This document shows, in pieces, positions 1 to 64,000 of a stretch of 64,000 bases of DNA. Made by a program: the position numbers and the translations under genes. Positions within the stretch are counted from its first letter, which is position 1; each line of letters begins with the position of its first letter. The notes beneath the pieces were generated by a model that was not told where the DNA came from, made no database searches, and was given only the letters and a program-made list of their open reading frames with translations. Source of the stretch: an uncultured delta proteobacterium (GTDB lineage: Bacteria > Desulfobacterota > RBG-13-43-22); NCBI GenBank assembly GCA_963790475.1, contig CAWBOS010000010.1, forward strand, positions 1,856,001-1,920,000, in the 5' to 3' direction.

Positions 1-388
1 TCAGGCCTTGAATGACGTGGCTCGACTCGTTATCCAGATAAAGGCCCCGCAGATCCCCCGCCAGATTGGCTACATATTCCCTTGATCCGAAACCGATGAA
101 GGTGTCCGAGCGGTCCTCTCTTAAGAACATCCCATAATAGCCGGCGGTGTGGAGTGCTTGTATTAAATCGGCCATCCGGGCATACTGGGGGGAGAAAAGG
201 ATTTCGAACAAGCCCGTCTCTCCTCCGGAAAGGGAACGGAAACCGCAAACCCGGCATTCCTCCACCTGGACATTGGGAATACGGACAACGGACCCTTCGA
301 TAGTTATGTCCTGGGCCGTTTTAACCGTTATTAAAAAGCCTTCCTCACAACGGGGGCAGATTTCATTTTGCGGCTTTGACTCATCCAT
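1..388 (-). CDS. Protein with N-terminal YgiT/MqsA-type zinc finger (partial, runs off left edge)
   Basis: Manual translation from ATG 388: MDESKPQNEICPRCEEGFLITVKTAQDITIEGSVVRIPNVQVEECRVCG... with two CxxC motifs; frame stays open to position 1; not in the ORF track. Confidence 0.7.
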   Translation of the reverse strand, partial: MDESKPQNEICPRCEEGFLITVKTAQDITIEGSVVRIPNVQVEECRVCGFRSLSGGETGLFEILFSPQYARMADLIQALHTAGYYGMFLREDRSDTFIGFGSREYVANLAGDLRGLYLDNESSHVIQGL

Positions 389-398
389 GGAAGACGTC

Positions 399-1610
399 CT
401 AAGTTTCAATGTTTTTTTGGGTCTCCAGCAGTTTTTCATGCTGGAGGGTCAACCGGTAAAGTCGTTCGGATAAGATAACCGCGATATTTTTTATGAGCTT
501 GTAAGGGGCCGTGAGGTTGGCCTCCAACAACTCATTGAACAGGTCCTGGTCGATTTCAATCAACTTGCAGGCCTTAGCCGCGACAACGGTCATGGACCTC
601 GGCACATGAAGCAGGAAGGCCACTTCCCCCAACACCGAACCGCGGCCGATCTTCTGGTGCCAGGAACCCGGTCTTGAATAGTGGCCCCGCCGGACCTCCA
701 CCTCCCCCTCCAAGATCAGGTAGATATTTTCTCCAATAGTCCCTTCCCGGAGGATGACTTCTTCCGGTTCAAATTCAATGGTCTTGGCCGTTTTCAACAG
801 CAAGAATATCTCGGCCGGTTTCAGGCCATGGAAAATCTCAAATTCCTTGGCCTCGTCCCGTTCGGATTGGGTCACTTCCTGAGGTACCAGCCACTGCAAA
901 TAACCGGTACGCTGGTATTTACGGATGCGGTCGGGAAGGACTTCATTCCAATACTTGTTGAAGGTATAGCCCTCGTAATTTTTCTTCAGGGTAGTCCCCG
1001 GATCGATCAGGACGAATTGGGTCGGATCCTTAAACTTTCCCCCCTCACTCAGCACATAAATGTTGTTTGGGCTGACGCTGACTTTGCAATCCGGCCTTTT
1101 TTTGAATAATTCCAGGAGTCGATTTAAAAAATTTTCCAGACCTTCCAGAATCAATTGTTGACTTTTAACCGACAAGTCGTTGAAACGCAGATAGAGGCTG
1201 GTAATGGATTCCCCCTCCACAAACTCCTTGATGCAAAAGCGGCCAAGAGGATCCAGGTGATAAATTCGCGGGACATAAACCTGTTCGGAAAGAAAAAAAT
1301 CCGTAGTCATGGCCTCTTCCAGGAGACGCTCCCGACAGACCGGTTGCTGCTTGGCTACCTTGAGGCACAATGGCCCCGGGGCTTCCGAAAGGGACAGGGA
1401 ATGGGAACGCAGAGGATAGACAATGCCGCGGTCCCCCTCCCCCAGGGGAGGAAGACTGATCCCCAAATGGACCCCGCCATAGGCTTGATCGATTTTCTTA
1501 ATACCGGAGTCGGTGGCCTGCTGCAAGGCATCAAAAAAAATGACCGCCTGTTCTTCCAATTCCGGGGCTTCGATAGATTTAAGGAGTTTCTTATCCAAGG
1601 CCATAGGCAC
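399..1610 (-). CDS. Protein kinase-like (probable pseudokinase) domain fused to C-terminal cyclic-nucleotide-binding domain
   Basis: LGEGDRGIVY Gly-loop, LKVAK, SPNNIY, LIDPG; C-terminal LREGTIGENIYLILEGEVEV...LGEVAFLLHVPRSMTV cNMP signature. Confidence 0.75.
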   Translation of the reverse strand: MPMALDKKLLKSIEAPELEEQAVIFFDALQQATDSGIKKIDQAYGGVHLGISLPPLGEGDRGIVYPLRSHSLSLSEAPGPLCLKVAKQQPVCRERLLEEAMTTDFFLSEQVYVPRIYHLDPLGRFCIKEFVEGESITSLYLRFNDLSVKSQQLILEGLENFLNRLLELFKKRPDCKVSVSPNNIYVLSEGGKFKDPTQFVLIDPGTTLKKNYEGYTFNKYWNEVLPDRIRKYQRTGYLQWLVPQEVTQSERDEAKEFEIFHGLKPAEIFLLLKTAKTIEFEPEEVILREGTIGENIYLILEGEVEVRRGHYSRPGSWHQKIGRGSVLGEVAFLLHVPRSMTVVAAKACKLIEIDQDLFNELLEANLTAPYKLIKNIAVILSERLYRLTLQHEKLLETQKNIET

Positions 1611-1615
1611 CTCTA

Positions 1616-2847
1616 TTAGGATGGATTTTTCATCCCTTCCTCTTTTTCAGCCCGCCAACCCAAAAAAAATACCACCGCTCCCAAAAGAGGGAAAATTCCC
1701 AGCCAGCCAAAAAGAGTACGGGCCGAAACGTTAAAAGAATTGACTAATAAATACACGGCTGCAATAGCCGTCAGTCCGAAAATGCGGCTGCCGAAACTGG
1801 TGGTGGATTTGGCCCTCCCCTGAATGTGGGCATCGGAATAACGATTGATGATGGAATCAATCCCCACCGCCTCGGAGGCCTGGCCGGCCCCCACCATGGC
1901 CCCCACCAGGCAGGCCAGGATTACGTCATTAACCAGGTTGAACCCGAAAAAGGACAACCCGATGACGATCAGGGACACCCCGGTGAGGAAAAAGGTGGAA
2001 CGATAGGCAAAAAAGAAGGGGATCACCAGGGCGGTAACCACGACCTTGCCGGCCGATTGGGCCGATTCGAAATAACCGTAGGCCGACAGACCTTTGGCGA
2101 TATGGGCCAAATAGACCACGGAAAGGACGGAAAAAGAACCGCGGGCCATCGCCACCAGGGATCGACCGATCAATAACAACCGCAAAGGCTTGTTAGCCCA
2201 GGTGTACCGCAGACCCTCTCTTTGACTGGCCCAATAGGACTTTTTGCGGACTTTTTGATAATCGATGACCGATTCCCCGGCCAGGTGAAGCCGGGAGACC
2301 AGAAAGAAAGAAATAAAGAAAAAAAACGGTCCCCATAAGACCGCTATTTTAAACCCCAGCCAGCCGGCCACCAGACTGGCCAGCGCATAACCCGCTGATA
2401 TTGCTGAAATGGTTGGCCGCATCAATCTGGGATAAAACCTTGGTCCCTTCCTTGAACCGGGAAATTGACTTTAACCACCTTGTCCGCCGCTGGCTTAAAA
2501 AAAATAAAGACAAAATCACCTAAAAAAGATAAAACCAGATAAACCGGGTAGGGATATCCCCACAGCACCGCCGCCACCAGGAGCAGGCTTAAAAATGTCC
2601 GCAGCAGATCAGCGGCCATCAGTGAGGTGCGAATGCGCATTTTGTCAATAAAAGGGCCGGATATGGCATTGATGAGGATTTCACAGACATAACGGAAAAC
2701 CAGGACCAGACCGGCGATCATGGGGTCCTTGCTTTTTGAGGCCACCAGCAGAACTGACAGAATGCGTAAGAAGCCGTCCCCGATCCGGGTGAACACCCGG
2801 CTGGAAATCAGAATGATAAAATCTTTCCGGACAGTGGAGGGTTCCAT
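1616..2847 (-). CDS. MFS transporter (DHA3-like), split by frameshifts near 2400-2455
   Basis: ORFs 2422-2892 and 1616-2425 are hydrophobic halves; GPFIDKMRIRTSL resembles MFS motif A; two apparent +1 insertions would restore the frame. Confidence 0.7.
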
Positions 2848-2910
2848 GGGCACTTGTCGATAATGTATAACAAACCCCGAACCGGGAGTCAATACGATAT
2901 ATACGGAAGT

Positions 2911-2939
2911 TTGACTTTAACAAATCCTGGGCGTATAAT
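2911..2939 (+). promoter_or_regulatory. Sigma70-type promoter of the cyclase gene
   Basis: TTGACT-17 nt-TATAAT, 28 nt upstream of ATG 2968. Confidence 0.7.
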
Positions 2940-2967
2940 ATAATTCAACCTTTAATCAAAGAACCCT

Positions 2968-4602
2968 ATGGCCTATCAACTACTGATCACGCCTTCCGTC
3001 GGTAAGCGCTGGACTTACGTCCTGGAAAAAACCTTGGTGAAGATCGGACGGACCAACCACTGCGAGGTGGTCATCAACGATCAATTGGTTTCCCGGGAAC
3101 ATTGCCAGTTGCAGTTGAAGTCCGAGGGACTTTTTTTAGAGGATTTAAACAGCGTTAACGGGACCCTGGTCAACAATCAGCGCATCACCCGGGTCTTGCT
3201 GCATCCCGGAGATAAGATTCGTCTGGGGCTTTCAGATATTCTTTTGGAGGGGTACCAGGAGAAGGAAACTGCCCCGTCTACCCAATTCACCAAGCCCAAA
3301 GAACCCCGGCCGGAGCCGGCGAAAAAACCTGAACCTGGGATTTCAATAGAAAAAAAACCTGAACGCATCCGAGAACCTGCCCCGCTGCAGCCGAAAAGAT
3401 CCGAAATGGGGCAGCCCGACGAATTAAAAAAACCCAGGAAACCCGAGGCTGCTGTTCCCCGAGGTCCTGAGCCCGCTCCTATCCCCTTGGTTTCCAAAAA
3501 CCAGGAACCACCAACCCTCTTGGTCGTCCATCCGGAATGCTCGCAGATTGAACACCTGCTGGCCCCCCTGGCGGCTTCCGGGGTGGTGATCCAACGGACG
3601 TCGGATAGCCGTCAAATCCACTCCATCTTAGAAAAATCCCCGCCGGACTGCATTCTGCTCGGCATTCAAACGGAAGCCACCCTGAATGTCTGCCAGGAAA
3701 TAAAGTCCCGCCCGAACGCTGGTCCAATTGTGTTGTTGATTCAAGAAGAATCCTGGCAGGACCTGTACCCCCTGATCCAAGCCGGGGTGGACGAGGTGCT
3801 TCGCCAACCGGACCCCACTGAATTGCAAGTTCGTCTCCGGAATATGCTGGAACTGCACCGCTTACGAAAGGAAGCTACCTCCTTAAACTCTCAAATGGAA
3901 AAGCGGGTCAGTGCGGATGTATCCGAAGCCGAACGCATCACCCGGCTGAAAAGGTATCTTTCTCCACAGGTAGTGGCCGCGGTCTTATCCGGGGATGAAT
4001 CCCACGTCCTCAAGCCTACCCGTCAGGAGGTGTCCATCGTCTTTTCCGACCTTCGAAACTTTACCCATTTCTCGGAGACCTCTGAACCGGAAGAAATTAT
4101 GGCCATGCTGGGTGACTTCCATGGCCTTTATGGTGAGATTATTTTTCAATATGACGGGACTCTGGAGCGTTTCGCCGGAGACGGGGTCATGGTCTTTTTT
4201 GGGGCCCCGGTCCGTTTTAAAGATCATGCCTCCCGGGCAGTGGCCATGGCCGTGGCCGCCCGGGAACGATTGGTCGACCTGCGCAAGAAATGGAAGAAAT
4301 TAGGCTATGCCCTGGATATTTCATTCGGGATTTCAACCGGATATGTTTTTGTGGGCAATATCGGGTTCGAGGGACGGATGGACTACGCCGCCATTGGGAA
4401 GACCACCAACCTGGCTGCCCGGTTGTGCGCCGCGGCCAAGGGGGGTGAAATTCTGATAAGCCGCAAGACCCTTTTTCAGGTGGAGGACCTGGTGGAGGTG
4501 GAAGAGACCGGAGCCTTGGAAGTGAAAGGCTTCAGCGAACCGGTTATGGCCTATAATGTGCTTCGCCTTAAAGCCCCCTTCACCCCTACCCCTGTTGACT
4601 AA
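2968..4602 (+). CDS. FHA domain + Pro/Glu/Lys linker + degenerate receiver domain + class III adenylate/guanylate cyclase
   Basis: FHA KIGR...VSREH...DLNSVNGT; REC-like PDCILLGI; cyclase FSDLRNFT, ERFAGDG, DYAAIGKTTNLAARL, VKG. Confidence 0.9.
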   Translation: MAYQLLITPSVGKRWTYVLEKTLVKIGRTNHCEVVINDQLVSREHCQLQLKSEGLFLEDLNSVNGTLVNNQRITRVLLHPGDKIRLGLSDILLEGYQEKETAPSTQFTKPKEPRPEPAKKPEPGISIEKKPERIREPAPLQPKRSEMGQPDELKKPRKPEAAVPRGPEPAPIPLVSKNQEPPTLLVVHPECSQIEHLLAPLAASGVVIQRTSDSRQIHSILEKSPPDCILLGIQTEATLNVCQEIKSRPNAGPIVLLIQEESWQDLYPLIQAGVDEVLRQPDPTELQVRLRNMLELHRLRKEATSLNSQMEKRVSADVSEAERITRLKRYLSPQVVAAVLSGDESHVLKPTRQEVSIVFSDLRNFTHFSETSEPEEIMAMLGDFHGLYGEIIFQYDGTLERFAGDGVMVFFGAPVRFKDHASRAVAMAVAARERLVDLRKKWKKLGYALDISFGISTGYVFVGNIGFEGRMDYAAIGKTTNLAARLCAAAKGGEILISRKTLFQVEDLVEVEETGALEVKGFSEPVMAYNVLRLKAPFTPTPVD

Positions 4603-4779
4603 AAAAACCTGACTCTGTTTATCATGCCCCCCATATGGGTCAACCCTGACCGGATGGTCCCTTCGATCAATCCGACGATATCTTCTCTTCTGATTATAAG
4701 AAAACTGCTTGGAATTTTTTTTAAGATCAGGTAATCTATTTTGGGGTCGGATCAATGCATCTCAATAAGGAGGCCCAAA

Positions 4780-5043
4780 TTGAAAAAAGTTACAATCATA
4801 ACCCTAATGTTTATTTTTTTTCTATGTTCAGCCTTTTCTTTTTGTTACGCAACGAGCGATCAAACTCCCGGGAATTCTCTAAAGGGAACTCAGATTGCCG
4901 ACAAGAAGGAGAGACATGAAAAAATTGAAGAGTTGCAAGAAAAGATCAAGCAGTTGAAAGAGGATAAGGAGAAGATAGAAAAAGAAATTCAAGAAAACGA
5001 AAAGGAATTGAGGGAACTTAGACATCATCATCACAAATCCTAA
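4780..5043 (+). CDS. Small secreted coiled-coil protein with HHHH tail
   Basis: AGGAGG RBS then TTG; signal-peptide-like N-terminus; E/K-rich heptads. Confidence 0.6.
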   Translation: MKKVTIITLMFIFFLCSAFSFCYATSDQTPGNSLKGTQIADKKERHEKIEELQEKIKQLKEDKEKIEKEIQENEKELRELRHHHHKS

Positions 5044-5191
5044 GGTTAATTTTCCAAAAGCCGACCCCTTAAACAGGTTGTAAGACCCCAAAATATCCGG
5101 AAACGGTTTTATGTTGGGGGCGTTATCTATATAGACTTTTCCTGCACCGTCATTTATTTTTATTTTGGAGTATTCAGAATAAAATTTACCT

Positions 5192-6705
5192 ATGGCCAAA
5201 CCCATCCCTGTTGATCAAGAAGACATCGGGCTCCATTCTTTCCTGAAGGCCGTTGGGCCTTTTCGAGGTTTATCCGACCGGGAAATCAGCTCGCTGGCCG
5301 CCTTGGCCAAGCGACTGGAATATAGGTGCCGGTGAGTACATCTTTCAGGCCGGAGATCTGGGGGATGCCCTATTCATCATTGAAGAAGGCCTTTGCAGTC
5401 TGGAGATTGCCGGAAGGACGGTCAAACGCCTGAATCCCGGAGACCTCTTTGGTGAGATTGCCGTCATTGATACCCTGCCCCGAACGGCCTCAGTCAGGGC
5501 CGCCCAGACCTGTAGGCTCCTCTGTTTTCAAGCCGGAGATCTGGAAAATGAAAAGAAAATTAATCCATCCAGTTATATTAAAATCCTGAAGGCCTTAGCC
5601 CGTCAGATCACCTCTTATGTCCGTTCCGGGGATGATCTCTACCAGGAGATGGACTGCCTGCTGGTCCAGGACGGTGGTTGTGCTCCGGGATATGACAGCG
5701 TCACCGGTTTCCTGACCTATTTTCTGGAAGAAGCCGGACATCAGGTCTTTATGGCCCGGGAGGGTTTCAAATCCCTGGTCAGCGGCCAGGCCGGGGACTT
5801 TTGCTGTCTGATCAATGACCAGGACCTTTACCAGAAGATGGAAAACCTGCACCTGCCCGGGGTTATTTACACTCCGCCTCTGCGCGAAGCCCGAGGGGCC
5901 AGTTTCCGGACCGAACGCTACCCGGAATTTCTGAAGCCGGAAAATCAAAAATTGGCCTGCCCAAAATCTGATTGCCCGGCGGATTCGTATCTTGATCGGA
6001 ATAGGGGGCAATGGGACCTTCAGCGGCCTCAAGGCCTTAAGTCTGCTCCTGCCGGCTTCCGTCAAGGTTTTTTTTATCCCGGTCACCATTGACAGTGATA
6101 TTTTCGGTACTGAATGTATCGGCGAACATACCGGCGTCCAGGTGGGTTCGGAAAAGATCCTCTCCTATCTGGCCGATGCCCGTACCCACCACCGGATCTA
6201 TATTATCGAGATGATGGGGGCGGAAGGAGGTTATCATGCCCTTCATTCCTGTCTGGGGGCCGGTGCCGATCTGGCGGTCCTGCCCTCTTCCCGTTATGAT
6301 CCCAGCCAGGTGGCCGAAGCCCTCAATCACAAAGTATCGGCGGTTATTGTTGTCGCTGAGGGTTATAAAAGGGAAGAACGTAAAAAGGCCGGATATAAAG
6401 GGAATGCCGCTGAATACTTCCGCGATGAGTTGCAAAAAGCCGGTCTGCGAACCCGGCGACGGGTCGTTTGTGAGGGTTTTTCCAGGGATATCCGGGGGGC
6501 GGCCCCCAACTACCGGGATATTACCCTGTCGCAAAGAATGGCCCGTCAATTGACCCGTCTGCTTCAGGAAGGGAAGAACCAGGTGATGCCGGCGATCCTG
6601 GCCGGGCAGGAATATGCCATCCCCTTTGAGGAAATCCGCACCGATAATTCCGTTGAATCCGGTCTGGCCGACCTATCCAATCGTCTGACAAATAAAGATG
6701 AGTGA
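5192..6705 (+). CDS. cNMP-binding domain fused to divergent 6-phosphofructokinase (PfkA fold); two frameshifts (about 5325, about 5960)
   Basis: ATG 5192 MAKPIPVD...FRGLSDREI; FGEIAVIDTLPRTASV; PFK motifs DGGCAPG, GIGGNGT, PVTIDSDI, EMMG, VVAEG. Confidence 0.8.
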
Positions 6706-6829
6706 TAAGGCCTAACCCCATTCATGCTACCGCTGGTTTTCAGGTGATTAGACCAGGACCTCCCGTCCCTCCGGTTCATAAGGATGGATTGGTCCGGGGG
6801 AACATTTGATTTGAGAAAGGCTGATATAC

Positions 6830-7642
6830 ATGAAAAAAAGAATTTTACTCATTCCTTGGTTTTTATTACTGAACCTCTTTTTATGGTCCTCCTCGGTCTG
6901 GGCGGTCCCCTTATCTTTGGATCAAAACATCAAAGCCATTTTGGCCAAGCAGGAAGGTTCAGGTCAAGGGTTTGATTTTGTGGTCATCGGTGATAACCGG
7001 GATGGAGCGGAAGTATATAATCGATTATTAAATCATGCCAAGGCCTTTAAGCCTTTTTTTATCCTCAACACGGGGGATTTTGTCCGGGAAGGACAGGTCT
7101 TTGAATATGAAAATTATATAAAGCAGATCGCTCCGTTTGATATCCCCATCCTGCATCTCCCGGGAAACCATGACGTCCGTTATGGATCGGAAACCTATCG
7201 TAAATACGTAGGGGAGCTTAATTGGGTATTTGACCTGAGTGGTTTTCGCATTATCGGCCTTGATAATGCCACGGGAAAATTCACCGAGGAGACAGTGGCC
7301 TTCGCCCGGGAAAACCTGACCAGCCAAAAACCCTGCCTGGTGGCCTTCCATATACCCCCGGCCATCGGGCGGTGGACTGTGCATGCCATGATCGATGACC
7401 AAAAGGGAGGGCATGGCGGCGAGGTGATGGATTTAATCAAAGGAGCTAAAGTGCCCATGGTTTTTATGGGACATATTCATCTCTATGACGAAATGGACAT
7501 CGCCGGCACTAAATATGTTATCAGCGCCGGGGGAGGGGCAAGGCTTTACGGTAAATATAATTTCGGAAAACCGGAGTTCGGTTTTGTCCTGGTCCGGGTA
7601 AGACCCACGGGGATTACCCATCAATGGGTACCCCTGGATTAA
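6830..7642 (+). CDS. Secreted calcineurin-like metallophosphoesterase
   Basis: Signal peptide; GDNR, TGDFV, PGNHD, GHIH motifs. Confidence 0.85.
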   Translation: MKKRILLIPWFLLLNLFLWSSSVWAVPLSLDQNIKAILAKQEGSGQGFDFVVIGDNRDGAEVYNRLLNHAKAFKPFFILNTGDFVREGQVFEYENYIKQIAPFDIPILHLPGNHDVRYGSETYRKYVGELNWVFDLSGFRIIGLDNATGKFTEETVAFARENLTSQKPCLVAFHIPPAIGRWTVHAMIDDQKGGHGGEVMDLIKGAKVPMVFMGHIHLYDEMDIAGTKYVISAGGGARLYGKYNFGKPEFGFVLVRVRPTGITHQWVPLD

Positions 7643-7663
7643 TATTCCGTCGGGAACCCCCCT

Positions 7664-8198
7664 TTATTTGGGAATACTTATCTTCCGGGTAAATATCCAA
7701 TTGTCCGCCAAAAGATGACAGCCGTTACAATTGGCAAAGGACCCTATTGATTTCTTTTGAAAAACATCGGAAGATATTTTTCGGTGCTTTTTCAGGATGT
7801 AAGGAATCTCGGTAATGCGTAAGGGGCATATTGCTTCCGAGGCTTTCCATTATTTTCTGTGGTATTTTAGAGTTGGAACTTTCAGCCCCGTTCTCTTTAA
7901 GATAAAGGGCGATAAGGTTTTTAGTTTTTTGGTCTATCTCCAGAGTTCCTCCGAAATGTTTTTCCGTCGAACCTAACAGCTTTTCCCAGGAACCGGAAGG
8001 TAAAAATTCGGGCGGATAGGGCATATGGCATTGTCCGCATGTCTTCTTATAAGTCGAGGCCGGATCAATCCCAGAACTCAGCGCTTCTTTTGTCCCATTT
8101 GGACTGACCTGATTTCCGGTTGCACTTAAACAGGCCGAACTACCCATTAACACAGCCAGGAACAACAGCACAAAAAATGATTTTTCAGGAATGGTCAT
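7664..8198 (-). CDS. Diheme cytochrome c (DHC), frameshifted near 7825
   Basis: CGQCH...YPPEFLPSGSW...HFG; removing one base from a CCCC run gives LRITEIPY...KH...SFANCNGCH and a stop at 7664. Confidence 0.8.
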
Positions 8199-8349
8199 TT
8201 CCCCTCCCCGGGGGGCTCTCCTAAAAAGGGTTCCCTCTGACGATGGTCATGAGGTTCCACCTTTTCAAAGCCCCTTTTTTTGATGTAAGAAACTAAACTA
8301 TATAATAAGAAAAATCAATCACCAAAAAAACCACCCCGGGCTTTTCCCC

Positions 8350-8378
8350 TTGACCCCTCGCCGGGCTTCTTTTATACT
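8350..8378 (+). promoter_or_regulatory. Sigma70-type promoter (copy 1 of a repeated promoter module)
   Basis: TTGACC-17-TATACT. Confidence 0.55.
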
Positions 8379-8544
8379 CTTTTCATCAAAAAAACATCGA
8401 AGTCCGGGGTCAGTCCTTTCCGCAGTAGACAGGACATTCCTTGTCCCGAATCCGTTGCCTGATCGGGGATTCGGCAACATACCGGACTTTACCCGGACAG
8501 GGGGCGGGGGAAAAGTCCGTCTAAACCCATACCTAATAACGACC

Positions 8545-9315
8545 ATGAAAAATAGAAAAATCAACATTGATTTGCTTTTCCTCGGCTCGGGCAATGCCTT
8601 CGCCCCAGGACGGGCCTATGGAAGTTTCCTGGTAGATGAGCGGATTCTTTTCGAAGCCACCCCTACCACTTTACCGGCCCTCAAGGAACTAAACATACCT
8701 CTGGAGGATATCCAGTACATCTTCATCAGCCATTTTCACGGCGATCATTGCTTCGGACTGCCCTTTATCTTCCTCGATCATTATTTTATCACCAAGCGAA
8801 AAAAGCCCTTGACGATCATCGGCCCGAAAGGCCTTAAGAAACTCTCTTATACCCTCATAGACCTGGCCTTCCCCGACACCCGGAAGCGTTATTCCCGGAA
8901 ATTTCCGTTGAAAATTTTAGAGGTAAGCCCCGGCAAAGAATACTCCCTCAAGACAATGACTTTCAAGGTTTTTAAAATGTCTCATGGAAAGACATACAAC
9001 CTGGGGTTCAGTCTGACTTATAAGAAAAAACGGCTGTTCTATTCCGGCGACACGGGGCCAAGTCCTTCCCTGTTGGAACTCCTACAGGGCGCGAATATCG
9101 TTGTTTTAGAAATGACCTCCATTGACGACGATTACCCCTTCCATCTCAACCAGGAAAATATTTTGGAAATCAGAAAGCAGCTCCCACCTGAGACCCGATT
9201 GATCCTCACCCACCTCCCGGCCTTTACCAGGAAACAGGCGAAGGCCCTGGAACAGAATCCTTATGGAGTCCTTCTACCGGCCGAGGATAGGCGGCGCTAT
9301 AAATTCAATCTGTAA
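8545..9315 (+). CDS. Metallo-beta-lactamase-fold hydrolase, RNase Z/phosphodiesterase-like
   Basis: FLGSG, SHFHGDH, YSGDTG, LTH; likely start ATG 8545. Confidence 0.85.
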   Translation: MKNRKINIDLLFLGSGNAFAPGRAYGSFLVDERILFEATPTTLPALKELNIPLEDIQYIFISHFHGDHCFGLPFIFLDHYFITKRKKPLTIIGPKGLKKLSYTLIDLAFPDTRKRYSRKFPLKILEVSPGKEYSLKTMTFKVFKMSHGKTYNLGFSLTYKKKRLFYSGDTGPSPSLLELLQGANIVVLEMTSIDDDYPFHLNQENILEIRKQLPPETRLILTHLPAFTRKQAKALEQNPYGVLLPAEDRRRYKFNL

Positions 9316-9337
9316 AGGCCCGTGTTCTCTTTTCTCC

Positions 9338-9367
9338 TTGACTCCTCGCCCTGGCTGATTTTATACT
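9338..9367 (+). promoter_or_regulatory. Sigma70-type promoter (copy 2) upstream of glgP
   Basis: TTGACT-18-TATACT. Confidence 0.5.
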
Positions 9368-9501
9368 CAAGCAGTTCTAAAATGATTCACAATCGCCGGG
9401 CCAACGGTTTCCCCGATTGCAAAGCAAAACCTTCGAGCCTTATGGAAACAGGCTCTCCACTCCTGAAGAGGCTGTAAAAAGAGGATCTTCCCCAAAAAAG
9501 C

Positions 9502-12015
9502 ATGGAACAAAATCCTAATTACCCCAGCCCCACTGGCCAATCCGAACCCGAGGACATCCGTTCCGGGCTCCGCCCGGAGACAATTGCCAAGGCCTTTAAT
9601 GATAATCTGGCCTATCTCTGCGCCCGGTTTCCTGAAGTGGCTACCCGTAACGACCGATACCTGGCCCTGGCCTACACCGTCCGCGACCGCCTTTTACACC
9701 GCTGGACCAACACCGCCCGTACTTACTATCAAATGCGCAGCCGATCGGTGTGTTACCTCTCGGCCGAATTTTTGATGGGACCCCAATTGGGCAACAATCT
9801 GATCAACCTGGGCATTTTTGACCAAGTACGGGAAGCCATGCAGCAATTAGGTCTGGATCTGGACGACTTGCTGGAGCAGGAGGAGGAACCCGGGTTGGGC
9901 AACGGCGGTCTGGGCCGTCTGGCGGCCTGCTATCTGGATTCCCTGGCGACTCAGCAGATCCCTGCCATCGGTTACGGCATCCGTTATGAATTCGGTATTT
10001 TCGACCAGGCCCTTCGGGACGGCTGGCAGGTGGAACTTACCGACAAATGGCTGCGTCTGGGAAATCCCTGGGAAATCGCCCGGCCGGAAATCGTCTTTGA
10101 TGTCCAACTGGGCGGTCACACCGAGACCTATTTTGAAGACGGCCGGCAGCGTGTTCGCTGGATTCCCGATCGCGTCGTCCGGGGAATGGCCTATGACACG
10201 CCCGTGCTCGGCTACGGCGGAAACACCGTGAATCTGCTGCGCCTGTGGAAAGCCGAGGCAGCAGAGTCCTTCGACTTTCAGGCCTTCAACACCGGGGATT
10301 ATTACGGGGCGGTCATGGAAAAAGTGACCTCGGAGAACATCACCAAGGTATTGTACCCCAATGATGAAACGATTCAGGGCAAACAACTCCGTCTCCAACA
10401 GCAATACTTTTTCGCCTCCTGCGCCATGCAGGATATGATCCGCATGTTTCTTCAACAGTCCGGTTCCCTGGACCATTTGCACGAGAAATTCGTGGTGCAA
10501 CTCAACGATACGCACCCCGCCATCGCCGTGGCCGAACTCATGCGCCTATTGGTCGACGAGCATACCCTGCCCTGGGATCAGGCCTGGCAGATCACCCAGA
10601 ACACCTTCGGTTACACCAATCATACCTTGTTGCCTGAAGCGCTGGAGCGCTGGCCCATCCCTCTCTTTGCCGGTTTGCTGCCGCGCCACCTTGAAATCAT
10701 CTTTGAAATCAACCAGCGATTTTTGGACGAAATCCGGCTCCGCTATCCCAATGACGACGCCCGGGTCGCCCGCATGTCGCTCATCGACGAACAAGGACCG
10801 CGTTATGTGCGCATGGCCAACCTGGCCTGCGTAGGCAGCCAGAACATCAACGGAGTAGCCAAGCTACACACGGACCTGCTCAAATCCGGTGTTCTGCACG
10901 ACTTTGTAGACTTTTCACCGGAAAAATTCACCAATGTAACCAACGGCGTTACTCCCAGGCGTTTTCTGCTGCTCAGCAACCCCGGTCTTGCCGGGCTTAT
11001 CACCCGCCGAATCGGAAACCAGTGGATCAAAAACCTCGACGAACTCCAGCGTCTTGAGGGGGCCGTAGAGGACCCCGCCTTTCGAAGAGAATGGAGGGAA
11101 ATCAAACTCCGGAACAAACAGGTCCTGGCCGCTCTGTTCTTGCGCCTTGCCGGCCTGACCGTCAATCCCGACACCCTGTTCGACATCCAAGCCAAACGGA
11201 TCCACGAATACAAACGGCAACACCTGAACCTCCTGCACATCGTTACCCTCTATAACCGGTTACGTCAGAAACCGGAGGTCGACTTTGTTCCGCGCACCTT
11301 CATTTTCAGCGGCAAGGCCGCACCCGGCTACCACATGGCCAAGCTCATCATCAAATTGATCAATTCCGTGGCCGCCGTGGTCAATCAGGACCCGGTGACC
11401 GAAGGCCGATTGAAGGTCGCCTTCTTGCCGAACTTCAATGTCAAGAACGCGCAACGGGTTTATCCGGCGGCCGACCTTTCCGAGCAGATATCCACCGCCG
11501 GGATGGAGGCCTCCGGCACCGGCAACATGAAGTTTTCCATGAATGGGGCCCTCACCATCGGTACTCTGGATGGTGCGAATATCGAAATCCGCAACGAGGT
11601 AGGCCCTGAAAACTTCTTCCTCTTCGGCTTGACCGCCGACCAGGTGCAGGCAGTTAAATCTCTTGGTTACCATCCCCGCGGCTATTATGAGGCGGATCCT
11701 GAACTTAAGGAGGCACTCGACCTGATCGCCTCCGGACACTTTTCCCCCGAAAATCCGGATTTGTTCCTTCCGCTGGTGAATACCCTCCTGAGCCAAGACG
11801 AATACATGGTCCTGGCCGATTACCGGTCTTACCTCGACTGCCAGGAAAAGGTTGCCCAAGCCTATCAGGACCGGGAGAACTGGACGCGCATGTCCATCCT
11901 CAATGTTGCCCGCATGGGATTCTTTTCCTCTGACCGGTCCATCCGGGAATATTGCCAGCGTATCTGGAAGACCTCACCGGTTTCCATAAAACTGGGGGAC
12001 TCAAAAACCGGTTGA
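9502..12015 (+). CDS. glgP: Glycogen/alpha-glucan phosphorylase
   Basis: LGNGGLGRLAAC, QLNDTHP, KRIHEYKRQ, EASGTGNMK PLP motif; 837 aa. Confidence 0.97.
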   Translation: MEQNPNYPSPTGQSEPEDIRSGLRPETIAKAFNDNLAYLCARFPEVATRNDRYLALAYTVRDRLLHRWTNTARTYYQMRSRSVCYLSAEFLMGPQLGNNLINLGIFDQVREAMQQLGLDLDDLLEQEEEPGLGNGGLGRLAACYLDSLATQQIPAIGYGIRYEFGIFDQALRDGWQVELTDKWLRLGNPWEIARPEIVFDVQLGGHTETYFEDGRQRVRWIPDRVVRGMAYDTPVLGYGGNTVNLLRLWKAEAAESFDFQAFNTGDYYGAVMEKVTSENITKVLYPNDETIQGKQLRLQQQYFFASCAMQDMIRMFLQQSGSLDHLHEKFVVQLNDTHPAIAVAELMRLLVDEHTLPWDQAWQITQNTFGYTNHTLLPEALERWPIPLFAGLLPRHLEIIFEINQRFLDEIRLRYPNDDARVARMSLIDEQGPRYVRMANLACVGSQNINGVAKLHTDLLKSGVLHDFVDFSPEKFTNVTNGVTPRRFLLLSNPGLAGLITRRIGNQWIKNLDELQRLEGAVEDPAFRREWREIKLRNKQVLAALFLRLAGLTVNPDTLFDIQAKRIHEYKRQHLNLLHIVTLYNRLRQKPEVDFVPRTFIFSGKAAPGYHMAKLIIKLINSVAAVVNQDPVTEGRLKVAFLPNFNVKNAQRVYPAADLSEQISTAGMEASGTGNMKFSMNGALTIGTLDGANIEIRNEVGPENFFLFGLTADQVQAVKSLGYHPRGYYEADPELKEALDLIASGHFSPENPDLFLPLVNTLLSQDEYMVLADYRSYLDCQEKVAQAYQDRENWTRMSILNVARMGFFSSDRSIREYCQRIWKTSPVSIKLGDSKTG

Positions 12016-12105
12016 TGCCTGATTCGCTCCAGCAGTTCCACTATTCGGTTACCCTGCCCTGACCTCCCAATAACCAAAGGTCAACTCTTTTACCCCTTTT
12101 TCCCC

Positions 12106-12134
12106 TTGACCCACCTCTTGGCTTCTTCTATACT
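12106..12134 (+). promoter_or_regulatory. Sigma70-type promoter (copy 3)
   Basis: TTGACC-17-TATACT. Confidence 0.5.
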
Positions 12135-12342
12135 CTTCCCCTAGGCGAAGAAAATTCTTAATAAATCGCATAAGAAGTCGGATATTGGGGAGGTTCAAGG
12201 AGGATAGGGAGTTTGGAAAAAGTCAGTCAATAATTCTGTTGAAATTATTATAACTTGAATTATAATTTCAATGAGAATATAAGAAAGTTGGGATATTCCT
12301 TGATAGTCACCCCAATAATTGACCGAAAAGAAAGGAGAAATT

Positions 12343-12728
12343 ATGGAAAAGGAAAATGGTAGCGGATTAGTGGAATTATTGGCTTGATATTGATGATCAT
12401 TTCTTTGATGGTTCTCGGCTGTCAGTCTCCTCCACCAGCTCAAACACCTCCTCCGCCCAGCTCATCTCAAAGCCCTGCTCCGGCCGGAACGGTTCAAACA
12501 CCAGCGCCGGCAGGAACAGCCCAAGCTCCTGCGGCTGGGACTCCTTCCCAGGATCCGAATCAGATCCAGGTGGGGATGACCGGAGAACAGGTCCAACAAA
12601 TCATGGGAGCGCCGGGGCAAATCGAACAAAAAGGGGCAATGGTTGAATGGAAATATTATACCCCGCAAGGTAAAGTGGAAGTCAAACTTCAAAACAATAA
12701 GGTGGCCTTTATTGAAAGGGGGCATTAA
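12343..12728 (+). CDS. Lipoprotein, Pro/Ala/Gln linker + SmpA/OmlA(BamE)-like domain (N-terminal frameshift likely)
   Basis: AGGAG RBS + ATG 12343; VLGC lipobox; IQVGMTGEQVQQIMGAP...WKY. Confidence 0.7.
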
Positions 12729-12940
12729 GAGTTATCCCCTGTTGAAACATTGCACTGAGTTGAATATCAGAGAGGGCCCTAACTTTTCATCAAAGGCAGA
12801 TTAGGTCCTCAAAAAATTGTCCACCTTTTTTCGAAAACAACCTCCTTGCCGGCTGGGTTAGGGAAACCGGGTTAGCCGGCTTTCCTGACCCAGGGCAAGG
12901 GAACAGCGAGATGAACCAGGAAGAAAAAAAGGGGAAAATT

Positions 12941-13432
12941 ATGGGAAAAAAAATGATACGGTTTAGTTGGATAATTTTTTTGATTTTGGTATTCCTTTCT
13001 TTGGTGGTGTTTGGCTGTCGACAGGCACCTCCACCGGGTCAAACACCTCCGGGCTCAGCACAAATGCCTCCGGGCGGCTCGGCTCAGATGCCGGCTCCCG
13101 CCGGTACGGTTCAAATGCCCGCTCAGCCCGGCTCAGCACAAATGCCTACTCAGCCCGGCTCGGCTCAAATGCCTGCTCCCGCCAGCTCGGCCCAAATGCC
13201 TGCTCCGGCCGGAACAGTCCAGGTTACCCAGCCTGGGATGCCTTCCCGGGATGCAAATCAGGTTCTGGTGGGGATGACCCCCGAGCAGGTCCAACAAATT
13301 ATGGGTTCCCCGGACCAACTCTACCAAAAAGGATTCATCGAATGGAAATATTCTAATCCACAAGGGGGTAGATCGGATATAAGATTTCAAAACAACAAAG
13401 TGATATTGATTGAAACTTATAAAAACCCATAA
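12941..13432 (+). CDS. Paralogous lipoprotein with GSAQMP repeats + SmpA/OmlA-like domain
   Basis: VFGC lipobox; about 6-7 (G/S)(S/T)(A/V)QMP repeats; VGMTPEQVQQIMGSP...WKY. Confidence 0.75.
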   Translation: MGKKMIRFSWIIFLILVFLSLVVFGCRQAPPPGQTPPGSAQMPPGGSAQMPAPAGTVQMPAQPGSAQMPTQPGSAQMPAPASSAQMPAPAGTVQVTQPGMPSRDANQVLVGMTPEQVQQIMGSPDQLYQKGFIEWKYSNPQGGRSDIRFQNNKVILIETYKNP

Positions 13433-13453
13433 AGACTTTTGTGAGGGATCCTG

Positions 13454-13594
13454 GAGACCTTGAAAAATGTTCAATTTTGACCAGGGTCAAGGAAGACGAT
13501 AATTTTAACCACAGGAATACATTTAGTATTTCGAGGATTAAAATTTGAGTCTGATGCAGAGATTGGGCAAAAGGGGGCGTTTTTCAAAGGTCTC
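13454..13594. mobile_element. MITE-like element, 141 bp
   Basis: Terminal inverted repeats GAGACCTTGAAAAATG / CGTTTTTCAAAGGTCTC; flanking 5-bp direct repeat TCCTG (13449-13453, 13595-13599). Confidence 0.75.
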
Positions 13595-13824
13595 TCCTGA
13601 TCATCCTGGATAAGGGGTGCTTAACCTTTCGGGTTTGTTTATCCCCTTATCCCTTCTCACCAGCCGGGAGGGCAATTAGAAACCCAATTTGAGTTTATTC
13701 AGCAGGAGAATAATTTTTCTATATCCGGGTTATCTGTTATTCTTTTTAGAGAGCGGATCACTTTTAAACAGAGTCGGAAGACCGGTTTGATTGTCCCTAC
13801 AATCAAACCAGAGGAAAAGCCATC

Positions 13825-16800
13825 ATGAACCAGGAAGAAAAATTGGATCAAACCCGATCGAAAAAAGAGGAAATGTTCGGGCAGGACAGCCGAAGAAACC
13901 ATTTCCAAGATAATCATCCTGAGCTTTTTTCCGACCCTGAAAATCTCCCGAAACCTATGGTTGATGAAGGTGAGGCGACGGTCGCTTTTCAGTCTTTCAC
14001 TCATCCGAAGGCCCAATCGCCTTCCAATCTACCCACCCTTGAAGTGGTTACCGGTGAAGCCAATCACAAAATATTATCGCTGGGAAAAGAAAAAATAAAG
14101 ATAGGCCGCTCCGGATACAACGACTTGGTCTTGGCGGACGGAAAAGCCTCTCGAGACCACGCTGAAATATATTTTGAAGAAGGGCAATATTTCATCGAAG
14201 ATTTGAATTCCACCAATGGGGTTTCCGTCAATGACCAGGTGATTCATAAAATCTCCCTCAAGTCCGGGGACCGGATTGCTATCGGAGATACCGTACTTCT
14301 TTTTACCCAAAAAGAACCGGAAATCTCCCTGCGCGAAAAAGAGGCCTTCATCCAAAAGAGCGATCTGTTCAACTGGTTCGATCAGGAAACCAAATTGTTA
14401 TTGGCCCAAAACCTGCTTGTCCGTTTCTTTCCAAAGGAATCCGTCGTTATAAAACAAAACACGCTGGTGGAAAGCATGTATTTTCTTTACTCCGGTGAGA
14501 TTCGTATCGTCGCCGTCAACGAAGAAGGCGGGGAGCGGCCTATCGATCTTTTGAAAGCAGGCGATTTCTTTGGGGAACGGGCCCTCCTGGCCGGAGAATC
14601 GGGCAATAATTCCATGATCGCCACCAAGGACAGCACCCTTTTGGAACTCCGAAAAGAACAATTAAATGAATTACTGCAAAAGAAACCCGATCTGAATCAG
14701 GCTTTCTATCGGATGGTTATGACCAAGCTTCGCTCAGCCCAGCAGGATTCGGATCGCCAGGGGGAGAGAAAGGACAATTTAAAAGATATCATTACCTCGA
14801 CCGATGTCCAGATCATCGGTCAGGACAAAAAGATCCTGGATGCCAAGAAAAAGATAGAGCAACTGGCTAAAGAAGACAAGACGGCCCTTATCATCGGTCC
14901 CACCGGAACCGGTAAAAAAACCTTTGCCCGATACTTCCATAAAGTCAGTCCCCACCCGGAATATCCTTATGTGGAAATCTCCCTGGCCGATCTGGAAGAG
15001 ACCAAGGCCGGGGCTACCCTGTTCGGCATCGAACCCGATCCGGGAGTCACTCACATGAAAGGACAGATAGGCTACCTGGAGATGATTGACACCGGGACCC
15101 TGGCCATTGCCCATGCCGAACTGCTGGATGCCCACCAACAAAGCATATTGGTCACCTATCTCAAGTATGGATGGTTTCATCGGGTCTACGGCCAAAAAAG
15201 TGTCAAGGCCAAGACCAAGGTCGTTTTTCTGGCTTCGGGAGCAGAGGCCGAGGTCATGGAGAAATTTATTCCCGAGCTCCGCGAAGAACTGACCAAACGA
15301 AAGGTCGTTTTACCTCAATTAACCCAACGCCTGAAGGACATTCCCATATTAGCCGACTATTATTTAAAGACTTTTGCCAAGAAAAATGCCAAACGAGTCA
15401 GCGGTCTTTCCCGAGAAGCAACGGAAAAGCTGGTCTCTTATACCTGGCCGGGAAACATCAAAGAATTGAAAAATGTCATCCAAAGGTCGGCTATTGTTTC
15501 TTCTGAAGATGTCATCATTCCCGGCGATCTGATCTTTGTCATCCCCTCGGAAAAAGAAATCCACAAGCTTAATATTCTGCGTCAGGATAAGATCAGGGAT
15601 TTTCTCCGCCATCCGCTGATCCCCAAGGTATTCATCTGGTTCAATATTCTTATGGTGGTGGTGATGGCCGGTTTCACCCTCTACGGAGGCACCAGGCCGG
15701 CAGGTCATCCCCTCCAGGATCCGGCAAACAACCCCGGGATGTTGATCACCTGGCTGATCTGGTTTCCGATCCTGCCTATTTCGGCCTTTCTGATCGGTCG
15801 GATCTGGTGCGGTATGTGCCCGATTGCCGGCATAGGAGACTTTGTCGCTCGGTTTAAAAAATATAATCTGCCGGTCCCCAAGTTTTTGAAATCGATGAAT
15901 TTCTGGCTGGTTATTCTGGCCTTTCTCTTCCTTGAGTATTCGGAAGAATACTTCGGAGTAGCTGATAAGCCTTTGGCCACGGGCATCCTTCTGGTGATTA
16001 TTATCAGCATGTCCGTGCTATTCTGTGTCCTTTTTGAACGGAAGACCTTTTGCCGTTATGTCTGCCCCTTGGCCGCGGTATTGGGGACCTACTCTACGTG
16101 TAGCATTGCCGAAGTCCGGGGAAACAAGAAGATCTGCCAGACTCAATGCGGCCAACATTCCTGTTATAAGGGAACGGAAATGGCTGACGGGTGCCCCATG
16201 TTTTCCTATCCGGCCTCCCTGGCCACCAACACCGAATGTATGATGTGTCTGAATTGCTTAAAGAGCTGTGAAAACAGGGGGGTCCAGGTTAATCTTCGGC
16301 CTCCTCTGCAGGAGCTTTGGCACCAACACCAACCCATATTCGCCATATCTTTTTTGGGGGTTATGCTGATCGGGCTTATGGCCCGCCATCAGTTCACCAA
16401 GTTGACTTATTGGAAAATTTGGGAACAATCCCTGGGATGGAGTGATTTATTCACGACCACCGTCCTCTTCTTCTTTTTTATTTTATTTGCCATTGTTCCC
16501 TTTACCTTGAGTTCGTCTCTTTCGGCCGCCGCTTCTCAGGAAAAAGTCTCTGAAAATATGGCTCATTACGGGCTGGCCTTTATCCCCCTGGCCATGGCCG
16601 GTCATATCGCCCATCTTTCCCATGAAATTCTAAGCGACGGGGTCTATAACCTTATTGCCTATCTCTATAAGTTATATGATAAAATAATTTTTGGAATTCC
16701 CATAGGGAGCCGGGAAATTGTCGTCTCTCATTTTATCAATAGCTCTGTGGTCACCTTTCTCAAAATGATGATCATCATGGCCGCGTTTTTGGGTTCTGTC

Positions 16801-17031
16801 ATTGCCTTAATCATGATCGCCCGCAAGCTGTCGGAAAAAAATGTCTTTGCCAGGATTCTTCCTCACTTGCTGGTTCTTTTTTTCTTTTGGGTGGTTTATT
16901 TGTTCATTTTCTCAGGTGCTACAGGGGAGCCGCCAACGGCCGCATCGACCCTCCCGGCTTCGCCTCCGGCAGTAGGAGGGCCGGTGATCCCCGGAAAACC
17001 ATTAACCCCGTCAGGTCAACCAGGCGGATGA
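13825..17031 (+). CDS. FHA + cNMP-binding + degenerate sigma54-activator-like AAA+ + polytopic membrane 4Fe-4S domain fusion
   Basis: KIGRSGYN...SRDHA...STNG; FFGERALL; GPTGTGKK, WPGNIKEL; GRIWCGMCP, FCRYVCP, CMMCLNCLKSC; many TM helices. Confidence 0.85.
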   Translation: MNQEEKLDQTRSKKEEMFGQDSRRNHFQDNHPELFSDPENLPKPMVDEGEATVAFQSFTHPKAQSPSNLPTLEVVTGEANHKILSLGKEKIKIGRSGYNDLVLADGKASRDHAEIYFEEGQYFIEDLNSTNGVSVNDQVIHKISLKSGDRIAIGDTVLLFTQKEPEISLREKEAFIQKSDLFNWFDQETKLLLAQNLLVRFFPKESVVIKQNTLVESMYFLYSGEIRIVAVNEEGGERPIDLLKAGDFFGERALLAGESGNNSMIATKDSTLLELRKEQLNELLQKKPDLNQAFYRMVMTKLRSAQQDSDRQGERKDNLKDIITSTDVQIIGQDKKILDAKKKIEQLAKEDKTALIIGPTGTGKKTFARYFHKVSPHPEYPYVEISLADLEETKAGATLFGIEPDPGVTHMKGQIGYLEMIDTGTLAIAHAELLDAHQQSILVTYLKYGWFHRVYGQKSVKAKTKVVFLASGAEAEVMEKFIPELREELTKRKVVLPQLTQRLKDIPILADYYLKTFAKKNAKRVSGLSREATEKLVSYTWPGNIKELKNVIQRSAIVSSEDVIIPGDLIFVIPSEKEIHKLNILRQDKIRDFLRHPLIPKVFIWFNILMVVVMAGFTLYGGTRPAGHPLQDPANNPGMLITWLIWFPILPISAFLIGRIWCGMCPIAGIGDFVARFKKYNLPVPKFLKSMNFWLVILAFLFLEYSEEYFGVADKPLATGILLVIIISMSVLFCVLFERKTFCRYVCPLAAVLGTYSTCSIAEVRGNKKICQTQCGQHSCYKGTEMADGCPMFSYPASLATNTECMMCLNCLKSCENRGVQVNLRPPLQELWHQHQPIFAISFLGVMLIGLMARHQFTKLTYWKIWEQSLGWSDLFTTTVLFFFFILFAIVPFTLSSSLSAAASQEKVSENMAHYGLAFIPLAMAGHIAHLSHEILSDGVYNLIAYLYKLYDKIIFGIPIGSREIVVSHFINSSVVTFLKMMIIMAAFLGSVIALIMIARKLSEKNVFARILPHLLVLFFFWVVYLFIFSGATGEPPTAASTLPASPPAVGGPVIPGKPLTPSGQPGG

Positions 17032-17073
17032 AAGAAATATCAATTTAGAAAAGATTTAAGGAGAACTTAGCCG

Positions 17074-18798
17074 ATGATTTCCCCCGGCAATCTTATTGGT
17101 AAAAATATTGATCAATTTCGGCTCGACGAATTTATCGGTCAGGGGGCTATGGGCGTTGTCTATAAGGCCTTTGATAATATCCTTCATCGAACCGTAGCCC
17201 TGAAATTGATTGCTAAAGAAGGCCAACCGGCCACACCAGCCATGATGGAAGCCAGAAGGCGTCTTATTCAGGAGGCCCAGGCCGCCGGCCGTTTGACTCA
17301 CCCCAATATCGTCACCATTCACTCCTATGGAGAGACCGATGAATTTCAATATATCTGCATGGAATTTATTGTCGGCAAGACCCTGGGGGAAATACTTGCC
17401 GAACAAAAAATCCTGCCTGTTGAAGAAGCGATGATCATTATTGAGCAAATTTTAATGGCCCTGGACGTTGCCAACCAGGGACAGATTGTCCACCGGGATA
17501 TTAAACCGACCAATATTATGATCTTGAATGATAAGCAAACCAAAGTTATGGACTTTGGTATCGCTAAGCTTCCATCCCTTTCCATAACTACCACTGGAAC
17601 AGTCCTGGGGACCCCTTATTACATGTCTCCGGAACAAATTTCCGGTCAGAAGGTGGATATCCGTTCGGATATTTTTTCGGTTGGAGCGCTTTTCTATCAG
17701 GTCATTACCGGGGAAAGGCCTTTTGACGGTGAAACCACGATTACCTTGGCCTATAAAATAGTCCAGGTTGAACCCGTACCTCCAAAGATCTTAAATGTCC
17801 ACATCCCTCAAGCCATAGAAAACATCTGCCAAAAGGCCCTGGCCAAAGATCCGACTTTTCGATATCAAACTCCCATGGAGATGTTGGAGGACATCCGGGC
17901 CTTTAAACGCAGAGTGTCGGCATCAAAGCAAGTCCTGGCCGATACGACCATCAGGACAAAGGCCCCTATCCCCGCCCCTACACCCCCGAAAGTAAAAATG
18001 GAAGAGAGAACTCAGATCTCCCCGGGAAGGATGGAAGCCAAACCGAAAGTAGTGCCTATAAAAGAGGCCGAATCGGCCCCTGCCGTGGCTTCCCCCGCGG
18101 TAGATATCCCGGTGCCCCCCCGACCTTCCGTCCCTAAGGCCCCTCCGGCACCAAGCAAGACCCCGGGGACCGCGCTTAAGCCCATAACCTTCGCCATCGT
18201 TTTGTTAATCTTTGTGGTGGTCGGGATTGTCCTGGTTGTTCGTTTTGCAAAAAACAGCCCGCAATACAATCGGCCTGACCAGTTGCCGATCCAAGGGTTG
18301 ACTCAAGTAGCTCCCCCTCCTGCGCCCCCCGAGCAAAGAGCAGCCCCCAATCTGGATTCTTTAATTCTCCAAGCCAAGGATCAATTGAAAATTAATCCGG
18401 CTAATGCCCGAAAGTTGTTAGAACAAGCCCTGGCCATGGACCCTAATAATTTTGAGGCCAACCTTCAATTAGCCCGTCTTTTGACTTTTCAACAAGATTT
18501 CCAAGGGGCCATTCCCCTTTATCAAAAAGCCCAGCAATTGAATAGTCGGATTCCCGAAATCTCTTTTAACCTGGGCTTTATTTACTTGAATCAGGGGAAA
18601 TATGACCAGGCGATAAACTCTTATGCCCTGTGCCGGGCACTATCTCCTCCCTTTCAGGATGAAGTCCTGACCAACATGGGCCTTTGTTATATAAAAAAGA
18701 ATAATTTCCAGCAAGCCCAACTCCTTCTTAGGGAGGCCCTGATGTTGAATCCCAAAAATACCATCGCCCAAAATTACTTAAGATCGATTGGAGGATAG
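17074..18798 (+). CDS. Hanks-type Ser/Thr protein kinase, single TM, C-terminal TPRs
   Basis: GQGAMG, VALK, HRDIKPTN, DFG, GTPYYMSPE; TM FAIVLLIFVVVGIVLVV; TPR repeats. Confidence 0.95.
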   Translation: MISPGNLIGKNIDQFRLDEFIGQGAMGVVYKAFDNILHRTVALKLIAKEGQPATPAMMEARRRLIQEAQAAGRLTHPNIVTIHSYGETDEFQYICMEFIVGKTLGEILAEQKILPVEEAMIIIEQILMALDVANQGQIVHRDIKPTNIMILNDKQTKVMDFGIAKLPSLSITTTGTVLGTPYYMSPEQISGQKVDIRSDIFSVGALFYQVITGERPFDGETTITLAYKIVQVEPVPPKILNVHIPQAIENICQKALAKDPTFRYQTPMEMLEDIRAFKRRVSASKQVLADTTIRTKAPIPAPTPPKVKMEERTQISPGRMEAKPKVVPIKEAESAPAVASPAVDIPVPPRPSVPKAPPAPSKTPGTALKPITFAIVLLIFVVVGIVLVVRFAKNSPQYNRPDQLPIQGLTQVAPPPAPPEQRAAPNLDSLILQAKDQLKINPANARKLLEQALAMDPNNFEANLQLARLLTFQQDFQGAIPLYQKAQQLNSRIPEISFNLGFIYLNQGKYDQAINSYALCRALSPPFQDEVLTNMGLCYIKKNNFQQAQLLLREALMLNPKNTIAQNYLRSIGG

Positions 18799-18883
18799 TC
18801 AATTAAAAATATGGACTCGCTGTTCATGCTCAAATTCAAAAAAGAGCCCGAATTAGACCTCCATATTAAATTTTTTTATACCG

Positions 18884-20440
18884 ATGATAAATTTTATTCA
18901 AAAAGTAGTAAGAAAGATCAGCTATCTCGGCCGATCGGGAGAAAAAGTCCACAAAGAAAAAACAGCCGCTACGGAGTCCCCGCCAGAACAGCCACGTTTG
19001 GACCCGGAAAAACGGTCCCATCCCAGAAGGCGCCCCCGGAAAAGAAGCCATCGGAACGCTCCGGGAGCGGGAGCATCATCAACCCCCGCGGCCCCGGCAG
19101 CGGCCGAGCCCTGGCGGAGTTCCCAGTTTAAGGTTTCACCGGCGGAGGGAAAGACCCGCTTTCACGATTTCGACCTCCCTGATCCGCTCCTGCACGCCAT
19201 CCATGATTTGGGGTTCCAGTACTGTACGCCGATCCAGGCCGAAATTCTTCCCAGCGCCCTATCGGGCAAGGACGCCAGCGGCCGGGCCCAGACCGGAACC
19301 GGTAAGACGGCGGCCTTTCTCATCGCTGTTATCGCCCGGATGTTGAACAATCCCATCCACGGTGGGCGGAAGCCCGGAACGCCCCGGGTGCTGGTGATCG
19401 CCCCTACCCGGGAGCTGGTGCTTCAGATATCCGAGGAGGCCCGCCAATTCGTCAAATACACCGATCTCAAAGTAATCTCCGTGTTCGGAGGGATGGATTA
19501 CGAAAAGCAGAGGAAACAACTGGCCGGTGTTCCGGTGGATATCGTGGTGGCCACCCCCGGCCGGCTGCTCGATTTTCAACAGAGACGGGATCTGATCCTG
19601 AACCGAACCGAAGTAATGATCATCGACGAAGCGGACCGGATGCTGGACATGGGATTTATTCCCGATGTCCGGAAGATCATCCACAGCACCCCGCCCAAGG
19701 AAAAGCGTCAGACCCTGCTTTTCAGTGCGACTCTGACCAAAGAGATTACCCGACTGGCCGCCCAATGGACTAATAACCCGGTAACCGTGGATATCGAACC
19801 GGAGCAGGTCGCTGTGGACACCGTGGACCAGATTGTTTACATCGTGACTACGGACCAAAAATTTGCTTTGCTTTACAACATCATCGAAAAGCTAAAGCTA
19901 AAAAAAGTCCTGGTGTTTTGCAACCGGAAAGACGAAGTGAGACGACTGGCGGAGATGCTCACCCGATACGGGATAAACTGTGCGGAACTCTCCGGGGATA
20001 TTCCCCAGAACCAGCGGATCCAGCGTTTGGATCAATTCAAGGCCGGGAAATTTCGGGTGTTGGTGGCCACCGATGTGGCTGGCCGGGGCCTGCACATCGA
20101 GGGCATGGATCATGTGATAAATTATATGCTGCCCCATGATGCGGAAGATTATGTGCACCGGATCGGGCGCACCGGACGGGCAGGGGCCGCGGGGACCTCC
20201 ATCAGCTTCGCCGATGAGGAGGAGGCCTTCTACCTCCCCCCTATCGAGGAATACATGGGCAGAAAATTAAGCTGCATCCAGCCCGATGAAGACTGGCTGA
20301 TTTTGCCAAAACCGACGGGACCCAGGAAACCCCGTACACCGGAATCCGGAAGAAAGGGAGCCGCCTATGGCCGGAGGAAGGGAACTGATTCCAGGGAAAG
20401 GTCGGGAAGAAGGCGGTCCCGACCGCAAGTCGATTCGTGA
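18884..20440 (+). CDS. rhlB: DEAD-box RNA helicase (RhlB-like)
   Basis: [28 protein letters not shown]. Confidence 0.85.
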
Positions 20441-20528
20441 TTCATCAATTCCATCGAGGCATCATTCAATTCTCATTAGGAAAACAAAACTTGAATGACA
20501 AGCCCCCCCAAATGATTCCTTGACTTCG

Positions 20529-20750
20529 TTAATTGTCCGTCCTTTGCTCGATCAATTTTTCCTTTGATCTTTTGTATTGTTTTTCCGTGATAATCCCTTT
20601 ATTATAGGCATCCTCAAGGTCTTTCAATTCTTGTCCCAACGTGGTGGAGTAAGACTGTGTTTTGACTTCGGCCCCTCCCCCACGACAAGCGGTTAATCCC
20701 AAGGCCATAACGATCATAACAGCGATGGGCCAAAATCTTAAGAGCTTCAT
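20529..20750 (-). CDS. Small lipoprotein with SHOCT domain
   Basis: LTAC lipobox; LKDLEDAYNKGIITEKQY SHOCT pattern. Confidence 0.75.
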   Translation of the reverse strand: MKLLRFWPIAVMIVMALGLTACRGGGAEVKTQSYSTTLGQELKDLEDAYNKGIITEKQYKRSKEKLIEQRTDN

Positions 20751-21085
20751 AGTAAGATTCTCCTTATTCTGATGTATTGGATAAGAATTTCTAACCCCTT
20801 TTTCTAATTTTCTTTAGGAATTGGACTATATCAATTTCTTATAAGGCCCTTTTTTATCTTATTTTTTTAAAAGTTTCACTAAGATTTATATAGTCACTCC
20901 TTCCAGACCCCATTTTTCAAAGAGAATTATTTGCCAATTTCAATAAAAATTCCCTTCTATTAACATCATCAGGTTATAGCATGTTTCTCCTATTCCCAAA
21001 GGTCCACTTGGTGGAGCTTGTTTTCATCCCGGCGCTTGCGCCACGGCACGACCGCCCTACCCTGGCTATCCGCTGGAGCGATAGG

Positions 21086-21523
21086 TCACCCCGTTCTCTC
21101 CATGTCAACGTAGACGTCGCTACGGCTGGTTTCTATGAAGCCATGTCGTTTGTAGAGCTCCTGCACGCGGTTGCACACAAGAGTGTGGATGCGTATTGGT
21201 TTCCTAATAATCTCGGCCCGATCAAGCTCCCAGCGCAAGATCAGGGAGCCAATCCCCTGGTTTTGGAATTCGGGAAGAACCAGCAGTTCATGCAAGAAGA
21301 CATGGTCGTCATGTTCGGAAGACCAAACCCCGGCGATCGATCGGCCCGCGAGTTCAGCGATTCTGAACGCGGCTTGTTGAAGCTTTAAATCAAAGCGTTG
21401 CTTTTGAGCGCTATCATCCCAAACGCCAAACTGCTGCTTCACAACATCCTCGTACGCCAGGCGGTTAAGCGCTCGAAGGAAATCACGATCTTCCAATGTG
21501 GCAACGCGGAGTTGTATATCCAT
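21086..21523 (-). CDS. GNAT acetyltransferase (last cassette)
   Basis: VLPEFQNQGIGS motif A; start ATG 21523 just downstream of GTTAGGC. Confidence 0.85.
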   Translation of the reverse strand: MDIQLRVATLEDRDFLRALNRLAYEDVVKQQFGVWDDSAQKQRFDLKLQQAAFRIAELAGRSIAGVWSSEHDDHVFLHELLVLPEFQNQGIGSLILRWELDRAEIIRKPIRIHTLVCNRVQELYKRHGFIETSRSDVYVDMERTG

Positions 21524-21537
21524 CGATTTATTCCACT

Positions 21538-21588
21538 GCCTAACGTGAGCATCTGCGGCAGCGATCAGCCGACTGTAGCCTGTTGTCA
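21538..21588 (-). other. Degenerate attC
   Basis: Minus strand TGACAAC...GCAGATG-CTCAC-GTTAGGC; short, with poor L'' pairing. Confidence 0.5.
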
Positions 21589-21655
21589 TGCCATGAGAGT
21601 CAGTCTCGCTAAGTAATTGCCGTCCCCTTCGTCGTAAAGCACTTCTGATTCCTAG

Positions 21656-23638
21656 CCCATCTTCCGCAGTTAGAAAGCATGGAAGACGCGATATCAAATA
21701 GTTACGACAAGAATTAGGGCATTTTCTTCACTACATTTTCAATAATTTTTGGTTTGTTGGGGAGCAGAATTTTCAATCTCTGAAGCAGCACTTTGAGTTC
21801 CTTTGAGGGAGTAGCCACCATTCTGAGCCGGAGGGTTCTCTCCCGCGCCGGTAGTAGCACATCCAAAGATTTCAATTCCCGCAACTCCTCCAACAGCTTT
21901 CTTGGGGCGGTACCGAGTCCCGAGGCTTTCATCCATTGCTGGAGCGTTCGCCACATAGTCAGCGCCAAGAAGCAGACCAGGATATGAGCCTGGGTCCGTT
22001 CCTGTTTTTGATGGAAGATCGGTCGCATTCCCAGATCATGTTTCTCGGTACGGAATGAATCTTCCACTTCCGTCAGTTGGATGTAGGTATTCCATAGGAC
22101 TTTCGGGTCACTTTCGGTCCAGTTGGTGCGCAGGATGTAGCTACCGCCGGTCTCCAAGGCCCACTGTTGCCGTTGTTCGTTCTTCTTGACTTCTAGGGAA
22201 AGCGGTGCGTCTTTTCCGGTACCGGTCTCTATGACTGTAATATTGAACAACGAGGCCGCACGTTTATTTTGTTCCAGCAGTCGCCCTATTCTCCGCTCGA
22301 CTTTCTGCTTGTCTCGGAGCTTGCCGGTTTCGGCCTGGCGGGCCAGGTGATCCAGTTGGCTTTCCAGTCGGGTCAAAAAGTGGTTTAGAATGGCGTTTTC
22401 TTTCTCCTTCCGGCCTTGAGACCGGCACAGGACAAAGATTTCATCCGTTCCTTCCGGCGAGCAACAGAGCTTGACCTCAACATCAGGTTGGACCGCTTCC
22501 CAGTTCTGTTCGAAAAGCTGCTGCTCAAACTTCTTCAGCATCACTTTTGGGGTGCCGACCAAATAGCGGGCACCGACTTTGCGCATAAACTCCAGATTCT
22601 CCTCACTCACCATGCCGCGATCCATAACCCAGATCCGGTTGGCTTGGCCGTATTTGGCCTCCATCATCTGAACCATCTCTTGGGTCGTCGTAACATCCGG
22701 TCGATTGCCGTCAAAAACCTCAAAGGCTATGGGAAAGCCCTCTCGGGTGGCCACCAGGCCGATGCAGACCTGGGGACAATCTGGACGACTGTCCCGGCTG
22801 TAACCCCTCTTGGCCTGGGCATTGCCCTTGGCGGTCCCCTCAAAATAGGTGGAGGTTATGTCATAAAACAAAAAATCAAAGCTACTGCCGAACAGTTCCC
22901 CATAACGCTCCTGAAGGTGACGGCTTAAGGCATCCTTGTGGGGAAGCAAGGCATCCAGGGCACGATAAAGCCGATCCTCATTGATCTTATAGTCGGCCAC
23001 TCCCAGCAGATCGTCTAAGGCCGTCTGGCCATACCAAAACTCGGCCATCTGTAATTCCGACGATGGGGCGCAAAAGCGTCCAAGAACTAAAATAGACGCC
23101 ATGATCGACCAAGGAATCTCTTCCCGGTTGGAAGGAATATGATCTCGGCAGAACCTGGCAAGCCCCAGTTTGTTCCACAAAAGCAACCCCAAATAGACAT
23201 CGCCGAAGCCTCTGAGTCGCTCGACGCTTACGCCATGGATATTGACCGTGGCCCAAGATGGGGGGTCTTCCCCCTGCTCAAACAGTTCAGGTCCAGGTAG
23301 AGGCTTTCCGGAAAGAATCCGTCCGATCTCCTCCCAACCTATCCGCTCTTCCCGATCAAGGCCAGGAAGTTTCCCTATCGTCGCCACTACTCGCTGACGG
23401 GGCCCTCGGGCAGTACGGACCGACTCAACTAAAAGCCAGCTCTCGTACTCCGCTCCACCTTTCTTTTTGGTCGCACGCCGGAGATACATAACCCCATTAT
23501 CTCCGTTCCCACAGCACCTGGCAAGGGGGTGGTCTTCACTACATCCAATTTTCAAAGATCAGGACTTGAAATCATTTAACAATTCCTGAAAATTCATCAC
23601 GTTTTTCTTGATTTTTTCTCCAAACTGCGGAAGATGGG
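21656..23638 (-). mobile_element. IS1634-family insertion sequence (1983 bp)
   Basis: Terminal IR CCCATCTTCCGCAGTT at both ends; CTAG on both flanks (21652-55, 23639-42). Confidence 0.9.
21714..23489 (-). CDS. IS1634-family DDE transposase
   Basis: YDITSTYFEG, GYSRDSRPD, VMDRGM, VEDSFR...LGMRPIFH; likely start MYLRR. Confidence 0.92.
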   Translation of the reverse strand: MYLRRATKKKGGAEYESWLLVESVRTARGPRQRVVATIGKLPGLDREERIGWEEIGRILSGKPLPGPELFEQGEDPPSWATVNIHGVSVERLRGFGDVYLGLLLWNKLGLARFCRDHIPSNREEIPWSIMASILVLGRFCAPSSELQMAEFWYGQTALDDLLGVADYKINEDRLYRALDALLPHKDALSRHLQERYGELFGSSFDFLFYDITSTYFEGTAKGNAQAKRGYSRDSRPDCPQVCIGLVATREGFPIAFEVFDGNRPDVTTTQEMVQMMEAKYGQANRIWVMDRGMVSEENLEFMRKVGARYLVGTPKVMLKKFEQQLFEQNWEAVQPDVEVKLCCSPEGTDEIFVLCRSQGRKEKENAILNHFLTRLESQLDHLARQAETGKLRDKQKVERRIGRLLEQNKRAASLFNITVIETGTGKDAPLSLEVKKNEQRQQWALETGGSYILRTNWTESDPKVLWNTYIQLTEVEDSFRTEKHDLGMRPIFHQKQERTQAHILVCFLALTMWRTLQQWMKASGLGTAPRKLLEELRELKSLDVLLPARERTLRLRMVATPSKELKVLLQRLKILLPNKPKIIENVVKKMP

Positions 23639-24310
23639 CTAGCCGCAAAGACGAGCTCTTTCGGAAAGTGTCTGTGGGTCAATGTAAAGCCACCGAAGTT
23701 CCTCTCCTACGATACCGTGGTATACAAACCGAAAGCGTACCTCTCCCGGGTAACCTCTTCCGGTTCTTAGATTCTCATCATCGTTAAAAACCCCGCTACG
23801 TCCCATGTCTAAGGACGTCAATAACACCTGGCCGATTGGATTAAGCAGTTCCCGGCATTTAACAAAGACCCTGTCAAGCCCATTAAGGGTTCCCGCAAAT
23901 CCGATGGTCCGGCCGAGAAACAGCAGGGTGTCGTAACCTTCGGCCGGCAGTTCATAAAAGTTGATTTCCCTTACATCCGAAAGCCCCAGGCCGCGCATGA
24001 TGGAAACAGCTTCCGGTAGCACATCTATGGCTGTTACCTCAAAACCCGCCTTTTCCAGATAACGGGCGTGTAGTCCACTTCCCGCCCCCACGTCTAACAC
24101 GCGACCACGACAATGTTTGAGGGCAAAGGCATCGCCGCCGTAATAGTCAGGTTCACGAAAGAAAGCCTGGACGGGTATCAGCTCGCTGACCCCATTCCAA
24201 TAGCGTTTTTCCAGCACCCCGGCTGTGTTTCCCTGGATAAATTCTTTCTAAGCGATACCATAGGGATCTTTTGGAACTACATTCATTTTTTGCTATTCAT
24301 CTTTCCAATG

Positions 24311-24376
24311 CCCTAACGATCTCGGTTCACGGACAGCTCCGCCGTACTTTGCGACCGTATGTTTTGTTTGTTATTT
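24311..24376 (-). other. attC site (partly degenerate)
   Basis: R'' AAATAAC overlapping the stop codon; ACGG...CCGT stem; R' GTTAGGG. Confidence 0.65.
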
Positions 24377-25066
24377 TTCCCAGCCTTCTTTGATGGCCTG
24401 AAATGCCTCGATCATTCGTGGATCACGAGGGAGTCTCTCATCGGGGAGTCCCTGTTCTTTTGTGTCACTTATGATGAGAATTCCACCGGCCTTGATTCCC
24501 ACGGCCTGTGCGCAATGGCAAAAAGCCGCGAACTCCAATTCCAAGGCGATGGCGTCAAGATCCATTTGGGTCTCGTCACCGTGCCAGAACGTTGCCGGGA
24601 CACTGACGCTCTTTCCTCTCCGAAAGGGAATGTGCCGCCGTTCTAAAGCCGCCGATATCATTTCGACCATATCCGGACTGGGGGTCGTGTATGGATCTGC
24701 ACCAAGCTTGACCGACACGCCATCCAGGGTTTGCACCTGCGTCGGTACAATGCAATCTCCGACTCTCATATCATTTGAAATTCCAAAGGCAGTCCCGAAG
24801 AAGACGATCTCCTTCACATTCCCATCTTTAAGGATTGTCACCAGGTCACACATGATGGGAGCGCCATAAAGTTGAAACAGGATTGTGGCGCCCCCTTTTT
24901 CTCCGTCGACGAGATATCGTTCGGATACAACATATTGGTGAAAGAGCACCTTCCCGAAAGTATTGACTACGGCATCGACTTTCGGCCTGGTGCTAGGACC
25001 GGCAAACAAGTATGCACGAGGCGGCAATGTCTTAACCCCGAACTCACTTTCGGCCCATTTTCCCAT
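24371..25066 (-). CDS. Nucleoside phosphorylase family (PNP/UDP) cassette
   Basis: YGAP, FFGTAFGI, ALELEFAAF, ILIISD; RBS before ATG 25066. Confidence 0.8.
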   Translation of the reverse strand: MGKWAESEFGVKTLPPRAYLFAGPSTRPKVDAVVNTFGKVLFHQYVVSERYLVDGEKGGATILFQLYGAPIMCDLVTILKDGNVKEIVFFGTAFGISNDMRVGDCIVPTQVQTLDGVSVKLGADPYTTPSPDMVEMISAALERRHIPFRRGKSVSVPATFWHGDETQMDLDAIALELEFAAFCHCAQAVGIKAGGILIISDTKEQGLPDERLPRDPRMIEAFQAIKEGWEK

Positions 25067-25080
25067 ATCTTGATCCTCTA

Positions 25081-25145
25081 GTTCAACGGATAGTTTCACC
25101 GGGAACCGCGGGTTATCCGCGATCTGGTGAGACGCCTCGTTGATC
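25081..25145 (-). other. attC site
   Basis: GATCAAC-GAGGC-GTCTCACC...GGTGAAA-CTATCC-GTTGAAC. Confidence 0.85.
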
Positions 25146-25149
25146 GATT

Positions 25150-25887
25150 CTATTTTTGTGCTACGACGATCAGTCTGCGACTTGATTCCTTGTCATAAGG
25201 GGTCGATTCCCAGTCACCGAAAAATTCCACTTTATCAAATCCGGCTTCACTCAGTAGTTTCTTCCAGGAATCCTGCAGGCGGATTCTAATACGAACAGTC
25301 GTATACCGAAAATCGGTGATCTCCTGGGTGTGAACGAAATCGAATATGATAAACGTTTGAATGTCCCCTGCGTAGTCAATCACAAAGAGCCTTGTATAAT
25401 CACGATTATTAATGACCGGATCAAAGCGAGGCGGATTCCGCATAGTTGCATCAGAATTCCCTTGGTCAAACACAAGAATCCCGCCGGGGCGCAGCACCGT
25501 TTTCATGCTTAGCAACGCCCGAAGGGTCTCGGCATCTTCCAGAGGTTCATCAATCGCACTGGTAAGGCAGACCACGGCATCGAATTCCGTTGTGTAATGA
25601 TTTGGTAGTTCGCAATAGTTGGCCTTCTGGACAGGAATCTCGACATGTGCCTCTTCAATGTTTTTTCGAGCCCGAGCAAGCATGGCATCTGACAGGTCAG
25701 ATCCGAATACCAATACCCCCATCTTGTGGAACATGATCAAGTCTACACCGGTACCACAGGCACAATCCAGAACCTTCGATACCCTGTGTTTCTCGAATAG
25801 CTGCCGGAAGAACTGTTCACGAGCAGGATTACTCCCCTTCATCCAGTCATACCGCTCAGCAAACCCTTCATAGGTATCTTTCAGCAT
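25150..25887 (-). CDS. Class I SAM methyltransferase cassette
   Basis: VLDCACGTG, FDAVVCL, LRPGG; start MLKDTY. Confidence 0.9.
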   Translation of the reverse strand: MLKDTYEGFAERYDWMKGSNPAREQFFRQLFEKHRVSKVLDCACGTGVDLIMFHKMGVLVFGSDLSDAMLARARKNIEEAHVEIPVQKANYCELPNHYTTEFDAVVCLTSAIDEPLEDAETLRALLSMKTVLRPGGILVFDQGNSDATMRNPPRFDPVINNRDYTRLFVIDYAGDIQTFIIFDFVHTQEITDFRYTTVRIRIRLQDSWKKLLSEAGFDKVEFFGDWESTPYDKESSRRLIVVAQK

Positions 25888-25901
25888 ATTCCTTTTCCCT
25901 T

Positions 25902-25958
25902 GCCCAACACGGCCATCAGCGGGAGTTCCCAGCGAATCGCTGCATGTCGACGTTAGTC
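25902..25958 (-). other. attC site
   Basis: GACTAAC-GTCGAC-ATGCAGCG...CGCTGAT-GGCCGT-GTTGGGC with an extrahelical base in L''. Confidence 0.9.
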
Positions 25959-25962
25959 GATT

Positions 25963-26025
25963 TCCGATCGCCTGCGTCACCCGGAGCCGGCTGTTTCGGC
26001 GATCGGGTGCACGCGGTTATTGGGC
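25963..26025 (-). other. attC site with mutated cores, directly adjacent to the previous attC
   Basis: GCCCAAT-AACCGC-GTGCACCC...GGGTGAC-GCAGGC-GATCGGA. Confidence 0.75.
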
Positions 26026-26799
26026 CTTACCGTTTTTCGGCCCAGAATTGCTACTGCCACCAAGCGATCCGTGGAGCCGACCGCCTTTGCTGAAGTCATA
26101 GTCGCCAAAATACTCGATTTCGCTAAACCCAGCGGCAACGAGAAGTGCCCTCAACTCCTTCTGTGTCCAGCACTTCATCTCAAAGTCAAAGAGGGCAGTT
26201 TCTTCACCCTGCGACGCTTGTAACACATGGGTTTCTGAGACTAACAAAGAGAGGGTTTCCGGTCGGAGTTTGGTGACACTGCGGAACGTGAGGCTTCCCT
26301 TTTCTGTTATGACCGTCTTTTCGAGAATCGGATTTACCGTCTTTCGGATGACCGTCGAGTCCCATTCTCTTACGTCTATAATCATGATTCCACCTTCCGG
26401 CATCACGCGAGCAAAAGAGGGGAAGACTGCCCAGCGAGAATCGCTCTTGACAAGGTCGTTGAGCACCCCGCGACAGAGAATGGCATCAACAAAGATCTCT
26501 TCCGGCAATTCGAGGATGTCGCCAACCACGAAATCAACAGAGGTGCCAGCCATAGAACTTTTTCTTTTGGCCTCTGCGATCAGTTCCGCGGAAGAATCAA
26601 TGCCGATCACATAAAATCCTCTTTCTGCCATTGCAATAGCGTAGGTACCGGTACCACACCCAGCGTCAAGCAAACGTGCGCCGGTCGCCACTTGTCTCTG
26701 CCGGAGCTGTGCCACGATGAAGTCAGCCCTTTCTTTCACCGGCCCTTCAACCAGCGAGTCATAAGCCCAAGCAAAAGTCGAATAGAATGGCCTCTTCAT
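26017..26799 (-). CDS. Class I SAM methyltransferase (C-terminus probably frameshifted)
   Basis: LLDAGCGTG, GIDSS; tail after FGDYDFSK looks out of frame. Confidence 0.85.
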   Translation of the reverse strand: MKRPFYSTFAWAYDSLVEGPVKERADFIVAQLRQRQVATGARLLDAGCGTGTYAIAMAERGFYVIGIDSSAELIAEAKRKSSMAGTSVDFVVGDILELPEEIFVDAILCRGVLNDLVKSDSRWAVFPSFARVMPEGGIMIIDVREWDSTVIRKTVNPILEKTVITEKGSLTFRSVTKLRPETLSLLVSETHVLQASQGEETALFDFEMKCWTQKELRALLVAAGFSEIEYFGDYDFSKGGRLHGSLGGSSNSGPKNGKAQ

Positions 26800-26813
26800 T
26801 TTCCCTTCGTGGC

Positions 26814-27371
26814 TCAATCTATTGATATTTCCTTCTTTGCATCAATGATAATGGAAACCATTCCTAGCTTTTTAAGTGAATTCCTTGTATCAAATCTGAA
26901 TGATCTTCCTATCTTCCCATCTATCTCATTCCAATATCTATGATGAAAAACACCATCCTCATCACAATATTCAAGCAATTCACATTTAAATCCAGCTTCA
27001 TTTAATATTTCTAACAACTTATCATAAGTATACAATACCTTATGTGATGCCGCAGGATGATCCGAAGGTCCTGGTCCTCCTACCTTCACCATGTTTTGGT
27101 ACCATTCATTTCGAAAATTACCATCTGGCACAGCAATTCGAATCATGCCTCCAGCTTTTAGATACGCATAACAGATCTTAGCAGCGATCAATCCTTCATC
27201 AAAAGTCAGATGCTCCCATACATGCTCGGCCAAAAGATGGGTAATGGTTCCTTTTTCAAATTTCCTTGCCCATGTAGATTCATCCAATAGATTCAATTCA
27301 TCTTCTTGTGTGGATATCCAGCCATCAACGGTAATAGCCCCCGCTCCAATTATTACTTTCTGATAAACCAT
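26814..27371 (-). CDS. SAM methyltransferase type 11-like
   Basis: IIGAG, AEHVWEHLT, LKAGGMIRIAVPD. Confidence 0.85.
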   Translation of the reverse strand: MVYQKVIIGAGAITVDGWISTQEDELNLLDESTWARKFEKGTITHLLAEHVWEHLTFDEGLIAAKICYAYLKAGGMIRIAVPDGNFRNEWYQNMVKVGGPGPSDHPAASHKVLYTYDKLLEILNEAGFKCELLEYCDEDGVFHHRYWNEIDGKIGRSFRFDTRNSLKKLGMVSIIIDAKKEISID

Positions 27372-27399
27372 ATTCTATCCTCACGCGTGGGAAGCGTCC

Positions 27400-27467
27400 G
27401 ACTAACGTCACGCTAACGGGAAAGCGGGCGTCTTTCCCCGCCGATCCGGTTCAGCAAGTGGTTAGGC
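27400..27467 (-). other. attC site
   Basis: GCCTAAC-CACTTG-CTGAACCG...CCGTTAG-CGTGAC-GTTAGTC. Confidence 0.9.
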
Positions 27468-27472
27468 ATTCA

Positions 27473-28018
27473 CTATTTCAATTCATTCCGAAGTCCAAGA
27501 ATAAAATCACGAGCATACGCTGTCTTCTCTTCTGCTTGCAGTTTGCCTTCCGGCGTCTGGAAAACGATACGATCAAGGTTATGCTCAAAGATATCTGCCG
27601 TCATCTCGTACGCCTGCCCTCTCGCCCCACCCGTCGTAAAGGCCTTTGCTATCCCGAAAGCACCTAACACTTCCATGTAATTTGCGTCATGAATGATCTT
27701 TTCTTCTGGAGTCCGAGGGTTCTTCAGATGGGTAAGTAGCGATTCAAATGCCTCTTCAATCTCGCTTTGTTGCCACTTGAGGTCACCAAGAAATGAGAAG
27801 ACATTATTTCGAAAGGTCATGTCGTTTCGGATGTGCTCTCCAAGCCCATGGAAGCATGCCAGAAAGCAAAGTCTATGCGGCACCGGATTCATTTCCTGTG
27901 AGATGGATGGTAGACGCGAAATAATCCGCTGTATATGGCGGAAATCATGTCCGGCATCTCTTCCTTCATAATACCGACGGACAAATTGCAGATAAACTTC
28001 AATCTCATTCCTATCCAT
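27473..28018 (-). CDS. HD-domain-like hydrolase cassette
   Basis: GHDFRHIQR, ACFHG (HD changed to HG), IIHDAN, LGAFGIAK. Confidence 0.75.
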   Translation of the reverse strand: MDRNEIEVYLQFVRRYYEGRDAGHDFRHIQRIISRLPSISQEMNPVPHRLCFLACFHGLGEHIRNDMTFRNNVFSFLGDLKWQQSEIEEAFESLLTHLKNPRTPEEKIIHDANYMEVLGAFGIAKAFTTGGARGQAYEMTADIFEHNLDRIVFQTPEGKLQAEEKTAYARDFILGLRNELK

Positions 28019-28027
28019 CTTATGTTG

Positions 28028-28099
28028 GCCTAACCTATTTCTCACTTGTCCGGTGTAAAGCGCAGCATAACATCGGTCAGGTGAAGAAAATTATTAAGT
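28028..28099 (-). other. attC site
   Basis: ACTTAAT-AATTTT-CTTCACCT...AAGTGAG-AAATAG-GTTAGGC. Confidence 0.8.
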
Positions 28100-28588
28100 G
28101 TTAGATTCATCATTTCGCCACATTTTAATGTTGTATGTATCAAAGCCAAGTTTTTCAAAAAACCTTTGGGCAATCCCATTAAAATTCCATGTATCAAGGG
28201 CGAAGTTAAGAAACCCCTTCCCCCTTGCAATGGTCTGCATTTCGTTAAAAAGCGCATTTCCGATATGTTGACGTCTGAATCCTTCGTGAACGACTATGTG
28301 ATGAATATAAACTTGTTTTCTTTCATATGTGAGTGGATCTTCCGGTTTATCAATAAATGTTGCCCATAAGTACCCCACAGGAGTTCCTCCTACATAGGCA
28401 ACCAAAATAAAATTTGTTTCTTTATTTAAGATAGAATCGAAGAATTTATTAAGATTTTCATCATTTCCTACGGGCTTAAAAATATCTGGATGATTTTCAA
28501 AATGAATTTTCTGGACAAATGAATTTAGAAAAACGATATCGGGGATATCTTTCTTCTTTGCTTTAATAATATCCATTTGTAGTCCCAT
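28094..28588 (-). CDS. GNAT acetyltransferase cassette
   Basis: IVVHEGFRRQHIG, AQRFFEKLGF. Confidence 0.9.
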   Translation of the reverse strand: MGLQMDIIKAKKKDIPDIVFLNSFVQKIHFENHPDIFKPVGNDENLNKFFDSILNKETNFILVAYVGGTPVGYLWATFIDKPEDPLTYERKQVYIHHIVVHEGFRRQHIGNALFNEMQTIARGKGFLNFALDTWNFNGIAQRFFEKLGFDTYNIKMWRNDESNT

Positions 28589-28592
28589 TGAT

Positions 28593-28663
28593 ACTTAACA
28601 CCAAAGTTCACCTGCATTTTGCAGTGAAACGAAAAAGATGTCAGGTGGAATAATTGGTTCGAC
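28593..28663 (-). other. attC site
   Basis: GTCGAAC-CAATT-ATTCCACCTG...CAGGTGAAC-TTTGGT-GTTAAGT. Confidence 0.85.
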
Positions 28664-28685
28664 AGGTTTTGTTATTCCCGGACTT

Positions 28686-29207
28686 TTATATTGATCGCTT
28701 CAACCGATAAAACACATGACGTTGATTATTTTTCACAATATCAGTCTCATAGCAAAAACCTACCTTTTCCATTACCCTGATCGACGCTTGATTGTTTTGT
28801 GCAGTATAACAAACTAATTCGGGTAGCCTTAACTCCTCAAAAGCAACTGAAATTGTTGTTTCAGCCATTTCAGTTGCCAACCCTCGACCCGAAAAATCTG
28901 AGAGTAGCTTGTAACCGACTTCGACTTCATCTCTATTATTGAGAATCATACGTCTAAGGCCACAACGACCGATGAAACAATCACTTGTCTTTTCAAATAC
29001 TACCCATTCACCATATCCGTATTGATTCCAATACGTTAATTGCTGCTCTAAGAAAGATCTTGTCTCAATATTGTTACGAATTCCCCCAAGGGTTGCCATT
29101 ACTTTAGGATCACTGTGCAGAGCGCATAAATCAGTTAAATGGTCCTGGTTGATCCGCTGAAGAAACAATCGCTCGGTTTGAATTCTATCTATGGATTCAG
29201 AAAACAT
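28686..29207 (-). CDS. RimJ/RimL-type GNAT cassette
   Basis: TERLFL, EVGY, GRGLATE, NQASIRVMEKVGF. Confidence 0.9.
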   Translation of the reverse strand: MFSESIDRIQTERLFLQRINQDHLTDLCALHSDPKVMATLGGIRNNIETRSFLEQQLTYWNQYGYGEWVVFEKTSDCFIGRCGLRRMILNNRDEVEVGYKLLSDFSGRGLATEMAETTISVAFEELRLPELVCYTAQNNQASIRVMEKVGFCYETDIVKNNQRHVFYRLKRSI

Positions 29208-29224
29208 ATATAAATCCTTAATCA

Positions 29225-29283
29225 GTTGAATGGGAGGAGTCCGGCGTACGGGTTATCGCGCCGCCTGGACTCCTTGGTTATGC
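29225..29283 (-). other. attC site (R' mutated)
   Basis: GCATAAC-CAAGG-AGTCCAGG...CCGGACT-CCTCCC-ATTCAAC. Confidence 0.75.
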
Positions 29284-30063
29284 TATCCCGTGCTTTTTTC
29301 GCAGTTTGAAAGCGACAGAGCAGGGACGAGTCCTGCAAAAGTTCAGTTTTTTTTCGTTTTCGGCCAGAAGATACCGGTCTTCAGTGATTGCAGGCTCCTC
29401 AAATTTCACAACTTCAAATCCCAAAGAGATGAAAGCCTTCCAATAGTCCGAAAGAGGACGATGAAACCAGATGAATTCAGAAGTGAAGTGTCCCCAAGGT
29501 GGGTCTATACATTTCCTCTGTTCAAAGTATGGAAATGGCCAATAGTATCGTACTGCTTGCCCATCGGTAGAGACGGTTGCGCGTCCTTGGGGAAAGCAGG
29601 AGTGTGAGAACACGACTACTGCGAACCCGTTTGTCTTGAGGACTCGGTTGAAGGCCTTTATTGCTCCGGTTAAATCGGGTGTGTCCATGAGGACATAGTT
29701 ACCGATCACCATGTCAACCGAACCGTCAGCCACGGTCTTAAGCTCGGAACAGGAATCGACTCGGAACGGGACTTGGAGATTCTTCCCACTTGCGATCTCT
29801 ATCATCTTTTCTGAAAAATCAATGCCGATGACATATGCGCCCCGCTCATGGAGCATCCGGGACAGGTAACCTGTACCGCAACCCACATCAAGCACCTTTA
29901 GGCCGGCGACATCACCGACGAAATCCCAAAGGACTGGATCAGAATTCAAGACCCGGTTGCTGTCTCCTTTATCTCCCACCTGAATGTCCCAATCATACGC
30001 AACTCGATTCCAGAATGCGCGTGTCTCTTCTGTCTCGTCTTTGTTTATTATGATATCTTGCAT
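29278..30063 (-). CDS. Class I SAM methyltransferase cassette
   Basis: VLDVGCGTG, GIDFS, HRPLSDY; ATG lies inside R' GTTATGC, and R'' GCATAAC is its exact complement. Confidence 0.9.
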   Translation of the reverse strand: MQDIIINKDETEETRAFWNRVAYDWDIQVGDKGDSNRVLNSDPVLWDFVGDVAGLKVLDVGCGTGYLSRMLHERGAYVIGIDFSEKMIEIASGKNLQVPFRVDSCSELKTVADGSVDMVIGNYVLMDTPDLTGAIKAFNRVLKTNGFAVVVFSHSCFPQGRATVSTDGQAVRYYWPFPYFEQRKCIDPPWGHFTSEFIWFHRPLSDYWKAFISLGFEVVKFEEPAITEDRYLLAENEKKLNFCRTRPCSVAFKLRKKHGIA

Positions 30064-30120
30064 AACGGTACCCATCAAGGGGTATGGCTTTTCAGTGTCG
30101 TCTGCATGGGTTGGTTCGCG
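30060..30120 (-). other. attC site
   Basis: CGCGAAC-CAACCC-ATGCAGAC...CCTTGAT-GGGTACC-GTTATGC. Confidence 0.75.
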
Positions 30121-30664
30121 ATATTCTTCCCACTCTGACTTCAGAAGGCCGTACCCGACAAGATCCTCGTACTTGTCCCATTTCTTGACTTGCTGCCGGG
30201 AGTCCTTCCCTGGTCATACCGAGCTTTTGCATGACTCTACCCGATGCTGGATTTCTGCACAAATGCGATGCATGGATTCGGTTCAGGTTTAGCTCCATGA
30301 AACCGAACTTAAGCACAGAACGGCCTGCCTCCGTGCAGTAACCTTGTCTCCAGTAAGGACGGCCGACCCAGTACCCCAGTTCGGCGCGGTCGAAGCGGCG
30401 TTCGATCACAAGCCCGATGGCGCCGACAAGTTCACCGTCCGCCCTCATCGTAATCGCAAAGTTCACAAGTTCTCCGGCCTCGAATCTCGGTTGATGAGTC
30501 CTGATCCACTGTTCAGCCATGCCCTCTTCATAGGGGTGTGGGATATTGAGTGTCGTGTCGGCGATGGCACGGTCGCCTGCAAGGAGCCGGACGTCGGTGA
30601 CGTCGCTCATCTCGAATGGTCGCAGAATCAGCCGTTCAGTTTTCAAAGTCGGAAGTTGCTTCAT
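30092..30664 (-). CDS. RimJ/RimL-type GNAT cassette, frameshifted near 30200
   Basis: TERLILR, ELGYW, NPASGRVMQKLGM; alternative frame gives RQQVKKWDKYEDLVGYGLLKSEW. Confidence 0.85.
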   Translation of the reverse strand: MKQLPTLKTERLILRPFEMSDVTDVRLLAGDRAIADTTLNIPHPYEEGMAEQWIRTHQPRFEAGELVNFAITMRADGELVGAIGLVIERRFDRAELGYWVGRPYWRQGYCTEAGRSVLKFGFMELNLNRIHASHLCRNPASGRVMQKLGMTREGLPAASQEMGQVRGSCRVRPSEVRVGRISRTNPCRRH

Positions 30665-30847
30665 GTTTCCTCAGTGAATGTTGTACTTCATCGGTCGCCT
30701 CATTGCCCCGCCGACCAAGTTCTTCCCTTTCATTTCAGCTTAACTGCACCGGCACTGCCACATGGCCCTTTAGCAGAAGGGTCCAAAGATATACTATGCT
30801 CCATTTTTCTTCATTTCGTTCTTGAAAGAATAGAGCACAATCGCATC

Positions 30848-31570
30848 TCATCGCTTACGTAGCAGTACAATCGGCCTTTGGATTGGTTTGGGGCTTGGCA
30901 AGGGGTCATTCAGGTTCCAATTATTCCACCATCCCATGAATTCGAAGTCGGTACAATGTCGTATAAAGAGCAGGAACTCCTGCGGATAGATTAGCCGTTT
31001 TGAATCAGTCCCCGAGTATTTGTTTATTCGTCCGTTATCGGTCACCTCAAGAGTGATCGATTCCTCGTACCGCTGCTCAACCGGTTCGACTATCCGGCCT
31101 TGAACCATTGTTTTGACTTTGATACCCTGCTGCTCTATTTCCCAACTCTCTTCCATGCCTTGCATTGAACTGAAATAAACGCACCAATCGAGCAGGTACA
31201 GGGTGCCGCTTGGCAATACCCTGGCCACAGATTGGAAATGACTCAGGAGGTCGTCTGTTCCTTGAGCATAGAGGGACCCTAAGGCAACAAAGGCAAACTC
31301 GGCCGATCCGGTTAAAGCAAACCGGCACATATCTCCCTTTACGATAGTGGCTTTGTGGGGATCAGTCACTTTTCTTTGACTATAGTTGACCATTTGATCA
31401 TTAAGATCGAGCCCTATATATCGATAGTTTCTGGCCACCAGTTCGGTCATGTGGGGACTATTTCCACAGGCAAGCTCTAAGAAAGTGTGAACGGGGACTT
31501 GGGCATAGCGCTTTATGCACTCCTCGAAAACATTTACCTCGTGGGAAATGTCGCGGAATGAAAAGGCCAC
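30848..31570 (-). CDS. Class I SAM methyltransferase cassette
   Basis: LELACGNS, GLDLN; frame extends upstream as VYDYPQYYE, so the true start is uncertain. Confidence 0.85.
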   Translation of the reverse strand: MAFSFRDISHEVNVFEECIKRYAQVPVHTFLELACGNSPHMTELVARNYRYIGLDLNDQMVNYSQRKVTDPHKATIVKGDMCRFALTGSAEFAFVALGSLYAQGTDDLLSHFQSVARVLPSGTLYLLDWCVYFSSMQGMEESWEIEQQGIKVKTMVQGRIVEPVEQRYEESITLEVTDNGRINKYSGTDSKRLIYPQEFLLFIRHCTDFEFMGWWNNWNLNDPLPSPKPIQRPIVLLRKR

Positions 31571-31724
31571 TTCATAATACTGCGGGTAATCGTATACTAT
31601 TGACCCCTATCTATCCCCTTGGGCTGATGATTATCCATTGCGGAGCGGCAGCTCCCGCATAAATGCTTTCTGACCGGCGGTTCACCCCTAACCTTTCTCC
31701 TGCCGGAAAGGCACTATTTTTCCA

Positions 31725-32336
31725 TTACGTCTCGTTTTCCCCCCGTTTTTGCAACAGGCATCTCCAAGCTCTAGGCGGATTCGGTCGATTAGATCCGAAA
31801 TGACTGGAAGTGAGGGAAAGAACCTCAAAATAAGGCTCCACGGCCAAGACTATATCTCCGGCAGTCCGTTGAGGGGGACCAGGACCTTGGCGATGTTCAT
31901 CAGCGTTTCCAACGAGTGTCAGCCAAAGGCCGGCTTCTTCCAAATGGTTGGCAACATTTTGGGCAAACCGGCTTCGATCGTTTTCAGAACTGAATGAATG
32001 AAAACAGCCTCGGTCAAATACAAAGCCAAAAGGAGCACCTTCAATTTTGTTGTTAAGGAAATCAACCAGCATGAAATTACATTCCACGTTGGCTTTAGAA
32101 GCCTTTTCTTTGGCCTTCTCCAGAGCAATCTCCGAAGTGTCGGTGCCAACCACCTGAAAGCGGTTCTGGGCCAGCCATAGGGCATTGTCTCCGGTTCCAC
32201 AGCCAATATCTAAGGCTTTGCAGCTCAGAATAGGTTTTTGGGTAACCACTTCGATAAGGTTGAAATCTGCCTGGCCGACGTCCCAAGGAGTGTCCCCTGA
32301 TTTGTATCTATCTCGATAACGCTCTTCGACCGTCAT
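31725..32336 (-). CDS. TPMT-like SAM methyltransferase cassette
   Basis: DTPWD, LDIGCGTG, FDRGCFHS; AGGAGG RBS before MTVEERY. Confidence 0.88.
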   Translation of the reverse strand: MTVEERYRDRYKSGDTPWDVGQADFNLIEVVTQKPILSCKALDIGCGTGDNALWLAQNRFQVVGTDTSEIALEKAKEKASKANVECNFMLVDFLNNKIEGAPFGFVFDRGCFHSFSSENDRSRFAQNVANHLEEAGLWLTLVGNADEHRQGPGPPQRTAGDIVLAVEPYFEVLSLTSSHFGSNRPNPPRAWRCLLQKRGENET

Positions 32337-32359
32337 CTGATTCCTCCTTATAGCTATGA

Positions 32360-32432
32360 CATTAACGACACATATCACTATTCGCCGTAAAGCTGGAGAG
32401 GAATGGCAATCTTGTGCAGACATTGGTTTGCC
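32360..32432 (-). other. attC site of first cassette
   Basis: GGCAAAC-CAATG-TCTGCACA...AGTGATA-TGTGTC-GTTAATG. Confidence 0.7.
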
Positions 32433-32441
32433 GATGGAAAA

Positions 32442-32648
32442 TTATTCCATGGCTTCGGCGATCTTAATATCTCCCCTGAGAAGCTCATTCACTACCGAGG
32501 ATCGATCAATTCCTTTTTTTGAAGCAATTTTCTCAACGAAGATTGAAACGGCCTCGTCGAGGTAAACGGGAATGTTTAGCTTCATATCCGGACGATAAAA
32601 CCTACCTCTTTGACCTTTTGAAAAATCATACTCATTTCTCATGTTCAT
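32442..32648 (-). CDS. BrnA/CopG-like antitoxin
   Basis: MRNEYDFSKGQRGRFY; overlaps the toxin stop. Confidence 0.85.
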   Translation of the reverse strand: MNMRNEYDFSKGQRGRFYRPDMKLNIPVYLDEAVSIFVEKIASKKGIDRSSVVNELLRGDIKIAEAME

Positions 32649-32941
32649 TCACCATAGATTTTGATTTCTTGCTTAGTTGCCTTCCGGCCTGAAATAATCC
32701 TGATTCTTACGGCATCTTCATTTTCTTCACGAAAGGTATGGATCACAACCAATAACCTTCCATTTTCCGAAATACCCAGAGTTATCCATCGGTCTTCGGT
32801 TTCACTGTGGTCTGGATCAAATATGGAAAGTGCCTTTGAGTCCCTAAATACCGTTGCAGCTTCGTCAAAAGATACAGCATGTTTTTCTCGGTTTTCATGC
32901 GCTTTTGGGGGATCCCACTCAAAAATGTAATTTGTGGCCAT
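32645..32941 (-). CDS. brnT: BrnT family toxin
   Basis: FEWDPPKAHENREKHAVSFDEA...IRIISGRKAT. Confidence 0.9.
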   Translation of the reverse strand: MATNYIFEWDPPKAHENREKHAVSFDEAATVFRDSKALSIFDPDHSETEDRWITLGISENGRLLVVIHTFREENEDAVRIRIISGRKATKQEIKIYGE

Positions 32942-32983
32942 TTTGCACTCATTTAATTTTATAGTAAAATCGATTCGTTATAT

Positions 32984-33005
32984 GGCGAACAAATTATTCA
33001 AAAGT
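32984..33005 (-). other. attI-like recombination site (candidate)
   Basis: AT-rich CTTTTGAATAATTT then GTTCGCC with no upstream hairpin; GTTCGCC matches R'' GGCAAAC of the first cassette at 6 of 7 positions. Confidence 0.5.
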
Positions 33006-33054
33006 TGGGGTTTGAAGACCCTTGATCAATAAAACCTCAAATTCACCGTAACCT

Positions 33055-33083
33055 ATTATAAATGATAAATATTATCTTGACAA
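33055..33083 (-). promoter_or_regulatory. Pc-like promoter firing into the cassette array
   Basis: Minus strand TTGTCA-17-TATAAT, 65 nt before the attI-like GTT. Confidence 0.6.
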
Positions 33084-33184
33084 TTTTTATTATCCTTCTA
33101 ATTTATCGTCTGAATGGCTTGTTAAAAGAATAATAATGAATTTGTGCTGTTCATCGAATCATCCGTTCAAGAGAGGACCAACCC

Positions 33185-35137
33185 ATGACCATCAAAAGTC
33201 CCACCCATCCTTCGCCTCTGCCGGAAGAACTCGCCATCTCAAAACCGGCAACGAAATATACTGTTGAAAAGAATGCGACGGTACTGATGGAATTGCCTTT
33301 TGAAGACCGTGGCAGTTTCGAGAATGCCGCCCGTGGTTTCATCGCCAGTATTTCTCCCCTGACCATCAAACGATCGACGGATGGTAAGATAACCTACGAT
33401 CTCTCAAACCTTTCTTTCCTCGAGGGAGAGGCCCCATCCACCGCCAACCCCAGCCTCTGGCGCCAGGCCCAGCTCAATGCCCTTCATCACGGCCTCTTTG
33501 AAGTTGCAGACGGCATCTATCAGGTGAGGTCCTTTGATCTGGGCCATATGACTTTGATTCGAGGAGAAACCGGATGGATTGTGATCGATCCCCTGACCTC
33601 GGCCGAGTCTTCGCAAGCGGCCCTCGATCTGGCTGACAAACATCTGGGGCGCCGTCCGGTGAGGGCCATCATTTTCACCCACAGTCATGCCGATCATTTT
33701 GCGGGTGTGCTCGGCGTGATCGATCCGGAGGATGTAACATCCGGAAAGGTGGCTGTCGTCGCCCCGGATCAGTTTGTCAAGGCCGCTCTCAGCGAAAATG
33801 TGCTGGCCGGTAATGTCATGAGGCGGCGGGCCGATTATATGTACGGGCATTCATTGCCTCATTCACCCCGGGGCTTTATCACCAACGGCCTGGGGGCCCT
33901 GCTGTCGCTGGGATCAACCGGTTTTGTGGTCCCGACGGATATCATCAAGAAAACGGGCGAAACCCGGGTGGTCGATGGGGTCGAGATCGTCTTCCAGATG
34001 ACTCCCGACACGGAAGCGGTATCTGAGTTCGTTTTCTATCTCCCCCAATTTCGCGCCCTCTGTATGTCGGAGATCACCTCCCATCATTTACATAATGTTT
34101 ACACACCCCGGGGAGCGCAGGTTCGAGACGCCCTGGCCTGGTCCAATCAGATAAACCAATCGATCGATCTCTTCGGTGACCGAGTGGAGGTCCAGTTCGG
34201 AAGTCATCATTGGCCGGTCTGGGGACGGGAAGCGGTGATCGAATATTTGAAACAGCAACGGGACCTCTACAAATACATCCATGACCAGACCCTGCGTCTG
34301 GCCAACCACGGCTATACCAAAGAAGAAATCGCCGAGCAATTAAGACTTCCAGAAAGCCTGGCCCGGAATTTCTCCAATCGCGATTACTACGGAACCGTCA
34401 GCCACAACGCCAAGGCGGTATATGTGAAATACCTGGGTTACTTCGACGGCAACCCGGCCAATCTGAACCCCTTACCCCCGTCGGAAGCCTCCCGACGCTA
34501 TGTGGACTATATGGGCGGCGGTGATGCAATAATCCAAAAGGCCCGAAAATCCTTTGATGATGGGGATTACCGTTGGGTGGCTCAGGTGTTGAACCATGTT
34601 GTTCTGTCAGAACCGGATAATATACAGGCCCGGGCCTTGCTGGCCGACACCTATGAACAAATGGGTTATCAAACCGAATCCGGGCCATGGCGTAACTTTT
34701 ATCTTACCGGGGCCCTTGAACTTCGTCATGGTATTCCCGAAGGCTCCCCTGCGAAAATGAGCCCGGGCATGGTGCAGGGCCTGCCCCTGGAAAACGTATT
34801 TCAGGCCCTGGCCGTGCGTCTAAACGGCCCCAAAGCGGAAGGCAAACGATTGGTCCTCAATCTGAATTTCACCGATCTTGACCAACCCTATTTATTAACC
34901 GTTGAAAATTCGGTATTAAACACCTTCATCAACAAACAGGATCCCCGGGCGACCACCAAGTTGACTCTGTCCAGCCTGGACTTCAAATATCTGATGTCCG
35001 GTCTTGTCACCGCGGCCGACCTGATCTCCGCCAACAGGCTGGTAGTGGAAGGGGATCTGTCGATGCTTGTTGATTTCGCAAACCTCTTTGACCAGTTCAA
35101 TCCCTTTTTTCCAATCGTCACCCCCCGGCAAGATTAG
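33185..35137 (+). CDS. Alkyl/aryl-sulfatase (SdsA1/BDS1 family, MBL fold + SCP2-like C-terminus)
   Basis: NPSLWRQAQLN, THSHADHFAG, HNVYTPRGAQVRD, HHWP. Confidence 0.93.
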   Translation: MTIKSPTHPSPLPEELAISKPATKYTVEKNATVLMELPFEDRGSFENAARGFIASISPLTIKRSTDGKITYDLSNLSFLEGEAPSTANPSLWRQAQLNALHHGLFEVADGIYQVRSFDLGHMTLIRGETGWIVIDPLTSAESSQAALDLADKHLGRRPVRAIIFTHSHADHFAGVLGVIDPEDVTSGKVAVVAPDQFVKAALSENVLAGNVMRRRADYMYGHSLPHSPRGFITNGLGALLSLGSTGFVVPTDIIKKTGETRVVDGVEIVFQMTPDTEAVSEFVFYLPQFRALCMSEITSHHLHNVYTPRGAQVRDALAWSNQINQSIDLFGDRVEVQFGSHHWPVWGREAVIEYLKQQRDLYKYIHDQTLRLANHGYTKEEIAEQLRLPESLARNFSNRDYYGTVSHNAKAVYVKYLGYFDGNPANLNPLPPSEASRRYVDYMGGGDAIIQKARKSFDDGDYRWVAQVLNHVVLSEPDNIQARALLADTYEQMGYQTESGPWRNFYLTGALELRHGIPEGSPAKMSPGMVQGLPLENVFQALAVRLNGPKAEGKRLVLNLNFTDLDQPYLLTVENSVLNTFINKQDPRATTKLTLSSLDFKYLMSGLVTAADLISANRLVVEGDLSMLVDFANLFDQFNPFFPIVTPRQD

Positions 35138-35242
35138 GAGGAGTTTTAAAAATTTTGACATAAAATCTGAGTTCAGATAATATTTCTAAAAATTTATACT
35201 CCCTTCAAAAAAAATGTTCAGCAGATAAGGAGCTCAAAAATA

Positions 35243-36238
35243 ATGAAAGAGCATAGGATCGGCGCCATTGTTATCCCTTACGGGATGTTCATCAATGACG
35301 TTACCTTGAACGAACGAACCCTGGAGAGAATCAGGCAGATTGCTCCGGAGGCCGAAATACTTATCATCAGAAACAAACAGGATTGGGAGCAAAGGGCCGA
35401 TGAGTTGACCTCGAATACAGAACTGGTTTTCGGACGTCTTCCCTTTGCCCGTCTTCGTGAACTTCCCAATCTGCGCTGGGTTCAGCAGGACTTTGCCGGA
35501 ACGGACTGGTTACTAAATTTTCCGGACCTCATCGAAAAAGAATTCATCTTGACCAATGCCTCGGGGGTCCATGCCATTCCGATTGCCGAACATATTCTGG
35601 CCATGATGCTGGCCCTGGCCCGTGATTTTCCCTACAGTTTCCAAAAACAACGCAACCATCAATGGGGACGGCGGGGCCAGGTGACCGAACTGGAGGGAAC
35701 AACCCTGGGGGTGATCGGGCTGGGAAGGATCGGAGAGAAAACAGCCGAAAAAGCCAAAGGTTTAAACATGAAGGTTTTGGCCACGCGCCGGAATCCGGAG
35801 CGCTCTTCTCCTTATGTTGATCGGATGTATGGGGCGGAGGGGCTCAAGGAACTGCTCACCCAATCCGACTGGGTCGTTATCGCCGCGCCCATGACACCGG
35901 AAACAAGAGGGATGATCGGAGAAAAAGAGCTAAGGAGCATGAAGAAATCCGCCCATATCATTAATATCGCCCGGGGTTCCATTATCCAGGAAAAGGTCCT
36001 GACCAAAGCCCTGCAGGAAGGTTGGATCGCCGGGGCCGGCCTCGATGTCTTTGAGAAAGAACCCCTGCCGGAAGATTCCCCCTTGTGGGATATGGAAAAT
36101 GTTATCATTACCGGGCACTTTGCCGGGTCAACCCCCTTCTATTTCGAAAGGGTCCTGGAAATATTCCTCGAAAACCTGAGACGCTATCGGGCCGGTGAGC
36201 CCTTATTCAACGTAGTGGATAAACAGAGAGGTTATTAA
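35243..36238 (+). CDS. D-2-hydroxyacid dehydrogenase
   Basis: GVIGLGRIG, INIARG, LDVFEKEP, H. Confidence 0.92.
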   Translation: MKEHRIGAIVIPYGMFINDVTLNERTLERIRQIAPEAEILIIRNKQDWEQRADELTSNTELVFGRLPFARLRELPNLRWVQQDFAGTDWLLNFPDLIEKEFILTNASGVHAIPIAEHILAMMLALARDFPYSFQKQRNHQWGRRGQVTELEGTTLGVIGLGRIGEKTAEKAKGLNMKVLATRRNPERSSPYVDRMYGAEGLKELLTQSDWVVIAAPMTPETRGMIGEKELRSMKKSAHIINIARGSIIQEKVLTKALQEGWIAGAGLDVFEKEPLPEDSPLWDMENVIITGHFAGSTPFYFERVLEIFLENLRRYRAGEPLFNVVDKQRGY

Positions 36239-36278
36239 GTCAGCTCAACTTTGATCCGCTTTTTCCATTTTTTATTCC

Positions 36279-36310
36279 AAAAAAAGGGGCGATTCGCATC
36301 GCCCCCTTTT
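36279..36310. terminator. Bidirectional intrinsic terminator
   Basis: A7-GGGGCGAT-TCGC-ATCGCCCC-CTTTT between convergent genes. Confidence 0.8.
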
Positions 36311-36333
36311 CATACTAATTAGCTTTACTTCTT

Positions 36334-37101
36334 TTACTTCCAACCACCTCGGGCACCACGTCCCATACCCAGGGGGCCGGCCGGCCAGTTGAATCCGGTC
36401 ATCATAACATTATCTACATCTTCGCCGGTGGCGATACCTTCTTGGACGATTTTCAATGCTTCCAAGGTCAGGGCCTTATAAATACGATTTCCGATAAAAC
36501 CCGTATCACCCGGAATATCTTTGACCTTCACGGTCAACTTGCCCATCTTACGTCCCAACTCCATGATGATGTCAACCACCTCGGGAAGGACATCAGCCGT
36601 ATAGATGACCTCACAGCCTTTCATGATACTTGCCGGGCTGAAGAAGTGCATCCCGATAAAACGGTCCTTGCGATTGGTAACCGCCGCCAGATCGGCGATG
36701 GTGAAAAATGAAGTGTTGCTGGCGAAAATAGCTTTCTTGTTAATGGCCTTATCCAGATCGGCGAAGACCTTTAGTTTCATGTCTTTGTTTTCCATTTGGC
36801 CGGGGCCGCCGCCAATGGCCTCGATCAATAGGTCAACGTCTTTAAGGTCCTCGATCTTGCTGGTTGTAGACAACAGGGCCAGGGCCTGGTCAGCCTGTTC
36901 CTGGGTCATCTTGCCACGTTGGACTCCTCCGGCCAAACCGAAACGGCCATTAGCGACAGCGTCTTTGGCCTTGGCGGCCAACTCATCGGTAAGATCACGG
37001 CAAATAACCTTGTATCCGGCCAGAATCGCCGACTGGCTGATCCCCTGGCCCATTACGCCACCACCCAGTACTCCGATTGTTTTGATGTCTTCGAGCTTCA
37101 T
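36334..37101 (-). CDS. 3-hydroxyacyl-CoA dehydrogenase (copy 1)
   Basis: GVLGGGVMG, ASNTS, GMHFFSP, GFIGNR. Confidence 0.92.
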   Translation of the reverse strand: MKLEDIKTIGVLGGGVMGQGISQSAILAGYKVICRDLTDELAAKAKDAVANGRFGLAGGVQRGKMTQEQADQALALLSTTSKIEDLKDVDLLIEAIGGGPGQMENKDMKLKVFADLDKAINKKAIFASNTSFFTIADLAAVTNRKDRFIGMHFFSPASIMKGCEVIYTADVLPEVVDIIMELGRKMGKLTVKVKDIPGDTGFIGNRIYKALTLEALKIVQEGIATGEDVDNVMMTGFNWPAGPLGMGRGARGGWK

Positions 37102-37462
37102 TTCTTACCTCCTTATTTGGGTTTTTTATGCTCCGCGAGATGTTTCGAGTAGACCGATGAATATGAAAACGATCCGGCTATTGGAAACCTGCTCTGATAC
37201 TTGGTCAAGTTATAAGGGAAGACAGTTGCCTGTCAAGAAAAATATTTTCTTTATTTTTCTTGAGCTGTCTTTTTTCCTTTTTGCCTTGACTTCTTAATGT
37301 TAAGTGTGGTAAAACATGCTAAAAGTGAACGAGCGCTCGGAATTTATTCGGCCTGTTCGGGACCCGTTTTGTCATTATTTTAATTGGCAGGTTGGTATTT
37401 GGGACTTTCTATAAATCCATAAATGATAGAGATAGGGAAGCCTAAAAAAAGGAGGAAGATAA

Positions 37463-38572
37463 ATGGCTGATTTTACATTAGACGAAGATCAAAAACAGAT
37501 CCAGGACATGATGCGCAAATTTGCCGAAAAGGAGTTAAGGCCTATTGCGCGGGATTGTGATGAAAAAGATGAATTACCGGAAGACCTCTTGCAGAAGGTC
37601 TGGGAGCTGGGTTTTTGCGCTAATATTATCCCAGAAAAATTCGGCGGGTACGACATGAGCCGCTCGGCCCTTAACGCCGCAATCATGGCCGAAGAACTGG
37701 CCTGGGGAGACACCAGTCTGGCCATCGGAGCGTTATCCCCTTTGCTGATGGCCGTTCCCGTTCTTGAGTTCGGGACCGACGAACAAAAAGAGGAATGGCT
37801 GCCGAAGTTTTGCAGCGAGAATTTTTACCCGGCCACAGCGGCCCTGATGGAACGCCGGATCACCTTTGAACCGACGATGTTGCACACCACGGTGGAGATG
37901 CAAAAAGAGGTGATGGTGTTAAACGGGGCCAAATGCATGGTACCCCTGGCCGACCGGGCGGAGCAGATCCTGGTTTATGCCACCACCGCTAAAGGAGCCG
38001 GGGCGGCGGCGATTGAAGCAATCATCGTGGATAGGAACACTCCCGGAGTGACTGTCGGCGAAAAGGAAAAGAATATGGGGTTCAAACCCTTACCCCTATT
38101 TCCGGTGACGTTCAAGGATGTAGAGGTGCCCATTTCTCGCCGTCTGGGAGGAGAGAAAAGTATCAACTTCATGAGACTGCTGAATCTTTCCCGGGCCAAT
38201 CTCTGTTCTATGGCCGTTGGGGTTTCCCGGGCCTCGAATGAGTATGCCATTAAATACGCCAAAGAGCGTTTTGCCTTTGGGGAGCCCATAGCCAGCCGAC
38301 AGGCAGTGGCCTGGATGTTGGGGGAATCGGCGATAGAAGTGGCCGGGATGCGGTTGATGGTCAGGCGGACGGCTTGGCGGTTGGACCGGAACGAAGATGC
38401 CACTCGGGACGCCGGGCTGACTAAAATGTATTGCGCCGACAAGACCATGCTGGTTACGGATTACGGGGTGCAGGTTTTAGGCGGTCACGGATATATCCGA
38501 GAACATCCGGTGGAATTGTGGTTCAGAAACGGCCGGGGTTTTGACACCCTGGAAGGATTGGCCATCGGATAA
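37463..38572 (+). CDS. Acyl-CoA dehydrogenase (FadE24-like partner subunit)
   Basis: EELAWGD, R.AFG.PI, VQVLGGHGY; short C-terminus. Confidence 0.9.
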   Translation: MADFTLDEDQKQIQDMMRKFAEKELRPIARDCDEKDELPEDLLQKVWELGFCANIIPEKFGGYDMSRSALNAAIMAEELAWGDTSLAIGALSPLLMAVPVLEFGTDEQKEEWLPKFCSENFYPATAALMERRITFEPTMLHTTVEMQKEVMVLNGAKCMVPLADRAEQILVYATTAKGAGAAAIEAIIVDRNTPGVTVGEKEKNMGFKPLPLFPVTFKDVEVPISRRLGGEKSINFMRLLNLSRANLCSMAVGVSRASNEYAIKYAKERFAFGEPIASRQAVAWMLGESAIEVAGMRLMVRRTAWRLDRNEDATRDAGLTKMYCADKTMLVTDYGVQVLGGHGYIREHPVELWFRNGRGFDTLEGLAIG

Positions 38573-38577
38573 AAGAT

Positions 38578-38684
38578 AGGTTTAAGGTCTAAGGTCCAAG
38601 GTGTAAGGTGAAAGAACTCTAAACCCCCAACACCTTAAACCTTAACCCTTATACCTTATACCGTACACCTTAAACCTTAGACCT
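38578..38684. repeat. Inverted arrays of 7-mer repeats (AAGGTNT / ACCTTAA)
   Basis: AAGGTCT AAGGTCC AAGGTGT AAGGTG ... ACCTTAA ACCTTAA CCCTTAT ACCTTAT ACCGTAC ACCTTAA ACCTTAG. Confidence 0.8.
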
Positions 38685-38733
38685 TTTGATTATAAAACGA
38701 AGCCCCCACGGGCTTCGCCAAGGGAGGAAAACG

Positions 38734-39909
38734 ATGATAGATTTTTCATTTACGCCGAAAACGCTAAAAGCTAAAAAGTCAGCCCAAGAGGGTGCTGAAT
38801 ATTTAAGGAGTCTGGCCCGTTATTATGACGATCATGAACATGAGGAATTAAAACCGGAAGAAATAAATCGGATAAAAGAACTTTCCGCCAACACCGCTAA
38901 AATCATGGCTGAACCGGGACCGAACGACGGCGGGTTCTTGAGCATGATTGTTCTAAGCGAGGAACAGTCCGCAGGGGATCCCATGATGGGCGGCGCCGCT
39001 TCAAACACCGGACTGGGCAATGCCGCTATCGGGGCCGTAGCCACCGCGGATCAGAAAGCCCGTTTTGGCCACCTGTATTGCGCCATGGCCATCACCGAAC
39101 CCGGTTTTGGTTCTGATACTGCGGCGGTTTCCACAACCGCCAAACTCGACACGGCCACCAATGAATGGGTACTTAACGGGGAAAAGATCTTCGTCACCGC
39201 CGGAAAACGCTGCGAGGCCGTCGTCGTTTGGGCCACGGTGGACAAGAGCAAAGGCCGGGCGGCTATTAAAAGCTTTGTCGTCGAAAAATTCCGCAAGGGC
39301 ATAACCCTGACAAAACTGGAGCACAAACTGGGGATCAGGGCCTCGGATACCGCCTCGATCCTTCTTGAAGACTGTCGTATCCCCTTTGACAATATTCTCG
39401 GTTCACCGGAAGTCAAAGCGGCCAAAGGCGGACAGGTAGGCGTTTTTGCCACCTTCGACGCCACCCGACCGGCAGTAGCTTCCATGGCCCTGGGAGTAGC
39501 CAGGGCCGCCTTGACTTTCACCAAAGAGAAACTGGAAGAAGCCGGGGTTGACTTTCCTTATGACCGGGGTATTCATTCCTTAAGCGCCGTTCAGAAAGAG
39601 GTCCTGGATATGGAGGCCAACCTGGATGTGGCCAGGCTGCTGGTCTGGCAATCGGCCTCCATGCTGGACAAGGCCCAGAGAAACAGCCTGGAGTCCTCCA
39701 TGGGAAAGTCCAAGGCCGGTAGGGCCGCCACTTTGATCTGTCAAAGATGCGTGGCTCTTTTAGGGCCTCTTGGTTACTCACGAGAATGGCTGGCTGAAAA
39801 ATGGATGCGGGATTGCAAGATCAACGATATCTTTGAGGGAACCGGTCAGATCCAGATGCTGATCGTCTGCCGGCAGATCCTGGGCTTTTCGCGGGATCTA
39901 TTAAAGTAA
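38734..39909 (+). CDS. Acyl-CoA dehydrogenase (FadE23-like)
   Basis: AMAITEPGFGSD, NGEKIFVT, KLGIRASDT, IFEGTGQIQ; GGAGG RBS before ATG 38734. Confidence 0.92.
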   Translation: MIDFSFTPKTLKAKKSAQEGAEYLRSLARYYDDHEHEELKPEEINRIKELSANTAKIMAEPGPNDGGFLSMIVLSEEQSAGDPMMGGAASNTGLGNAAIGAVATADQKARFGHLYCAMAITEPGFGSDTAAVSTTAKLDTATNEWVLNGEKIFVTAGKRCEAVVVWATVDKSKGRAAIKSFVVEKFRKGITLTKLEHKLGIRASDTASILLEDCRIPFDNILGSPEVKAAKGGQVGVFATFDATRPAVASMALGVARAALTFTKEKLEEAGVDFPYDRGIHSLSAVQKEVLDMEANLDVARLLVWQSASMLDKAQRNSLESSMGKSKAGRAATLICQRCVALLGPLGYSREWLAEKWMRDCKINDIFEGTGQIQMLIVCRQILGFSRDLLK

Positions 39910-39964
39910 AGGATCTAAAAACAGACTTCCAAACCGTCCTAGCGGGCGCCAAGAAACATAAAAA

Positions 39965-40046
39965 AGGATTCAAGGGGACAGGGATTCAAGCGAAAAGCAG
40001 GGAATTAAAAACCCTCACCCCTTGAATCCTTGAACCCTTGAATCCT
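39965..40046. repeat. Inverted 8-mer repeats (GGATTCAA / TTGAATCC)
   Basis: Seen directly between convergent genes. Confidence 0.7.
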
Positions 40047-40053
40047 GACTTTA

Positions 40054-40821
40054 TTACTTCCAACCCCCACGTGCCCCGCGTCCCATACCCAGAGGTCCGA
40101 CCGGCCAGTTGAAGCCTGTGGTCATTACGGTATCGATATCCTCGGGAGTAGCCAGGCCTTCTTCCACGATCTTGTTGGCCTCCATACGAAGGGCACGATA
40201 AACCCGGTTGCCGATGAAGCCGGTGTCCCCGGGCCTGTCTTTGACCTTCACCGGGACCTTGCCCCATCTGCGGCCGAGTTCCATGGTAATTTCGATCACC
40301 TCAGGCAATACATCCGCGGTCCAGATAACCTCACAGCCTTTCATCACGTTCGCCGGGCTGAAGAAGTGCATACCGATGAAACGGTCCTTGCGACTGGTAA
40401 CCGCCGCCAGATCGGCGATGGTAAAAAATGAGGTGTTGCTGGCGAAAATAGCTTTCTTATTGATTGTCTTATCCAGATCGGCGAATACCTTTAGCTTCAT
40501 GTCTTTGCTTTCCATTTGACCGGGGCCGCCGCCAATAGCCTCGATCATGAAGTCCACGTTTTTAAGATCCTCGACCTTGCTGGTCACTGTCAATAAACCC
40601 CGGGCCTTGTCGGCTTGGTCCTGCGTCAGCTTGCCCCGCTGGACAGCTCCGGCCAGGCCGAACCGTCCGTTGACAATGTTGTCCATGGTTTTAGCGACAA
40701 TTTCATCCGTCAGATCACGACAAATGACCTTGTAGCCCGCGACTATCGCCGACTGGCTTATACCCTGCCCCATCAGACCGCCCCCAAGCACACCGATTGT
40801 TTTGATGTCGTCAATATTCAT
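40054..40821 (-). CDS. 3-hydroxyacyl-CoA dehydrogenase (copy 2)
   Basis: Same length (255 aa) and highly similar to copy 1; GGAGG RBS before MNIDDIK. Confidence 0.92.
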   Translation of the reverse strand: MNIDDIKTIGVLGGGLMGQGISQSAIVAGYKVICRDLTDEIVAKTMDNIVNGRFGLAGAVQRGKLTQDQADKARGLLTVTSKVEDLKNVDFMIEAIGGGPGQMESKDMKLKVFADLDKTINKKAIFASNTSFFTIADLAAVTSRKDRFIGMHFFSPANVMKGCEVIWTADVLPEVIEITMELGRRWGKVPVKVKDRPGDTGFIGNRVYRALRMEANKIVEEGLATPEDIDTVMTTGFNWPVGPLGMGRGARGGWK

Positions 40822-41106
40822 CGCTGAACCTCCTTTTTTGGTTTTATTTATTCTTATGTTGAGAAAAAGGTATAAGGGAAATTGAATGTCTGTCAAGAAA
40901 AAATTTTACCGGAAACAGTTTTTCTTTTTTCTTCCAGCATTTCCGTTTTTTCCTCTTGACCGCTCAGGCCACTTCTTTTATAATCTTTTTTCAAAGAAAA
41001 ACTTCTATTCGAGAGAACAACGTTAACCGACACAAACCCGATAATACCTTTGGAGATCCGTGCTGCCGAAACCTTTACTCTACCCATCAAAGAAAGGAGA
41101 CTGACC

Positions 41107-41733
41107 GTGAAGAACTTCAGGATGTTGTGGTTGGTATTGCTTGCAGTGAGCTTAGTACTCAGTTCGCCTTTTTATGCCCTGGCGGACGAACCCCAACTTC
41201 TTAAGGGCATCCCGCTTGAATGGAAACCGGCGGATGATGCGAGATCCCTGAAAGCGATCGATTTGTCGGTTTACCAAAACACACATTTCATGATTACGCC
41301 TTTCAATGATTTCAGAAAGAACCCCGCCGAGATAGGAGTGAATATCGAGAAAAGATTGTCCAGCTCGGAACTGCCTGTTACCACGAAAGATAATGTGGCC
41401 AACTGGGTGACATTCTATTTTTCGAAAACGCTTTCTGATTTTGATATGGACGTCGTCAAGGAAAAAGGCAACCTGACACTGGAGGCGGATATCATGAAAT
41501 TTTTCGTCACCGAACAATCTATCTATAAGGGGCAGGTTGCCTTGAAAGTCCGGTTATTATCAAAAACCAAAGCCGTAATCTGGGAGGAAATGATAAGCGG
41601 TGAGTCGATCCGCTTCGGTAAATCCTATTCTGCCACTAATTATTATGAAGCCCTGAGCAATGCCGTTATTTCCGCTGTGCATTCGCTCTTGAAGAATGAT
41701 GCCTTTAAGAATGCGGTCCAAAAGGGCAAATAA
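41107..41733 (+). CDS. Secreted protein of unknown function (YajG-like fold possible)
   Basis: AGGAG RBS + GTG; signal peptide ending ALA. Confidence 0.65.
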   Translation: MKNFRMLWLVLLAVSLVLSSPFYALADEPQLLKGIPLEWKPADDARSLKAIDLSVYQNTHFMITPFNDFRKNPAEIGVNIEKRLSSSELPVTTKDNVANWVTFYFSKTLSDFDMDVVKEKGNLTLEADIMKFFVTEQSIYKGQVALKVRLLSKTKAVIWEEMISGESIRFGKSYSATNYYEALSNAVISAVHSLLKNDAFKNAVQKGK

Positions 41734-41926
41734 CCGGTTTCCTGCTCAACAATAAACTTCGAACCAACCGGGGGCAAGGTATGACAAGACTCTGCGAGCA
41801 TACCTTTCCCCCTTTGATAGCCTTCTTTTATAACGTCAAGCATTACCTGATCCTATTTCCAAAAAAAATCAATGACCCTTAGGGGCCACAAGCTTATCGC
41901 CTCAAGGGGTTTTACGGCATCAAGGT

Positions 41927-43390
41927 CTACTGATCCTGATTGAGATGGAAGGTCTCTTTCTGTTGACCTAAGAGGTCTAACAGCCTCTCATGTATACGAT
42001 CAAAACCCCCATTGGACATAATTAAAACAATGTCTCCGCTTTTAAACTGGCGAGAAAGGAATTCTAAGATCTCATCCGTAGCCGGGAAGTAGCGGGCCTG
42101 TTTACCGACAGATATCAGCTCTTCAACCAATCGGACTGAGGAAAATCGTTCCCCTTCGGGAATCTTTTCCAAGTCCGGGGCCTCCCGGATCACGATCAAG
42201 TCCGCCCCTTCGAAAGAGGAAACATAGTCATTTTGAAAAATATTGCGCCGGCTGGTGTTGGTCCGGGGTTCAAAGACGGCGATCAGCCGCCGGTCCGGAT
42301 ATTGAGATCTTACGGCCCGGATAGTTTCCCGGACCGCCGTTGGGTGATGGGCAAAATCATCGATCACCGTGACCCCGGCCCGGACCCCACGAATCTCCTG
42401 CCGGCGATGAATTCCTTGGAATCCTGCCAACCCCCGGGCAATGTCTTCCGGATTCAAGCCCACATGAATCAATATCGGAATCAAGGAAAGGAAATTAAGG
42501 GCGTTGTGCTTGCCGATCAACGGGGAATCAAAACTATGCCAAAACGCACCGCGCCGATAAACTGTGAACCGGCTGCCGTTTTCGTGGGTAGTCAAATCTT
42601 CCAAATGCCATTCCCATTGGTTTTCCATCCCATAGGTTTCCACAGGACAGGGGGCCTGATGAAGGATTTCCTGAATCCGGGGATCGGCACCATGAACCAC
42701 CAGTAAACCCTCTTCGGGGATAATGGACAGGAATCGAGAAAAGGCTGTTTGAATGGCTTCAACATCAGGATAGATATCGGCATGGTCGAACTCGATACTG
42801 GTTAGAACCGCAAAGTGCGGCCGGTAATGGAGGAACTTGGGGCCTTTGTCGAAAAAGGCCGTATCATATTCATCCCCTTCTATGACGAAATAGGGTCCCG
42901 CCCCAATCTGATAATTCCGTTCATACCCCATTAAAATCCCCCCAATCATAAAAGAGGGTTCAAGTCCCGCCTGGTCCAGAATGGAAGCCAGCAGGGACGA
43001 GGTCGTCGTCTTACCGTGTGTGCCGGTTATGACCAGAGAAACCTTGTCCTGAAGAAAGAATTGGGCCAGGGCCTGGGGAAAGGATAGAAAAGGCAGACCC
43101 AGTCGCATCAGTTCCTGGGCTTCAGGATTAACTCGGGTGATGACATTTCCGACGATGACCAGATCAGGTCGGGACTTAAGATTTTCCGGTCCGTAACCCT
43201 GGATCACCTCGATCCCCAAACCGGATAGAAAGGTGCTCATAGGGGGATAAACCGCCTGGTCGGACCCGGTTATGTGGTAGCCACGGTCCTTTAACATCCC
43301 GGCCAAAGAACCCATGCCGGTGCCGCAGATGCCCAGGAGATGGATGTGATGTATTTTTTCAGGAAGATAATTCCTGGATAAGTCGATCAT
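41927..43390 (-). CDS. mpl: Murein peptide ligase Mpl
   Basis: IHLLGICGTGM, GTHGKTTT, EGDEYDTAFFDK, DDFAHHPTA, MSNGGF. Confidence 0.93.
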   Translation of the reverse strand: MIDLSRNYLPEKIHHIHLLGICGTGMGSLAGMLKDRGYHITGSDQAVYPPMSTFLSGLGIEVIQGYGPENLKSRPDLVIVGNVITRVNPEAQELMRLGLPFLSFPQALAQFFLQDKVSLVITGTHGKTTTSSLLASILDQAGLEPSFMIGGILMGYERNYQIGAGPYFVIEGDEYDTAFFDKGPKFLHYRPHFAVLTSIEFDHADIYPDVEAIQTAFSRFLSIIPEEGLLVVHGADPRIQEILHQAPCPVETYGMENQWEWHLEDLTTHENGSRFTVYRRGAFWHSFDSPLIGKHNALNFLSLIPILIHVGLNPEDIARGLAGFQGIHRRQEIRGVRAGVTVIDDFAHHPTAVRETIRAVRSQYPDRRLIAVFEPRTNTSRRNIFQNDYVSSFEGADLIVIREAPDLEKIPEGERFSSVRLVEELISVGKQARYFPATDEILEFLSRQFKSGDIVLIMSNGGFDRIHERLLDLLGQQKETFHLNQDQ

Positions 43391-43608
43391 GGATATCGAC
43401 GGACCTCCTGCTTGTTTTTATAAGGTAATATACCGCCCCGGGGTTCTCGTCAACTTTAAACACCAAAGGGAAAATAATTTATACCCCATTTTTTCTTGAC
43501 TCATTCAGGGTAATCCAATACATTATTTCTGCCCAATTTGAAGTTTTTATAACCGGGACCGCACTGTCATAATAATTTGAATCCTGCTAATCAAGGAGGA
43601 ACTCTTAG

Positions 43609-44226
43609 GTGATTATTCAATCATTAACCGTCGGGCCTATTCAGGCCAATTGTTTTATCTTGGGTTGTGAACAAACCCAAGAAGCCGTGGTCATTGACCC
43701 CGGAGATGAGGCCAGACGTATCCTGAGCGGTCTGCAAAAGAAGGCCTTGACCCTGAAATACATCATCAATACCCACGGACATTTTGATCATGTGGGGGCC
43801 AATAAGGCCTTAAAGGATATGACCGGGGCCCCCGTACTGATTCATCGAGGGGATGCGCCGATGCTGGCCAACCTTTCGGCCAGCGCCGGTATGTGGGGAA
43901 TGCGCGCCGAGGATTCCCCTCCGGACCAGTTTATCAAAGACGGTGATCGCATTGTCTTCGGACAGATCACCCTGGAAGTGATTCACACCCCCGGCCATTC
44001 TCCGGGTGGGATTTCCCTTTACACGCCCAAAGTTGTCTTTGTAGGGGACACCCTGTTTGCCGGTTCCATCGGACGTACTGATTTTCCGGGCGGGGACTAC
44101 GACCTGCTGATCTCCGGTGTGCGAAATCGGCTTTTTGTCCTGGGGGATGACGTCCAGGTTTTTCCCGGTCACGGCCCGGCCACCACTATCGGTTACGAAA
44201 AAAAATATAATCCGTTTTTTAGTTAA
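43609..44226 (+). CDS. MBL-fold hydrolase, glyoxalase II-like (YcbL/GloC type)
   Basis: THGHFDH, HTPGHSPG, GDTLFAGSIGRTD, PGHG. Confidence 0.9.
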   Translation: MIIQSLTVGPIQANCFILGCEQTQEAVVIDPGDEARRILSGLQKKALTLKYIINTHGHFDHVGANKALKDMTGAPVLIHRGDAPMLANLSASAGMWGMRAEDSPPDQFIKDGDRIVFGQITLEVIHTPGHSPGGISLYTPKVVFVGDTLFAGSIGRTDFPGGDYDLLISGVRNRLFVLGDDVQVFPGHGPATTIGYEKKYNPFFS

Positions 44227-44383
44227 GCCCCCCTGCCCTTTCAGCCCCTTTTTACCGAAAAGCTTAGGAAATAATCTGGTCTTGTTTCTTAGGCTTTTCG
44301 TTAATAAAAGCCCCTTTATCGATAAATCCCCTTGCTTTGAACCTTAGCTTGCAATACAATTTTAATAAAAAGATACACATCTG

Positions 44384-44741
44384 GGAGGAAGGCTTTTACG
44401 CCGTTCAGTTTAAGAATACCCTCCGAGAAGGAAGAGATGATCCGAAAAGCAGCCACCAAAGCCAGGAAAAAGAAAACCTGTTTTATTTTAGAAGCCGTTG
44501 ATGAGAAATTGGGCCTCCATAAGTCCCGGGAGCCGGTCGTTCGGGAAACGGCCGGAGGGCTGACTCATGAAGAATCTGAGGATCAGCGTCAGGCTGGAAA
44601 GGTATTTGATCAGGTGAAAAAGAAGAACTGGGCTTGAAACTGATCCTGGATACCCAAATCCCCATCAATGACGTCTGGTTCCTAATTGTTTCGATTGAGC
44701 TCTTAGGAAAGAATGAGTTGAAAAAAAGGATTCAGCAATGA
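44384..44741 (+). pseudogene. Decayed vapBC-like toxin-antitoxin: RHH antitoxin fragment plus internally deleted PIN toxin
   Basis: FSLRIPSEKEEMIRKAA...FILEAVDEKL; overlapping TTG 44634 LKLILDT joined directly to QIPINDVW (first and late PIN motifs). Confidence 0.6.
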
Positions 44742-45613
44742 AGTTTATTCGAGAACCTCATGGGACATACACCGTTGGAATAGTTCAATCCACTATTTTC
44801 CAGGGAGACGCCGAGAATCTTATAGAACGTTTGCCATCGGATTTTTTTCGATGTTGTGTGACTTCTCCTCCTTACTGGGGGCTTAGAGATTATCAAGCTA
44901 AAGGCCAGATAGGTGCCGAGGATGATCCTGACGAGTATATCAACCGCTTGGTAGCCGTATTTGAACAAGTCCGGCGTGTGCTGAAGGAAGATGGGACTTT
45001 CTGGCTGAATATCGGAGACAGTTACACGAGTGGAAACCGCGGGTATAGGGCTCCGGATAAAAAGAATCCAGTAAGGGCTATGTCTTACCGCGCAAAAACA
45101 CCTTACGGATTAAAACCAAAAGACCTGGTTGGCGTTCCATGGCGGCTGGCGTTTGCCCTTCAAAAATCAGGGTGGTATCTGCGAAATGACATCATTTGGG
45201 AAAAACCAAATTGTATGCCGGAAAGTGTCAAAGACCGGCCTACGCGCTGTCACGAGTATTTGTTTCTTTTCTCCAAATCAATAAAATATTATTATGATTA
45301 TTTAAGCGTTCAGGAGGTCAATGGCCGAAATCGACGTACAGTATGGTCTATTCCGACAGAGCCGTTTACAGGCGCCCATTTTGCTACGTTTCCCCCAAAG
45401 CTTGTGGAGCCTTGTATTTTAGCAGGTTCTGAACCCGAGGACTGGGTTTTAGATCCTTTTTTTGGTTCCGGGACAGTCGGAGTTGTTTGTGAACAGCAGC
45501 ATCGAAAATATGTAGGGATTGAATTGAACCAAGATTATGTCAAATTAGCATTAACGCGAATCAGAAATACGGAATCCTTGCTTTTCACCTATGATCGGAA
45601 GGTTGCCCAATGA
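44738..45613 (+). CDS. N4-cytosine DNA methyltransferase (beta class)
   Basis: TSPPY precedes HFATFP and LDPFFGSGT. Confidence 0.92.
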   Translation: MKFIREPHGTYTVGIVQSTIFQGDAENLIERLPSDFFRCCVTSPPYWGLRDYQAKGQIGAEDDPDEYINRLVAVFEQVRRVLKEDGTFWLNIGDSYTSGNRGYRAPDKKNPVRAMSYRAKTPYGLKPKDLVGVPWRLAFALQKSGWYLRNDIIWEKPNCMPESVKDRPTRCHEYLFLFSKSIKYYYDYLSVQEVNGRNRRTVWSIPTEPFTGAHFATFPPKLVEPCILAGSEPEDWVLDPFFGSGTVGVVCEQQHRKYVGIELNQDYVKLALTRIRNTESLLFTYDRKVAQ

Positions 45614-46575
45614 AAAAATTAAAGGTCCCAGAACCTGATTTGCAGATTACTTTTTTCCGTCGTCTTCAGGAAATTCGGCACACCTACCTGCTGAGTGCCC
45701 TCTTATCCACGGTAGCACGTATGGAAATCGCTGAAATCGACCGCCAGTTAGCCAGTTTTGTCTCCGGAAAAGGACTTCAGCGGGTAGCCGGTTGGGGTCT
45801 TCGAGGAGAGTTAGTTTTTGCCATGCCATATGTTCTTAAAGAGAATCCTCGGCTACTGGGGTATTACCGATTACTTCTGGGTTTCTCCCAAAAACAATTC
45901 TACGGAGACCGTTATGGAATTACTTCTTTTAAATCCATGGAAGAAAAGGGACGGCTTTCATCTGAAAACGAATCTTTTCTAAATGAACTATGCCAAATAC
46001 TTTGCAACAGCGCAGAACACCTGACCAAGGGGATTCCCCGGCTTACCCCGGAAGGATTACACGAACTGACATTGCTCACTCTGGGACCTCAACTAAGAGG
46101 TGGTGCTCTTAACATAATGGGCAGTAAGGCCACAAAGAAAGTTTTTGATCTCATTAATTCTTTGTTGTCCTCTGTCGAAATAAAAAAAGTTGAAAAATCT
46201 ATGGAGGTCCGGAATGCGGCTGGTCGGATTGTTCAAGTTGAATTTGCTAACGATCCCGACATCTGCATTAGGGAAAAACTCCCTTCCGGAAGATATCGAA
46301 ATTTGGTGGCAATCGAGATTAAAGGTGGCCGTGATTATTCCAACATTCATAACCGCATCGGTGAAGCCGAGAAGAGCCACCAGAAGGCAAGAAAAGAAGG
46401 GTATGTAGAATGTTGGACCATTGTTGGGGTAGTAGATCTCGACCTGCCACAGGCAAGAAGGGAGTCCCCTTCCACAGATAGATTTTACCATATTGACAAA
46501 ATTGCGGACAAGGTATCAGATGAAGTAGAAGACTTCCGGGAAAATTTACTGGCCCGAATAGGCATAAATGCATAA
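45610..46575 (+). CDS. Type II restriction endonuclease, XcyI/Cfr9I-like (CCCGGG predicted)
   Basis: PD...AIEIKGG...SNIHNRIGEAEKSHQKA; YYRLLLGFSQKQFY; translationally coupled to the m4C MTase; family assignment from recall. Confidence 0.8.
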   Translation: MKKLKVPEPDLQITFFRRLQEIRHTYLLSALLSTVARMEIAEIDRQLASFVSGKGLQRVAGWGLRGELVFAMPYVLKENPRLLGYYRLLLGFSQKQFYGDRYGITSFKSMEEKGRLSSENESFLNELCQILCNSAEHLTKGIPRLTPEGLHELTLLTLGPQLRGGALNIMGSKATKKVFDLINSLLSSVEIKKVEKSMEVRNAAGRIVQVEFANDPDICIREKLPSGRYRNLVAIEIKGGRDYSNIHNRIGEAEKSHQKARKEGYVECWTIVGVVDLDLPQARRESPSTDRFYHIDKIADKVSDEVEDFRENLLARIGINA

Positions 46576-46581
46576 AAAAAT

Positions 46582-49008
46582 ATGGAATCTTTTAAGGACA
46601 TTAAGACCCAGCTCCATGAAGCCTTAAATGAATGTGCCCGTCTGCGGAAGGAAAATGATCGCCTAAAGAAATTAATTGGAAGACCTTCAGAGGAAACTTT
46701 ATCTCCCCCAAAACTTACCCTTTCAGAATTCTCAATCCCATATTCCTCTTCTGAAACAAAAGTCAGTAATAACTCCCCGCCTGAAGCCAAAGTAAATCTG
46801 TTTAGAAGTTTATTCCGTGGCCGCGATGACGTTTATCCGGTTCGTTGGGAACGAAAAGACGGACGGTCCGGTTATTCTCCGGCCTGCGTTTATGAATGGA
46901 AAAGACCCCTGTGCGGAAAACCAAGGGTAAAATGTGCCAATTGCGAAAACCGCAAGTTCCTGCCGGTAACGGATGAAGTTATCCAGAACCATCTAATAGG
47001 AAAGCATACCATTGGGGTTTATCCTCTGCTTTCTGATGAAACCTGCTGGCTTTTGACCGCCGATTTCGACAAGAAGACCTGGAAGGAGGACACCGCTGCT
47101 TTCCTTAACAATTGTAATAAATTGGGAATATCGGCGGGCCTGGAACGTTCCAGATCGGGGAAAGGAGGACATGTCTGGATTTTCTTTGATTGCCCTGTTT
47201 CAGCCTCTCTTGCCCGAAAGCTTGGGTGTACCATCTTAACCCGGACACTCGATCAACGGCATCAAATGGGACTGGATTCTTATGACCGCTTTTTCCCGAA
47301 TCAAGATACCCTGCCTAAAGGTGGTTTTGGCAACCTTATCGCCCTCCCCCTGCAATGGGCTCCAAGAGAAAAAGGTAATAGTGTATTTCTTAATCCTGAG
47401 GGGTTTCCATATCCCGATCAATGGGAATTCCTTTCAAACCTTGAGAAACTTTCATTCGAAAAACTGGAGGCAATTCTCCAAGATGCTTCCAAAACGGGAC
47501 AGATCATAAACATACGGATAAGTCTTGAGGATGAAATTGCAGACGAAGATCCTTGGACCCTGCCACCCTCTCAGAAGAAAATTGAAAAACCCATTTCCGG
47601 TCCTTTTCCTCAGTCTGTTCGACTGGTCCAAGGAAATCTGATCTATATTGAGAAAAAAGGACTTCCTCCCGCTTTAATTTCGCGATTGATTCGTTTGGCC
47701 GCCTTTCAAAATCCTGAATTTTACCGGGCTCAAGCCATGCGCCTCCCGACTTATGACAAGCCTCGGATTATCTGTTGCGCGGAAGACTTTCCTGAGTATA
47801 TTGGTTTACCTCGAGGAAGTTTGGATGAGATTCTGGCCCTGTTCCAAACCCATGGCGTAAAAAGTCAACTCATTGATGAACGTTATAAAGGACACGGCAT
47901 TAAGGCAGAGTTTGTTGGAAAATTAAGGCCGGATCAGGAAAAAATTACCGCTGCTTTAATTCCCTATGATATTGGGATTCTTTCAGCCCCTACCGCCTTT
48001 GGCAAAACCGTGCTTGCCGCCTGGTTTATTGCGGCAAGAGGAGTTAATACGCTAGTATTGGTCCATCGCCAGCAACTCTTAGATCAGTGGCGGGACCGGT
48101 TGGCCTTCTTTCTGGATATTGCCTTAAAAGAAATAGGGCAGATAGGAGGTGGTAAAGATCAGCCGTCCGGAAATATAGATGTCGGAATCCTCCAAAGCCT
48201 GAACCGCAAAGGAAAAGTGAAGGATATAGTGGCCGAGTACGGTCAGATCATTGTGGATGAGTGTCATCATATACCGGCCTTTTCATTCGAACAGGTATTA
48301 AAAAAGGTCAAAGCGAAATATGTACTGGGATTAACAGCCACTCCTGTTCGAAAAGATGGCCATCATCCGATTGTCCTGATGCAATGCGGTCCAATTCGGT
48401 TCAGAGAAAATCCCCAAAAAGCAACAACAATCCAGCCTTTTGAACATGTCGTATTCCCGAGAAAAACTAATTTCAGACTTCCAGAGATGTCCATTAAGAC
48501 TACTGTTCAGGATATTTATAGCGCCCTGATAATGGACCAAGAACGCAATGATTTTATTTTTGATGACCTTTTATCGGCCCTCGAAGCAGGAAGATCGCCT
48601 TTATTATTAACCGAACGGACTGAACATTTGAATTTCTTTTCCTCCCGCCTTGAAAAGTTCGCGCGAAATGTGATTGTCCTTAAAGGGGGCCTTGGGAAAA
48701 GACAACGGCAAATACTATTTGATCAGCTAAAATCTATCTCCGGGGAAGAAGAACGGGTTATTATATCCACCGGACGTTATATCGGAGAAGGTTTTGATGA
48801 TGCCCGACTGGACACGTTGTTCTTGGTGATGCCGATTTCCTGGCGAGGCACATTGGAACAATATGTAGGACGATTACATCGCATCCATGAAAATAAGAAA
48901 GTCGTTCAAGTTTACGATTATTTGGATACTAACGTACCGATGCTTGTTCGGATGTATCAGAAACGGCTAAAAGGTTACAAAGCTATTGGATACCTCATTG
49001 AAAAATAA
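46582..49008 (+). CDS. AEP primase-like (TOTE-associated) domain fused to SF2 DExH helicase
   Basis: LFRGRDDVY, GVYPLL, ADFD, RSRSGKGGHVW, DRFFPNQD; PTAFGKT, DECHH, TAT, QYVGRLHR. Confidence 0.85.
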   Translation: MESFKDIKTQLHEALNECARLRKENDRLKKLIGRPSEETLSPPKLTLSEFSIPYSSSETKVSNNSPPEAKVNLFRSLFRGRDDVYPVRWERKDGRSGYSPACVYEWKRPLCGKPRVKCANCENRKFLPVTDEVIQNHLIGKHTIGVYPLLSDETCWLLTADFDKKTWKEDTAAFLNNCNKLGISAGLERSRSGKGGHVWIFFDCPVSASLARKLGCTILTRTLDQRHQMGLDSYDRFFPNQDTLPKGGFGNLIALPLQWAPREKGNSVFLNPEGFPYPDQWEFLSNLEKLSFEKLEAILQDASKTGQIINIRISLEDEIADEDPWTLPPSQKKIEKPISGPFPQSVRLVQGNLIYIEKKGLPPALISRLIRLAAFQNPEFYRAQAMRLPTYDKPRIICCAEDFPEYIGLPRGSLDEILALFQTHGVKSQLIDERYKGHGIKAEFVGKLRPDQEKITAALIPYDIGILSAPTAFGKTVLAAWFIAARGVNTLVLVHRQQLLDQWRDRLAFFLDIALKEIGQIGGGKDQPSGNIDVGILQSLNRKGKVKDIVAEYGQIIVDECHHIPAFSFEQVLKKVKAKYVLGLTATPVRKDGHHPIVLMQCGPIRFRENPQKATTIQPFEHVVFPRKTNFRLPEMSIKTTVQDIYSALIMDQERNDFIFDDLLSALEAGRSPLLLTERTEHLNFFSSRLEKFARNVIVLKGGLGKRQRQILFDQLKSISGEEERVIISTGRYIGEGFDDARLDTLFLVMPISWRGTLEQYVGRLHRIHENKKVVQVYDYLDTNVPMLVRMYQKRLKGYKAIGYLIEK

Positions 49009-49065
49009 TAGGTTATGCCTATGTTGAAATCAAGGTGCCCTTCAATATCGAATCGGAGGAACAAC

Positions 49066-52000
49066 ATGAAAGTCCTGCTTAAAGTTTTTTTGGGTCTGGC
49101 TTTTTATGTCCTTTTGGCCACCGCCGCAGAAACAGCGCAGGTGGAGCAGTTCTCCCCTCAGGGTACAATAAAGGATATCCGCCAGGTGACGGCCGGATTT
49201 TCCGAAGCGATGGTCCCCTTCGGTGATCCCAGGCTCCAGGACCCTTTTACCATCGACTGTCCTGAAAAAGGAAAGGGCCGCTGGGTAGACGGAAAAACCT
49301 GGGCCTATGATTTTGAGCGGGACATGCCGGCCGGGGTGATGTGCACCTTTCAAGTAAAACCGGATTTAAAAACCCTGGCCGGTGTACCAATCAGCGGTCG
49401 AAAGCTATTTTCCTTTAATACCGGCGGCCCTTCCGTGCGGGGATCCAGGCCCGAGGAAGGAAACAACTGGATCGATGAAAATCAGGTTTTTATCATTTCC
49501 CTGGATGCCGAGGCCGACGAAGCTTCGATCATACAGCAGGTTTACTGCTCAGTGGAAGGGATTCAGGAGCGGGTCGGAATCAGACTGATCCAAGGGGAAG
49601 AGAGAGAGCGGTTATTTAAGGAACTGAAAGTTAAAAAAGGGAAAATCCCCCAGGTCGTATTTCAATGCAAGCAAACCTTCCCTTCCGGTTCTGAGGTCAA
49701 GATCGTCTGGGGAAGGGGGGTGAAGACCCTGAGCGCCATTGCCACCAGAGAAGATCAACTCCTGGTTTTTAAGACGCGCAAACCCTTCTATGCCAGGTTC
49801 AGAGGGAAAAAAGAGAAGCCGACCGGCGGCTGCATCCCTCTTCTGCCCATGAAACTGGTTTTCTCGGCTCCGGTTCCCTGGGAAACGGCCCGTCAAATCC
49901 TGCTTAAAAGTCAACCGGGTAGGATATGGAAACCCAAACCGGGCGGAGACGGGGAAAAACAATGGGTGGACCAGATCATCTTTGAAGGCCCATTTCCGGA
50001 AAACACCTCCTTCACCGTGCACCTTCCTAAAAATCTAAAGGATGACGCCGGCCGACCTTTGAGCAATCAGGACAAATTCCCCCTGAAAATCAAGACCGAC
50101 CGCTACCCTTCTTTGGCTAAATTTTCCGCCCGGTTCGGCATCCTGGAATGGAACGAGGGAGGAATATTGCCTTTGACGGTCAGAAACCTCGAGGCCGAGA
50201 TCAAGGCCTGGATGACTGTTTCAGAGGATAAACAAGACGGCCCCGTGAAAAAGACCCCTGATCCGGCTTTGAAGGCCGGGGAATCCATTCAGACTGTCAC
50301 CCCCCAAACGGGCAAAAGTCTGCCTGACCAATTAACTCAGAGCCTGAAAGGCAGCATCCATCACCTCGGAACGGATAAAGAAGAAAAAATTATTGAATGG
50401 CTTAAAATCCTGAAATCGGCCAAGAGGGAAAAATCCATCCTGAGAGACAAGGGAGGCCTTCAAAAAATTTCCATCCCTAAGCAGGGAGGACCTAACGAAT
50501 TTGAAGTGATCGGGATTCCTCTTAAAGAACCTGGATTTCATGTGCTGGAATTGCAGAGCGAGATTCTAGGGGCGCGCCTTCTGGGCAAATCCATCCCCAT
50601 GTATGTGCCGGCTGCCGCCCTGGTTACCAACCTGGCCGCTCATTTCAAGTGGGGCCGGGCCTCTTCCCTGGTCTGGGTAACCTCCCTAGACAAGGGAGAA
50701 CCGGTCAAAGAGGCCGAGGTCACGGTCCGCGACTGTACCGGAAAAAAGCACTGGCAAGGGAAAACCGACGAAACCGGGGTGGCAAAAATAAATGTCGCCC
50801 TACCTACCGGGAAAAATCTTCCTCGCTGTCCGGATAAAGGGGAAGACGAGGAATATTTGCCGGCCCTTTCCGGTATCCAGGGCGGGCTTTTTATTTTTGC
50901 CAAAACTCAAAAGGATATGACCTTTACCCATACCAGTTGGAACGAAGGCATAGAGTCGTGGCGTTTCAATATCCCTTCCGGTGACCTTTCAGGGAAAGAA
51001 GGATTACTGGCACACACGGTGTTCGACCGAACCCTGTTCAAGGCCGGGGAAAAAGTTCACATGAAACATTTCCTTCGAAAGCCCTCCATGAAGGGTTTGT
51101 CCCTTACCTCGGAGACCCAAGAAATAAATGAAGTCGTTATTGAACATGCCGGGAGCAATCAGCAATACGTTTTTCCTTTAAAATGGCGGACCAACGGGTC
51201 CGCGGAAACGGTCTTCAAGATACCGGACAATGCCAAATTAGGGACCTATGAGGTTTCGCTGGCCTCCAAATCGAATCAACCCAAATTGCAATTTGATCAA
51301 AAGCTGGAAAGCGGCTCCTTCCGGGTGGAAGAATTCCGAATCCCTCTGATGAAGGCCTCTGTTCAAGGGCCTAAAGACCCGGTCATCAAGGCCAAGGAAA
51401 TAGAGCTGGACCTGTCGGTCTCTTACCTTTCCGGCGGCGGCGCCGCCGTTTTGCTGGTGAAGGTCCGCACCGAAATCCAACCTAAGTTTATTTCTTTTCC
51501 GGATTTTGAAGATTTTGTTTTTTCCAATGGAAGAGTAAAACCGGGAATAATCCGGCCCACGGCGTATGACGAAGAGTACGAAGAGGACTTTGACGAAGGG
51601 GATGAACCAGGCGATCGATCCCTGACCAAAAAAGAAAAACTCCACACCCTTGATTTGACACTCGACCAACAGGGGGTAATACGGACCAGGCTCTCCGGAC
51701 TTCCGGAAATCGACAGTCCTAAGGACCTGCTCACGGAACTTGAATACAAAGACCCCAATGGGGAAATTCAAACCGTGGCTTCCCGTATCCCGCTTTATCC
51801 GGCCCAGGCACTGATCGGAATCCATTCCGGTACCAATGAAGCCACCCAGGATTCTCTCAAATATACCCTGGTGGTTTTGGATCTCAAAGGCCAACCGCTA
51901 CCCCAGGTGGAAGTCCTGGTGAACCTCTTGGAAAGAAAGACCTATTCATACCGGAAGCGCATTGCCGGGGGGTTTTATGCCTATGAGAATATCGCTGAGA

Positions 52001-54906
52001 TAAAAGCAGGAGAAAGGCACTGTCAGGGAAGAACCGATCAAAACGGCCTTTTGTTCTGCCAGGGGAAATCACCGGTCAGCGGCCGGGTGATTTTGCAGGC
52101 CGAGGCAGTTGATAACCAAAACAACCTTATTTTCGCCAACCAGGAGATCTGGATTTCGGGAAAAGAAGACCATTGGGATGAAGCCCGTAACGACGATCGT
52201 ATTGATTTAATCCCTGAAAAAAAACACCTGGAACCAGGCGATCTGGCCCGGTTTCAGGTCAAGATGCCTTTCCGGCGGGCCTTAGTCCTCATTACGGTTG
52301 AGCGGGAAGGGGTCCTGGATGCCTATGTAAAAAAAATTAACCGAGAGCATCCGCTGGTGGAAATCCCGGTCAAAAGAAATTATGCGCCCAATGTGTTTGT
52401 CTCGGCCCTGGTGGTCCGGGGCCGGGTGCCGAATACCCGGCCTACAGCCTTATTCGATCCGGGAAAACCGGCCTATAAACTCGGCCTGACGGAAATAAAA
52501 GTCGGTTGGAAACCCCATGAATTAAAGGTTGAAGTTCAGCCGGACAAAAAAATTTATACCCCCCGTGAAACCGTTAAAGCCGGTATCCTGGTCAAAACCG
52601 CTTACGGAAAAATTCCGCCTAAAGGGAGTGAAGTGGCCATAGCTGTGGTCGATGAAGGACTTCTGGAACTGAAGCCCAATGAAAGCTGGAAACTGCTCGA
52701 GGCCATGATGCGGCGGAGGGGATGCGATGTGGACACCTCTACGGCCCAGATGATGGTAGTCGGAAAAAGACATTTCGGACGAAAGGCCCTTCCTCATGGC
52801 GGCGGAGGGGGCCGGCAGCTCACCAGGGAATTATTCGACACCCTGGTTTACTGGAAGGGCAGCGCGGCCTTGGATGAACATGGACAGGCTTCCGTTCAGT
52901 TCCCCCTTAACGATTCCCTGACCTCCTTCAGAATCGTGGCCATAGCCAATGCCGGTGAAGGGTTATTCGGTTCGGGAGGGACCAGCATCAGGACCCATCA
53001 GGATTTAATGATCCTCTCCGGAATTCCCCCTTTAGTCCGGGAAGGGGACCGCTTTAAAGCGGGATTCACAGCCAGAAACGCCTCTCAAAAGGATATGCAG
53101 GTTGAGGCCCGTTTGACGGTCAATACCGTTAATGGGAAAAAAGAGCTGGAGCCCGTAAAGGAAACGATTCCGGCCGGGGAAGCCCGGGAAATAGGTTGGG
53201 AGATTACAGTGCCTTCGGGCCTGGAGAAACTGGACTACGAAGCCGTTATTCAACAGACCGATGGACCGGCTAATGATCGTATAAAAGTCTCTCAAAAAGT
53301 AGCCAGGGCCGTTAAAATCCGGCCCTTCCAGGCCATCCTCACCCGCCTAAAGGATCCCTTTTCCCTGCCGGTCGAGATCCCCGATGGGGCCGTCCCCGGG
53401 CAAGGCGGGATTAATCTTCTTTTCAGGCCCAAACTCTCCCAGGGACTGAACGGGGTCACAGACTATATGAAAGAATACCCTTATAGCTGTCTGGAACAAA
53501 AAATTTCCAGGGCCGTTGTGCTCCAGGAAAAAGAGAACTGGCGGTCCCTGATGTCCTTCTTACCCTCCTATCTGGACGACGACGGGCTGGCAAAATTCTT
53601 TCCCGTTATGCGGCAGGGGGCCGACGGGCTGACCGCTTATCTGCTTTCCGTAAGTCAGGAAGCCGGCCTGGAAATACCCGAGCCCTTAAAGGATAAAATG
53701 ATTAAAGGCCTTAAAGGTTTTATCGAAGGCCGGGTAATCCGCTATTCCGCCCTGCCAACGGCCGACCTCTCCATACGAAAGGTGGCCGCCTTAGAAGCCC
53801 TTTCCCGTTTTGGGGCGGCCGACAAAAGTCTTCTGGGTCCTATTGCCATTGAACCCAATCTCTGGCCCACCTCAGCCGTATTGGATTGGATCAATATCCT
53901 GTCCCGGGTTAAAGATATTCCCGACCGGACCAAAAGATTGTCGGAAACGGAGCACATCCTGCGTTCAAGAATGAATCTTCAGGGAACGGTCTTGAACTTT
54001 TCCACCGAAAGGACAGATAATCTCTGGTGGCTTATGACCACAGCGGATAGCAATGCCGCCAGGGCATTACTCACTACCCTCCGGTTGGATGGTTGGAAAG
54101 AGGATCATCCTAAAATGGCCAATGGTCTGCTGGGAAGAATGAAAAGAGGACATTGGGATACCACTATGGCTAACGTTTGGGGTCTTTTGGCTGTAAAAAA
54201 ATTTGAAACGCTTTATGAATCGGTCGCCGTTACCGGCCGCACCGATGCCTCCCTGGATAAGAAGTCGGAATCCGTAGACTGGGCCAAAAACCCATCCGGG
54301 AGAGAAGTAAACCTGGCCTGGCCCAAGGAAAAAGAAACCCTTCAGATTACCCACCAAGGCAATGGAAGCCCCTGGGCTACGATTCGCAGTCTGGCGGCCA
54401 TACCTTTGAAACAGCCTGTTTCCAGCGGTTATGCGATTAAAAAAACGTGGATACCCGTGGAACAAAAAATGACCAACGCCTGGAGCAAAGGGGATGTGGT
54501 CCGGATCCATCTCGATTTGGAATCTCAGTCCGACATGACCTGGGTGGTGGTCAACGACCCTATACCGGCAGGCTCCATGATATTGGGAAGCGGGTTGGGA
54601 AGGGACGCGGGTACCCAGAGCAGAGGGGAATTGGAGCAGGGGCGGGCCTGGGAAACCTTTCGGGAGCGTTCCTTCGAAGCCCTGAGGGTTTACTATGAAT
54701 TTGTTCCTAAAGGGAAATGGACCGTTGAATACACGGTGCGGCTTAATAACGGGGGGGCTTTTAATTTGCCCGAGACCAGGGTTGAGGCCCTTTATGCACC
54801 GGAGATGTTCGGAGAATTGCCGAACCCCAAGATGGAGATCGGCCATAACCCCAGTCAGGGTTCAAGGGGCAAAGGTCGGGGTTCAAGGTTCAACGTCCAA
54901 AGATAA
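49066..54906 (+). CDS. Bacterial alpha-2-macroglobulin
   Basis: Signal peptide, about 1945 aa, MG domains, PYSCLEQ thioester motif; upstream of pbpC. Confidence 0.93.
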   Translation: MKVLLKVFLGLAFYVLLATAAETAQVEQFSPQGTIKDIRQVTAGFSEAMVPFGDPRLQDPFTIDCPEKGKGRWVDGKTWAYDFERDMPAGVMCTFQVKPDLKTLAGVPISGRKLFSFNTGGPSVRGSRPEEGNNWIDENQVFIISLDAEADEASIIQQVYCSVEGIQERVGIRLIQGEERERLFKELKVKKGKIPQVVFQCKQTFPSGSEVKIVWGRGVKTLSAIATREDQLLVFKTRKPFYARFRGKKEKPTGGCIPLLPMKLVFSAPVPWETARQILLKSQPGRIWKPKPGGDGEKQWVDQIIFEGPFPENTSFTVHLPKNLKDDAGRPLSNQDKFPLKIKTDRYPSLAKFSARFGILEWNEGGILPLTVRNLEAEIKAWMTVSEDKQDGPVKKTPDPALKAGESIQTVTPQTGKSLPDQLTQSLKGSIHHLGTDKEEKIIEWLKILKSAKREKSILRDKGGLQKISIPKQGGPNEFEVIGIPLKEPGFHVLELQSEILGARLLGKSIPMYVPAAALVTNLAAHFKWGRASSLVWVTSLDKGEPVKEAEVTVRDCTGKKHWQGKTDETGVAKINVALPTGKNLPRCPDKGEDEEYLPALSGIQGGLFIFAKTQKDMTFTHTSWNEGIESWRFNIPSGDLSGKEGLLAHTVFDRTLFKAGEKVHMKHFLRKPSMKGLSLTSETQEINEVVIEHAGSNQQYVFPLKWRTNGSAETVFKIPDNAKLGTYEVSLASKSNQPKLQFDQKLESGSFRVEEFRIPLMKASVQGPKDPVIKAKEIELDLSVSYLSGGGAAVLLVKVRTEIQPKFISFPDFEDFVFSNGRVKPGIIRPTAYDEEYEEDFDEGDEPGDRSLTKKEKLHTLDLTLDQQGVIRTRLSGLPEIDSPKDLLTELEYKDPNGEIQTVASRIPLYPAQALIGIHSGTNEATQDSLKYTLVVLDLKGQPLPQVEVLVNLLERKTYSYRKRIAGGFYAYENIAEIKAGERHCQGRTDQNGLLFCQGKSPVSGRVILQAEAVDNQNNLIFANQEIWISGKEDHWDEARNDDRIDLIPEKKHLEPGDLARFQVKMPFRRALVLITVEREGVLDAYVKKINREHPLVEIPVKRNYAPNVFVSALVVRGRVPNTRPTALFDPGKPAYKLGLTEIKVGWKPHELKVEVQPDKKIYTPRETVKAGILVKTAYGKIPPKGSEVAIAVVDEGLLELKPNESWKLLEAMMRRRGCDVDTSTAQMMVVGKRHFGRKALPHGGGGGRQLTRELFDTLVYWKGSAALDEHGQASVQFPLNDSLTSFRIVAIANAGEGLFGSGGTSIRTHQDLMILSGIPPLVREGDRFKAGFTARNASQKDMQVEARLTVNTVNGKKELEPVKETIPAGEAREIGWEITVPSGLEKLDYEAVIQQTDGPANDRIKVSQKVARAVKIRPFQAILTRLKDPFSLPVEIPDGAVPGQGGINLLFRPKLSQGLNGVTDYMKEYPYSCLEQKISRAVVLQEKENWRSLMSFLPSYLDDDGLAKFFPVMRQGADGLTAYLLSVSQEAGLEIPEPLKDKMIKGLKGFIEGRVIRYSALPTADLSIRKVAALEALSRFGAADKSLLGPIAIEPNLWPTSAVLDWINILSRVKDIPDRTKRLSETEHILRSRMNLQGTVLNFSTERTDNLWWLMTTADSNAARALLTTLRLDGWKEDHPKMANGLLGRMKRGHWDTTMANVWGLLAVKKFETLYESVAVTGRTDASLDKKSESVDWAKNPSGREVNLAWPKEKETLQITHQGNGSPWATIRSLAAIPLKQPVSSGYAIKKTWIPVEQKMTNAWSKGDVVRIHLDLESQSDMTWVVVNDPIPAGSMILGSGLGRDAGTQSRGELEQGRAWETFRERSFEALRVYYEFVPKGKWTVEYTVRLNNGGAFNLPETRVEALYAPEMFGELPNPKMEIGHNPSQGSRGKGRGSRFNVQR

Positions 54907-54917
54907 AGGATAAAGGT
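54857..54917 (+). repeat. 7-mer repeat tract (GGTTCAA-like) overlapping the A2M 3' end
   Basis: GGGTTCAA GGGGCAA AGGTCGG GGTTCAA GGTTCAA CGTCCAA AGATAAA GGATAAA. Confidence 0.55.
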
Positions 54918-54985
54918 TTCATGAAAACTTTATCCTCTGAAAAGGATATCCATGAGATCCTCGGTCTCTTGAGGTCTTTATATTT

Positions 54986-57124
54986 ATGAAAAAAGTTAGA
55001 ATCATAAAATGGGCCGGATTGGTTTTGGCCCTGGCCCTTGTCCTGCCGATGATTTTGGTCCTGACTGCCGGGGATTTTAAAAAACCACCTTCCTTTGAAA
55101 AGGCAAAGGCCTCCTATAAAGAATCGGAGGCCTTGCTGTTGGACCGTCACGGCCGGGTCATCCACCAGATGAGAATCGATGCCCAGGGCCGGAGATTGGA
55201 GTGGGTCGATCTCCAGTCCATTTCTCCGGCCCTTATCCGGGCCGTCCTTTATGTAGAGGACCGTCGATTCTATCGCCATTCAGGAGTCGATTGGCCCGGG
55301 ATATTTTTCTCTGTTTTAAAAAAACCCCTCTCTTCACGAACACGGGGGGCCAGTACGATTACCATGCAGCTTGTGCCCCTGCTCGACAAAAAACAAAAGG
55401 CACCAGGGACGAAACGCACCTTGATACAAAAATGGAACCAGATGCGCGCTGCCCAAGCCCTGGAAAAAGCCTGGTCCAAAACCCAAATCCTGGAGGCCTA
55501 CCTGAATTTGGTTTCCTATAGAAGCGAACTTCAGGGAATCGCCGCGGCCTCAAGAGGCCTTTTCCTTAAGGAGCCCAGCGGCCTTACCGATGCCGAGTCA
55601 ATAATCCTGGCCTCTTTGATCGCCTCTCCCAATGCACCGGCCGAACGCATCGTTAACCGGGCCTGTTACTTTGGCCGTTCCCTGTCTACCCAGACTGACT
55701 GCCAGGCGATTAAAGCCTTGGGAAATATTAGACTTCAATCCCCCTACCCGATTAAACCGGCTATATCCATTGCCCCTCAGGTGGCCCAAATGCTTTTGAA
55801 AGAGGATGAGGCCCGAGTGGTTTCAACCCTTGATGGAAAGCTGCAATCTTTTGCCCTGGAAACCCTCAACCACTATCTGGCGGATCTTAAAGAGGGACAT
55901 GTATCCGACGGGTCGATCCTGGTCGTAGACAACCGGTCCGGAGATATCCTGGCCTATGTCGGAAACAGCGGCCAGACCTCCACCGCCCTCTGGGTCGATG
56001 GAATAATTGCCAAAAGGCAGGCCGGCTCAACGCTAAAACCTTTTCTATATGAACTGGCCATGGAGAAAGGCTTCCTGACACCTGCCTCCCTCCTTGAAGA
56101 TTCCCCGCTCCAGGTCACCACTTCAACCGGTCTTTATGTCCCCCAAAATTACGATGATGGATTCAGAGGTCTGGTGAGTGCCAGAATCGCTCTGTCGGCC
56201 TCGTTGAATATTCCTGCGGTGCGAACCTTGCTTCTGGTGGGTCTGAATCCTTTTTGGGACCGGCTCAGGCACTTGGGCCTGTTAAGTCTTTCAGAAGAAG
56301 CGGAATATTACGGATATTCCCTGGCCCTGGGCTCGGCGGACATCACTCTTTTGGAATTGACCAATGCTTACCGGACCCTGGCCAATGGCGGGAAGTTCAG
56401 CCCCTTGAGGATTCGCCTTGGTCAAAAGGTCGGAAGGCCCAAACCGGCAATGGATAAAAGAGCGGCCTTTCTTATCTCCGATATCCTTTCCGATAGAGGG
56501 GCCCGAAGCACCACCTTCGGACTTGAAAATCCTTTAGCCACCCGGTTCTGGACAGCCGCCAAAACCGGGACCAGCAAGGACATGAGAGACAACTGGTGCC
56601 TCGGCTATTCCGAAAAATACACCGTCGGGGTCTGGTTGGGAAATTTTTCCGGAGAACCGATGAGGAATGTCAGCGGTGTTTCCGGGGCGGCGCCGATCTG
56701 GCTGGCCCTGATGAATTACCTTCATGCCAACCAACCTTCCAATTCCCCAAACCCGCCGGTCGGTGTGACCCTTACCCGGGTGACCTTTCATCAAGAAGTG
56801 GAACCCCCCCGGGAAGAATATTTTATAGGAGGCACAGAACCTGTTTTTCAGGTCAGGGCCGGTTCCCCTTTTCAGAAACCGCAAATCATCTCTCCGGTGG
56901 ATGAAATGCTGATCCACATCGACCCGGAGATCCCGGAAGATCTGCAACGCGTCCTTTTTCAATTTCGTCCGCAGGCACCCCGGGTTCAATGGATGATCAA
57001 CGGCCGAAAAACCGGCATCTTTGATCCTTTCTTCTTATGGAAACCTGAACGGGGCAATTATGTGCTGTCCATTATCGACCCGGAAAACCGGGTGGTGGAT
57101 TCGGTTCAATTCATGGTCAAATAA
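54986..57124 (+). CDS. pbpC: Penicillin-binding protein 1C
   Basis: EDRRFYRHSGVD, GASTITMQ, GSTLKPF, SLN, KTGT. Confidence 0.93.
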   Translation: MKKVRIIKWAGLVLALALVLPMILVLTAGDFKKPPSFEKAKASYKESEALLLDRHGRVIHQMRIDAQGRRLEWVDLQSISPALIRAVLYVEDRRFYRHSGVDWPGIFFSVLKKPLSSRTRGASTITMQLVPLLDKKQKAPGTKRTLIQKWNQMRAAQALEKAWSKTQILEAYLNLVSYRSELQGIAAASRGLFLKEPSGLTDAESIILASLIASPNAPAERIVNRACYFGRSLSTQTDCQAIKALGNIRLQSPYPIKPAISIAPQVAQMLLKEDEARVVSTLDGKLQSFALETLNHYLADLKEGHVSDGSILVVDNRSGDILAYVGNSGQTSTALWVDGIIAKRQAGSTLKPFLYELAMEKGFLTPASLLEDSPLQVTTSTGLYVPQNYDDGFRGLVSARIALSASLNIPAVRTLLLVGLNPFWDRLRHLGLLSLSEEAEYYGYSLALGSADITLLELTNAYRTLANGGKFSPLRIRLGQKVGRPKPAMDKRAAFLISDILSDRGARSTTFGLENPLATRFWTAAKTGTSKDMRDNWCLGYSEKYTVGVWLGNFSGEPMRNVSGVSGAAPIWLALMNYLHANQPSNSPNPPVGVTLTRVTFHQEVEPPREEYFIGGTEPVFQVRAGSPFQKPQIISPVDEMLIHIDPEIPEDLQRVLFQFRPQAPRVQWMINGRKTGIFDPFFLWKPERGNYVLSIIDPENRVVDSVQFMVK

Positions 57125-57280
57125 TTTTTCCTTTGGCGAATATCCCGTCTTTGGTTGTGTCCTTTTCAAACCAGGACACTATCCTTATCCTTTTTCGTTT
57201 GACAAATTGGAGTTCATGTGTTATTTTTAAAAGATTTAAGATCTTGAAGAGAAGTCTATTGAAATGAAAAGGAGTATTTT

Positions 57281-57970
57281 ATGAAATCAGTATTGATCGG
57301 GATATTGTGCCTTCTGCTCTTGGCCGCACCGGTTTTGGCCGCCGAGAACACGCAACTGAAAAGCCAGAAGGACAAGATAAGTTACACCATAGGGACAAAC
57401 ATAGGGCGGAATATTAAACAACTGCCGATGGAATTAGACCTGGATATTTTTTACAAAGGTTTTAAGGATGCCGTTTCAGGAGGCAAACTTCAGTTGAGCG
57501 AAGCAGAGATGCACACGGTCATGACCGCCTTTCAAAAGGAAATGAACGCCAAGCAAGCGGAAATGATGAAAGTCCAGGGCGAAAAAAACAAGAAAGAAGG
57601 GGAAGCCTTTCTGGCCGAGAACAAAAAAAAGGAAGGCGTTAAGACCCTGGCCAGTGGATTACAATATAAGGTTATTAAGGAGGGAACCGGAAAAACCCCC
57701 AAGGCCACTGATAAGGTGAGCACCCATTACCAAGGTACGCTCATCAACGGTACCGAATTCGACAGCTCCTACAAGAGGGGGGAGCCGGCCACTTTTCCCG
57801 TCAATGGCGTAATCCCCGGCTGGACCGAAGCGCTGCAATTGATGAAGGTCGGGTCCAAATGGCAGCTGTTTGTCCCTTCCAAGCTGGCCTATGGTGAAAA
57901 AGGCGCGGGTCCATTAATTGCCCCGAACGCCGTGCTTATTTTTACCGTGGAACTGTTGGCGATTAAATAA
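57281..57970 (+). CDS. FKBP-type peptidyl-prolyl isomerase (FkpA/Mip-like)
   Basis: Signal peptide; SGLQY, FDSSYKRG, VIPGWTEAL, LAYG. Confidence 0.93.
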   Translation: MKSVLIGILCLLLLAAPVLAAENTQLKSQKDKISYTIGTNIGRNIKQLPMELDLDIFYKGFKDAVSGGKLQLSEAEMHTVMTAFQKEMNAKQAEMMKVQGEKNKKEGEAFLAENKKKEGVKTLASGLQYKVIKEGTGKTPKATDKVSTHYQGTLINGTEFDSSYKRGEPATFPVNGVIPGWTEALQLMKVGSKWQLFVPSKLAYGEKGAGPLIAPNAVLIFTVELLAIK

Positions 57971-58030
57971 AGAACCTTCCATCAGCCTGAAGGTTTTTGT
58001 TAAAAAAGAACAAACAATATTTGAAATTGG

Positions 58031-58130
58031 GAATCCAGGAACCAGGAGCCAGAATTCAGGAGAAGAACAACCAACTTAAAATCTCTTATTTTCTTCTGGA
58101 TTCTGGCTCCTGAATTCTGGATTCTGGATT
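58031..58130. repeat. Inverted 7-mer repeats (CAGAAT(C/T) / ATTCTGG)
   Basis: GAATCCAGGAACCAGGAGCCAGAATTCAGGAG ... TTCTGGATTCTGGCTCCTGAATTCTGGATTCTGG. Confidence 0.8.
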
Positions 58131-58159
58131 TTATTTTTTCTCTTCCCTCGCCTAATTTG

Positions 58160-58517
58160 TCAATAAATCCCCGCCTCGCAGCCGGCGGCTATGGTCCGGC
58201 CCAGTTCTTCGCATCGGGCCAGGATTTCTTCGCTGACCGGACCCTTAGCTACGATTGGCTGATGGATTTTCTTGAATTGATAGCCAAGGCAGATCTTCTC
58301 GATATTCATCAAGGCCCCCTGCCCGTCGTTTCCGGCGCTGATGAAAATCGCATAAGACCAACCCCTGGCAATTCAGAAGATCTTCGTCCCCGGTTTCCGA
58401 TGCCCTTCTAAGAATGGCTTTCACCCCTTCAATCTCCCTTGCCCCTCTGGCCACGGCTTCGGCCATTTTTCGGGTATTACCGCTCTGAGAGTGATAGACG
58501 ATCAAGATGGTTACCAT
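58160..58517 (-). pseudogene. Flavodoxin-like protein with internal deletion/frameshift
   Basis: YHSQSGNTRKMAEAV...CQGLV, then frame switch to YAIFISAGNDGQGA...CEELGRTIAAG; the central GSPxY...FFD segment is absent. Confidence 0.7.
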
Positions 58518-58823
58518 AGAGTCTTTACCTTCAAGTTGAAGTTGTTTTATAAGGTTTAACTGACCCCAAAAGTGGAGATCACTTTTGGTAATTTTCAGGA
58601 TACCACAAACCGCTTGCATCATCATCCGCTTTCTCAATTAACCTTCAATCCCAACCATCATTAATTTCCGGCACCGGCTTCAGTCTGTTTATTGAATGGA
58701 TATATGAGTGCAAGACGGACAAGCTGTTTTTGTGTTTGACTTTAACCGTTGGATATGTTTTAATTTGTTTAATATTTAACCGGCATATGGTCCGGTACTC
58801 CTTTTTGAGTTCAGGTATTCGAG

Positions 58824-59459
58824 ATGAAAAAAATCGGGCGACTGCACATATTGACCGACACCTCCCTCCAAAACCATTTTTCCCATGTGGAGCTGGCTAA
58901 ACTGGCCATTGCCGGCAGGGCTGATGCCATCCAGTTTCGCCAGAAATCAGGGGCTGCCAAGGAGATGATCCGGGTCGCCGGGCAGCTGAAGACCTTATGT
59001 CAAAGATCCGGGGTGACCTTTATTGTCAATGACCGGTTGGATTGGGCCTTGGCTTCTCAGGCCGATGGAATTCATCTGGGTCAGGAGGACTTCCCGATCT
59101 CTTTAGCCAGAAAAATATTGGGTGAAAAGGCCATCATCGGCGGATCGGCCGGCACCCTGGAGGAGGCCCGTAAATGTCTCCGGGAAGGTGCGGACTATGT
59201 AGGGTTCGGTCCGGTCTTTCCGACGACCTCCAAAGAAGACGCCGCCCCGGCCAGCGGACTCGATCTCCTGGAGCGGGTCGTAAAAAAGATTGATCTACCA
59301 ATCATAGCCATCGGCGGCATCAATCAGGATAATACCCTCCAGGTGATGCAAACAGGGGTTTACGGGATTGCCGTCATTTCCGCGGTTTGTTGCCAAAAAG
59401 ACCCTAAAGAGGCCACTAGAATTCTGAGAGGCCTACTGGAGTCGGGCCGCCATGCCTGA
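58824..59459 (+). CDS. thiE: Thiamine-phosphate synthase
   Basis: QFRQK, IVNDR, GIHLGQED, GPVFPTTSK, AIGGI. Confidence 0.93.
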   Translation: MKKIGRLHILTDTSLQNHFSHVELAKLAIAGRADAIQFRQKSGAAKEMIRVAGQLKTLCQRSGVTFIVNDRLDWALASQADGIHLGQEDFPISLARKILGEKAIIGGSAGTLEEARKCLREGADYVGFGPVFPTTSKEDAAPASGLDLLERVVKKIDLPIIAIGGINQDNTLQVMQTGVYGIAVISAVCCQKDPKEATRILRGLLESGRHA

Positions 59460-60483
59460 GCGCATAAAGGATATCGGCGAATTCGGGCTGATTCAAAGAA
59501 TCCATGCCCTCCTGGACCGGGAAGGTTCTAAATCCGACAGGGTAACCCTGGGAATCGGCGATGATACGGCTTCCTTCCTTCCCCGCCCCGGATATGAACT
59601 TTTGGTCACCTGTGATTGCCTGGTAGAAGGACGTCACTACCTTCACGCACACATCAGCCCCTTGGACTTAGGACGTCGGGCCATGACCGTGAACATCAGT
59701 GACATCGGGGCCATGGGAGGCAACCCCCTCTATGCCCTGATCTCCTTGGGATTAAAGGCCGACTTTTTAATCCGGGAGATGGAAGAGTTATATCGCGGGT
59801 TTCTTTTGGAGCTGAACCCTTTTGGTGCCTCCATTATCGGAGGAAATCTCACCCAATCGGGGAACGGGATGTTCATCGACATCACCCTGATCGGAGAAGT
59901 GGAACAGGGGAAGGGATTACGGCGCTCCGGAGCCAGGCCGGGGGACATGATCCTGGTGACCGGATATCCGGGCCAGGCGGCTGCCGGTCTTAAGCTCCTG
60001 CTTCGATCCCCGAATGATCTTAAAATACTGGAGCATCCTTTAGTCAAGCAATACAACACCCCTTTTCACCGGGCTCATCTGGGGGCGGCGATTGCCCACG
60101 CAGGATTGGCTTCGGCCATGATCGACATCAGCGATGGGTTCCTGGGAGATTTAGGGCATATCTGTGCGGAGAGTAACGTCGGGGCCGTTTTGGTGAAAGA
60201 AAAATTTCCGGTCAGTGAAGCTCTCCGACAGGCGGCCGATACCTTTCATCAAGATCCCCACGACTTTTTCCTGGGTGACAGCGACGACTACGAATTGATT
60301 ATCACCTGCCAAATAGAGAACGTGGCCTTAATTCGTTCCCTTGCCGCCCAATGTGCTCTTCCGGTCCCCTTGACCGAAGTAGGGAGAATCACCGCTGAGG
60401 CCGGAGAGATATCTTTGATCCTCCCGGATGGTTCAAGACAACCGGTCAGCCCCTCGGGCTGGGATCATTTTCGATTGGGTTAA
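59452..60483 (+). CDS. thiL: Thiamine-monophosphate kinase
   Basis: GEFGLI, GIGDDTA, NISDIGAMGG, DISDG, DYEL. Confidence 0.93.
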   Translation: MPERIKDIGEFGLIQRIHALLDREGSKSDRVTLGIGDDTASFLPRPGYELLVTCDCLVEGRHYLHAHISPLDLGRRAMTVNISDIGAMGGNPLYALISLGLKADFLIREMEELYRGFLLELNPFGASIIGGNLTQSGNGMFIDITLIGEVEQGKGLRRSGARPGDMILVTGYPGQAAAGLKLLLRSPNDLKILEHPLVKQYNTPFHRAHLGAAIAHAGLASAMIDISDGFLGDLGHICAESNVGAVLVKEKFPVSEALRQAADTFHQDPHDFFLGDSDDYELIITCQIENVALIRSLAAQCALPVPLTEVGRITAEAGEISLILPDGSRQPVSPSGWDHFRLG

Positions 60484-60562
60484 TAACCTGTCCATTGAAC
60501 TTAAGGGAATACCTGTTCGTCCTCAAGACGAAGAAACCTTAATAAAGATATCAAAAACTTGG

Positions 60563-60657
60563 GAATCCAGAATTCAGAAGCCAGAATTCAGGATAAACAC
60601 AAAACCTATAAAAGATATCGGGCCTTATTCTGGATTCTGGATTCTGAATTCCTGGCA
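60563..60657. repeat. Second copy of the CAGAAT/ATTCTG inverted 7-mer element
   Basis: GAATCCAGAATTCAGAAGCCAGAATTCAGGA ... TTCTGGATTCTGGATTCTGAATTCCTGG. Confidence 0.8.
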
Positions 60658-60725
60658 GGTCATAATTATTTTGCACTCATACATTAGGATAGAATAGAAT
60701 TAAACCACAAGGAGGAAAGTGTTAT

Positions 60726-61544
60726 ATGTTCGATCAAACCCTGGCCCAAAAGGCCGCGGAGAACTTGAAGCGCGTCCGTGAAAAAAGACCACTGGTGCAT
60801 AATATTACCAATTACGTAGTCATGAACTATACGGCCAATGCCCTTTTGGCCTGTGGTGCCTCCCCGGTAATGGCCCATGCCCTGGAAGAGGTGGAGGAAA
60901 TGGTGGCCATGGCCGGGGCCCTGGTGCTCAACATCGGGACCCTGAGCCTTCCCTGGATCGAGGCCATGTTGAAGGCCGGAAAACGGGCCAATGCCCTGAA
61001 GATCCCGGTAATTCTGGACCCGGTTGGTTCGGGGGCCACCAGACTGCGCACTGATTCCACCAAGCGGATCATGAAAGAAATATCGATCCAGGTACTTCGA
61101 GGCAATGCCTCGGAGGTCCTCTCTCTGGCCGGAGAGAGGACAAGTTCAACCACCAAAGGGGTGGATTCTGTTCACACTGTGGATCAGGCCACAGAAACGG
61201 CTATGTCCCTGTCCCAGGAACTGAAGACCACACTGGCCATCACCGGGGCCGTGGATTTGATCACCGACGGTAAGCAGGTTTATCGGGTTGAGAACGGGCA
61301 TGCCCTGATGGGCTGTGTCACCGGTACCGGCTGTACGGCCACGGCCCTGATCGCCGCTTTCCTGGCCGTGGATCCGGATTCTTTAGAAGCGGCCGCCACA
61401 GGATTATCTTATTTCGGTTTGGCCGGTGAAAAGGCAGCTGCCCAGGCCTCCGGTCCCGGCAGCTTCCAGATAGCCTTGCTTGATGCCCTTTACCTCATGA
61501 AAGAAGAAGTGCTAAAGGCGGGGGCCAAGATTCGGATAGGATGA
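60726..61544 (+). CDS. thiM: Hydroxyethylthiazole kinase
   Basis: PLVHNITNYV, NIGTL, LDPVG, RGNASE, TGTGC. Confidence 0.95.
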   Translation: MFDQTLAQKAAENLKRVREKRPLVHNITNYVVMNYTANALLACGASPVMAHALEEVEEMVAMAGALVLNIGTLSLPWIEAMLKAGKRANALKIPVILDPVGSGATRLRTDSTKRIMKEISIQVLRGNASEVLSLAGERTSSTTKGVDSVHTVDQATETAMSLSQELKTTLAITGAVDLITDGKQVYRVENGHALMGCVTGTGCTATALIAAFLAVDPDSLEAAATGLSYFGLAGEKAAAQASGPGSFQIALLDALYLMKEEVLKAGAKIRIG

Positions 61545-61777
61545 CCTCTCTCGAATAACCTACCTGCAAAAAATTGCAGTTACCGTTTTTCAGAAGGGGG
61601 CAAAAATGCTCTTTAGGAACAACTTTCTGGAAGAGGCCCTTCTGAAAATAATCCCAAAACCGAAACCATTTGATATTTTGGTGTAATAATCCAAAAGCGC
61701 CACCCGGCCAGACGCATTTTTTATGGACATTTTTTACAATTTATGGTTAATTCATCTTTTTTAGGAGAAAAGGGGTA

Positions 61778-62683
61778 ATGACCTCAATCCGTCAAATCAT
61801 TGATGATTTCCTTAAGCAGAATGAGGCCGAAAGAAGGTTGTCGTCTCATTCCTTACGAGGATATGGTCATGATTTGGCGGAGTTTTTAAATTATCTGGGA
61901 ACCCAGGGCGTGGAGGAAACCGGGCAGTTGGATCTGCCATTATTAAGAGGTTTTCTGGCCCAGCTCCACAAAAAAAACAAAAAAAGCACGGTGGCTCGAA
62001 AAATGGCCGCGCTTCGTTCCTGTTTCGGATATGCCCAGAAAAAAGGCTGGATACTGGAAAACCCGATAGCCCAGGTCCGAACTCCCAAGATTGAAAAAAC
62101 AATCCCTCCCTTCCTTTCGGAGAAGGAAGTGGGCATTCTATTGCAGGAGCCGGTCACCGATTCCTTGTTGGTACTCCGGGATCAGGCTTTTCTGGAACTT
62201 TTTTATGCCTCGGGATTGCGGTTAATGGAATTAACCCTTTTGGATTGGAGTTCCCTGGATCTTTCCCTCGGATTACTCCGGGTGGTCGGAAAAGGGGGGA
62301 AGGAAAGAATGGTCCCCATGGGACGGAAGGCCATCGAATCTTTAATGACCTATCAACGAGGCCTGAAACAGGCTGAACGGCGAGAGGAATTCAAGATTGT
62401 GGATCATCAGGCGGTATTCCTGAACCGGTTCGGGAAACGGGTCAGCGATCGGACCATTGCCCGCAGGTTAAAAAAAAGGGTAATCCAAGGAAATCTGTCT
62501 CCGGCCATCAGTCCCCATTCCCTGCGCCACAGTTTTGCGACCCATCTGCTGAATGCCGGGGCCGACTTACGGATCGTACAGGAACTGTTGGGGCACGCTT
62601 CCCTTTCCACGACCCAGAAATATACGCATATCAGCATGAGTCATTTACTGGAAGTCTATCAAAAGGCCCATCCAAGGGGGTAA
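61778..62683 (+). CDS. xerC: Tyrosine recombinase XerC
   Basis: [27 protein letters not shown]; first gene of xerC-hslV-hslU. Confidence 0.9.
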
Positions 62684-62684
62684 G

Positions 62685-63212
62685 ATGTTTGAAGGAACGA
62701 CCATATTGGCCCTGCGTCATCAGGGCAAGGTAGTCATTGCCGGCGACGGCCAGGTCACCATGGGACAAACGGTGATGAAGCATAAAGCCAGAAAGATCCG
62801 GCGGCTGTATCATGACCAGATCCTGACCGGGTTTTCCGGGGCCACGGCCGATGCCCTGACCCTGTTCGAAAAGTTGGAGGCCAAACTGGAACAGTTCAAT
62901 GGAAATTTGACCAGGGCGGCGGTGGAAATGGCCAAAGACTGGCGTACGGATAAAATTTTACGAAGACTGGAAGCCTTATTGCTTGCCGCCGATAAGGACC
63001 ATATTTTGATTCTGTCCGGAACCGGCGATGTCATGGAGCCGGATGAAGAAGTGGCGGCCATAGGTTCCGGCGGTCCCTTGGCCCAGGCTGCGGCCAGGGC
63101 CTTGCTCAGCTTTTCCACCCTTTCCGCCGTTGACATCGCCAGGGAGGCCATGAAAATTGCGGCTTCCCTGTGCATATACACCAACGAGCAGATCGTATTG
63201 GAGGAATTATAG
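62685..63212 (+). CDS. hslV: HslV protease subunit
   Basis: GTTIL, GDGQVT, GSGG. Confidence 0.96.
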
Positions 63213-63213
63213 A

Positions 63214-64000
63214 TTGGTCAATGAATATTTAACACCCCGAGAAATCGTTTCTGAACTGGACAAATATATCGTCGGTCAGGATGCGGCCAAACGAACGGTA
63301 GCCATCGCCTTACGGAATCGCTGGCGCAGACAGCAGGTCCCTGAGGCGATTCGAGAGGAAATCGCTCCAAAGAATATAATTATGATCGGCCCCACCGGGG
63401 TCGGCAAGACCGAGATTTCCAGGCGGCTGGCCCGATTGGCCCAATCCCCCTTTCTGAAGGTGGAGGTCACCAAGTTTACGGAAGTGGGTTATGTGGGCAG
63501 GGACGTGGAGTCCATGGTTCGGGACCTTATGGAATTGGCCGTTAATATGATCAAGGGCGAAGAAAAACAAAAGGTCATGGCCAAGGCCAGGGAGATTGCC
63601 GAAGAACGATTATTGGACTTATTGCTTCCTCCCAAGACCGAAACTCCAAAGCCTGAAGAACCTGTTGGTCAGGAAAAAATTTTAGAAGTGGTCAGGAAAC
63701 CCAGTCCCGAACCTTTATCCACCCGGGAAAAGCTGCGAACCCTCTTTCAAGAAGGAAAGCTGGGGGAGCGCTTTGTGGACATGGAAGTCACCCAAAGATC
63801 GATCCCGATGGTGGAGATCTTTTCCACTGCGGGGATGGAAGAGATGGACTTCAATTTAAAAGATATGTTCGGGAACCTTTTCCCCAAAAAAACCAAACAC
63901 CGCAAGGTTAAGGTCCCCGATGCCTTTGAGATCCTGGTTCAGGAAGAATCTCAACGCCTGATTGACATGGACAAAGTAACGGAAGAAGCCATCCGCAAGG
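63214..64000 (+). CDS. hslU: HslU ATPase (partial, runs off right edge)
   Basis: Manual translation [17 protein letters not shown]...[17 protein letters not shown]...[12 protein letters not shown]. Confidence 0.95.

Follow-up and report, generated by a model that had tools for sequence, protein, structure and literature searches.

The segment at positions 5192-6705 of the window, by which we mean the whole 64,000-nucleotide stretch of DNA analyzed in this study, raises the question of whether three overlapping open reading frames (ORFs) represent a decayed gene or an intact one, and what its product might do. These ORFs overlap head to tail, and each frame step thus corresponds to a +1 shift. 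The features referred to below are as follows:

2968..4602, + strand, class III nucleotide cyclase gene (FHA, receiver-like and Guanylate_cyc domains; Pfam), upstream, possible ligand source
5192-6705, + strand, fusion gene, one gene across three frames (2, 0 and 1) (ORF list and Pfam)
5192-5335, + strand, ORF in frame 2 (ORF list)
5253-6092, + strand, ORF in frame 0 (ORF list)
5992-6705, + strand, ORF in frame 1 (ORF list)
5192..5326, + strand, piece 1 in frame 2, codons 1-45 including the start, corresponding to the N-terminal helix of the cNMP-binding (CNB) domain (ORF list; match to P0002)
5325..5327, + strand, frame break 1, a single surplus base in AGGT, with ambiguity as to which letter (ortholog alignment and public contigs)
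5328..5957, + strand, piece 2 in frame 0, remaining CNB domain including the cassette FGEIAVIDTLPRTASV, followed by the linker helix and the first third of the PFK-like core with QDGGCAPGY and FRTERY (Pfam cNMP_binding, 5.3e-17)
5845..5856, + strand, in-frame tandem duplication of ACCTGC (x2) adding Leu-His (MENLHLPGV versus MENLPGV), a 6-nt gap in three orthologs (DNA alignment)
5956..5959, + strand, frame break 2, a single surplus base in CCTG, with ambiguity as to which letter (ortholog alignment and public contigs)
5959..6705, + strand, piece 3 in frame 1, remaining PFK-like core (GIGGNGT, PVTIDSD, EMMGA, VVAEGY, FSRDIRG) and stop codon (Pfam PFK, 9.5e-35)
6830..7642, + strand, calcineurin-like metallophosphoesterase, secreted-looking, downstream (Pfam Metallophos), the same neighbor as that of the orthologs in genomes G004 and G012

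The intact database protein P0002 (500 aa) is tiled end to end by the three pieces of the window, with identities of 93% over residues 1-45, 98% over 46-254 and 97% over 254-499, and the read-through product of the window gene is 503 aa in length. Both expected domains score above the Pfam cut-offs, cNMP_binding (PF00027) on the middle ORF with 62 bits (cut-off 27.5) and PFK (PF00365; positions 84-276 of 277) on the last piece with 120.7 bits (cut-off 30.9), and the translation contains FGEIAVIDTLPRTASV, IGIGGNGTF, PVTIDSDIF and EMMGAEGG. The original prediction had stitched the three frames into a protein of roughly 500 aa that joins a cNMP domain to a PfkA fold and had suggested a search for this architecture; the protein is as described, and intact fused homologs proved numerous. 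Positions 5192-6705 are a single gene for a protein of ~503 aa, in which a linker helix connects an N-terminal CNB domain to a divergent core of PFK fold. A feature absent from the original prediction is the 6-nt duplication at 5845-5856, which is lacking in contigs of runs X2, X4 and X8. Its presence in a near-identical contig of run X1, independent of the window, indicates that it is real.

The original prediction had also placed two +1 frameshifts at about 5325 and 5960. They are indeed present in the assembly, at 5325-5327 and 5956-5959, but orthologs, public contigs, coding constraint and 1-nt breaks across the assembly argue against their being biology. Intact orthologs of 497-500 aa were found in three genomes (G012, G004 and G016), none of which has the extra bases; in the DNA alignment, all three are gapped at column 136 for break 1 and at column 765 for break 2. 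The extra base is also missing in five of five covering public contigs at break 1 (5325/5326; four runs) and in five of five at break 2 (three runs). One X1 contig without the break-2 base is 98.6% identical to the window, differs at four other positions in 278 nt and carries the 6-nt duplication. The compared contigs derive from relatives or a near-identical strain rather than from the reads of this assembly, and the closest one at break 1 is only ~90% identical, which leaves some probability to a strain-specific double frameshift.

If both frameshifts were real, the gene would be a very recent pseudogene in this strain, or only an N-terminal fragment of ~47 aa would be made. Such a reading agrees with the assembly as deposited, which has both extra bases, with the real strain-specific duplication in the same window, and with the accessory nature of the gene (strong matches in only four of 40 related genomes searched and in two of 13 other genomes of the genus), whose loss could be tolerated where canonical PFKs are present. 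We nevertheless regard it as fairly unlikely because other signs of decay are absent: after removal of the two extra columns, no stop occurs in 498 codons, dN/dS values of pairs including the window gene (0.082-0.119) are like those of intact ortholog pairs (0.096-0.128), and the synonymous to non-synonymous codon changes specific to the window (47:10) resemble those of two ortholog branches (69:20 and 55:13). Constraint on the window gene is therefore not relaxed, and the near-identical X1 contig reads through break 2 without the additional base. Similar 1-nt insertions in conserved genes along the contig fit an error process better than dozens of fresh pseudogenes. Among 172 ORFs of G004 with matches of at least 65% identity in this assembly (G000), nine revealed a total of 11 frame changes, which at the DNA level were mostly 1-nt extra bases outside homopolymers, with an average of about one in every 13 kb of coding sequence aligned. 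In the reverse control (G000 ORFs against G004), 14 of 118 ORFs together had 15 frame changes, which provides no clean estimate for G004 because several of them mirror the breaks of G000 itself. Two breaks in one 1.5-kb gene exceed what the average rate predicts for a given gene, a point against the error reading.

With programmed frame changes, through +1 ribosomal frameshifting or other recoding, the sequence would be translated in its present form. Both shifts go in the +1 direction and each lies directly before a GCC codon; however, in orthologs with 77-93% protein identity these residues are read in one continuous frame and nothing resembling a shift site is left, TGCC also occurs in frame at Met-Asp-Cys-Leu (5650s), a place that requires no shift, and comparable 1-nt insertions are found in unrelated contexts in other genes of the contig, which renders this explanation highly improbable. 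Quadruplet reading or a programmed shift at TGCC was rejected on the first two grounds. The two extra bases are probably consensus errors of this assembly and otherwise very recent mutations, so the gene is probably intact in the organism and would be better annotated as intact or low-quality than as a pseudogene.

On sequence grounds, the fusion protein is a member of a large, sharply separate and uncharacterized clade of PFK paralogs in which the core is fused to a cNMP or receiver domain. PF00365 and PF00027 occur together in 119 of the best 120 homologs, and 127 family loci were identified in species genomes across many phyla. Forty chosen loci comprise 28 with receiver and PFK domains, nine with cNMP and PFK domains and three with PFK only. 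Genome G026 has a receiver-fused form. Full-length family members (n = 40) score 137-176 bits against PF00365. Only 29 of 1.84 billion representatives reach E <= 1e-30, full-length members reach E <= 1e-91, and canonical PFKs lie at ~1e-20. Canonical PFKs are additionally present in the genome of the window and in five of five other genomes checked, which suggests that the paralog is dispensable for ordinary glycolysis; the idea that it is the only PFK in the genome was rejected accordingly. Family members carry the automatic database label "6-phosphofructokinase," which may be wrong on the substrate and surely misses the regulation. A full-text literature search of non-subscription journals found no publication that describes PFK fused to a cNMP or a receiver domain.

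The phosphate-binding cassette of CNB domains has the signature Gly-Glu and Arg-(Thr/Ser/Ala), and it is intact in the window (Gly-Glu...Arg-Thr in FGEIAVIDTLPRTASV). By alignment, Gly-Glu...Arg is present in 36 of 79 family members, the others being receiver-type, degenerate or misaligned. The best PDB sequence matches of the CNB domain are CNB domains of PKG (E 1.6e-25), and the CNB part of an ortholog weakly matches NCBIfam NF058543, "acetyltransferase Pat" (E 2.3e-6).

Residues of the core were mapped on Bacillus stearothermophilus and Lactobacillus delbrueckii PFK and then counted in the 79 members. Equivalents of Gly10/11, Arg72, Gly104, Thr125, Asp127, Asp129, Arg162, Met169, Gly170, Glu222 and Arg252 are kept in all of them. 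As originally predicted, GGDGS is replaced by GGNGT and TIDND by TIDSD with the catalytic Asp kept: the T-I-D-x-D residues Thr125, Asp127 (the catalytic base) and Asp129 are all found in the window, while Asp103, a Mg2+ ligand, is Asn in the window, and in the family it is Asn in 62 members and Asp in 17. The claim that the substrate Arg had been lost through a change of MGR to MGA holds for the position itself, since the Arg171 equivalent is Ala in 74/79, and not for most substrate-phosphate ligands. Arg162, Arg243 and Arg252, the F6P phosphate ligands, correspond to Arg332 (79/79), position 421 (48 Arg and 31 Lys) and Arg432 (79/79), respectively; together with the invariant Arg72 equivalent, these indicate that the substrate arginines are not lost overall. 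His249, likewise a 6-phosphate ligand, is replaced by Phe in 78/79, and further replacements are Asp12 to Cys (79), Gly124 to Val (78) and Asn128 to Ser (79). A Ser-Arg pair is inserted before the Arg252 equivalent, and the inserted Arg429 is invariant. F6P kinase activity should not be assumed given the changes of Asp103 to Asn and Arg171 to Ala and the score against the NCBIfam ATP-PFK model TIGR02482 (PFKA_ATP), 109.5 bits versus a cut-off of 371.35; all eight matching PFK models are below their cut-offs.

As for the phosphoryl donor, Asp104 with Lys124 is the defining pair for PPi use and Gly104 is the ATP type. The family has Gly in 79/79 and Val in 78/79 at these positions, and a PFK encoded on contig C13 of this genome has Asp and Lys there when aligned in the same way. 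The allosteric ADP/PEP site (Arg21, Arg25 and Arg154) is lost: Arg21 is replaced by Ala or Gly (72 and 7 members), the residue at Arg25 varies (Glu in 37, Tyr in 23, others in the remainder), and Arg154 is Met or Leu (68 and 11). The clade has kept the phosphoryl-transfer machinery and lost the classical effector site for ADP/PEP, in place of which it has a sensor at the N terminus, either CNB or receiver.

The AlphaFold model of the 93%-identical ortholog (pLDDT 88.4, pTM 0.80) has the two-lobe fold of PFKs, and in a Foldseek search of the PDB its top matches were all PFKs, the best being Staphylococcus aureus PFK 5xz8 (E 1.4e-24, TM 0.88 of target). Modeled as a homodimer, the core obtained a score of 0.44 versus 0.00 for the best of three controls, a level that was attained by 20 of 30 proteins whose structures were solved as pairs and by one of 23 solved as single chains; this score may reflect likeness to solved PFK oligomers. 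The homodimer runs agreed in at least 88% of contacts with a partner pLDDT of at least 85, and the effector-site positions (residues 176, 324 and 379) form part of the predicted interface.

Taken jointly, the explanation that we find best and reasonably likely is an intact gene with assembly errors, belonging to a divergent PFK clade and encoding a putative second-messenger-gated sugar-phosphate kinase. The domain architecture, the fold, the conserved residues and the intact orthologs are documented here, and from them we infer the activity, donor, substrate, ligand and direction of regulation. A cNMP-gated kinase with a possibly changed substrate, as originally suggested, is still the best hypothesis. 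A cNMP, possibly from the neighboring cyclase, would bind the CNB domain, whose signal via the linker helix would switch a dimeric or tetrameric PFK-like kinase, and the latter would use ATP to phosphorylate a sugar phosphate. By default one would guess fructose-6-phosphate; the systematic replacement of Arg171, His249 and Asp103 and the insertion of a new invariant Arg make a related phospho-sugar possible.

The core might instead be a non-catalytic pseudoenzyme, a binding or scaffold module under cNMP or phosphorelay control that senses a sugar phosphate or nucleotide with no phosphate transfer. The replaced equivalents of Asp103, Arg171 and His249, scores far below every NCBIfam PFK cut-off, and the canonical PFKs always found alongside in the six genomes examined would fit such a role. 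We consider it distinctly unlikely, however, because pseudoenzymes usually lose exactly those catalytic residues that are invariant here (equivalents of Asp127, Asp129, Thr125, Arg72 and Glu222 and both glycine-rich nucleotide loops, 79/79), and because 17 of 79 members keep Asp at position 103, so that Asn and Asp look interchangeable.

The surroundings of the gene bear on where a ligand for the putative kinase could originate. As the original prediction noted, a cyclase gene lies about 0.6 kb upstream; it is of class III and ends 590 nt before the fusion gene, and it is syntenic in G004 (locus L017) and located at the contig edge in G012. The downstream metallophosphoesterase weakly matches an NCBIfam model of 3',5'-cAMP phosphodiesterase (29.6 bits versus a cut-off of 225). 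Among 37 cNMP-type loci, immediate neighbors are a cyclase in four and sugar, glycogen or PPDK-type genes in nine, the others being varied or without a Pfam match; conserved operon partners were rejected as these neighbors are mostly unrelated. In a wider set of 80 loci, a cyclase lies within 6 kb in seven. A tblastn search of the same loci with the window's neighbors detected glycogen phosphorylase in two, and Metallophos, the MBL-fold protein, DHC and the 403-aa cNMP protein only in syntenic close relatives. Since the neighborhood is mostly not conserved, the idea of a cNMP/glycogen module depends on this lineage and a few independent cases. An Rfam scan of positions 4400-7000 for RNA elements gave only three sub-threshold chance matches, and a scan for promoters and terminators remained at background (three found versus 2.1 expected, and one versus 3.8). 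The 20 sequencing runs listed included no RNA run carrying the gene.

PFK is a classic case of metabolite allostery, and here a widespread clade appears to have lost the metabolite control site and to have a cNMP or two-component receiver domain fused in its place. We tentatively propose, as a possibility that could well prove wrong, that bacteria of many phyla possess a specialized PFK paralog with cNMP or receiver input in place of the metabolite-allosteric site, so that signaling would switch a committed step of sugar-phosphate catabolism directly at the protein level, with no transcriptional step. Here the enzyme would belong to a local cNMP module lying within 12 kb, together with the FHA-receiver cyclase, another protein that binds cNMP, two candidate phosphodiesterases and a glycogen phosphorylase; if true, cAMP-controlled glycogen use would have a parallel in bacteria. 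The substrate is perhaps not F6P, as the remodeled pocket (Arg171 to Ala, His249 to Phe and the new Arg429) may indicate another phospho-sugar. Were the proposal to hold, second messengers would control central carbon flux in bacteria directly, and cNMP signaling in Thermodesulfobacteriota, Calditrichota, Chlorobi-like and other uncultured groups would gain a concrete enzymatic output.

Several known systems resemble parts of this protein. Bacterial ATP-dependent PfkA (B. stearothermophilus 3PFK/4PFK, Escherichia coli 1PFK and S. aureus 5XZ8) shares the fold, with PF00365 above cut-off, the equivalents of Asp127, Asp129, Thr125, Arg72, Arg162, Arg243 (Arg/Lys), Arg252, Glu222 and Gly104, and, in the models, a PFK-like interface of the predicted homodimer. 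In contrast to PfkA, the fusion core is only 21-25% identical, has gained an N-terminal sensor domain of ~150 aa and lacks the effector-site Arg21, Arg25 and Arg154. PPi-dependent PFKs also have this fold, and structural matches include those of Trichomonas vaginalis and Prometheoarchaeum (E ~1e-21 to 1e-18), but their Asp104/Lys124 are Gly/Val in the fusion family. Closer in sequence is an unfused and likewise uncharacterized PFK-like sister clade of ~375 aa (P0132, P0134, P0137, P0140 and P0142), which is 33-37% identical to the core and shares the motifs DGG.APGY, FRSERY, GGN/DGT, EMMG, AEGY and FSR..RG; it differs in having no N-terminal sensor and in having Arg or Asn at the Arg171 position. 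One sister-clade member, P0141, is fused at its C terminus to DUF547 and VTT domains.

For the arrangement of sensor and enzyme, the mycobacterial protein acetyltransferase Pat/KATmt, which is gated by cAMP and gave the weak NCBIfam match above, combines an N-terminal CNB domain, a linker and a catalytic domain in one polypeptide as in the fusion protein, although the output domain is an unrelated GNAT there and a PFK here. Pat is autoinhibited and released by cAMP, and by analogy Pat/KATmt may serve as a model of how a CNB domain could gate an enzyme. A glycolytic-enzyme fold together with cNMP_binding is also found in a PGK-like protein of Trypanosoma brucei; according to the report on it, Pfam at that time listed no cNMP fusions with glycolytic enzymes, and both domains of the trypanosome protein are described as degenerate, with key ligand residues missing (PMC4106842). 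Compared with the protein as portrayed there, the enzyme, domain order and kingdom differ, and the fusion protein of the window retains both its CNB cassette and its catalytic residues.

The fusion gene at 5192-6705 (+) and its unusual features are real. It is read in three overlapping ORFs with a +1 shift at each step:

5192-5335, +, ORF 1, frame 2
5253-6092, +, ORF 2, frame 0
5992-6705, +, ORF 3, frame 1

By Pfam, the middle ORF contains a cNMP_binding domain (62 bits, cut-off 27.5), and the last matches the PFK model (277 positions) over positions 84-276 (120.7 bits, cut-off 30.9). An intact 500-aa database protein, P0002, is tiled gap-free by the three pieces (93% identity over residues 1-45, 98% over 46-254, and 97% over 254-499), and the read-through product would have 503 aa. 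The original prediction of one cNMP-PFK protein stitched from three frames is thus borne out by ORFs, domains, and tiling, and the motifs that it quoted (FGEIAVIDTLPRTASV, GIGGNGT, PVTIDSD, and EMMGA) are all found in the translation.

Strong matches were identified in four of 40 related genomes searched, all with intact ORFs: 500 aa in G012, about 500 aa in G004 (counted from the conserved MAKP start), 497 aa in G016, and 487 aa in G026, a relative whose N-terminus is receiver-like. In a DNA alignment with three close orthologs, the window carries a single surplus base at each frame break, at column 136 (site 1; 5325-5327, AGGTGCC versus AAG-GCC) and column 765 (site 2; 5956-5959), and a 6-nt tandem duplication that keeps the frame (two copies of ACCTGC, 5845-5856). 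Contigs of four public sequencing runs were compared over 5100-6800. The site-2 base is missing from five of five covering contigs (three of four runs); the site-1 base is missing from five of five (all four runs), and since identity there is about 90% at best, site 1 is tested by relatives only. A contig of run X1 over 5724-6002, with four other differences in 278 nt, keeps the 6-nt duplication and lacks the site-2 base. With all gap columns removed, the gene has no stops in 498 codons, and dN/dS is 0.082-0.119 between window and orthologs and 0.096-0.128 among intact orthologs. Synonymous to non-synonymous codon changes number 47:10 specific to the window, 69:20 on the G004 branch, and 55:13 on the G012 branch; neither stops, dN/dS, nor these ratios give any sign of relaxed selection on the gene. 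With the surplus bases missing from orthologs and all covering contigs and selection not relaxed, the two +1 frameshifts originally noted are probably not biology: that both are real and very recent is unlikely, and programmed recoding would be very surprising.

Frame changes also occur elsewhere in the window's own genome (G000), with which stop-to-stop ORFs of at least 150 aa from the 276-kb G004 contig C38 (n = 305; some may be non-coding frames) were compared. At least 65% identity to G000 was found for 172 of the 305, and nine of these are frame-changed in G000, at 11 places. At the DNA level, the breaks comprise nine to 10 insertions, two deletions, and one complex case; most places are single surplus bases in G000 outside homopolymers, and one broken gene carries two shifts 570 nt apart. 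The reverse comparison (G000 ORFs versus G004) gives 15 frame changes in 14 of 118 ORFs, some of which mirror G000's own breaks, so it is no clean control. It seems that neither assembly is free of indel errors, and the 1-nt insertions, scattered through genes that are otherwise conserved, have the look of consensus errors. We therefore regard an assembly artefact as the probable origin of the breaks in the fusion gene. On the window's contig, C10, at least nine conserved genes between about 1.757 and 1.939 Mb (window and beyond) are frame-broken versus intact G004 ORFs. A second broken gene within the window, at 1616-2892 (-), is split by single surplus bases near 2390 and 2458 into ORFs of 269 and 156 aa that form one 444-aa ORF in G004; its MFS_1 match is weak.

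With the G012 ortholog as query, 589 matches at E<=1e-3 were obtained among 8000 scored candidates. PF00365 and PF00027 are both present in 119 of the best 120 of these (length about 454-547 aa), and intact fused homologs of the kind that the original prediction proposed to look for thus exist in numbers. Names among those best 120 are only automatic ("6-phosphofructokinase" or "cyclic nucleotide-binding domain-containing protein"). Relatives are encoded at 127 loci on one-genome-per-species contigs, whose record titles include Thermodesulfobacteriota/Deltaproteobacteria, Calditrichota, Bacteroidota and Chlorobi-like lineages, Leptospiraceae, Xenobia, Planctomycetota, and others. Among 40 loci picked mainly because the N-terminus was missing from the match, 28 encode Response_reg + PFK, nine cNMP_binding + PFK, and three PFK only; two sensor types therefore share the PFK-like core as their output module. 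Among 1.84 billion representatives, searched exhaustively, no more than 29 score E<=1e-30. Full-length fused members lie at 1e-91 to 1e-122, an unfused sister group of ~375-aa proteins at 1e-44 to 1e-54, and canonical PFKs at about 1e-20. This sister clade (P0132, P0134, P0137, P0140, P0142, and P0141) has FRSERY, EMMG, AEGY, and FSR..RG in common with the fused family, and one member carries DUF547 and a VTT membrane domain fused C-terminally. One to four further PFK-family genes are present in each of five other genomes tested and two in G000, so the fusion is always an extra paralog in these genomes.

The AlphaFold model of an ortholog (33-row alignment) has a pLDDT of 88.4 and a pTM of 0.80, and its best PDB structural matches are bacterial ATP-PFKs (5xz8: E 1.4e-24, TM 0.88 of target, 24% identity), followed by PPi-PFKs. 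Residues were numbered by HMMER alignment to B. stearothermophilus and L. delbrueckii PFK and counted in an alignment of 79 family proteins. All 79 keep the equivalents of Gly10/Gly11, Arg72, Gly104, Thr125, Asp127 (the catalytic base), Asp129, Arg162, Met169, Gly170, Glu222, and Arg252; at the Arg243 position, 48 have Arg and 31 have Lys. Asp12 is replaced by Cys and Asn128 by Ser in all 79, Gly124 by Val and His249 by Phe in 78, Arg171 by Ala in 74 (Arg in four), and Asp103 by Asn in 62 (Asp in 17). The Tyr69 position holds an invariant Arg, and a two-residue Ser-Arg insertion also has an invariant Arg. At the effector site, Arg21 becomes Ala/Gly, Arg25 is variable, and Arg154 becomes Met/Leu. 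This pattern indicates a site that is remodelled and strongly constrained, not decayed. Homodimer prediction for the core passed with a score of 0.44 (best of three controls 0.00). Of proteins solved as pairs, 20 of 30 reach this mark, as does one of 23 solved as single chains; runs agreed in at least 88% of contacts, with partner pLDDT of at least 85. The predicted interface includes the former effector-site positions 176, 324, and 379. Resemblance to PFK oligomers of solved structure may account for the pass.

The fusion gene lies among the following genes:

399-1610, -, 403-aa protein with a C-terminal cNMP_binding domain (Pfam, 6.4e-17)
1616-2892, -, MFS-like gene, broken
2968-4602, +, FHA, receiver-like, and class III cyclase (Guanylate_cyc) protein (Pfam)
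4741-5043, +, small ORF of 100 aa between cyclase and fusion gene
5192-6705, +, fusion gene
6830-7642, +, metallophosphoesterase with signal peptide, weakly like cAMP phosphodiesterase (29.6 bits, cut-off 225)
7725-8198, -, dihaem cytochrome c
8350-9315, +, MBL-fold protein (49.3 bits, cut-off 400, cyclic-nucleotide-degrading phosphodiesterase model)
9502-12015, +, glycogen phosphorylase (Pfam Phosphorylase, 1111 bits), 2.8 kb downstream of the fusion gene

The whole arrangement is syntenic in G004. Beyond close relatives the neighbourhood varies: a cyclase adjoins four of 37 cNMP-type loci, and sugar, glycogen, or PPDK-type genes adjoin nine of 37; tblastn finds a cyclase within 6 kb at seven of 80 loci and glycogen phosphorylase at two of 80. 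At a Calditrichales locus (L052) the gene directly upstream of the fusion gene encodes a phosphorylase, and at locus L022 it encodes a GH77 glucanotransferase. The 403-aa protein, also syntenic in G004, is a second cNMP receptor beside the cyclase; its first ~270 residues have no Pfam match. In the cyclase, the K/E-x-x-G-D motif, which holds the substrate-specifying Lys/Glu, reads ERFAGDG by eye, and the Arg at that position departs from the usual patterns of both adenylate and guanylate cyclases. The 100-aa ORF is hydrophobic at its N-terminus, contains a Lys/Glu-rich stretch resembling a coiled coil, and carries HHHH at its C-terminus; its Pfam matches are only weak coiled-coil ones below cut-off. 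The metallophosphoesterase and the MBL-fold protein are possible cNMP turnover enzymes.

Because its cassette is canonical, the CNB domain likely binds cNMP; its best PDB sequence matches are PKG domains, which do not decide nucleotide specificity. Binding would act via a linker helix in the AlphaFold model (125-142) on a PFK-like oligomer whose site for metabolite effectors has been lost. Judged by its catalytic apparatus, the protein would be an ATP-dependent kinase that phosphorylates a phospho-sugar, presumably F6P by default, and the conserved changes at positions 171 and 249 and the new Arg leave room for another substrate.

An Asp at 104 and a Lys at 124 are the pair typical of PPi-dependent PFKs. 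The fused family, with Gly/Val, does not fit, whereas by the same alignment one of the two canonical PFKs of G000 (L014, C13:392118-393107) does have this pair. A full-text literature search, with subscription journals outside its reach, found no paper on a cNMP-PFK or receiver-PFK fusion. PMC4106842 describes a degenerate trypanosome PGK-cNMP fusion and states that no cNMP fusions with glycolytic enzymes were listed in Pfam in 2014. The fused PFK family is a new variation on a very well known enzyme.
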